This document shows positions 1 to 36,527 of a DNA stretch of 36,527 nucleotides, piece by piece. The translations under genes and the position numbers were made by a program. The notes beneath the pieces were generated by a model. That model saw nothing but the letters and a program-made list of their open reading frames with translations, did not search any database and was not told the DNA's origin. This stretch comes from a virus (taxonomy: Duplodnaviria > Caudoviricetes). Position 1 is the first letter of the stretch. Each line of letters starts with the position of its first letter. Where the stretch lies: IMG/VR virus record IMGVR_UViG_3300025513_001263, positions 1-36,527 of that record; one strand, given 5' to 3'.

Positions 1-879
1 TTAACCCGTCCATGTGAACGTCCCGCTGCTCGTGAACGTGTGGTAGGTATAGGTTCCGTCGTTCGTGATCGTGCCGCCGGTCGCCTTGGTGGTCGTCCCG
101 AGATACGCAACGATGACCACGCCCGATCCGCCGTTGCCGCCCTGACTAGAACCACCCCAGTTCCCGCTGCCGCCGCCACCGCCGCCCGTGTTGGCGGTGG
201 CGTTCGTCCCCGCAGATGTGCCAACGCCGCCCGCACCACCACCACCCGTTCCGCCGGCGCCACCGGTCATCCCGGCGTCGACCCCGCCGCCGCCACCACC
301 ACCGTAGGTCAGGCTGTTGATAGTCCACACATATCCACTGCCACCCGCGCCACCTGTAGTAGCGGAAACACTATTACCTCCGACAGTGCCCGCACCCCCA
401 CCTCCACCAGCACCGCGTTGTCCTGCCGATCCTCCATTGCCAGTTCCACCATTTTTGGTGTTAGCAAAAGTAACCGTGTCACTGGAATTCAGATACTGAA
501 GGGCGGCCCCGCCCGTGCCCCCGGTCGTGCTCGCGTTCCCGGCGCCGCCGCCGCCGCTACCGTAAGCTGTCGTCCCGTTGTTGGGCTGGTTTATCCCGCG
601 AGCACCACCATAGGCGATGTAGCCGCCGAAGCGGGAGATCCGGCCGATAGTCGCGTTGTCGGCATCGCCAACGCAACCAGCCCCACCAGCACCAACTTCC
701 ACTGGGACGCCAACATTCTTTACGGTAGCAATGCCGGTTATCGGCAGAACTTGACCGGCACCGCCCCCACCACCGATGTTGCCGCCACCGCCGCCGCCGC
801 CCGCGACGGCGAGAACCTCAACACCGACGGTAGACGACCGCGATCCACTACTGACTATCCTGCGAATAACTGGCATCAC
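1..879 (-). CDS. Glycine-rich phage tail/fibre-associated protein
   Basis: VAGGGGGG...GGGGAG...ANTGGGGGG...GGSGVVIVAY...YTYHTFTSSGTF pattern typical of phage glycine-rich domain proteins; last gene of the tail module, coupled to the upstream stop. Confidence 0.8.
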   Translation of the reverse strand: MMPVIRRIVSSGSRSSTVGVEVLAVAGGGGGGGNIGGGGGAGQVLPITGIATVKNVGVPVEVGAGGAGCVGDADNATIGRISRFGGYIAYGGARGINQPNNGTTAYGSGGGGAGNASTTGGTGGAALQYLNSSDTVTFANTKNGGTGNGGSAGQRGAGGGGGAGTVGGNSVSATTGGAGGSGYVWTINSLTYGGGGGGGVDAGMTGGAGGTGGGGAGGVGTSAGTNATANTGGGGGGSGNWGGSSQGGNGGSGVVIVAYLGTTTKATGGTITNDGTYTYHTFTSSGTFTWTG

Positions 880-2486
880 GTCACCTTTGAAATGTTGTCG
901 ATGAGGATTGAGCCGTCGTTCTCATAGGCGATGCCGACCCTGGCCTCCGCTCCGGCGGCCTGTGCGGAGAAGTCGATTTCATCGGCAGCGACACGCCACG
1001 ACACCATCCCGGCGCGAGTGGCGCCGACACGAGCGTACCCAAGCGGGGTCGCGCCTTCGGTCAATTGCATGTTCGTGACGTAAATGCCGGACAACTCGTC
1101 GCCAATGTACGGTGCCGAGTCCCCGATCAGGGTCAGCAGCGTCAGCGTGGTCGCAGTGTTTGTGGTGCACTTGACGTGCACGCGGTAGAAGCCGTTGCCC
1201 TCCGCTTCCACCTCTATAGTCGCCCCCGAAAAGCCTCCCTCAGACCCGGATGAGAGTACAGAGCCATCAGATAGGTCGATGTGAGCGTACCCCCGGTCTG
1301 CGCCGGTGACGCCGTAGACCCATACTGATGCCGTAGTACGTTCGGCCGCCTTGAGGCTTGCCGAGCCGACGACCGCGATGGCGCTCGCCGCCTTGGTGTA
1401 GGCCTGCACCACCTGCGGCGTGACGGAGCCCGCCCCTTCCACCAATTTATCGGCAGTGGCCTGACCGTCCGGCCCAGCCGTTGCATTGGCTGAAATAGTC
1501 GCCCCAACTTTGGTCCAAGCCGGATCGTCGAGGGCGTCTGTCCGAACGAGTTGGTTCGCCGGCAGGAACGTGGCATTTCGCCCTCCGATGCCGTCCTGCG
1601 TCGTGCGCACCTCCATCGACCATTCCGCGCCCGGAGTCGGCGCGCCCGCTACCAGGAGCACGACATCACCGGTCAGGAGCGGACGACGCACCGCCTTGTC
1701 CGTAGCCGCGAGCGTCACGTTGCCGGTCGCGTTCTCTGCGATCCCGGCGAGATATTCGCCGGCTTGGTTCACCGTGGAGAAGTCGGCGGTGATCGTGGTG
1801 GCCGTCAGCGCCGCAATGGTCGCCGACGTGGCACTGAACGTGCCAACACCTGTGAAGTTGTAGCCACCGGCCACCACATGGCCGGTCAACATGCCCATGG
1901 TCAGCTCAAAGGTGCCGGTATCGCCCTTGTTGCCGGTCATCGCAAACCCAACGACCAGCGACGCTCCGTCGGTGGCCAGCGGCGAGGTGGCGGTGCCCGC
2001 CACATAGGTGACCGCGATCTTGCGGTAGCCGACCGCGTCGGTCTTTCCGGTGACGTTGTAGAGCGCCCAGGCGTCCGCGTCGCCCTGAAGGCCAACCATT
2101 AACTGGCCTTTGATCGTCGAGTCGGAGGCCCCGAACAGCGCCAACGCGGCGGTAACGTCGGCACCGCCAGACGTCGTCGACAGATAGAACTCGGTCACCG
2201 CCGATGGCGTCGCGTTGTTGGCGCGCAGACCCTCGGCACCAGGATCAGCATCGGCGATGGTGTCGTCGAAGGCATAACGCAGGCGCACGCCGACACCATT
2301 CAACACCACCTCGCCGGCGATTTCGGCGGCGTTCTGACCGACCACGCCGATCGCCTCGGCGACCGCCGGGAGGTTCTGCTCGTGACCGTTGGCCCCGAAT
2401 CCGCCGGGGTTGGCGTCCGTCTTAGACAGCGCGTTGTAATAGCCGGTGGTCAGCCGCGAGAGCGCGGTCGCCAGTTCCATGGTCAT
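876..2486 (-). CDS. Tail fibre / receptor-binding protein with inserted carbohydrate-binding-like (head-spike-fibre-like) domain
   Basis: Position after tail-tip genes; DADPG..LR.NNAT fibre segment, GNKGDTG linker, and a NQL...AW...NATAGPDGQATADKLVE...GIYVTNMQLTEG domain. Confidence 0.75.
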   Translation of the reverse strand: MTMELATALSRLTTGYYNALSKTDANPGGFGANGHEQNLPAVAEAIGVVGQNAAEIAGEVVLNGVGVRLRYAFDDTIADADPGAEGLRANNATPSAVTEFYLSTTSGGADVTAALALFGASDSTIKGQLMVGLQGDADAWALYNVTGKTDAVGYRKIAVTYVAGTATSPLATDGASLVVGFAMTGNKGDTGTFELTMGMLTGHVVAGGYNFTGVGTFSATSATIAALTATTITADFSTVNQAGEYLAGIAENATGNVTLAATDKAVRRPLLTGDVVLLVAGAPTPGAEWSMEVRTTQDGIGGRNATFLPANQLVRTDALDDPAWTKVGATISANATAGPDGQATADKLVEGAGSVTPQVVQAYTKAASAIAVVGSASLKAAERTTASVWVYGVTGADRGYAHIDLSDGSVLSSGSEGGFSGATIEVEAEGNGFYRVHVKCTTNTATTLTLLTLIGDSAPYIGDELSGIYVTNMQLTEGATPLGYARVGATRAGMVSWRVAADEIDFSAQAAGAEARVGIAYENDGSILIDNISKVT

Positions 2487-3334
2487 CCCTGCATCTCCTC
2501 GAAATTGAGCGTCACCGACCAGTCGCCGGTTTCATCGACCTGGCGCGGCTCGCCGGTGGCGGTCAGCAGCGCCGGAAACACCTCGCGGAAGCCGTGGATC
2601 ACGTCGTCGTCGTCCGGCAGGAACACGGCCGGGTGGATGTCATCGGCCATCACGTGATCGAACAGGCGCATGGCCTCGTCCTTGGTCAGGCTCGGAAAGG
2701 TGACGGTGTGGTTGCGGGCGTTGGTGCGCAGCGTCTTCACCGCGCGGCCGCCGGCGGTGTACTCCACCAGCGTTCGGCGCTTGATCCCGACCGTCCGACC
2801 CCAGTCGTAGTTCCAGCCCGGCGCCAGCGGGTTGGTGACGATCAGGTAGCCGACGTCGAAGTCCTCGTCGCCGGCCTGGGCGGTCACGTCGAATTCGATG
2901 ATCAGCTGGTCGACGGCGATCGGAGCCGGCAGGGCGATGTGCCGGTGCCGGGCATAGCCGGCGATGTCCCGCAGCCGCGGTTTGCCGGTGTACCAGTTGC
3001 CCTGCTCGAACGGCAGGTCGGCGGTGTTGTAGATTCGGCCGTAGAAATCGGTCCAGCCGCCGGCGAGTAGTGGTGTGGCGCCCTCGTAAGCCGTCAGCTT
3101 GAACTTGGCGTCCAGGTCGCCAGTGTGGCCACCAACCAGAATGTCGGTCATGTAGACCGCGCTATCCCAGGTCAGCGTCAGAGTGCTGGAGGCAAGGTCG
3201 CTGGCGTCCGCACACCGCGCCGGCAGGCTGGTGATCCGCGGATCGAGCGCGTTGTCGAGCGTGCCGCTCCAGGCGCCGCCCGACAGCGTCGCGTCCAGCG
3301 CCAGGTTCTCCAGCAGGATCTTGCCAAGCGCCAT
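2483..3334 (-). CDS. Siphovirus tail-tip structural protein
   Basis: Start moved to ATG 3334 (MALGKILLENLA), just after the upstream stop; beta-rich, with the NYDWG..G motif and lies between tape measure and fibre as in D3112-like phages. Confidence 0.7.
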   Translation of the reverse strand: MALGKILLENLALDATLSGGAWSGTLDNALDPRITSLPARCADASDLASSTLTLTWDSAVYMTDILVGGHTGDLDAKFKLTAYEGATPLLAGGWTDFYGRIYNTADLPFEQGNWYTGKPRLRDIAGYARHRHIALPAPIAVDQLIIEFDVTAQAGDEDFDVGYLIVTNPLAPGWNYDWGRTVGIKRRTLVEYTAGGRAVKTLRTNARNHTVTFPSLTKDEAMRLFDHVMADDIHPAVFLPDDDDVIHGFREVFPALLTATGEPRQVDETGDWSVTLNFEEMQG

Positions 3335-3335
3335 G

Positions 3336-4952
3336 TCAGCCCCACACCCGCAAGGTGATCTGATTGCCCTTCGGCCGACCGGGTGCCGCACCCATGGCCA
3401 GCATCACGCGGTCGATACCCTCGTCCGGATAGATCAGGCGGACCTTCAGCACCCCCAGGCCCGGCGTCGCCAGCAGGTCGAGCCACTCGGCATCCATCTC
3501 GACGGCGATCACCCACTCCTCGAACGGCGTGCCGTCGGCGCGGACGGATGTCACGTCGAACAGCAGCTGAGCCACCGGCTCCAAGTCGGCCGGGTCGCGC
3601 AAGGCGGTGTCGATCTCGACCTCGCGCACGTTCGGCCACCAGCGATCGCGCAGGGCGGTGTCCTTGATCACGGCCTGTCGAAACTCATCGCGCAGCCGGG
3701 CCTCGTCGGCGGTATCCCAAAGTGCGCCGGCGAGGTTGCTGCGGGTGTGCGTCTGGTAAAGCCGGGCACCCTTCACGGTCACCCGCCACACCGGAACGCT
3801 GACCGACGGATCGCCCGGCTCGATCGACAGCACGTCGGACGCCTCGATCGTGCGGTCGGCAACACCGGTCGGCAGCTGCAGCTTGCCGATCTGCCAGGTA
3901 CCGAGCGGCCCCGGCAGCACCCATCCCGGCATCGAGCGCGCCAGGCTGTCGATGACAAGGCGGGTCGGTGTGCGGTCGGCGATGTAGAGGCCGACCGTCT
4001 CGGGTGCGGCGATCGTGGCGAAGGTGGCGCCGATCGACGCGACCGGGTCCTCGCGCCGGATCAGGGCTTCGATCAAGCCCGGTGCGGTGTCGAGGTAGCC
4101 GACACCCGGCACCAGATCGACGGCACCCTGCACGCCCACGGTCACCACGCCGCCGAAGCCCTGGTCAACCTTCCACAGCCCTCGGCCGAGGTCGGTCACG
4201 TAGTGCCCGGTCGCCGGGGTGGCGGCGTCAAAGGCCGCGCCGGATAGATCACCGTCGGTTGTCAGGCTGGCGTCCTGGCCGCGGTCGAAGATCCCGGTCA
4301 GCGCCTGATATTCGCCGTCGTGGACCTGCCCGACCTGGGCTGCAGGATTAACCCACGGGAACGGGATGTTCGCGGTCTGCAGGTCGCCCAGCGCCAGCGG
4401 CTTCGGGCGGTCCTTCAGATCGTCGGGACCGCCTTCGTAATCGGACGGGCCGGCGTTGGTGCCGGCGAACTCGACCGGCTGCACGTCGTTCTCCAGGTCG
4501 AGGCGGCGATCGTAGATCGGCACCGACAACCGGCTCGGCTGGTTGGCCGACACGCGCCAGGCCGGGGTTTCGGCGCGGCCGTCGAGCATGGCGCGGAAGT
4601 CGGTAGCGAAGCTGCGCGCCTCGCCCAGCGGCTTGATCTCGCCCCACCACACCCGAACCGCCTTGAACACCCAGCCGCGATACTGGTTGAAGTAGCCATC
4701 GGCGTTCGACAGGACCAGCTGCGACAAGCCGAGGCTGCCGGTCAGGCGGGCCGGGTCGGCGTACAGGTCGATGGCCATCGAGGGCGCTTCCAGCACGCGC
4801 GGATCGTAGGCCTGGTTGGGCTTGTCGGCGTCGGTCGATGGCCAGGGACGCATCGGCAGATCGCTGAGGTACAGGGTCACCGGTGCGTCTTCCGGATCCA
4901 CCAGGTCCAGCTCGACCAGATAGCCCATGAGGCGGCCGCGGCTCATGCTCAC
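3336..4952 (-). CDS. Tail-tip / baseplate hub-like protein
   Basis: 538-aa ORF directly after the tape measure; YEG..DDLKDRPKPLALG...N motif typical of Mu-like siphophage tail-tip proteins; alternative starts at 4946 or 4928. Confidence 0.7.
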   Translation of the reverse strand: MSMSRGRLMGYLVELDLVDPEDAPVTLYLSDLPMRPWPSTDADKPNQAYDPRVLEAPSMAIDLYADPARLTGSLGLSQLVLSNADGYFNQYRGWVFKAVRVWWGEIKPLGEARSFATDFRAMLDGRAETPAWRVSANQPSRLSVPIYDRRLDLENDVQPVEFAGTNAGPSDYEGGPDDLKDRPKPLALGDLQTANIPFPWVNPAAQVGQVHDGEYQALTGIFDRGQDASLTTDGDLSGAAFDAATPATGHYVTDLGRGLWKVDQGFGGVVTVGVQGAVDLVPGVGYLDTAPGLIEALIRREDPVASIGATFATIAAPETVGLYIADRTPTRLVIDSLARSMPGWVLPGPLGTWQIGKLQLPTGVADRTIEASDVLSIEPGDPSVSVPVWRVTVKGARLYQTHTRSNLAGALWDTADEARLRDEFRQAVIKDTALRDRWWPNVREVEIDTALRDPADLEPVAQLLFDVTSVRADGTPFEEWVIAVEMDAEWLDLLATPGLGVLKVRLIYPDEGIDRVMLAMGAAPGRPKGNQITLRVWG

Positions 4953-7900
4953 GCCCTCCGCTTCAGGAACTGGGTGAGTTCGCGGATCTCGCGCGCCTGG
5001 TTGTCGACCACCGCGCGCAGGGTAGCGACCTCGCCGGCCAGCTCGGCGGTGGCGTCCATCTGCCCGTTGCCGGCGTCGACCACGGCCGCCGTGGTTGCGC
5101 GTTGCGCCCGGACCACCGGCTCGAAGTCGACGACGTTCGGTGCGTTGCGCTGACCTTCCAGCAGCGCCAGGCTTTCCTTGGCGTTGAACACATGGGCCGG
5201 CGGGCCGGTGTAGAGCAGCTCGTCGTTGTGGATCCGCGCAAGCCCGCCCGGATGCCAGCCGCCCTGCTCGTAACCCATCGAGCGCAGGGCGGCATCCACC
5301 GCTGCGTTGCGCTGGCGAAGGGCGTTCAGTTGGCCGCCACCGAACGCCTCCGGCGTCGGCAGCCCGAGCTGCACCAGCCGATCGTAGATATCCATGTTGG
5401 TGTCGGTCGCGGCGCCGAAGTTGAAGCCGTTAGCAGCGGCGGTGTCGCTCGGGCTCTGGCCCGACTGCAGCAGGGCGGCCAAGCCCGAACCGGCCACCGC
5501 CTGCAGGTCTCGGATCGCCTGCTCGACGGAGATCACGTTGTCGTTCAACTCGACGTACTGGCCGACCTGCGCCCTCAGTTCGGACAGCTGCGACTCCGCG
5601 ACCCTGGCCTGCCGATCGGCGACCGCCTTGACCTGTTCCAAGCGCTCGACCGTCAGGTCGAAGTCGTCGTTATAGGCGGCGCGATCGCCGTTGACCGCCT
5701 GGCTCGCTTCCAGGAAGGCCTGGGCGGCACCGTTCAGATCGGTGATCGCCTGCTCGTCGCCGAGTTGCGCGCGGCGGAACACCTCATCGAACTGCTCTTT
5801 GGCCGCCGCCAGGCGCGTCACCGGCCCGCCCGGCGCCAGCTCGCCGCGCTTCAGCTGGTCGAGGAACCCACCGATCGACAGGCTGAAGGCCCTCATCCGG
5901 GAGGCCAGATCTCCCAGCACCTGGGCCTCGCGCTGGTAGGCTTCCAGAAGACCGTTGCGCTTCTCAGCGACCGCGGCCTCTTGTTGGACGGCGAACATTT
6001 CGTCGAGCATTGAGGTGATCACCGCGCGCGCGGCTTCGTCGGTGGTCTGCTCGAAGGCCGCGGCCAATCCCAAGGCGTCCAGTCCGGAGAGCTGGCGCCT
6101 CAGCTGGTCGCCGAACGTGTCGAGGATCCGATCGCCGGCGTCGACGCCGAGGTTCTGCGCGTCAGCCAACAGCTTGTCGCGAGCGTCGGTCAGTCCGCCG
6201 ATGCCGTTGATGGCACCGCGACCGTTCGCATCGTTTTCCAGCGCCTGAATGATGTCGAGCAGATCCTCGGCCGCCTGCGCGCGCAGCACCTGCACCGCCT
6301 CGGCAATCGTCGCGGTGACGTCGTAGATCTCCGCACCCAAACCGGGGAACGCCTCGTTGGCGGCCTCGATCTGATCGTTCACGTCTTCCAGATGCGGCGC
6401 CAGCGCTTCCAGCACGGCGGTGGCTTCGGCCACATTCTCGGTGAACGGGCCGGTGATCGCCGGCTCGAAGCTGCCGGTGATCGTCGCGATCAGCTCATCG
6501 ACACTCGCGCGGGAGATCGCGACCACGTCGCGGACCCGCAGCATATTGGCGTTGTGGCGTTCCTGTTCCTCGGCTGTCAGGCCCAGCGCCACCGCCTGGT
6601 CGGCGATCCGCTCGTTATAGTCCGCCACCGCGCTGCCGGCGCCGGCGAGCAGCTGGGCCATGCTGTCGAACTCGGCGATCCGATCGCCCGCTTCATCGCT
6701 CAGGGCGAACGCCGTGCCGGAACGGTTGTCGGAGGCAACCCGCGATACCTCGTAACGCTGGTCGCCGGCGGCGATGTAGGATGGATCGTCGCGTTCTCCA
6801 CCGGACACGAAGCGGAAATCGGGTGTGCCGCCTCGGACAGCCCCTCGATCCGATTCCAGAACCGTGCCCCGCATCGCCTCGGCGATCGCCGCGGCCAAGG
6901 ACGCCCCATCATCGGCTGAGCCCGTGAGCGCCGGGAACAGCTCCAGCGCGCGCTCGATGCTGTCGGCGATCGGTGCCGCGCGGTTCTTGGCGGTCTCCTC
7001 CGCGCGCCGTTTGCGGTCGACGATGTTCTGAGCGATCGCCAGCGAGTTGGCGTTGATGGCGTCGCCGTTCGCGCGCAGCGCCTCGGTCAGGTCATCCAGG
7101 TTGCGGCCGTAGTCCAGATCGGACAGCAGGCCTTCCAGGTCGGTGGCCTTGGTGTTTCTGACCAGTTCGTCGAGGGTGGCGGACTGGTAGTCGACCATCT
7201 CGCTCAGGGCGATGAACGTGGCCTGCTGGACCGCCTCGTCCGGGCTCAATCCCTTGAACCGATCGGTATCGGCCAGCACCGAATCGATGATCGGCTTCAG
7301 GTTGATACCGGCACCCTGACTGCTCTCCGCGTCCGGACCGCTGAAGTACGCGATATCGAGGCCCGAGCCGGGACGCAGCGCGCCGGCATAGCGTTCGGTA
7401 CCGGCCTCGATGCCCTCCACGATCGCGTCGATGATCTTGGTGACGGCATCCTCGGAGTCGCCGCCATTGTCGAAGGTGTAGACCGCGCTCGACGGGTCGG
7501 TCAGGTCGGTGACCCGGCCGATCGTGGTCGGCCCGACGCTCGGCCCGGAGCCGCCGAACATTCCGCCGAGAAGACCACCGCCGGCGCCACCGATCAGTCC
7601 GCCAATAATTGTGCCGATGCCTGGGACGATCGACCCGATTATCGCACCCGCAAGCGCTCCGCCCGCGCTGCCGATCGTCCCGCCGGTTTCATTGCCTCCG
7701 ACGAGCCCGTTCAGCAAGGATCCGGCACCGAACCCGAGGCCGGCGCCGCCGAGCACCCCGCCCAAAGACGACGCACCATACGTGCCAAACAGCCCCGCCG
7801 ATGGTGCATTCGACAGCCCGCCAGCCACCGCCGAAACGCCCGCCGAGCTGGCCGACCCTCCCGCCGTGCCGAAGAGATAGCTGTTGATGCCGCCTGTAAT

Positions 7901-10900
7901 GGACGAGAAGTCGAGACCGTTACCGGGTATCAGATTCGTCAAGCTGGAAAAATTGAACCCGCCGCCCGATTGACCGCCGGCGGCGCCTCCCAGGTTCCCG
8001 GTGACCGACTGGATCGCCGCATCAGTCAGCCCGAGCGACTGGCCGATCGAGCTGACGAGCGGCACGATGATCGGCCGCGCGATCGCCAGGGTCGCCAGCT
8101 CGCCGAGCATGCGCGCGAACGCATCCTTCCAGCTCCCCAGCATGTCCTTGAAGCCGAACTGTCCCGATCGGAACATCGCCGTGAAAGCATCGCTAAACCC
8201 GCGTTGAATGCCTTCGGCCGCCGTCTTGAATGCCTGTGCCAGCGGATTGGCCTGGGCTCGGAGCCGCTCCAGTTGGCGGATCTGGCCTTCGTCCATGATG
8301 GCCAGCTTGAGGCGGTCATAGGCGGCGTTGATCGCGGCATACTGTTCGGGCTGGGCGGCCAGCAGGGCGGTGGTCCGCTCGATCTCCAGCTGCTCCAGCT
8401 TGCGGGCCGTCGTCAGCTCGATGATCTTCTCTCGGGCTTCCTCGGTGTTCAGCAACTCCAGCCGGCGCACCTCGTTGGCCAGCTCCAGATCTTCGGCGCT
8501 GGTCCGCACCGACCGCGCCGCCTCGTCGAGCGATCGCTTCCACAGATCCTGCTCGCGCCTCAGCGCCGCGGTCAGCTTGGCGTGCTCGCCGAGGTCGCTT
8601 CGGCCGGCAGCCAGTGCCGCATTCAGCAGCCGCTGCTGTTTGGTGAACTCGTCCTGCTTGGCGGTGGTCGGGTCGAGCTGATCACGCAGCCCCTTGAACG
8701 CCTGAGCCTGGGAGGTCGACCACTGCAGTTCGGCGTCGCGGTTGGCGATGATCGCGGCGCGCAGCGTGGCATAGGCCGCGTTGATGGCGCCGATCTGGTC
8801 GGGCTGGGCCGCCATCGTCGCCTGGACGCGCTGCAGCTCCACTCGCTCCAGCTCGCGGGCCGCGGTCAGCTCGACGATCGTGCGCCGCGATTCCTCGGTG
8901 TCGTTGGCTTCCAGGCGGCGGATCTGTGATTGCACCTGCAGGTCGCGCGCCTGCTCATTGGCGGTCCTAGCGGCAGCACCCAGGCTGTAGGTGTAGGCGT
9001 CGGTGTTGTGCTCCAGGATCCCGAGCAACCGAGCCAGATCGTGACCTTCCGCAGCCAGCGCTTTCGAGGATGCTTCAAGCTGCGCCTGGGCGTTCGCCGC
9101 CTCTCGGGTCAATTTGGCGAGAGGATCGAGTTGCTCGACCAGGTCGCGAAGCTCGGTGCTCAGCGCTCCGAGCGCACTATTGCTCGAAGGCGGCGGACCA
9201 AACACGCTCCCGTTGCCAAACAATGCGGTGTTGACGGCGAGCAGATCCTCAAGCGCTGCATCGACGTCCAGGTCTTTAATCGCCGTTTCCAGCTCCTCGA
9301 TCTGGAGCCGCAACGCTTTCATCTGATTTCGCTGGGTGGTCGGCAGTTGGTCCTCCGGACCAACGAACGCACCGGAGTTGACTGCTTCAGCCTGTTTCAG
9401 GGCGGCGCGGGCATCTTGCAGGCGGGCGAGAGCGCTCTTGCGGGCGACCTCCGCCGCATCGGCCCCGGCGGTGCTGTTTCGGCCGAGCGCCCGGTTGACC
9501 AGGTCAATCGCTTCGGCATGGCTTCGCGCCGCCCGATCGGCCTCGGTCTCCCGCGTCGCCAGGTAGTACAGGCCGCCGGCGGCCAGCAACGCGACGCCGG
9601 CCGGGCCGCCCAGGAGGTTCATTGCTCCCGACAGGGCCAGGGTTGCCGCCGTCGCCGCACGGGCACTCATCGAGGCGGCTTGCATCGCCGCGGCGTGGGT
9701 GACGGACGCGCCGGCGGCGGCCTTGGACGTGGCCGCGACCGCCGTCTGAGCGGCGGCAAGCCGGGCCTCGGCGTCGGCGACGATGCGCGCCGCTGTAGCT
9801 TCCTCCAACCGGAGGGCCGCCAGTTGCCGGCCGGTCGCCTGTTGCACCTTGCCTGCGGCCTGGGCTTGAACCGCCGCTTCCAGCGCTGCGACCGCCTGGG
9901 CGTGTTTGGCTTTGACGTTTGCCAGTGCAGCCGCCGTGGCGATTTCGTCAGCTCGGGCAGCGGCCAATGCCGCCGCGGCCGTCTCGACTTGCGCCGCCGC
10001 CTTCAGCTCAGTTGCACGCGCGCTGGACAGGTCAACCGCGGTGCCGGCCGCCACCGCAGAATTGAGCGACAGCCACCCGACCGTGCTGGCTGCAACCGCC
10101 GGCACCAGGGCGTTCAGCGATCCGAGGATTCCGGCGATCGCCGGCTGCAACCGAAGAAACACGCCGACCGCGCCGGCGCCCGCCAGCAGATCCAGGTTGC
10201 GGGTCAGCAGGCCAACCGCGCCGGCGACGGCTTCGAACGCCGCCTGGGCGTCACCGGAGTCGACGGCCTCCTGCACGAAGGCCCGCAACTGCGTCGTGGC
10301 GTCCACGATCACCGGCGCCAAGGCGGAACCCAGGGCCGCGGCGATCTCGTCGATCGCGTTGCCGGTCAGCGACAACTGCGCCGACAACGTCTTCGCCGAG
10401 CGTAGGTACTCCTCGTTGAGGGCCGTGGCGTTGCCCGCTTCCTTGGCGATGATCGCCAGGGAGTCGCCCAGCTTCTCGCTGTTTAGCGCCAGGGTCGGCA
10501 GAACCTTCAGGATCTCCTCGCCCTCGAGGCCGAACTTCTCCAGCACACCCGCGACGCTGGCGCCCGAGGCCGCGGCCTGGCCGACGCCGTCGACGAACGC
10601 CTTGAACACGGCGACCGCGTCGTCCTTGAACGTCTTCTTCAGCTGCGCGCCCGTCAGCCCGGTGATCTTCTCCAACTCGCGCAGCCGCTCGCCGCCGCCG
10701 TCGACCGCCGCTTCGATCGCGCGGAACGCCTTGCCAACCGAAGAGCCGCCCAGCTCGGCCTGCACGCCCAGCGATCGCAACGCGGCCGCCATGGCAGCGG
10801 CCTCGGCCGCCGACACACCGAAGATGGCGGTCGCTTGGGCCACCTGCGTCGCGACCTTGGCGATCTCAGACTCGCTGGCGGCCGACGCATTGCCCAGCGC

Positions 10901-11458
10901 CACGATCACCGACGCGAACTTGTCGATCGAGCCGATGCTCTCATTGGTGACGTTGAGGATCCGGGTCAGCGCGGTCGCGGCTTCATCGCCGGCCAGGTCG
11001 GATGCGCTCCCCAGCTTCGCAATCGTCTCGGTGAACAGGGTGAGATCCTTCACCCCTTTCACGCCGAGCTGGCCGCCGGCTTGGGCGATGCCCAACAGCT
11101 CCGTGCGAGCGAACGGCATGCGCCTGGCCATCTCGGTAATGGCGGCGCCCATCTCCGACACCTGGCCGGCAGTCAGGTCGGCGGTCTTGGCGACACCCAC
11201 CAGCGCGCGCTCGTAGGCCGCGAACTCCTGGACTGCCTCGCGAACACCAATGGCCAGGCCCAGCCCGGCGATCACCGTCTGCAGAGAGCGCAGCGAGGTC
11301 AGCGCAGTCGTGCTGCGCCGGCCAAGATCGTCGAGTGCACCGGCCGCCCGCGTACCGCCGTCGCGCAGACCGAGCAGCTCGGTCTTGGCGTTACGGACCT
11401 CACCGACGAAGCCCTTGCCGTCCGCGCGCAGCGTGAGGCCGACAACGATATCCGTCAT
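4949..11458 (-). CDS. Tail tape measure protein (TP901-like core)
   Basis: 2169 aa, Ala/Gly-rich helical; N-terminal VGLTLRADGKGF, TP901-type core (YERALVGVAKTADL...), glycine-zipper hydrophobic segment; follows tail chaperones. Confidence 0.95.
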   Translation of the reverse strand: MTDIVVGLTLRADGKGFVGEVRNAKTELLGLRDGGTRAAGALDDLGRRSTTALTSLRSLQTVIAGLGLAIGVREAVQEFAAYERALVGVAKTADLTAGQVSEMGAAITEMARRMPFARTELLGIAQAGGQLGVKGVKDLTLFTETIAKLGSASDLAGDEAATALTRILNVTNESIGSIDKFASVIVALGNASAASESEIAKVATQVAQATAIFGVSAAEAAAMAAALRSLGVQAELGGSSVGKAFRAIEAAVDGGGERLRELEKITGLTGAQLKKTFKDDAVAVFKAFVDGVGQAAASGASVAGVLEKFGLEGEEILKVLPTLALNSEKLGDSLAIIAKEAGNATALNEEYLRSAKTLSAQLSLTGNAIDEIAAALGSALAPVIVDATTQLRAFVQEAVDSGDAQAAFEAVAGAVGLLTRNLDLLAGAGAVGVFLRLQPAIAGILGSLNALVPAVAASTVGWLSLNSAVAAGTAVDLSSARATELKAAAQVETAAAALAAARADEIATAAALANVKAKHAQAVAALEAAVQAQAAGKVQQATGRQLAALRLEEATAARIVADAEARLAAAQTAVAATSKAAAGASVTHAAAMQAASMSARAATAATLALSGAMNLLGGPAGVALLAAGGLYYLATRETEADRAARSHAEAIDLVNRALGRNSTAGADAAEVARKSALARLQDARAALKQAEAVNSGAFVGPEDQLPTTQRNQMKALRLQIEELETAIKDLDVDAALEDLLAVNTALFGNGSVFGPPPSSNSALGALSTELRDLVEQLDPLAKLTREAANAQAQLEASSKALAAEGHDLARLLGILEHNTDAYTYSLGAAARTANEQARDLQVQSQIRRLEANDTEESRRTIVELTAARELERVELQRVQATMAAQPDQIGAINAAYATLRAAIIANRDAELQWSTSQAQAFKGLRDQLDPTTAKQDEFTKQQRLLNAALAAGRSDLGEHAKLTAALRREQDLWKRSLDEAARSVRTSAEDLELANEVRRLELLNTEEAREKIIELTTARKLEQLEIERTTALLAAQPEQYAAINAAYDRLKLAIMDEGQIRQLERLRAQANPLAQAFKTAAEGIQRGFSDAFTAMFRSGQFGFKDMLGSWKDAFARMLGELATLAIARPIIVPLVSSIGQSLGLTDAAIQSVTGNLGGAAGGQSGGGFNFSSLTNLIPGNGLDFSSITGGINSYLFGTAGGSASSAGVSAVAGGLSNAPSAGLFGTYGASSLGGVLGGAGLGFGAGSLLNGLVGGNETGGTIGSAGGALAGAIIGSIVPGIGTIIGGLIGGAGGGLLGGMFGGSGPSVGPTTIGRVTDLTDPSSAVYTFDNGGDSEDAVTKIIDAIVEGIEAGTERYAGALRPGSGLDIAYFSGPDAESSQGAGINLKPIIDSVLADTDRFKGLSPDEAVQQATFIALSEMVDYQSATLDELVRNTKATDLEGLLSDLDYGRNLDDLTEALRANGDAINANSLAIAQNIVDRKRRAEETAKNRAAPIADSIERALELFPALTGSADDGASLAAAIAEAMRGTVLESDRGAVRGGTPDFRFVSGGERDDPSYIAAGDQRYEVSRVASDNRSGTAFALSDEAGDRIAEFDSMAQLLAGAGSAVADYNERIADQAVALGLTAEEQERHNANMLRVRDVVAISRASVDELIATITGSFEPAITGPFTENVAEATAVLEALAPHLEDVNDQIEAANEAFPGLGAEIYDVTATIAEAVQVLRAQAAEDLLDIIQALENDANGRGAINGIGGLTDARDKLLADAQNLGVDAGDRILDTFGDQLRRQLSGLDALGLAAAFEQTTDEAARAVITSMLDEMFAVQQEAAVAEKRNGLLEAYQREAQVLGDLASRMRAFSLSIGGFLDQLKRGELAPGGPVTRLAAAKEQFDEVFRRAQLGDEQAITDLNGAAQAFLEASQAVNGDRAAYNDDFDLTVERLEQVKAVADRQARVAESQLSELRAQVGQYVELNDNVISVEQAIRDLQAVAGSGLAALLQSGQSPSDTAAANGFNFGAATDTNMDIYDRLVQLGLPTPEAFGGGQLNALRQRNAAVDAALRSMGYEQGGWHPGGLARIHNDELLYTGPPAHVFNAKESLALLEGQRNAPNVVDFEPVVRAQRATTAAVVDAGNGQMDATAELAGEVATLRAVVDNQAREIRELTQFLKRRA

Positions 11459-11997
11459 CGCTTACCTCGCTTGGCGGCCAGCGCCTGTTGCCTGGCGCTT
11501 TGGGCCTGCTGCCGGCGCAGACGGGCCGTGTCAGCGGCACGCCGTCGAGCAAAGACGCGCAGCACCTCCATCTCGATCACCTGGAGGCGCGACAGAATGT
11601 TTGCGCGCTTGCGTTTGCGGATCCCGGTCGTTTTCATGACCTCAATCACGGCCTTCAGATTGAGACCCTTCTCCTCACCGCGCTCGCCGGCGTAGATCCA
11701 CTGAGTCTGGCAGCGCAGGAACAGCATGACGGCCTTAGTGTTCGGCGGGAGGATCGGGTACGGCAGGCGCCGCTCCCGCGTGCTCGCCGCCTGCTCTCGG
11801 GCCTTAGCCGCTCGCCGGCGTTGCAGGGCTTCCAGGCCGGCGGCGTCCTGGCCCGCGTCGCGCAACTGATCGGCTACTCCGTAGCCTTCAAGGCCTTCAG
11901 ACCCTTCGTTACCTTGGCTCCCGCCGCGCGCCGTTGCGCTCGATTGAGCGCGGGCTGGGCTGGCCCAGCGGCGGGCGGCGTCTCGGAGTTTTTTTCC
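11455..11997 (-). CDS. Tail assembly chaperone frameshift extension (gpGT-like, DUF1799-like C-terminus)
   Basis: -1 frame relative to 11874..12452, entered at A AAA AAC; contains ILPPNTKAVMLFLRCQTQW...GLNL.AV...LQVIEMEVL; lacks a convincing start of its own. Confidence 0.8.
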   Translation of the reverse strand, partial: GKKLRDAARRWASPARAQSSATARGGSQGNEGSEGLEGYGVADQLRDAGQDAAGLEALQRRRAAKAREQAASTRERRLPYPILPPNTKAVMLFLRCQTQWIYAGERGEEKGLNLKAVIEVMKTTGIRKRKRANILSRLQVIEMEVLRVFARRRAADTARLRRQQAQSARQQALAAKRGKR

Positions 11998-12452
11998 TCT
12001 ATCCCCATCACCATCCGGCCCAGCGCCTCCGCAGCAGCGGCGCGGATCCGAGTGTCGGCGAACAGCCGAGCCTTGGCCTTGTCGCTGTAGGCGAGCGCCC
12101 CGGCACCTTGGCTGGCGAGGCCGGACCACCCGAATACGATGGCGGCGAGCGGGTCACCTTCGCGCTCGTCGTCGCCGGATTCGCCGAGTTGACCGCCGGC
12201 GGCAATGAAAGCCGCGACGTCGTCGAGAAGTTGCCTGTACCCGTCGATGTCCACGTAGCCGAAATCCATCCGGATCTCGTGGGTCCGGAACTTGCCGCCG
12301 AAGGTCGGGACCTTCACCCGCACCGGCCAGTTGCGGATGATCGGGGTGGCGTCGAAGACGAACAGCCCGCCTTCCTCGAAACCATCCTCCGCGGGCAGCG
12401 GCACGTCGGCCGCGTCGATGTCCTGGTGTTGCTTGGCCATGGTCCCGCTCAC
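11874..12452 (-). CDS. Tail assembly chaperone (gpG-like)
   Basis: Between tail tube and tape measure; WPVRVKVP..GG and IVFGWSGL motifs; conserved part ends at EEKN on the slippery site; start may be ATG 12440. Confidence 0.85.
   Translation of the reverse strand: MSGTMAKQHQDIDAADVPLPAEDGFEEGGLFVFDATPIIRNWPVRVKVPTFGGKFRTHEIRMDFGYVDIDGYRQLLDDVAAFIAAGGQLGESGDDEREGDPLAAIVFGWSGLASQGAGALAYSDKAKARLFADTRIRAAAAEALGRMVMGIEEKNSETPPAAGPAQPALNRAQRRAAGAKVTKGLKALKATE
11988..11994 (-). other. Programmed -1 ribosomal frameshift slippery heptamer A AAA AAC
   Basis: Minus strand reads GAG GAA AAA AAC TCC, an in-frame X XXY YYZ; the -1 frame is open to 11455. Confidence 0.85.
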
Positions 12453-13711
12453 TTGATCGCCAGGGTGAACTCGTCGTTGCCGGCGTCGGAAGGCACGGCG
12501 ACCACGCTCATGGAGAACATCGCGGCACCTTCCTCGTCCTGGTACGGTGCCGCCGTGAGCTGCAGCCTCGGCATCGACAGCTGGACGATCTCGCCGCGGG
12601 TCAGGCCGTGGATCAGCTCGAACGGCAGGTAATCGCCGTCACTAAGGCTGGTGAAGAAATCGACCGTCGCGAGGTCGAGCGCCTCAAACACCAGCGTGCC
12701 GGAACCTGAGCGACCGTTCTGGCGAGCCTTCTTCTGGCCAACCAGGCTGCGGATGGCGGTGTTCTGGCCAACGTTGAAGTTGAACGATCGGTAGGCAACC
12801 TCGTAGCCGCCGAAGCTGACGAACGGCGAGTTGTCGTCGGACACCAGCAGCGGATCCTGGAAGGCGCTGAAATCGACCGTGGGCAGTGCCTCGCTGGAGC
12901 GAGTGCCGGGCAGGCCCATCATGTCGAACGTCATGTCGAAGTAGTCGTCGGCCGGCGCGTTGAGCGTGACGTTGCCGCGGATCCCGCCGAAGCGGTGCCG
13001 GTTCGGGCCGTATTGGAAGAATGCCTCGATGCTCTCGAACCCGGTGGACACCGGCGTGTACAACGTGCCCGGCGCGCGCAGCTGAATGGTGAACTCATCG
13101 CCGATATCAAACGGCGTGCCGACCGTCGGCGTGATCGTGGCACCGCCCGGCAGGGCAAACGGCGCGGCATCGGTCATCACAACGCCGGTCTGATTGTACG
13201 CCGCCAGGTGGAACACCGCCGGTGCGGCGACCGTGAACTCCGCCGTCGCGGAGGCGCCGCCGGTGGTGCAGGTCAGCGTCACCAGGCGATCAACAATCCC
13301 CTCGTACGGATCCGCCGCCGCATAGGTGAACGCACCGGTCGGACCGCCGACTCCGGTCGGTGGGCTGGCGGCGATTGTCGCCGCCGGTGCAATGGTGGTC
13401 TGAGCACAGCCCGCAGCCCGCAGCAGCTTGCCGAACGCCGGAGCGGTACCGGCGTCGAGCGCCGTTACGCCGGCGCCTGCCGCCTCGGTGGTGAACTGCA
13501 TGGTACCGTGCTGTTTGGCGAGCTTGCCTGGGTTGGCGCCGTAGTAGGGACGCACCAAGTTCCGCTCCTTCCGGTCCCCGGTCAGCGGGACGGCGGTCAT
13601 GTTCTTGATCAGCACCGCGTCGGCCGCGGCCAGAGCGTCGGGCGAGGTGTTGTAGATGCTTTCCAGTTGGGCCAGCAGCACAGCCGTGTTCATCGAGATC
13701 TCTTCGGCCAT
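12449..13711 (-). CDS. Major tail tube protein with an internal accessory domain
   Basis: LLAQLESIY...ERNLVRPYYG...APAFGKLLRAAG...YTPVS...GNDEFTL pattern of Mu-like siphophage tube proteins; position upstream of the chaperones. Confidence 0.85.
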   Translation of the reverse strand: MAEEISMNTAVLLAQLESIYNTSPDALAAADAVLIKNMTAVPLTGDRKERNLVRPYYGANPGKLAKQHGTMQFTTEAAGAGVTALDAGTAPAFGKLLRAAGCAQTTIAPAATIAASPPTGVGGPTGAFTYAAADPYEGIVDRLVTLTCTTGGASATAEFTVAAPAVFHLAAYNQTGVVMTDAAPFALPGGATITPTVGTPFDIGDEFTIQLRAPGTLYTPVSTGFESIEAFFQYGPNRHRFGGIRGNVTLNAPADDYFDMTFDMMGLPGTRSSEALPTVDFSAFQDPLLVSDDNSPFVSFGGYEVAYRSFNFNVGQNTAIRSLVGQKKARQNGRSGSGTLVFEALDLATVDFFTSLSDGDYLPFELIHGLTRGEIVQLSMPRLQLTAAPYQDEEGAAMFSMSVVAVPSDAGNDEFTLAIK

Positions 13712-13716
13712 TGCCG

Positions 13717-13998
13717 TTACTCCTCAGCCGTAGCGGTCAGGATGTCGGAGCCGGTCGACGCGCCGCTCGGCGCGACGACGGCGGTATCGGGGTCCGGATC
13801 GGGGGCCTTGCCGCGGCGCGGCCGGGACCGGCCCGACGGCTTGTCGGCTTCGGCCTGGGCCTGGGCCGTCTCGGCGGCCGCCTGATCGGCAGCGGGCCGC
13901 TCGGCGCGGCGCTCGGCGCGGGTCGGCGTCTTCGGCGCGTCACCGACGCGGACGCGCTTGCCGGTTACGGGATCGAGGATGTACGAACCTCCGGACAT
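13717..13998 (-). CDS. Small virion-module protein (GGSYILDP.TGKR N-terminus, low-complexity tail)
   Basis: ATG 13998 after an AGAAG purine tract; fills the gap between terminator and tube genes. Confidence 0.65.
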   Translation of the reverse strand: MSGGSYILDPVTGKRVRVGDAPKTPTRAERRAERPAADQAAAETAQAQAEADKPSGRSRPRRGKAPDPDPDTAVVAPSGASTGSDILTATAEE

Positions 13999-14008
13999 CG
14001 GGCTTCTC

Positions 14009-14440
14009 CTACGGTTGCAGCTTGGTGGCGACGGTGAAATCGAACTGGCGCCAGACCACCTGGTCACGCAGGCCGAGGGTGCGAGACGAAGCGAACTGCA
14101 TGCCCGCGATCGCGCCGGTGGGCGTCCAACCAGCCAGAGCGCTGAGCAGCGCGGCCTCCAGGATCTCCATCTCGCGCGCGGCGCTGTCGCCTCGGTCATC
14201 GCGCAGGTTGCCGACAGCGACCACCACGGCCAGGCCGCGGGTCACACGCTGACGGTGTTTGCCGACCAGCTCGGACGGACCAGCCCGATCGGTTGTCGGC
14301 AGTACATAAGCGGCCGGCATCTGGTGGCGCGGCGGGTTATTTTTCAGCGCCGCGAACTCGGCAGCGCCGGCCACCAGGTTCAGGCCGATATCCGCTTTGG
14401 CCTCGGTCAGGCGATCGATGGTTTGCGAGATCAGCGTCAT
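14009..14440 (-). CDS. Tail terminator / gp37-like protein
   Basis: VAGAAEFAAL...PAAYVLP...ALAGWTP motif; ATG 14440 overlaps the upstream stop (ATGA). Confidence 0.8.
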   Translation of the reverse strand: MTLISQTIDRLTEAKADIGLNLVAGAAEFAALKNNPPRHQMPAAYVLPTTDRAGPSELVGKHRQRVTRGLAVVVAVGNLRDDRGDSAAREMEILEAALLSALAGWTPTGAIAGMQFASSRTLGLRDQVVWRQFDFTVATKLQP

Positions 14441-14961
14441 GCGGCACCGGCGATCGGCGCGAACAGCCAAGCCTCGAACATATCGAGGACCGACTCCCGA
14501 TCCTCGGGGCCGATGCCCAGGAACGGCCGCGGCGGCATGGTCACGCTTTGGACGTTGACGAAACTCTCGCCACCACCCTCGGCCGCAAACCCCGGCACGT
14601 TGAATGACAGGCCCTCTGATGTCTTTGCCTTGATCACGCCGCCGAACTGGTGGATCGCCGCGTAGATGACGTTGGTACCGACCTCGACTTCGCGCGCGCC
14701 GGCCTCATAGGTGATTGAGTCGCGCAGGCGCGCGGTGTCGACCAGGGTCTGCCCACCCTGCTGGACGGCGCGGCGGCTCTTCGGCCAGGTCACGCCGTCG
14801 GGGCCGCGACCCTGCTCGAACCGGTCGAGCACGTTGTCGCGCAGGGCCGAACCGATCGGGTCGAGCAGCTCGGACAAATCACCGTCGGCAGCGGTCCATT
14901 GCGACAACACGATCTGCGCCTGGACGTCGTCGAGCGAGTAGGAGAACGAGACGCCGGCCAT
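14437..14961 (-). CDS. Phage virion morphogenesis protein (Mu gpG/gp31-like)
   Basis: RFEQGRGPDG..W...TLVDTARLRDSI...VGTNVIYAAIHQFGG...MPPRPFLG; start ATG 14961 in a TGATG overlap. Confidence 0.92.
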   Translation of the reverse strand: MAGVSFSYSLDDVQAQIVLSQWTAADGDLSELLDPIGSALRDNVLDRFEQGRGPDGVTWPKSRRAVQQGGQTLVDTARLRDSITYEAGAREVEVGTNVIYAAIHQFGGVIKAKTSEGLSFNVPGFAAEGGGESFVNVQSVTMPPRPFLGIGPEDRESVLDMFEAWLFAPIAGAA

Positions 14962-15380
14962 CAGAGATCCCTCAGACCGGAACGGGTGAACTGGCGATCG
15001 TCGCCAACGAACTCGACGGTGGCGTCGACCGGTGCGGCGGCACTCACGCCGTCGTCGCCCAGGGTGGCCTTGCCGAGGCTCACGTCGCGCAGCCAGGCCG
15101 TCGCGTCGGTGTATGCCCGGCGGACCTGTTCGGTCGGCGCGTCGGCGTGCAGGTAGTAGCGTGCGACGTCGCCGGCGACCCGCACCAGGCGCGCCGGCAC
15201 CGTGGCCAGCGGCAGCGCCGCCCGCGCCGCGATGTAGCTGTCGATCAGCTCGTCGGCGTCGGCCAACGCCTTGCCGATCACCGCGGCGTCGATCGAGCCA
15301 ACGTTCGCGCGATCGGAGAGCTGGATCAGTTCCTGCTCTCCGAACCGGTCGACCAGGTCCTGTTGGGCGGCGTAGGTCAT
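14961..15380 (-). CDS. Head-tail connector, Mu gp36/J-like (DUF1320)
   Basis: [22 protein letters not shown]...ALADA...IDSY...DVARYYL signature. Confidence 0.92.
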
Positions 15381-15844
15381 GCCGCCTCGCCGCCTTTCTT
15401 GGGTTTCGCCTTGCCAGCGGCGGCGGCCTTGTCGGCGGCAGCCTTCTCAGCGGCAGCCTTCTCAGCGGCAACCTTCTCGGCGGCAGCCTTGTCAGCGGCG
15501 GCCTTGTCGGCAGCGGCCTTGTCAGCGGCGGCCTTGTCAGCGGCGGCTTTGTCGGCAGCAGCCTTGTCAGCGGCGGCCTTCTCAACGGCAGCCTTCTCAG
15601 CGGCAGCTTTGTCAGCGGCAGCTTTGTCGGCGGCGGCCTTCTCAGCGGCAGCCTTCTCAGCGGCAGCCTTCGCGGCCGGATCGTCGACGATGCGAACGTC
15701 GAGCATCGGGTCGGCTTTGAGGGCCGCGAGTTGCGTGTCGGTGAAGCGGTCGATCGGATGGTCGACGGGCTTCGCCGGGTGGGCGACACCGGCGCGACGG
15801 AAACCGTCGCGCCGGGCCGTGATGCGGATGAGTTGCTGCACCAT
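15377..15844 (-). CDS. Mu gp35/HI1506-like protein with long KAAA(E/D) helical extension
   Basis: [17 protein letters not shown]...[12 protein letters not shown] signature; ATG 15844 just after the capsid stop. Confidence 0.85.
15416..15670 (-). repeat. 17 tandem copies of a 15-bp coding repeat encoding KAAA(E/D)
   Basis: Counted from sequence and translation; synonymous variation between units. Confidence 0.95.
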
Positions 15845-15846
15845 GA

Positions 15847-16743
15847 TCAGGCAGCGAGCAGGGTTTCGACGTGTAGGGTCGCGGTACCGGCGGCCACGTT
15901 GGTCGCCCCGGCCGCATCGCGCTCGGCCTTCAGGACTTCCAGGCCCCTCTTCTCCAGCACGCCCGGCACGACCAGGACCATCGGCTTCAGGCGCAGCTGG
16001 CGGCCGTGATCGCCCTTCATGTCCTGCATGGCGGCGCGGGCGGCCATGTAGTTGTCGGCCGTCAGATCCTGCTTGGACGCGTAAGCCAGCTGCCACAGCC
16101 CGAAGCCGGCGGCGGCGCGCATGTCCACGCCCCACAGGTATTCGTCACGCATGAACACGTTCGGATCGTCCATGTTGGTGAGCGACGTCAGCTTGGCGGC
16201 GCGGCGCAGCTGGAAGATCATCGGCTTGATGGCGCGCGAGGTGTCGAGCAGGAACCAGGGCGTGCCTGCTCCGCCGGCGAAGTTCGACACGCTGATCTCG
16301 GCACCGTCGGCGCCGATCACCGGGTGGTCGGTGTCGAAGAAATTCTGGCCGTCGAAGCAGGCCGTCGTGAAGCCGGCCTTGAACAGCTCCCACACCAGAT
16401 AGTCGGGATGCTCGCCGGCGGTCTGCGCCAGGTCGGCGACCAGCGGGTTGTAGACCCCGATCTGATCGTCCTCGATGTCGTCGCGGCTGACACCGACGGT
16501 GTTCTCGAACTTCCGGTTGGTGACCTTGTAGCCGTCCTTGGCGACGTTCTCGATCACCCGGTCGCCGATCCACTCGCGCATGCCCCGCAGTTTTGCGAGC
16601 CAGCGGTAGTCGTTCTCGCGGGTGGTCGAGGGCACCTGCATGGCGATCGTCTGCCAGGTCGGTTTGATGCCGCCGAGAACACCGTTGAAGATCGTGTTGA
16701 AGCTGGTGTTAAGGCCAGCCAGGGACGCGCGGTTGACTTCCAT
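15847..16743 (-). CDS. Major capsid protein, Mu gpT-like
   Basis: VPSTT...Y.WL....MREWIGDR...N..FE.TV.V.RDDIEDD..G.Y...[14 protein letters not shown]...GFGLWQLAY. Confidence 0.96.
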
Positions 16744-16758
16744 GATCGTGCTCCGGGA

Positions 16759-17595
16759 TCAGGTTTCGATCAGGAGGGTGACCGCCGCGGTTCGCACCGC
16801 GTCGTTGGTCCCGCCTGGCGTGAGGGTGATCACGTCACCGACCGCGACCGCGTTGGCGGCCGACGGCGTGGCGCTGTCGACGTCACCGGCGGCCGAACCG
16901 GCTTGGGTGATCGTCACCACACCATCGGTGACCGGCGCGCCGTTGATCGCCGCCGTCAGGGTGGCGTTGCCGGTGGTCAGGGCGCCGTCGATCACGCTCC
17001 AGATCTTCGACAGCGTGCCGGCGACCGGGCTGACGATCCGGACCGGCGCCACCGCGTCGAGGGCGACCGCGTCCGGAACGGCGAGCGGGATCAGATTGGC
17101 GGCGATGTTGGCGCGCGCCGTCGCCGGGCTGGCAACGTCGTCCAGGTTGTTGGCGCCGAGCAGCGCGTCGGCGTCGCTGTCGAACGGGCCGCGGCCGACT
17201 TCGACCCACACACCCTGCGCGTCGACGTCGACCACCCGTCCAGCCCGGCTGCGAGCACCGGTATCGGACGTCTTGGCGACGGTCTGATCATCGACGATGT
17301 AGCAGACGCTGCCGATCTGCGCGGCCGCGATGGCATCACCACCACCGCTGTTGGCGTAGCGGAACACGCCGCGCTTGACCCGGACGGTCAGGTCGCCGTT
17401 GGCACCGGCGCTGTTGTCGACCTGCTCCTCGGCGCGGCCGACTGCGATCAGGCCGGCGGCCGTGGTGCCGCCCTCGGCATAGCCGGCGTTCAGCACCGCC
17501 AGGGCGCCGGCATAGACCATGGTCGCCGCGGCGACCGGGAGAGAGAGGTCGACGCCCGACCGCTCAGCCGTGTTGCGATCTCCGGTCAGTGCCAT
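16759..17595 (-). CDS. Capsid cement/decoration protein with C-terminal fibre-like extension
   Basis: MALT.DRNT...G.AEEQVDNS.GA.GD..V.V.RGVF...YIVDDQTV...GVWV N-terminal domain between protease and capsid, plus an NNLDDV...ARANI motif and an extra beta domain. Confidence 0.8.
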   Translation of the reverse strand: MALTGDRNTAERSGVDLSLPVAAATMVYAGALAVLNAGYAEGGTTAAGLIAVGRAEEQVDNSAGANGDLTVRVKRGVFRYANSGGGDAIAAAQIGSVCYIVDDQTVAKTSDTGARSRAGRVVDVDAQGVWVEVGRGPFDSDADALLGANNLDDVASPATARANIAANLIPLAVPDAVALDAVAPVRIVSPVAGTLSKIWSVIDGALTTGNATLTAAINGAPVTDGVVTITQAGSAAGDVDSATPSAANAVAVGDVITLTPGGTNDAVRTAAVTLLIET

Positions 17596-17598
17596 CGA

Positions 17599-18162
17599 TC
17601 AGCCCTCCTGTTCCGCGGCGCGGGTCTTCTTGAAGTCGTCGACGCTGATGCCGAGGCCAGCGCAGATCGCGGTGTCTTCCAGGGTCAGCGAGCCATCGCC
17701 CGGCACCTTGGCCGGCGCGCCGCCGGTCAGGATCGCAGCGGTGACGACGGGAGCGGCGGCCAGCCAGCCCTCGAACCCCTTCAGGTCCTTGGCCGCGTAG
17801 GCGGTCGCCCAATTCTTTTGGGCCGGGATCAGCTTGCCGGCAGCCATCGCGGTCTCGACCACCGACGTGGCCTTCTCGCTGGCGCGCTCGGTCTGGATCG
17901 TTGCCAGCGCTGTCTGCAGGGCGTTCACCGTGGCGATCGGCGCGAACTGCGCCGGGTCCGGTACCGAGGCGGGCTTGGCCGCCTTGTCGATCGCGGCGGC
18001 CAGCGCCGTCTCGGTCGTCTCGGTCACGCCGAGCTTGGCCGCGAGCGCGGTGACGATCGCCGTCGACGCGACGAGCTTCTGTGCGTGGGCGAGTGCGGTG
18101 GCCTGGTCAGTGTCGGGCTTGAGGCCCAGCGCTTCCAGAAACGCCTTCAGAACTGGGTCCAA
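17599..18162 (-). CDS. Internal in-frame scaffolding protein (Mu gpZ-like)
   Basis: GGAGG (18172-18168), 5 nt, then in-frame TTG at 18162 immediately after the protease domain; Ala-rich helical product. Confidence 0.75.
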   Translation of the reverse strand: MDPVLKAFLEALGLKPDTDQATALAHAQKLVASTAIVTALAAKLGVTETTETALAAAIDKAAKPASVPDPAQFAPIATVNALQTALATIQTERASEKATSVVETAMAAGKLIPAQKNWATAYAAKDLKGFEGWLAAAPVVTAAILTGGAPAKVPGDGSLTLEDTAICAGLGISVDDFKKTRAAEQEG

Positions 18163-18657
18163 CTGGACCTCCTGTTGCTGCTGGTGGGAAAGGGCGGTGA
18201 GGGTCAGGGCGGGGTTGTTGGTCAGCGCCGCGCGCTTCAGGCGCAGGATCCGCCGGTCGTCGATCGTGTGGTCGAACACCGGCGACAGGTAGCGGTACTC
18301 CCGAGCGGCGATCGCCTGGGAGGCGGCCGCGGTCCACTCGACGCGCCCCCAAATGCCGTCGGCGCGAACCTCCAACTGCTTCAGCCAGCCGGCGGCCCTC
18401 GCCGTTCCACCCACGCCCGGGACCGCGGCCAGGTCGATCTGATGGTCGTAGTCGATCGGCAGGTCCAAGCCGCCGGCAGCGGCCAACGAAGCGCTGACGA
18501 CGTCGGCTGAGGCGTCGTTGCGCCAGGCCGGCCGGCCATCGCGCGACGGCACCACGCCGATCGGCAGCAGATGCACCCAATCGGGCGCGCCGGCGCCGGC
18601 GGCGGACAAGTCAACGACGGACCCGAGGGCCGTCTGTACGGGGTGGCGTGTCGTCAT
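17599..18657 (-). CDS. Prohead protease, Mu gpI-like
   Basis: PDWVHLLP.G....RDGR, PIDYDHQ, AAGW, VEWT..A...I..REYRYLSPVF, ALTNNPAL; start placed at ATG 18657. Confidence 0.94.
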   Translation of the reverse strand: MTTRHPVQTALGSVVDLSAAGAGAPDWVHLLPIGVVPSRDGRPAWRNDASADVVSASLAAAGGLDLPIDYDHQIDLAAVPGVGGTARAAGWLKQLEVRADGIWGRVEWTAAASQAIAAREYRYLSPVFDHTIDDRRILRLKRAALTNNPALTLTALSHQQQQEVQLDPVLKAFLEALGLKPDTDQATALAHAQKLVASTAIVTALAAKLGVTETTETALAAAIDKAAKPASVPDPAQFAPIATVNALQTALATIQTERASEKATSVVETAMAAGKLIPAQKNWATAYAAKDLKGFEGWLAAAPVVTAAILTGGAPAKVPGDGSLTLEDTAICAGLGISVDDFKKTRAAEQEG

Positions 18658-18664
18658 GCCGAAC

Positions 18665-18710
18665 ATCGTGGAGACGGCGGCGGCGTGAAAACATGGTGGC
18701 AAACGTCACC
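18665..18710 (-). promoter_or_regulatory. Putative activator-dependent late promoter for head genes
   Basis: GGTGACGTTTGCCA, 26 nt, CACGAT (-10-like), 7 nt, ATG; same architecture as upstream of the endolysin. Confidence 0.6.
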
Positions 18711-18774
18711 ACGGGAAGCGTTTAAATGGGGAGTGTGGGAGCCCCTCAGAGCGGGGCCGGGCCGGGTCGATCAG

Positions 18775-18837
18775 GCCCGTGCGGGCGGATCGGACCCCGA
18801 AACCACCCTCAGCATGGTGGTTTCGGGTTGCACGGGC
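18775..18837. other. Intergenic inverted repeat (12-bp perfect inner stem, 8-bp outer stem)
   Basis: cccgaaaccacc 18796-18807 / ggtggtttcggg 18816-18827; gcccgtgc 18775-18782 / gcacgggc 18830-18837. Confidence 0.7.
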
Positions 18838-19047
18838 AAGAGGCCGTCCGCGCCGTCGCTCCGCAATAGGCCGCCATCCGCCTGCGGGTCGTTTCAGAAA
18901 CGTTTAAGAGATTTCAGGGCATCTTCGGAGGCCGGCGGTCGATCTTGGCCGTTCTGGGGCTTCCTACGGGCTCGCCAGCACGCCTGAAACGCCCTTCAGC
19001 CGGATCGCTGCCCGGATTTAAACGCTCTTAAAATCCGGCCTTTAAGA

Positions 19048-19076
19048 TTGACCCGGCACCGGGCGGGCACTATCTC
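19048..19076 (+). promoter_or_regulatory. Putative sigma70 promoter, convergent on muF
   Basis: TTGACC-17 nt-TATCTC with an AT-rich upstream tract; predicted start near 19082-19083. Confidence 0.6.
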
Positions 19077-19082
19077 AATGAA

Positions 19083-19197
19083 GCGACGCGCGTGACACGG
19101 TGAAATTCTCCCGGCCGTAGCACCGCCGCCGAGGCCCTCGGGCCGATAGCAGCGGGAGCGTCATGCGGGGTTACTGGGAGGCCCCGCCGCGCGTCGT
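19083..19197 (+). ncRNA. Putative structured ncRNA abutting the muF stop codon (strand inferred from the promoter)
   Basis: Closing stem 19084-19092/19188-19196, inner stems, and complementary loops CUCCC/GGGAG; no credible ORF. Confidence 0.65.
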
Positions 19198-20421
19198 CTA
19201 CTCCTCCCAGCTACCGAACAGAACCCGTCCGCGCTGCAGCAGGCGCCGCACGTCTGAGCCGTGAGTGCGACGGTATGACGTCACAAACGTTGCTTGACCG
19301 GTTGCGGTCGCTTTCACCGCCGCCCACATCGGCCCGCCGTCGCGCCGCACGACAACGACCGACACGTCACCATCCTGGACGATCAACGTCGGACGCGCGC
19401 CAAGCTCTGGCAGCAGCCGATAGTCGGCCGGCGTCAGGTCCGGATGCTCCCGCAGGTTCTTCGCCAGGGACTCTGGCGACAGGACCGCCACCGGGTTGCG
19501 GGCGCCGATCGCGTCGGCGATCGCCGACGGCAGGCGCAACACCGGCATGGCGTCGGTTGGCTTCTGTAGCTGGCGCGCGAAGTCCGGCGACGACACCACC
19601 TGGCGCAGGGCGGCGTGGGCAACGTCGGGGCGCGCGGCCGCCAGCTTGTCGAGCAGCGAGCGGGTCGCCCCGGCGGCAAGGCCCTGGTCGAGTGTGGCGT
19701 CACGCTTGGCCGCGTCGGCGGCGCGGCCGACGTGATAGCTCCAGCCCGGATCGATTCCCTCCGGGATCTGGATCTCCTCGCCGGTGCGCTTGTTGATCCA
19801 CGGCCGCTCGGTCACCGCCGGCGCCTCGGTCACCCCACCCAACTTGTCGGCCTCACGTGCCGACAGCTGGCGCACCGTGCACCGGCAGTTCCAACCGTTC
19901 GGCGGATAGTGGCTCGACCACCAGTCGTGATCGACCGGCAGCACCGTCCCATGCCACGCCAGGTGCTCGGGCCGCGTGCGGCGGTCCTGCACCGAGACAT
20001 ACCGCAGGAACGGCCGCAGACCCTTGGTGCGTTGGATCTGGTCCCACCGGCCGGCGGCGTAAGACGTGCGCAGGTTCACGTCGAAGATCGTCTTCAGCCG
20101 GCGCGGGCTGCCGAGCTGCACCAGGCGTTCCTTGCCGGTGAGGGGATCCACGACGCGCTGCCGGCCCCACCATCCCTTGGCCTGTAGCGTCGGCTCCAGC
20201 TCCCGGCGGAACTGCTCCAGCGTCGTGCCCTCGCTCAGCGCCCGATCGACAGCGCCCCGGATGTCCTCCAGCACGTCGAGCTGCATGGCCTTCGCGACGG
20301 TGAAGCTCCTGGCATGTTCGCCCTGCCACACGTCCTGCCAGGCGAACGACGGCTTGAAGCCTTTGGCGCGGAAGTAGTCAATCGCCTCCCGTGGCGGCAG
20401 CGGCTTCAGCTCAATCGGCAT
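19198..20421 (-). CDS. MuF (gp30) minor head protein with C-terminal PBECR2-like nuclease domain
   Basis: P.EAI.YFRAKG, AFTVAK-like, L...GWWG, RL.TIF..N, D.RTRPEH, YPPNGWNCRC, GIDPGW.Y; extension KNLREHPDLTPADY...AAVK.T..G...FVTSYRR. Confidence 0.9.
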   Translation of the reverse strand: MPIELKPLPPREAIDYFRAKGFKPSFAWQDVWQGEHARSFTVAKAMQLDVLEDIRGAVDRALSEGTTLEQFRRELEPTLQAKGWWGRQRVVDPLTGKERLVQLGSPRRLKTIFDVNLRTSYAAGRWDQIQRTKGLRPFLRYVSVQDRRTRPEHLAWHGTVLPVDHDWWSSHYPPNGWNCRCTVRQLSAREADKLGGVTEAPAVTERPWINKRTGEEIQIPEGIDPGWSYHVGRAADAAKRDATLDQGLAAGATRSLLDKLAAARPDVAHAALRQVVSSPDFARQLQKPTDAMPVLRLPSAIADAIGARNPVAVLSPESLAKNLREHPDLTPADYRLLPELGARPTLIVQDGDVSVVVVRRDGGPMWAAVKATATGQATFVTSYRRTHGSDVRRLLQRGRVLFGSWEE

Positions 20422-20424
20422 GGG

Positions 20425-22029
20425 TCAGCCGTCCAGGTCGGCGATCGGCGCGTCGAACTCGCCGGCCAGCCGGGCGGCGAAGCCGGCTCGCGCCAGAGCC
20501 TCGGTCACCTCGACCGGATCCATCTGGCCGACCAACTCGGGCAAGCGGTCGCGGAACTCCTCCAGGTTGGTCACCTGGTCGAGCAGCGTGCGGATCGGGT
20601 CGACGACCGGGTCCATCATCTGCTCCCAGTCGCCGAGCACCCCTGCCGCCAGGTCGTCGATCGCATCGTCCTGGCCGGGCTGTGCCGCGGCCAGCTGCTG
20701 TTTGACCTTGCCGGTCGTGTCGGGGGCGTCGATCGCTTCGGCCTCCGGCTCCGCGGCGCCCGGCACCGGCGCCTTCGCTGCGGGCTTCAGCAGTTCCTCC
20801 GTGTCGTCCGGATCCGGCAGGCCCAGCTTGTCGCGCACCACCGCGGAGCCGACCTTGCCGCCCATGCCGACGTACTTCTCGATCAACGGCATCAGCGCGG
20901 TCATGTCGGTCTGATCCGGCAGGCCGATGAACGCCCGCGGATACTTGCCGTCCTTCGGTGGCCCGAAGTTAAGGTCGATGATTGGCTTGACCAGGTCGCG
21001 GTTGATCGGGACCGCTAGGCGCTTGGCGTCGGATTGCTGGATGTCGGTGCGCACCTGGTCGTGCACCTTGCCGACTGCATAGCCGCCGGCGATCGCGTCG
21101 GTGGTGCCGACCTGGCCGAGGACCGCCTTGGACACCTGCTGGTCGAGGAAGTTCGCGAGGCCGCTGAACAGGCCGCCGTCGCCCTTCGATGCCGCCTCGA
21201 CGAACTCCACGGCCATGCTGTCCGGGATGATGCCGGCGGCGTCGTGGCCAAGCTGGGATACGGCGCGCAGTAGGATCCGGCGATCGTCGGCCGTAGTACC
21301 GGTTGGATACTTGCCGAGCCGAAGCGGCTGGCCATAGGTCTCCAGAAATGACACCCAATCCTTGAGGCCGAAGTTCTTGAACAGCCAGGCCCACGCCACC
21401 GGCCGGGCCAGGCCGCCGCGGATCGGGATGCCGGACTTCGCCTGAATGATCGTGGTGATGAACTTGTAGGCGGCGAGCGGCTGCGGCTGACCGTCATCGC
21501 CGCGCAGCCGGATTGTGCGCATGTCCACCTGGTCGAACATGAACCAGCGTGGATCGCGCCACTCCAGACGCTTCGGCCACCATTGCTTGGCAGTCGTCTC
21601 CCACAGGATCTCCACGACGCTGAAGCCCTTGCCGACGGCGTCGAGCATGTCGAACAGCTCGTCTTCCAGTTCGTCGCGGCGCAGCCACTCCCGGATGAAG
21701 TCGGCGTGCTCGATGTAAGGGGCGTTGTCCTCGGCCGCCTCGACGGTGATCTCCAGCTGGGCGACCGCGCGCTTGCGAGCGCCGAGCACGCCGACGTAGT
21801 GCAGATCCTTCTCCTCGATGTCCTCGGCCAGCTCCAGGTACGACACCGGGTCGCCTTCCTCGGAGCCGCGCAGGATGCTGCCCAGGCGCGCCGGTGTGAG
21901 GCCGCGCGACGGGTGCTCGCCGATCGGGCGGCGCACGCCGGCCATTGTCGGGCCGGCCAGCTCATCCAGCAGATCGGCGCGGCGCAGCGGCGTCACACCG
22001 TCCGCGCCAACCAGGATCGGGGTTGCCAT
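20425..22029 (-). CDS. Portal protein, Mu gp29-like (DUF935)
   Basis: GLTPARL..IL...EEKDLH...DAVGKGFSVVEI.W...FLETYGQPLRLGKY...SKAVLGQ. Confidence 0.95.
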   Translation of the reverse strand: MATPILVGADGVTPLRRADLLDELAGPTMAGVRRPIGEHPSRGLTPARLGSILRGSEEGDPVSYLELAEDIEEKDLHYVGVLGARKRAVAQLEITVEAAEDNAPYIEHADFIREWLRRDELEDELFDMLDAVGKGFSVVEILWETTAKQWWPKRLEWRDPRWFMFDQVDMRTIRLRGDDGQPQPLAAYKFITTIIQAKSGIPIRGGLARPVAWAWLFKNFGLKDWVSFLETYGQPLRLGKYPTGTTADDRRILLRAVSQLGHDAAGIIPDSMAVEFVEAASKGDGGLFSGLANFLDQQVSKAVLGQVGTTDAIAGGYAVGKVHDQVRTDIQQSDAKRLAVPINRDLVKPIIDLNFGPPKDGKYPRAFIGLPDQTDMTALMPLIEKYVGMGGKVGSAVVRDKLGLPDPDDTEELLKPAAKAPVPGAAEPEAEAIDAPDTTGKVKQQLAAAQPGQDDAIDDLAAGVLGDWEQMMDPVVDPIRTLLDQVTNLEEFRDRLPELVGQMDPVEVTEALARAGFAARLAGEFDAPIADLDG

Positions 22030-22040
22030 CGACGTTGCTC

Positions 22041-23678
22041 CTACCAGGCCCCGCGCCCGAAGCGGGCGCCGGGCATTTCGTCATCGGTTCCAAAGGCCGA
22101 GGCTTCATCGACCCGGCGGCGCAGCGGAATCGCGGCCTCGTAGCCGAACTCCACGATGCCGGTCAGGGTCGCCACGTAGAAATGCAGTAGCGCCTGGCCG
22201 GCGTCGCCGTGCCGGCGGCCGCCATCGCTGCCTTCGTTGCGAATGTCGCTCGGGATCTTGCCGACGCCGCCGACTACCCGGAACTGACGCAGGTCGTCGC
22301 GGACATCGATGTCGGCCGGGATCGCGATGGTCCTGTCCTGAAAGGCAGCTGTGAACTTCGGCGTGTGCTCCCGGTACCAGGCGTCGTTGGCCATCAACTC
22401 GGTGACCCGATTCGAACCGAACTTCTGGCGCGCCTCCTGGGCCAGCACCATGCCGTTGCCGTTAGCGTCGAGCACCATGCGCTGCAGACGGCTCAGCCGC
22501 TCGCCGATGTAGTAGAGCGCTTGTTTCTGCTGGTCATAGGGGCACTGCCGCAGCTCGACCAACAGCGGCGTGCGCCGCACCAGGTTCTGCGCGGTGTAGC
22601 CGATCACGATGCAGGTCCGGTCCTGGCGCATCGCGAAGTCCTCGCCAATCGCCGTCGGCAGATCCTTCAGCGCGACCAGGTGCGGGCCGACGTTCTCATC
22701 CAGCCAGGCGCGCATTTCGGCCTGGCGCTGGCCTTCGGGCAAATCGACGAATCCTTCGACCGGCGGCTCCCAGCGGGCGACGCGATAGTCCTCGACGCTG
22801 CACGCCTCGATCCATGCCAGCGGCAGCATGACGCCGTCGCCTTCGCGCGGGACCGCGTCCAGCTCCTCGCGCATGGCATCCACCCGGGTGCCGTAGGATC
22901 GCCGCACCTTGCGATACCACTCGGCCTTGGCTTCCGGTGAGGGCGTCCAGTTCCGCAGCAGACACACCCGCTCATAGAGACCGTTGGCGACCGCGTCGTC
23001 GAAGGTGATCCGGTGGATTTTGTAGTCGTATCGCCCCTCCCGGGTCTCTTTGATCAGCTCGTTGAAGGCGTTCAACGTGCCGTTATGGGTGCTGATAATC
23101 CGGATCTTGCCGCCCCAAATCAGCAGCGCATTGCAAGCGTCAATCACAGCTCGCACCTGCGGGTGGAACGCCGCCTCGTCGATGATCACCCGACCCTGCA
23201 GGCCACGAATGTTGGCCGGCCGGCTGGACAGCGCGCAGATCTGGAAGCCCGACGCGAACCGGATCCGATAGGCCTGGATCTGCCGGGAGGTTCCATCGTC
23301 CTGGACGTCGTCGAACAGGAAGTCCTCGACGCTCAGCAGCTCCTTCGCGACGGCACGCGCAAACTTGGCGCAGGTCCCGATGAACTCCAGGCCCTTTTCC
23401 TTGGTGTCGCCGATGTAGAAGGTGTTGTCGCCGCCGGCCGCCGGACTCGCCGCACCGATCAGGGTGCTAGCCAGGGCCTCGGCGAACGTGATGCCGGTTC
23501 GCCGTCCCTTCTCCGCCAGCTTCAAATCGGACTCGTCCGCGACCCAGTCCACCTGGTGGGCCATCAGAATGCCATCCGCCAGAGGATCGAGATCGTCTGG
23601 CGGCAGCACTCCCAGCGGCAAGTCGTCGATCGGCGATCGCGGCGGCGACAGCGCCGTTGTGGCGAGCAGCTCACTCAT
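22041..23678 (-). CDS. Terminase large subunit, Mu gp28-like
   Basis: EKGRRTGIT Walker A, LSSRPANIRGLQG.VIIDEAAFH Walker B, ISTHNG, C-terminal RHGD nuclease motif. Confidence 0.95.
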   Translation of the reverse strand: MSELLATTALSPPRSPIDDLPLGVLPPDDLDPLADGILMAHQVDWVADESDLKLAEKGRRTGITFAEALASTLIGAASPAAGGDNTFYIGDTKEKGLEFIGTCAKFARAVAKELLSVEDFLFDDVQDDGTSRQIQAYRIRFASGFQICALSSRPANIRGLQGRVIIDEAAFHPQVRAVIDACNALLIWGGKIRIISTHNGTLNAFNELIKETREGRYDYKIHRITFDDAVANGLYERVCLLRNWTPSPEAKAEWYRKVRRSYGTRVDAMREELDAVPREGDGVMLPLAWIEACSVEDYRVARWEPPVEGFVDLPEGQRQAEMRAWLDENVGPHLVALKDLPTAIGEDFAMRQDRTCIVIGYTAQNLVRRTPLLVELRQCPYDQQKQALYYIGERLSRLQRMVLDANGNGMVLAQEARQKFGSNRVTELMANDAWYREHTPKFTAAFQDRTIAIPADIDVRDDLRQFRVVGGVGKIPSDIRNEGSDGGRRHGDAGQALLHFYVATLTGIVEFGYEAAIPLRRRVDEASAFGTDDEMPGARFGRGAW

Positions 23679-24250
23679 GTGGGTTTGAGCCGCACGCCCA
23701 GGATGTCCCGGCGCAGCTGCGCCAGGCGCTCCGGCGTCAGGCCCTTGCCCTCTCCGGCGGCAATGGCGTCGCGCGCGGCCTGGTCGATCAGCTTGGCGGC
23801 ATCACGTTTCAGCTTGGCCAGGATCTTCTCTTCGGCATCGAGCGTCGCTTTACGAGCGGTTGAAAGGTCCTTCAGGCCCTTCATCAACAGCATGAACTCT
23901 TCGATCTCGATCCCGCCGTCTTCGCCGGCCTGCTTGTTCATGATCTTGAAAGCGATGGTCTGTGCGATCTGCATCAGGAACCGAACGCTATCGTTATCCT
24001 GCGCGCCGAACTCCTTACCCAACTGTTTGGTGACCGCGCGCATCTTCTCCATGTCGCCGCGCATGTTGGCGGTGGAGACGCTCCAGCGAACCACGGAACT
24101 GCGCGATGGCGTATCGTCCAGGCGCAGCGACGCGAGATACTCCACGACGTCGTCGATCGTGCGGCCTTCGTCGACCAGCAACCGATTGATCTGCTCCAGA
24201 ATAGCCGGATCCAGCCGGGCCATCTTGCTCTTGGGACCAGGCTTAGCCAT
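23675..24250 (-). CDS. Terminase small subunit, Mu gp27-like (DUF3486)
   Basis: SKMARL...I..LL...PSRSSV.R HTH; GLT.E....LRR.ILGV C-terminus; directly upstream of the large terminase. Confidence 0.85.
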   Translation of the reverse strand: MAKPGPKSKMARLDPAILEQINRLLVDEGRTIDDVVEYLASLRLDDTPSRSSVVRWSVSTANMRGDMEKMRAVTKQLGKEFGAQDNDSVRFLMQIAQTIAFKIMNKQAGEDGGIEIEEFMLLMKGLKDLSTARKATLDAEEKILAKLKRDAAKLIDQAARDAIAAGEGKGLTPERLAQLRRDILGVRLKPT

Positions 24251-24259
24251 AGGTCAGCC

Positions 24260-24565
24260 TCACTGGCCCGGCAGGCGAACGCCTGCAGCCCGAAGTCGGC
24301 CCTCGGCTACCGCCAGCCCCTTGTCCGACAGCGTGGCGGTGTACGTGATCCGACTGGGCGTGACGTTCTCGTGCAAGCGGACCAGGCCGGCGTCGCGCAG
24401 CCAGCGCAGCTCGATCTGCAGGTCCTCGCGGGACAGGAAGTGGTTGTGGTACTTCGCGATCATCGACTGAAGCAGGCCCTCGTAGGCGCTGCCGTCCGGC
24501 GCTTCCTTCAGCGACACCAGGACCGTGATCCGCCACTCCTCCTTGACCATCTCGGCGATGCTCAT
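24260..24565 (-). CDS. Mu gp26-like winged-helix protein
   Basis: R...L..L...SREDLQIELRWLRDAGLV...ATL..KGL.VAEG....GV; conserved position before gp27. Confidence 0.8.
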   Translation of the reverse strand: MSIAEMVKEEWRITVLVSLKEAPDGSAYEGLLQSMIAKYHNHFLSREDLQIELRWLRDAGLVRLHENVTPSRITYTATLSDKGLAVAEGRLRAAGVRLPGQ

Positions 24566-24951
24566 GGACTGGCTCCCTTGATTTCGTTCTCGACGAGCAT
24601 GTCCACCTTGCGGCCGATCGCGCTGACCGCCCGATCCATGCCGTTCATCTGACCGACCACCGCCTTGACGTCACCGCGGATCGCTTCGAGCGACACCAGC
24701 AGATTGTTGAAGTCCCGGTGCGACGGGGTTGTCTCGGCCTTCTGCTGCATCAACGAGATGAGCGTCTCGATCCCGTTCAGCCGCTGATCGTGCCGCTCGA
24801 CGGCGAGCTTTCGGGCGTCAGCTTCCTCAGCCAGGTCACCGCGGGTCGGGAAGATGGACCGCAGGTACAACAAGCCGATCGCCAGCAGGAAATTGCCGGC
24901 GACAGATAGCGCGCCCAGCCAGGCGGGAAGCTCTCCGAACCACTCAATCAT
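24562..24951 (-). CDS. Mu gp25-like membrane-anchored coiled-coil protein (DUF2730-like)
   Basis: N-terminal TM segment, coiled coil, ends ...MLVENEIKG; ATG 24951 overlaps the upstream stop. Confidence 0.75.
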   Translation of the reverse strand: MIEWFGELPAWLGALSVAGNFLLAIGLLYLRSIFPTRGDLAEEADARKLAVERHDQRLNGIETLISLMQQKAETTPSHRDFNNLLVSLEAIRGDVKAVVGQMNGMDRAVSAIGRKVDMLVENEIKGASP

Positions 24952-25151
24952 CGCGACGCGCGCTCCCTGTCCTCTTGGCATCGGACGCAGGTGTTCGTTT
25001 CGTAAGCCACGCGCCGAGCCAGCGGGATCTCTTCTCCGCACTCCACGCAGATCTTCGAGGGTGTGACCGGTCGCCGGCAAAGGGCCGACCGCAGCGCATC
25101 AGCGCGGTCGGTTTCTTCGCGAGCCTGGGCGGCGTCGATTATGTCAGGCAC
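24948..25151 (-). CDS. TraR/DksA C4-type zinc finger protein
   Basis: DIIDAAQ...CVECGEEIPLARR...CVRCQE; GTG 25151 after GAGG. Confidence 0.88.
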   Translation of the reverse strand: MPDIIDAAQAREETDRADALRSALCRRPVTPSKICVECGEEIPLARRVAYETNTCVRCQEDRERASR

Positions 25152-25359
25152 CGCCATCCTCGCGATCGGTGGCCGCCTGGATACGGTGATGCAGGGCGTC
25201 GGTGACCTCCTGCAGCTCCGCCCACTCGGCCGGGCTCGGGTCTCTCTTCTCGGCGATTGCTCGCTTGACGGTGTCGGCCGCGGCGATCGCCCGCGGGATG
25301 CCCTCGGCGGCCAGCTCCGCGATCTGAAACCCCAGCGCGACCATCTCAAACGGCGTCAT
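25144..25359 (-). CDS. Small lysis-module hypothetical protein
   Basis: 71-aa ORF coupled on both sides. Confidence 0.65.
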   Translation of the reverse strand: MTPFEMVALGFQIAELAAEGIPRAIAAADTVKRAIAEKRDPSPAEWAELQEVTDALHHRIQAATDREDGGA

Positions 25360-26015
25360 GATCCGGATCCCGCGGCGCTGGTGCCCGTCATCTTGCCAGG
25401 CCCCTCGCGCTGCCGGGCGCTGACATACGAAATCAACTCGACCAACGCCGCCCTAGCGGTGGCCATCGACACAGCCGTTGCGACAGCATCGCCGGATCGC
25501 ACCGCCTCGCTGGCACTGGAGATTGCCGAATAGGTCATCCGATCGAGCCGGGCGACCGCGACGCGCGTGTCCTTGGTGGCGTAGTCGCTTTCGACGTAGG
25601 CAACCGCGGCAACCATGGCCGTGTTGTAGTCGGCCTGCAGAGCGAACATGCGCTGCGCTGGCGACACCGCCTCGGCCTTCGTCAGCTCGTAGGTACTGCA
25701 GGCGATCGGGCCACCGAGCGCCAAGCCGCCGAGCAGCAGGAAGGCCAGCGCCAGTTTCTGGGCGGTCCCGATCACCTGGGCCGGGAAGGTGGACTTCAGA
25801 TCGCCGTCGATCCGGCGCAGGATGTCCATGATGTGCGGCGGCACGAAGTAGTGGACGGCGCCCATCACCAGGCCCACCGCGGCGGTCTGCAGTTCGGCCG
25901 GAATCTCCACGCCGGCATAGGCCAGGGCGCGGGTCAGCAGCCAGGTGGCGATGCCCGACAGGCCGGCTGCCAGGAATTTGCGATCCGGGAGCCAGTGCAA
26001 CTTGATAGCGTTCAC
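25356..26015 (-). CDS. Holin-like membrane protein fused to a lipoprotein-like domain
   Basis: Two N-terminal hydrophobic segments, then KLALAFLLLGGLALGGPIAC lipobox-like motif; GGAGA RBS; follows the endolysin. Confidence 0.65.
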   Translation of the reverse strand: MNAIKLHWLPDRKFLAAGLSGIATWLLTRALAYAGVEIPAELQTAAVGLVMGAVHYFVPPHIMDILRRIDGDLKSTFPAQVIGTAQKLALAFLLLGGLALGGPIACSTYELTKAEAVSPAQRMFALQADYNTAMVAAVAYVESDYATKDTRVAVARLDRMTYSAISSASEAVRSGDAVATAVSMATARAALVELISYVSARQREGPGKMTGTSAAGSGS

Positions 26016-26026
26016 GATCGGTCTCC

Positions 26027-26440
26027 TCAGTAGGACCAGAAGGCCGGGCGCTGGGCGTGGTAGCCCTCCGCCACGGCCATATCGTCGAGGTGGATGAAGC
26101 GCGGGCCGGCGCTGCCGTTCGGCTGCGACACACCGATTCCGGTGAACCCGAACGATCGGGCGCGCTCGACGATCGTCAGCGCTCGAAGGCCGTAGATCTG
26201 GATATCGACGGCGCGGGCGAAAGTGTGCGAGCCAGGCTGCTTCTTCTTACGCTCGGCCGGGTGCGACGGGTGCCGATAACCGCTGGAGATCGGGAACTTG
26301 AAGCCGAGCGCCGTGCGCAGGGACTGCAGCTTGTCCATGAACGCCGGCACGATGATCAGCTCGCCGGTATGTTTGCAGGTCAGCTCCGCCGGCGTGAAAT
26401 TCGGCCAGCCCCAATGCTCCGGAACAGATGGCTTTGACAT
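26027..26440 (-). CDS. Endolysin, peptidase M15 family
   Basis: NFT..EL.CK..G, ISSGYR...H, GSH...AVDI, GFTGIGV, FIHLD zinc-peptidase motifs; start ATG 26440. Confidence 0.9.
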   Translation of the reverse strand: MSKPSVPEHWGWPNFTPAELTCKHTGELIIVPAFMDKLQSLRTALGFKFPISSGYRHPSHPAERKKKQPGSHTFARAVDIQIYGLRALTIVERARSFGFTGIGVSQPNGSAGPRFIHLDDMAVAEGYHAQRPAFWSY

Positions 26441-26450
26441 CGCGTTCGCC

Positions 26451-26539
26451 CTCTCAATGCGAGGGAGCGGGTTATTCCCCCGCCCATGCATTGAGAGTTG
26501 CCGCAATGGCGACAGACATCACTGATGACGTTCGTCACC
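26451..26539 (-). promoter_or_regulatory. Putative late (lysis) promoter plus RBS-sequestering hairpin
   Basis: GGTGACGAACGTCA, 26 nt, AACTCT; 10-bp stem CTCTCAATGC/GCATTGAGAG overlapping the endolysin RBS. Confidence 0.6.
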
Positions 26540-26550
26540 CCTTGGGGAAA

Positions 26551-26949
26551 TCAGCGTTCTTTGAGGGGAGCGGGCAACGGCAGATCGGCATCGCCGTCAC
26601 GAGCCTGCGCACGATGACGTTTCACGGTTCGCGCCGCAATACCGAACCGCCTGGCCATGTCTGAGGCGCTGCCCTCGCGCTGGACGATCGCCGCCCGCAG
26701 ACTGGCGGCACGCGTGGCTCGATGGCCGAACGGACCAAGCGGCACGTCGACGTGACCGGGACCGTGATTCTCACAAAGCCAAACCGCCAGCGGTTCGCCG
26801 AAGCGTTCCACGAACCGGTCGGTCGGGTGCTTCGGTACCGCAAGGATCGCGCCACCGGCATCCCTCGCCAAACGCAGCGCCTCTCCGGTGCTCAACGCCT
26901 CGGCGACATCGGCCAGGAGTTTCGGGAGCGGGGGCGCGGCGTCGGTCAT
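26551..26949 (-). CDS. Mor/C-like late transcription activator
   Basis: LP.LLADVAE.....ALRLA...GG....VP N-terminus and C-terminal HTH; position just before lysis genes; ATG 26949 in a TGATG overlap. Confidence 0.75.
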   Translation of the reverse strand: MTDAAPPLPKLLADVAEALSTGEALRLARDAGGAILAVPKHPTDRFVERFGEPLAVWLCENHGPGHVDVPLGPFGHRATRAASLRAAIVQREGSASDMARRFGIAARTVKRHRAQARDGDADLPLPAPLKER

Positions 26950-27332
26950 CAGATCAGCCCCTCCACTGTTTGAAAGGTTGCCAACACTGGCACCGGAGCC
27001 GGCCACGCTATTGGCGATCGGGGCTTTCCTTGGTGGTCAACCGGATCAATCAAATCGGACGCCGCCAGGATGCGTGTGAGGTAGTCGGATTCCTTGCGCT
27101 GCCGGTCGCACGCCGCATGAATTCCACGGCGGACACCGCTCCGGTCGCGGTTGTAAAATCGACCTATCAGCGCACAGTCGTGATTGCCGTTTGATTGGCC
27201 GAGTAAAAACGCTGCCTGCCGTGCGGCGGAAATACGGTGCTCGCGAGACGGCCCGCGCAACTCTTCGACGGTTACCGGCCAAATCTGCGCAACAGCCTTG
27301 GCGATCTCACTGTTGAGGATACGCCGGCTCAT
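26949..27332 (-). CDS. DnaA C-terminal (domain IV)-like HTH protein
   Basis: I..AVA....VTVEELRGPSR...IS.ARQ.A..L.......IGR.YNRD.S.V. Confidence 0.75.
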   Translation of the reverse strand: MSRRILNSEIAKAVAQIWPVTVEELRGPSREHRISAARQAAFLLGQSNGNHDCALIGRFYNRDRSGVRRGIHAACDRQRKESDYLTRILAASDLIDPVDHQGKPRSPIAWPAPVPVLATFQTVEGLI

Positions 27333-28042
27333 GATCCGACCCTCGCCTGGGCCTGGCGGATCGCCTTGCCGAACCACTCCATCACCCGATGCCAGTCCTC
27401 CGGCGCGTACTCGTGCGGCGCGGTCTTAGCGGTTGCCGCGATCGCCACGCCCCACCACCGGGCTTTCGGATTCTGAGTCGCGCTCAGCTCTGCCAGCCGA
27501 CGCCACTGTGCGGACACCACCGCGAACGGTTCATGCGAGGCGGCCGGCAGGTATGGTTCCCACTGGCCAAGCCCGTCCCGCGACCAGTCGACCCCGGCGC
27601 GCTCGGCCATCTTCTTCAGGCCCTCGATCGCCTTGCTCGCGCTGTCGACGTCCAGCCATTGCAGCGCCGCGACCCGCGTGGTGCGCTTGACGTAGGCGGC
27701 CAGCGCGTCCTCGGTCGGGTTGCGGACCTCGCCCAGGTGATAGAGCGACAGCCACAAGGCGCGCAGCTTGCGGGCCTGCTCGCCATCGGCCATCGGCCGG
27801 CGTCCAGACCGCACCGGCCGCGACTTCGCCGGCTTGAAGCCCTCCGCCTTGAAGTGCTCCAGCAGCTCGTCGAGTTGGCGATCGGACAGTTGCGCGCTGC
27901 TGGACTTGCCGGGGAACAGCCGGCCGATCGCCGCGCGATAGGTGACGTCGTCGAGCCGCAGCTCTTTCTTGGCGATGTGGATCTTCGCCAGCCGGGCGTT
28001 GCGGATCGGCGCCGAGGCGGCGCGCTTCGAGGCGGCAGTCAT
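27329..28042 (-). CDS. gemA: GemA / Mu gp16-like regulatory protein (DUF1018)
   Basis: LAKIHIAKKEL.LDD.TYR...GKSS...L...GFKP...KLRALW.......AL.AYVKR...IEGLKKM. Confidence 0.9.
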   Translation of the reverse strand: MTAASKRAASAPIRNARLAKIHIAKKELRLDDVTYRAAIGRLFPGKSSSAQLSDRQLDELLEHFKAEGFKPAKSRPVRSGRRPMADGEQARKLRALWLSLYHLGEVRNPTEDALAAYVKRTTRVAALQWLDVDSASKAIEGLKKMAERAGVDWSRDGLGQWEPYLPAASHEPFAVVSAQWRRLAELSATQNPKARWWGVAIAATAKTAPHEYAPEDWHRVMEWFGKAIRQAQARVGS

Positions 28043-28281
28043 GTGGCACCTCGCTGGTCATAGTCGCCGGGCCGCGCCAACACGTTGTTGACCGCCTGGG
28101 CGAGTGCCTCGCGGTAGTTGACCACTGCGGCCATGGTCCGGTCGGCACGGACCGCTCGCCAGGTGCCGTACACCAGGCGCTGGCTTTCCCGAGGCACCAT
28201 GCTCCAGCAGTTCCGACACATGGCGTGCCCGGCGCGTGCGGTCGCGCCGCAGCCGGGCACGGGGCAGACCCGGCCCGTCAT
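28039..28281 (-). CDS. Small zinc-finger-like protein
   Basis: CPVPGC...MCRNCW..VP; ATG 28281 overlaps the upstream stop. Confidence 0.7.
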   Translation of the reverse strand: MTGRVCPVPGCGATARAGHAMCRNCWSMVPRESQRLVYGTWRAVRADRTMAAVVNYREALAQAVNNVLARPGDYDQRGAT

Positions 28282-28442
28282 CGCCAGGCCCTCGAGCAGG
28301 CCCAGCAACCACCAAGCACGATGGCCGCAAACCAGCTCCACAAGATCCACGGATAGGTGGCCGGCTCTACCGAAAGGCCGACCAGAGCGCTTGCGGCCAC
28401 GGTGACCACCGTGGCGCCGGCGAGCATGATGATAATGCGCAT
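28278..28442 (-). CDS. 54-aa two-TM membrane protein (absent from the ORF track)
   Basis: GGGAGG RBS; MRIIIMLAGATVVTVAASALVGLSVEPATYPWILWSWFAAIVLGGCWACSRAWR; stop overlaps the next ATG. Confidence 0.7.
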   Translation of the reverse strand: MRIIIMLAGATVVTVAASALVGLSVEPATYPWILWSWFAAIVLGGCWACSRAWR

Positions 28443-28444
28443 GA

Positions 28445-28738
28445 TCACGCCTCCCATACCGGATGGCCGGGACCGAAGGGCGTCATGGGAAACTCTTCCC
28501 TAGCGACCGACGTGGCGATCTTCAGTCGCTCTAGCATCCGGAGTGCATCGGCTTCATGCATCGCGGCGACGGCAAGCTCGCCGGCTTCAACGCATTGCTT
28601 CGCTGCCGCTGTGCAATCGACGAACGAGACGGCGAAGGTTGCGATCTCCAGCAAACCAGCAATCTCGTAGTCGGCGAGCGGCAGTTCTTTGTGGTTTAAG
28701 ATCCAGCGGTGCAGGCTGGGAAGTTGCCGAAGGTCCAT
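28445..28738 (-). CDS. Hypothetical protein
   Basis: ATG 28738 after a GGGGG purine tract; fills the gap in the operon. Confidence 0.6.
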   Translation of the reverse strand: MDLRQLPSLHRWILNHKELPLADYEIAGLLEIATFAVSFVDCTAAAKQCVEAGELAVAAMHEADALRMLERLKIATSVAREEFPMTPFGPGHPVWEA

Positions 28739-28739
28739 T

Positions 28740-28979
28740 TCACACCCCCTGCGCGGCCAGGACCGGCCCGATCGGCGGCCAGCCGGCGAACTCGCCGACC
28801 GGCAGCGGCGTCGGCAGGCCACGCACCGGCGTGACGGTGCGGACCTCGCCGCCGGTGGCCCGGTACACCCACAGATCTCGCCGCCCATACCAGAGCGCCA
28901 GGTGCACCACGGTGGTCTCCGTCGGTGTCGACGGGTCGTAGATCTCGATCGACACCTGCTCGTGCGATCGGCGGGTCAT
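28740..28979 (-). CDS. Hypothetical protein
   Basis: ATG 28979 in a TGATG overlap. Confidence 0.6.
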   Translation of the reverse strand: MTRRSHEQVSIEIYDPSTPTETTVVHLALWYGRRDLWVYRATGGEVRTVTPVRGLPTPLPVGEFAGWPPIGPVLAAQGV

Positions 28980-29002
28980 CACGCACCGCCTTCCGGCGCG
29001 GC
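28977..29002. repeat. 26-bp direct repeat, copy 1
   Basis: catcacgcaccgccttccggcgcggc, identical to 29216-29241. Confidence 0.95.
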
Positions 29003-29221
29003 CTTGGCGGCCGGCTCCGGATACTTTTCCCCGCACCAGGGGCAATAATTTGGGGTGACCGCCTGAGTCTTGTTGCGCCGAGTTTCGTGGATCCACTTGT
29101 CCTTGCGGATCAGCCCGATCAGCGCGCGCGACACCGTTCCAGGCAGCAAGGGCATCGTCGCGTGAATGCAGTGCTCCGGTCCGACGAGCGCATTGATCTT
29201 GTTGACGCAGTTGCACATCAC
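28979..29221 (-). CDS. Cys-rich hypothetical protein
   Basis: CNC...YCPWCGEKY; coupled on both sides; ATG 29218 is an alternative start. Confidence 0.7.
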   Translation of the reverse strand: MMCNCVNKINALVGPEHCIHATMPLLPGTVSRALIGLIRKDKWIHETRRNKTQAVTPNYCPWCGEKYPEPAAKAAPEGGA

Positions 29222-29241
29222 GCACCGCCTTCCGGCGCGGC
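29216..29241. repeat. 26-bp direct repeat, copy 2
   Basis: Identical to 28977-29002. Confidence 0.95.
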
Positions 29242-29931
29242 GATCGCCGGTACCGGAATGTGGCTGGCCGTCATGCCCTCGGGCACTTCAGCGGACGCCA
29301 TGTCGACCGGGATCGTCTCCCAGCCGCCGCGGGCGTCCTTGCGCTGCAAGCGGATGTACGCCTTGCTTCCCTCGACGCGGATGCTGTCACGCAGGGCCTG
29401 CATCGCCCGCTGCCAGCCTTCGTCGGTGATCTCCATCCGCAGCAGCGAGAACACCCGCTCGCGGCTGACCTGGCCTTCCTTGTCGGTCTGGAACGCCTCG
29501 GTGATCACGGCGCGCAGCTCGGGCCGAGCGTCGCTCGACCAGTCCCGCAGGCAATCGTCGATGATCGACTTCGCGATCTGCAGGCCCGAACCGAAGGTCA
29601 GCTGGTCCTGCACCTGGACCTTGATCCGCAGCGTGCCGTCGTAAGTGGTCAGGGTGACGTTGCCCTTGCCTTCCATGCCGCGCTTGCGGGCGCCGTACTT
29701 TTCGGCCAGCAGATCTAGCAGGGTGGCGACGTCCTCAAAGGTGTGGCCCTTGAAGCGGCCGATCTGCGCCGACAGCGCCTCGGCGTGGCCGATCACGCTG
29801 CGGACCATCTGGTCCTCCAGCAGCTCGTGATCCTTGACCAGGGACTTCGGGATCAGCCGGCCCTTGGCGTCCATGACGTACCCTTCCGGGATCTCGGCGG
29901 GAGCGGGCGATGCAATAGCGTTCAAGCTCAC
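29218..29931 (-). CDS. DUF3164 family protein
   Basis: GYVMDAKGRLIP...LEDQ.V...FK...GKGNVTLTTYDG...F...LQIAK..ID.C...AF..DKEG...W..AM.A..DS......K.Y. Confidence 0.9.
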   Translation of the reverse strand: MSLNAIASPAPAEIPEGYVMDAKGRLIPKSLVKDHELLEDQMVRSVIGHAEALSAQIGRFKGHTFEDVATLLDLLAEKYGARKRGMEGKGNVTLTTYDGTLRIKVQVQDQLTFGSGLQIAKSIIDDCLRDWSSDARPELRAVITEAFQTDKEGQVSRERVFSLLRMEITDEGWQRAMQALRDSIRVEGSKAYIRLQRKDARGGWETIPVDMASAEVPEGMTASHIPVPAIAAPEGGA

Positions 29932-30029
29932 ATGAGCCTCCGTTTAAAGCGGATTGAAGGAAGGCGGACACCCCACCAGCGCAGCTGCTGGGCGATCAGC
30001 CAGATCAGGCCGTGGCGGGGGTTACGCAT
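29928..30029 (-). CDS. 33-aa basic/Trp-rich peptide (absent from the ORF track)
   Basis: MRNPRHGLIWLIAQQLRWWGVRLPSIRFKRRLM; overlaps both the upstream stop and the downstream GTG. Confidence 0.5.
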   Translation of the reverse strand: MRNPRHGLIWLIAQQLRWWGVRLPSIRFKRRLM

Positions 30030-30294
30030 GGTCGAACACCACGTCGGCCTGGAACGGCCCGTTGGCGTCATCGCAGGCGGTCATGCGCAGCCGCCCGCTG
30101 TCGGGATTGAGGTCCATCACGGCGGTGACCAATTCGCCGCCCGGCGAGCGCATCCGGTAGACACGCAACTCTCCGGACGGCCGCCAGGTCTCCACGGCGG
30201 CGCGGAACTCGACGGTTCGGCCGTTGACCGGGAGCCGCCACCGGACGGTGGAGTCGATCGGCGGGAAACCGGTTTGAAGGTTGACGCCGCTCAT
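30022..30294 (-). CDS. Hypothetical protein
   Basis: ATGA overlap with the upstream gene; GGAGG RBS. Confidence 0.65.
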   Translation of the reverse strand: MSGVNLQTGFPPIDSTVRWRLPVNGRTVEFRAAVETWRPSGELRVYRMRSPGGELVTAVMDLNPDSGRLRMTACDDANGPFQADVVFDHA

Positions 30295-30575
30295 GCCGCC
30301 GACCCTCCCTTCGGGCCGCCGTGCGGCAGGTATTTCGGTCGGGCCGGGATCCGCTTGCGGAAGGCCAGGAGGTCGACCACCGGGGCGGTGGCGTCGTCGG
30401 AGCCGACCACGCGCAGATGCGTCGGCACCCGGCGGCGCTCGACGGCATCGGCCATCCGGGCGGCGTCACGCAGCTCCACGCATCCGGCCTCGAACACCTC
30501 ATAGGGGATGGCGTCGCCGGAGGTGATAGCCTCGCGCCAGGCGTCGAGGACGTTGCGGATCTTGTCGCCGATCAT
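30291..30575 (-). CDS. Hypothetical protein
   Basis: ATG 30575 overlaps the MuB stop. Confidence 0.65.
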   Translation of the reverse strand: MIGDKIRNVLDAWREAITSGDAIPYEVFEAGCVELRDAARMADAVERRRVPTHLRVVGSDDATAPVVDLLAFRKRIPARPKYLPHGGPKGGSAA

Positions 30576-31579
30576 TGTCCGGCCCCCAAGTTCCGCCAGG
30601 CTTCCTTGATGCGCTCGACAGTGACGTTGTCGATGCCGCCGGCGTGATACGCGGCGCGGCGGATCGTCTTGGTGACCAACCGCAGCGCGCCGGCCCGGGC
30701 GGCGACCTCCTCCAGCAGGGCGATGCAGTCGGCGCATTCGAGGCCCCAGGCGTCGACCTGGGCGCGGACGTCGCCCTTGACCGCACGCGGGATGTAGCGT
30801 CGGCCGCCGACCCGGCTGTAGACCTGGGCGTGGTCGCCGGCCTTGCCGCCGCCGGCCATCCGGCCACTGACCGTCTCGTTGCCGACGAAGGCGATGGCGA
30901 TGCCGACCGAGTCGTGCAGCGACCGGATCTCGTCGAAGCACTGGACCTTCAGGTGCTGTGCCTCGTCGACGATCAGCAGCCCGCCGGTACCAGACACCCG
31001 CTGCTCTATCGCCTCGTACAGCGCCCCGGCGCCGCCATGGACCACGTTCCGGATGCCGACCGCCTTGGCGACGTCCCGGAGCGCCAACACCAGCGATGAG
31101 CAGTGCGGCCGCATGGTGGCGAGCCAGACGTTGGGGTTGCTGTCGCGGTAGCGCTCGCAGGCCTTCGTCTTGCCGACGCCGGGGACGCCGGTGACTGTCA
31201 CGATATCGCCGTCCGCCTGCGCCATCGCGAGGGTGACCAGAACGTCGCGAGCCGTCGGGCTGTCGAACCAGGCCGGCGCAGTCGGGATCTGCATCGCCGT
31301 GCGCTGGCGACGCTCCCGCGCATCCAGCCACTGTCCGACCGACCGATCGACGCTGGCATTGTCGCCCTTGTATTTACCCTGCAGCCACTGGTTCAGCGCC
31401 GCGCCGCTGAAGCCCATCTCCTTCGCGGCGGCGGCCTGGCTCAGGCCGTCCGCCAGCATCGCCGCCTGCACCGTCTGGCGCAGCTCGGCGGCCGGCCTCG
31501 GCGCGTTCGATGCCGAGGCCGCTGCCGGCGTGACGCTCGCGTCCGGTTCCGCCGGCGGCTGGTTACTGATATCGTCCAT
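30572..31579 (-). CDS. MuB-like DNA transposition AAA+ ATPase
   Basis: N-terminal HTH (ALNQWLQGKYKGD), Walker A GVPGVGKT, Walker B LLIVDEAQHL, AQVYSRVG, GALR; GGAGG RBS. Confidence 0.95.
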   Translation of the reverse strand: MDDISNQPPAEPDASVTPAAASASNAPRPAAELRQTVQAAMLADGLSQAAAAKEMGFSGAALNQWLQGKYKGDNASVDRSVGQWLDARERRQRTAMQIPTAPAWFDSPTARDVLVTLAMAQADGDIVTVTGVPGVGKTKACERYRDSNPNVWLATMRPHCSSLVLALRDVAKAVGIRNVVHGGAGALYEAIEQRVSGTGGLLIVDEAQHLKVQCFDEIRSLHDSVGIAIAFVGNETVSGRMAGGGKAGDHAQVYSRVGGRRYIPRAVKGDVRAQVDAWGLECADCIALLEEVAARAGALRLVTKTIRRAAYHAGGIDNVTVERIKEAWRNLGAGQ

Positions 31580-31599
31580 TTTCTACCTCCATCGTTACC

Positions 31600-31629
31600 G
31601 GCCGGTGGGCGTTACAGCGCCCGCCGGCC
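31600..31629. other. Hairpin in the MuA-MuB intergenic space
   Basis: ggccggtgggcg / cgcccgccggcc with a 6-nt loop. Confidence 0.6.
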
Positions 31630-31643
31630 AACTCACGCCACCG

Positions 31644-33608
31644 TCACAGACGGTTGCGGTTCCGGGCGGCCGTCATGGCCAGCACGTTGTTCACCAGTTC
31701 GTCGGGCAGCGCGTTCGAGTCGCGCTCGGGCAGGCCGCGCTGCGCCCTGACCGGAGCGTCGGGGCGGAAGCGCTGCGGCTGGATCACCCGCGCCTCGGGC
31801 TTTGTGCTCGCCGGCGCGTCGGGCATCAGCCGCGCCACGTCGCGCTCGTTCAACACCACCTGCGCCTCGGCCATCTCGCGGGTGGCCCGGTTCTTCTGAC
31901 TCTTCGCCCGCGCATGTTTCTTGGCCTCGCCCACGTCCATGAAGCCGCTGTCGGCGATGCAGTCGGCGGCGGCGATGTAGTCGCCGGCCAGGTCGTAGAC
32001 GTGGATCGGGTTGCCGAGACGGTCCGGGTCGTACCGGACGGCGACCTTCTCGCCGATGTGCGGGATCAGGGCCTGGCTGTAGTAGCGGTTGCCGTAGAGG
32101 TGGATCACGCCATCGGGCTTGCGGCAGGTGATCCCGGCGACCGGCAGCAGCCAAAGCAGCCGCGTCATCGCGTCGTCGGCGTCCGGCTTGCGGATCAGGT
32201 CGCGCTCATAGCTCTCGGCGAACACCTCGTCGAACGAGCGGCCTCGGGCGACCATGCTGTTGCGGTCGGTGCGGGTGTTGTAGCGGTAGATCTCGCGCTC
32301 GCAGACCCGCAGCACGTCGATCATCCGGGCGGTGCGACTGCCATAGTTGGCCGGCTTGTTGGCCGGGCTGTTGCCCGTGTAGGCACCCTCGAACTCCGGC
32401 GCCTTGCTGATGTAGCGGGCGAGGTCGCCGAACGCCCGCTCGATCGGCTTGGACTGGCCGTGTGCCGGCTTGGTGAAGCGCAGATCTATCCCGAGCGCCG
32501 GAAACAGCCCCAGGAAGTCATCGTCGCGGATCTTGTAGCGGTTGCGGTATTTCACCCCGCCGGTGTTCGACTTGGCGGCCGCCGCCATGGTGTTGTCGGA
32601 GAACACCGTGTCGGGAATGCCCCAGTTCTCGATCACGTCACCGAACGTCAGACGGAACCCGTTCGCCGACTCCGATGTATCCAGACGCCACGCCAGGATC
32701 TTGTTGCTGGACAGGTCTTGGAAGGTCAGCAGGAGGGCGCGGGCGACTTCGCCGTCGGGCCACTCGACGAACAGATCCAGCTTGTGGCCGTCGTAGTTGA
32801 TCGCCTGCAGCGCCCGCAGGTCCGAGCGGTCACGGCGCTGTGCCGGACGGATCGCGTCGAGGTGATCAGCGCCGTGGCGTTTCAGGATCACGACCTCGGG
32901 GTCGATCTCGCGGTCGAGCTTGCGCTTCAACGTCGCCGGGGCCGCCGGAAGGGTCCAGCCATGCACCGCGGCGGCATCTTTCAGCCGGTTCCAGCACTCC
33001 GCAATGCCCGGCCGGCTCTGCCGCAGATAGTCGGCCAGGAAGACGTCCCACGCCTGCGGACTGATGTCGGCGGTCCGGCGCTGCTCGCGGCAGTAACGCG
33101 GCGCCAGCCAGGCCATCCAATCGTGCCGCTCCTTGCCGGCCACCTGCCGGAACCAGCCCCAGATCGAGCCGGCGCTCACCCCGCGCTCGGCCGCTACGAT
33201 CTGCACCGCCGTCGAGCGGGCTGTGCCGCCGCGCTCCATCTGCAGCACCGCGTCCAGGGTCAGGACGCTAAACTTTGCGCGCTCGCGGCCCTTGTCGTTC
33301 AGTGTGTCGAAATGCGCCCACGCCGCGGCCCGGTCGGGCGCGCCCGCCTTGGCGGCGGCCTCGGCCGCCTGTTCGCGCACGCCGCGCGCCAGCAGCGCCG
33401 AGCGGGCCTGTAGCGGCAACAGGGAGAAATGGTACTCCAGGCCGCCGCCGCGGCCCTTGCGGCGGCGGGCCAGTGGCTGGCCGGCTGCGGTGTGGATGGC
33501 GGCCCAGCCTTCCCGGTCGGCCAGCACGCAGATGCCGCGCTTGGTGCGGGGTGCGCCGGACAGCTTTAGCTCGGCCAGCTCGGCCAGCGTGAACCACTCG
33601 GCGCGCAT
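31644..33608 (-). CDS. MuA-like DDE transposase
   Basis: N-terminal HTH (WFTLAELA...REGW...GRGGGLEYH), catalytic YDGHKLD, FSDN and SKPIERAFGDL; ATG 33608 in a TGATG overlap. Confidence 0.96.
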   Translation of the reverse strand: MRAEWFTLAELAELKLSGAPRTKRGICVLADREGWAAIHTAAGQPLARRRKGRGGGLEYHFSLLPLQARSALLARGVREQAAEAAAKAGAPDRAAAWAHFDTLNDKGRERAKFSVLTLDAVLQMERGGTARSTAVQIVAAERGVSAGSIWGWFRQVAGKERHDWMAWLAPRYCREQRRTADISPQAWDVFLADYLRQSRPGIAECWNRLKDAAAVHGWTLPAAPATLKRKLDREIDPEVVILKRHGADHLDAIRPAQRRDRSDLRALQAINYDGHKLDLFVEWPDGEVARALLLTFQDLSSNKILAWRLDTSESANGFRLTFGDVIENWGIPDTVFSDNTMAAAAKSNTGGVKYRNRYKIRDDDFLGLFPALGIDLRFTKPAHGQSKPIERAFGDLARYISKAPEFEGAYTGNSPANKPANYGSRTARMIDVLRVCEREIYRYNTRTDRNSMVARGRSFDEVFAESYERDLIRKPDADDAMTRLLWLLPVAGITCRKPDGVIHLYGNRYYSQALIPHIGEKVAVRYDPDRLGNPIHVYDLAGDYIAAADCIADSGFMDVGEAKKHARAKSQKNRATREMAEAQVVLNERDVARLMPDAPASTKPEARVIQPQRFRPDAPVRAQRGLPERDSNALPDELVNNVLAMTAARNRNRL

Positions 33609-34105
33609 CAATGACCCCGCCATGTACGGTCGTCGCGGTCGGCCAGATGCTCTTCCTCGTCGGCGATCCGGCGGTGGTCGCGGGCGCGGTCGCGGCGGAT
33701 CGCCGAGCGGACGGCGGCGAGGTATCGGGGGTCGATCATCGCCTTGCCGACCCGGCGGACCGCCGGCACCAGCAAGTCCGGCCGCTCCAGCGCCACGGCC
33801 AGCGCGACCATCCTTGCGTGGCTGATGTTGTGATCCTCGCGGGCCTGGCTGGCGTAGGCGTTCAGCATGTGGACCGAGACCGTCTCGCCGAGTTCCTCCG
33901 ACATGCGTCGAGCGACCTCGTCGCGGGGCATCTCGGCGGCGCGCAGCGCGTCGGCGACCTGCCGGCTCACCAGCTCGGCCAGCCGACAGCCCGCCGGCGC
34001 CGACTCCGGCGCCTGGTCCGACTCCGGCGGTAACGTTGGAGCCTTCGGCCGCCATGACAGGAACAGGTCCGGCGTCTCGGTGTCCCTTAGGCGCCGCGTC
34101 GTCAT
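33608..34105 (-). CDS. Putative DNA-binding early protein
   Basis: RDEVARRMSEELGETVSVHMLNAYASQAREDHNI HTH-like motif, of a kind seen upstream of transposases in alphaproteobacterial Mu-like phages. Confidence 0.7.
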   Translation of the reverse strand: MTTRRLRDTETPDLFLSWRPKAPTLPPESDQAPESAPAGCRLAELVSRQVADALRAAEMPRDEVARRMSEELGETVSVHMLNAYASQAREDHNISHARMVALAVALERPDLLVPAVRRVGKAMIDPRYLAAVRSAIRRDRARDHRRIADEEEHLADRDDRTWRGH

Positions 34106-34365
34106 CGATCGCCTCCGGAAGGAGGCCGGATCCGGTTGAGGTTGGTATAGCCGGTCAATATGATCAGGGCTTGCCAGTCGCTGTCGCTCCAGCGATTGGC
34201 TTCGGCCCAGGTCATGAAGCTCTCCTTCCCGGAGGCAAGCCCAAGTACCGGGGCGACGTCGGCGTACTGGACGTTACGGGCCAAATACTGCGCCTGCGCC
34301 AAGGCCGGGTTCCGGTAGTAGCTCCGCAGCTCCAGCTGACGGGTGATATCGACCACGTCGGCCAT
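34102..34365 (-). CDS. Hypothetical protein
   Basis: ATG 34365 in a TGATG overlap; stop overlaps the next ATG. Confidence 0.6.
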   Translation of the reverse strand: MADVVDITRQLELRSYYRNPALAQAQYLARNVQYADVAPVLGLASGKESFMTWAEANRWSDSDWQALIILTGYTNLNRIRPPSGGDR

Positions 34366-35228
34366 CACTCGGCGTCCTCCGGCCACTGCGCCGCCAGGAA
34401 CGCCTTGATCTCGCCGCGCCCGTGCAGGTGCGTCAGGAAGTTCCGGCGGTCGCGAGCGCTGCCTCGGCCCCAGCCATCGATCATTCGCCCCAGCCACTTG
34501 TCGGTGACCGGCGCCACCGCCCGCCGGTCGCGGATCCAGTCGACTGCGTCCTTCACCTTCTTGGCCGGCCCGTCCTTCGCCAGCAGTATGTCGGCGACGC
34601 GCGCCTGCTCGCTCGGCGACAGGGCGGACAGCTTGAACAGCTCGCCCTCCCGCCGGGCCAGTGCGGTGCCGGCGATCCGGGCGCGGACGGCCGGGTCGAG
34701 GCGCTCGTAGATTTGCACGGCGCGGCGGATCGAGCGCTCGGCGGCGCCGGTCTCCTGGGCAGCAGCGGCGGCGAAGGAGAGGGCCGGCGTCCAGATGGCA
34801 ATTTTTGCCGTTTGGCCTTTTTCAATGACTTGCAGACCGGCAGCGCCGTTCTTCGCCCCCGGATGCAGCTTTTCGTAGACCCGCTTCCTCTCCGCGTAGG
34901 ATGCGGCGCGGTCGAGTGGGTTCAGGTCGTGGCGGGCAAGATTCTCGTCAATCTCGCGCAGCAGGGCCTCGTCGTCGTCGATCCCGCTGACAACCCGCAC
35001 CTCCACGCTCTCCAGGCCGCAGCGCCGCGCCGCTTCCAGGCGGTGGGCGCCGGCGATCAGCACGTAGCGGCCATCGACCTCGCGCACCTCGATCGCCTGC
35101 ATCAGTCCAAGCTCGGCGATGCTTTCCGCGAGTGCGGCGACATGCGCCTCGTCGACCACCCGCAGGCGCTGGCCGGCGTCGATCGACGAGAGCGGGATCT
35201 GTTGGACCTTGCCGATTTCCATTGTCAT
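34365..35228 (-). CDS. ParB/Srx N-terminal domain protein
   Basis: RLR.VD...V..LAESI...GL...I.V...Y.LIAGAHRLEA...EIDENL.R..L..LDRA followed by an HTH. Confidence 0.9.
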   Translation of the reverse strand: MTMEIGKVQQIPLSSIDAGQRLRVVDEAHVAALAESIAELGLMQAIEVREVDGRYVLIAGAHRLEAARRCGLESVEVRVVSGIDDDEALLREIDENLARHDLNPLDRAASYAERKRVYEKLHPGAKNGAAGLQVIEKGQTAKIAIWTPALSFAAAAAQETGAAERSIRRAVQIYERLDPAVRARIAGTALARREGELFKLSALSPSEQARVADILLAKDGPAKKVKDAVDWIRDRRAVAPVTDKWLGRMIDGWGRGSARDRRNFLTHLHGRGEIKAFLAAQWPEDAE

Positions 35229-35267
35229 CGCGCGGCTCCGGCTTTGACGGTGCGGGCGGTCATCGCG

Positions 35268-35498
35268 TCAGATCCCGCGCGGAACGCCGGGGTGCGCCAG
35301 ATCGGCCCACATCGCGTAGACCTCCAGTCCGAGTTCGAACAGCGGGTGCGCCGCGCGGCCGCGCGGGTGGCTGTCCAGCCGCTCGTCGATGGCGTCGACC
35401 ATCGTGCGGAGGATCTTGATCGCGGCCCTGCGGGCGCCGCCGGACAGGGCGCGCTGGCGCCGGGTCGAGGAGCGTGTCGTGCTGCGGGAAGTGTTCAT
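35268..35498 (-). CDS. Hypothetical protein
   Basis: AAGGAG RBS; ATGA overlap. Confidence 0.6.
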   Translation of the reverse strand: MNTSRSTTRSSTRRQRALSGGARRAAIKILRTMVDAIDERLDSHPRGRAAHPLFELGLEVYAMWADLAHPGVPRGI

Positions 35499-36220
35499 GC
35501 GGCTTCTCCTTTTTGACGTTCACCGCCGGCCCGATGCCCGGCAGGGTGCTGGTGTCCGGTCCGGACTGCGTCGAGCTTCTGCCAGAAGTCGGCAAGGCTC
35601 GTGCGGCCCGGCGGCCTGGTCGGCCCGAAGCGGTCACGCATGATGAGAACGGCCTCGTCGATGATCATTTTCCGATGATTGGCGACGACGAAGTCCCGGA
35701 CCTCCCGGTCCCGCCACCACCGAGGACGACGCCCCGTGCGCCAGATCGGAAGATGCGTAATGGCCTCAGCCAGCGAGGCGTGCTCGACGAAGCCGATTGC
35801 GCTCTCCAGCACCGCCAGCCGCCGCTCCATCAGCGCCCAGGGGTCGCCCTCCGCGGACACCGGCGGGGCGGCGGGGGCAGCGGGCGCCAACTCGCCATGC
35901 CGCCAGGCCAGGAACACCCCGACCACCTGCCGGCGCACCTCGGCGGCCTTCGGTGTGCGGGAGAACATGCAGACCAGCACCGCCTGCGGCTCGTTCAGCC
36001 AGTACTCGTTCACCGAGCGGCGCGCGCCGGAGCCAATGCGGACCATTCTCGACGCCGTCGAGAATGGTCCGTGCATTTCGAGTTCGGGTTGGTTCTTCCG
36101 GATCAGCCGACGAATGTCGTGCGGATTGGCCATCCCCAGGCGGTCGGCCAGATCCAGGTCGCGGACCCGCGGCTCGTTGGCCATCACGGTCAGGTCGGAG
36201 GCGGTCAGCGCGCGCATCAT
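35495..36220 (-). CDS. Phage antirepressor-like DNA-binding protein
   Basis: EPRVRDLDLADRLG....DIR.LI..N..EL...EYWLNE.QA.LVCMFSRT.KAAEVR..V..VF; ATG 36220 after GGAGG. Confidence 0.75.
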   Translation of the reverse strand: MMRALTASDLTVMANEPRVRDLDLADRLGMANPHDIRRLIRKNQPELEMHGPFSTASRMVRIGSGARRSVNEYWLNEPQAVLVCMFSRTPKAAEVRRQVVGVFLAWRHGELAPAAPAAPPVSAEGDPWALMERRLAVLESAIGFVEHASLAEAITHLPIWRTGRRPRWWRDREVRDFVVANHRKMIIDEAVLIMRDRFGPTRPPGRTSLADFWQKLDAVRTGHQHPAGHRAGGERQKGEAA

Positions 36221-36221
36221 G

Positions 36222-36527
36222 TCACGCGGCCTCCGCCGGGCGTTGCTGGCGAAACTTCGGCCGGTCGCTATAGTGTTCAGCGGGTTGAGGCGAAAGGCGT
36301 TCGCCCTTGCGCGGGTCGTAGCGGCTTGGCCACAGCTGGCGTGGGGACACGCCGAGCAGCTCCGCAATCGCCAGTTCGCCGTTGATGTGCGGGCAGCGGG
36401 CGGCCGCTCGTGCGATCCCCCTTTTCAGGCCGTACATGCGGTCGGCGTCGGCGAAGGTCAGGCCCTTGCGGTTCAACAGGTACCGGATCTCCTCCGGCGC
36501 CTTGTCCGCGACGCGGCGTTTGGCCAT
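36222..36527 (-). CDS. ner: Ner/SfsB-like HTH transcriptional regulator
   Basis: EEI...L..KGLT.......GL......A...P...GE.AIAE.LGV.P..LWPSRY; first gene of the early operon. Confidence 0.9.
   Translation of the reverse strand: MAKRRVADKAPEEIRYLLNRKGLTFADADRMYGLKRGIARAAARCPHINGELAIAELLGVSPRQLWPSRYDPRKGERLSPQPAEHYSDRPKFRQQRPAEAA

Follow-up and report, generated by a model that had tools for sequence, protein, structure and literature searches.

A putative tRNA-shaped RNA antitoxin encoded opposite a predicted MuF-fused, colicin-like nuclease domain in a Mu-like phage

The window, by which we mean the whole stretch of 36,527 nucleotides analysed here, is a Mu-like transposable phage with its genes on the minus strand, among them those for a transposase, a transposition protein, a late activator, a terminase, the Mu portal, MuF, Mu protease I, the gpT capsid protein and tail proteins. 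Its muF gene joins the Pfam Phage_Mu_F domain (residues 53-183) to a putative C-terminal effector within a temperate-phage head module, as in MuF polymorphic toxins, and lacks the small immunity ORF directly downstream that belongs to those systems. Indeed, no minus-strand ORF of at least 60 aa with an ATG, GTG or TTG start lies between muF and the protease gene, as originally reported; the longest over the RNA element described below are of 29 aa (ATG) and 46 aa (CTG), and a 63-aa CTG frame sits 300 nt away, at 18706-18897. Of the three TTTAAA sites in the window (0.34 expected), two fall in 18700-19040, with related repeats; these are presumably the late-activator promoter of the protease gene, a role taken from phage Mu. 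A Thalassobaculum genome (L226) has the same protein domain and RNA as the window, which points to an alphaproteobacterial host for this phage. The features of the locus are as follows.

19048-19076, plus strand: predicted sigma70-type promoter (TTGACC at 19048-19053, N17, TATCTC at 19071-19076)
19083-19197, plus strand: structured RNA, model of the R1 family; 115 nt, convergent on muF, 93 bits; its four-arm cloverleaf contains a loop-loop pseudoknot
19083-19092/19188-19197, plus strand: P1, acceptor-stem-like closing helix; 8 of 9 pairs changed on both sides
19097-19118, plus strand: P2 arm (ACGG/CCGU) with a conserved loop and covariation; CUCCC at 19108-19112 supplies the 5' strand of the pseudoknot
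19120-19159, plus strand: P3 arm; 2 bp and a conserved internal loop, followed by a hairpin that varies freely in length and sequence
19165-19187, plus strand: P4 arm, 7 bp, stacked directly on P1; 6 of 7 pairs changed on both sides
19176-19180, plus strand: 3' half of the pseudoknot, GGGAG, in the P4 loop, with its partner CUCCC in the P2 loop
19198-20421, minus strand: muF (gpF) head-morphogenesis gene, 407 aa, flanked by the portal and protease genes
19201-19590, minus strand: PBECR-clade domain, a predicted RNase of colicin-like BECR fold, about residues 278-407 (AlphaFold, fold matches, conservation, ESM Atlas)

The original prediction described a C-terminal extension of MuF and likened it to PBECR2. 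The extension is present, at about residues 278-407, but the PBECR2 identity is wrong: none of 15 domain members matches the PBECR2 profile (PF18810) at E 1, and true PBECR2 tails on other MuF proteins score ~100 bits and come with a different candidate RNA. No Pfam family reaches its cut-off over residues 278-407, MuF_C being the top hit at E 0.03, and the ESM Atlas neighbours of this stretch are the MuF_C, PBECR2 and PBECR3 clusters (0.91-0.93). The top five fold matches of the AlphaFold model (pLDDT 95) are all BECR RNases or toxin-antitoxin (TA) toxins, namely a Salmonella TA toxin, which is the best (Z 6.6), BrnT (Z 6.3, rmsd 2.9, 74 aligned), the colicin D tRNase (Z 5.7, rmsd 2.9, 83 aligned) and the CdiA-CT domains of NC101 (Z 5.6) and BWH57 (Z 5.1); these Z-scores (5.1-6.6) are modest, all below 8, and the support lies in the concordance among the matches. 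Foldseek against the PDB with the same model returned nothing at E 0.001, and a PDB sequence search with the domain gave no match. The architecture is that of a colicin-like BECR fold, with a helix that bears a His and a four- to five-stranded sheet whose fourth strand bears Ser/Thr. K321 and H326 lie at a helix ending near residue 325, with T381, S382 and R384 on the last core strand, and K321, H326 and T381-S382-x-R384 agree with the PBECR active-site pattern, a His in the helix and a Ser/Thr in strand 4, given in the accessible part of PMC5512222. Of 60 domains that have an R1 RNA beside them, 58 retain the His (it is absent, and the RNA kept, at L158 and L205), and the RNA is absent in all three domains without both Lys and His. 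What, then, might such a domain cut? Characterised colicin-like BECR proteins mainly cut tRNA (bioRxiv 10.64898/2026.08.28.747851, accessible part), and it has been suggested that PBECRs may target mRNA or crRNA rather than tRNA (PMC5512222, accessible part). The MuF tail is predicted to be a colicin-D-like tRNA-cutting nuclease. The domain family comprises 1459 clusters (50% identity, E 0.001); GenBank phages gave no match to the window's domain and four weak ones to another family member, and PADLOC reported nothing credible.

Directly after the muF stop codon lies the closed structured unit that had been proposed there, P1 ending on the base beside the stop codon. Folding of the single sequence is not significant (z of -1.5 on the plus and -2.5 on the minus strand), and the UGAC/GUCA helix of that fold is not conserved among homologues. 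The single-sequence fold and a strict promoter scan are weak by themselves; the support for the RNA comes from homologues. We collected R1 elements by pattern scans that ignored the protein, which gave at least 164 anchor matches and at least 127 elements parsed as distinct; 37 of the 164 were set aside as duplicates or unparsed, and L277 and L234 were dropped as chance matches. The anatomy is P1, the sequence YGAC, a 4-bp P2, one A, a P3 of variable length, a 5-nt linker and a 7-bp P4 continuous with P1, with five P2-loop bases paired to five P4-loop bases as a pseudoknot. The conserved, covarying structure that had been anticipated behind homologous genes was found: across 71 aligned elements, 96.7% of 2377 cells are paired and 26 of 36 pairs are compensatory, a degree of pairing above all 500 shuffles and all slid controls, and RNAalifold recovers the same nested helices unprompted. 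The pseudoknot count in this alignment is circular, the rows having been picked by complementarity; in a second set of 38 sequences with nine loop codes, aligned with a model without that helix (some loci from anchor scans, a few also in the training set), 182 of 190 pairs form, against a shuffle mean of 156, and 0 of 5000 shuffles reach 182. Conserved G-U pairs, which would be A-C on the muF strand, place the RNA on the plus strand. We also considered a small-peptide gene and rejected it, the internal lengths being spread evenly over the three frames (43/41/42).

R1 has no match in Rfam 15 at gathering score, whether for the window region or for sets of 20 and 13 loci, and ARAGORN does not call it as a tRNA. 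Among the matches listed, CCA follows P1 in 6 of 116 copies and a T-rich tail follows the RNA in 33 of 116; a terminator scan found none after the RNA in the window. The taxa among the matches listed include Alpha-, Beta- and Gammaproteobacteria, Desulfobacterota, Nitrospirota and others, and two query variants found no R1 copy in GenBank phages, plasmids or E. coli genomes. Four RNA runs from four studies, available as contigs, cover the whole stretch at the homologous locus L353, in a form from which start, strand and level are unreadable; one of them has a contig depth of 29.9 on the RNA side against 3-5, a quantity that cannot rank expression. Judged by its conservation between genomes, R1 is a real RNA family outside Rfam and the searched papers, tied to phage BECR nucleases.

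The promoter sequence first noticed ahead of the unit, TTGACC-N17-TATCTC, is in place, and P1 begins 7 nt past the -10 box. The strict scanner reports 0 sites here, the -10 box having no T at position 6. When scored with E. coli sigma70 weights (from general knowledge) at a threshold of 6 bits, 60 of 123 elements among the matches listed reach at least 6 bits just upstream of P1; the count is 1 of 123 both on the far side and further upstream, and 4.8% of shuffles score as high. The opposite-strand promoter is indeed conserved, as had been foreseen. Across elements, mostly 5-8 nt separate the end of the -10 box from P1. Orphan RNAs, which have no adjacent nuclease, also carry a promoter of at least 6 bits in 19 of 55 cases among the matches listed.

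How closely does the RNA follow the nuclease? Among 80 MuF loci chosen by an N-terminal motif, the R1 model matches 9 of the 11 with the same tail clade, the remaining two having a variant cassette; all 13 loci chosen by their tail protein, with downstream DNA, carry R1; and a survey of 30 genomes from a single genus found a convergent RNA at 8 of 8 domain matches, with 13 of 21 RNA copies standing alone. Short MuF genes have no cassette in that slot, in line with what had been expected, the one R1 match at such a gene (L046) being 200 nt away and reversed. A blind test for a promoter plus closing stem, with classes assigned by hand from tail comparison and the split-muF locus L048 left out, gives a significant result at 18 of 35 PBECR-type loci and at none of 36 others (0/25 short, 0/5 other-toxin, 0/6 degenerate); PBECR-type tails without a cassette occur at L017, L026 and L028. 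In terms of co-occurrence, these comparisons show the RNA to depend on an intact nuclease domain. At L048 itself (3430-3661), a split in muF separates the MuF part from the nuclease frame, and both the nuclease motifs and the RNA are intact. Elsewhere, L015, L025, L044, L054 and L075 have MuF tails that are ADP-ribosyltransferase-like, metallopeptidase-like or unassigned and no RNA cassette; in most of them a small ORF seems to follow muF directly, as in the classical layout.

The converse does not hold, as the genus-wide figures indicate. A pairing census of 68 distinct RNAs with at least 700 nt of downstream DNA, among the matches listed and with L211 counted by hand, divides into 33 that face a nuclease domain, 10 of them in ORFs without MuF, and 35 orphans. 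Where it is paired, the RNA is single-copy, downstream and on the opposite strand in 33 of 33 cases, tail-to-tail and within ~50 nt of the stop codon. Across 29 loci, RNA distance follows nuclease distance (partial r 0.28, 3 of 2000 permutations) and hardly MuF-domain distance (0.05, 565 of 2000 permutations), a correlation that could come from physical linkage alone between loci that are not phylogenetically independent. Arrays are instructive here: the three muF genes that stand in tandem at L211 all differ in their tails, and behind each comes an RNA-like unit of its own; L282 has two tandem muF-nuclease genes with different tails, each with its own RNA. A further RNA family of ~130 nt is common to L211 (2172-7173) and L282. 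Orphans are located in Mu-like prophages, in satellites and near TA genes; the complete phage G103 has an orphan RNA and no nuclease domain, 4 of 5 orphan-bearing genomes have no nuclease domain detectable anywhere, and the loop codes of the two copies differ in 4 of 4 tandem orphan pairs. We note several individual loci. At L341 (1450-1800) the RNA with its promoter is present twice, together with a third, promoter-like remnant, in an apparently chromosomal gap before a response-regulator gene; no nuclease is detectable in this roseobacter genome. Gluconobacter morbifer (L255/L358) combines one paired RNA with three orphans. L257 has a tRNA-like sequence with a T-loop motif just upstream of R1 at 3991, on the same strand, with no ARAGORN call, and L272 has an inverted partial copy of nuclease-coding sequence upstream of the RNA, possibly an artefact of assembly.

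Tails of the true PBECR2 type, and others that are PBECR-like, are followed in the same slot by different candidate RNAs. Behind the true PBECR2 tails of L008, L010, L014 and L020 come strong convergent promoters of 9.5-15 bits and structured units of 55-85 nt; L017 and L028, also MuF tails of the PBECR2 comparison, have no convergent promoter plus structured unit behind muF. At L018, L021, L027, L030, L032 and L034, a MuF with two PBECR-like domains precedes a convergent RNA of 55-65 nt, with a GUUUCGGACGU-like loop common to five of the six, which would form a separate family. Behind muF at L029 (3722-3796) and L031 (minus strand) is a convergent RNA with a canonical tRNA T-arm and a D-loop-like segment, and no anticodon-arm call; against the tRNA-clan model the L029 RNA scores weakly (23.1 bits, E 0.0098, below the curated cut-off). 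A 5-bp T-arm-like hairpin that stacks on a 7-11-bp closing stem is seen in seven of ten sister candidate RNAs, compared with 2 of 35 controls. The RNAs of L029 and L031 are, on their predicted structure, the clearest sign of a tRNA origin for this class of RNA.

Taken together, R1 is probably a trans-acting, tRNA-shaped RNA antitoxin of the MuF nuclease. The toxin rarely occurs without the RNA, the RNA often occurs without the toxin, it is lost with the active site, and there is one RNA per toxin variant, which is how an immunity gene behaves; a tRNA-shaped RNA beside a tRNase-type fold suggests an inhibitor that resembles the substrate. We posit that the cloverleaf RNA would bind the nuclease as a tRNA-shaped decoy and so act as its immunity factor. 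Host sigma70 would make the RNA without phage activators and so supply it in the lysogen, immediately after the DNA enters a cell, and while MuF is made late in infection; the RNA would protect the producer as well as kin with a matching RNA. The nuclease, in turn, would reach the next cell as part of the MuF in the phage head, and cells that have no RNA gene, or in which the incoming DNA is destroyed, would be slowed or killed by it. Virion delivery is inferred from the location of MuF in the head, where it is thought to be present at 2-3 copies; the accessible part of PMC12226406, from which this number comes, states no more on delivery. Orphan RNAs in other mobile elements and chromosomes could then be borrowed immunity. 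As the anticodon-like arm varies freely and the junction is invariant, the enzyme more likely recognises the core or elbow of the RNA. A wider scheme, to which we commit only tentatively, is also possible: PBECR nucleases could be polymorphic toxins with tRNA-derived RNA immunity, each clade having a cognate tRNA mimic under a convergent host promoter, with delivery by the virion, and with orphan arrays of different loop-loop codes collected by bacteria, satellites and rival phages.

Could the RNA do something other than inhibit? It may be a cofactor or processed substrate of the nuclease, forming a ribonucleoprotein with MuF that is perhaps packaged in the head. The co-occurrence would fit equally well, including the dependence on catalytic residues, the cognate RNA per clade and the conserved core with a free P3; however, orphans without a nuclease keep the structure and often the promoter, the RNA occupies the slot that holds a small ORF in other MuF toxins (89.4% of them in the accessible part of PMC5576092), and within the genus surveyed the nuclease was never seen without the RNA while most RNA copies stood alone, all of which makes this reading unlikely. 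Similarly unlikely, in our estimation, is a role of its own in anti-defence or host control, such as that of a decoy for host tRNA-cutting defence enzymes, with the RNA linked to the nuclease as a passenger. Orphans account for about half of the copies (they lie in Mu-like prophages, satellites and phage G103, and form one chromosomal tandem pair), most orphan-bearing genomes have no detectable nuclease, and phage RNA mimics of antitoxins are known (PMC5772629, accessible part). Yet a passenger would leave unexplained why the cassette is lost behind short or catalytically degenerate MuF (0/31 significant), why the position near the stop codon is fixed, and why each tail in the L211 array has a different RNA.

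The RNA had initially been offered as either a bound antitoxin or decoy or an antisense RNA to the 3' end of the toxin gene, and our results favour the former branch and weaken the latter. In a type I-like antisense scheme, convergent transcription, stabilised by the structured 5' unit, would silence the 3' end of a leaky muF in the lysogen. The geometry is convergent, and the missing terminator in the window and the limited number of T-rich tails would permit read-through, and in the window the unit is complementary to the 3' untranslated stretch of muF alone. On the other side, only 6 of 32 structured units overlap the nuclease ORF, and the one in the window does not. Moreover, neither the conserved pseudoknot, a tertiary contact, nor the invariant junction would be needed, and orphans have no pairing target; we regard antisense action as quite improbable. 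Finally, the element could act in cis on the muF mRNA strand as a terminator, processing site, ribozyme or small peptide gene. The minus strand does fold slightly better alone, and the 29-aa ORF crosses the element. Against this stand the G-U pairs, which would be A-C on that strand, the promoter signal on the other strand, the even spread of lengths over the three frames, and the occurrence of the element reversed or without muF, and we give a cis element very little credence. Of these readings, the bound, tRNA-shaped antitoxin is the one that we favour.

An RNA partner of MuF or PBECR is not described in the searched literature, which included few subscription journals; supplements of RNA-discovery studies may hold it unnamed. 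If the antitoxin reading is true, this would be a polymorphic toxin family with RNA in place of protein immunity, and tRNA-like RNAs would be used as enzyme inhibitors. Perhaps this also explains why many proteobacterial MuF extensions have no immunity ORF, a gap in the accessible part of PMC5576092, where the proteobacterial Ct_MAD extensions are left unexplained. R1 gives PBECR domains a first testable partner. The reach could be wide, considering the size of the domain family (the 1459 clusters above) and the presence of the RNA, absent from Rfam, across several bacterial phyla.

In a tRNA, the closing stem is stacked on the last arm, the second arm has 4 bp, one base links it to a third arm that is variable, a 5-nt linker follows, and the second and fourth loops are in contact. 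By topology, the layout of R1 is this cloverleaf, with the D/T-loop contact replaced by a 5-bp Watson-Crick helix; unlike a tRNA, it has no ARAGORN or Rfam call, no T-loop consensus and no 3' CCA, and the sister-clade RNAs of L029 and L031 differ from R1 in keeping a canonical T-arm. On the protein side, colicin D and the CdiA-CT tRNases (PDB 5znm, 1tfk, 5i4q) are the closest folds with known substrates, and differ in having immunity proteins and in being delivered by colicin or CDI routes. The PBECR and MuF-C domains (Iyer 2017, PMC5512222) are alike in being MuF-fused and solo phage BECR domains with His and Ser/Thr, and predicted RNases; the accessible part of that paper mentions no RNA partner, and no Pfam PBECR model reaches cut-off on the clade described here. 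The MuF polymorphic toxins of Jamet 2017 (PMC5576092, accessible part) share with our locus the MuF domain, the variable C-terminal effector and the temperate-phage head module, as well as cassette exchange and tandem arrays; their immunity slot holds a small protein ORF, whereas here it holds an RNA gene.

Two RNA-based systems come closer in the nature of the partner. The AbiF-RCd22 pair of a Clostridioides difficile prophage (bioRxiv 10.1101/2025.04.15.648962) is likewise a prophage toxin with a non-coding RNA, which there neutralises it in trans by binding; it differs in its Abi_2 protein linked to Cas13, its repeated abiF motifs and its anti-phage role, and the accessible part of the report states no virion link or tRNA-like fold of the kind proposed here. 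Type III TA systems (ToxIN, AbiQ and TenpIN; PMC5772629, accessible part) resemble R1 in pairing an RNase toxin with a structured, pseudoknotted RNA, direct binding being inferred for R1. The structured RNA of such systems thus has its counterpart here, with a putative antitoxin role. ToxI, as described in the same source, is a tandem repeat array upstream of toxN and co-transcribed with it; R1, in contrast, has no upstream co-transcribed array and is a single cloverleaf, downstream, on the opposite strand and with its own promoter, and its partner, unlike the type III toxins, is a BECR-fold domain on a phage head protein. Whilst gene layout and toxin fold place it outside the type III class, R1 most likely works like a type III antitoxin.
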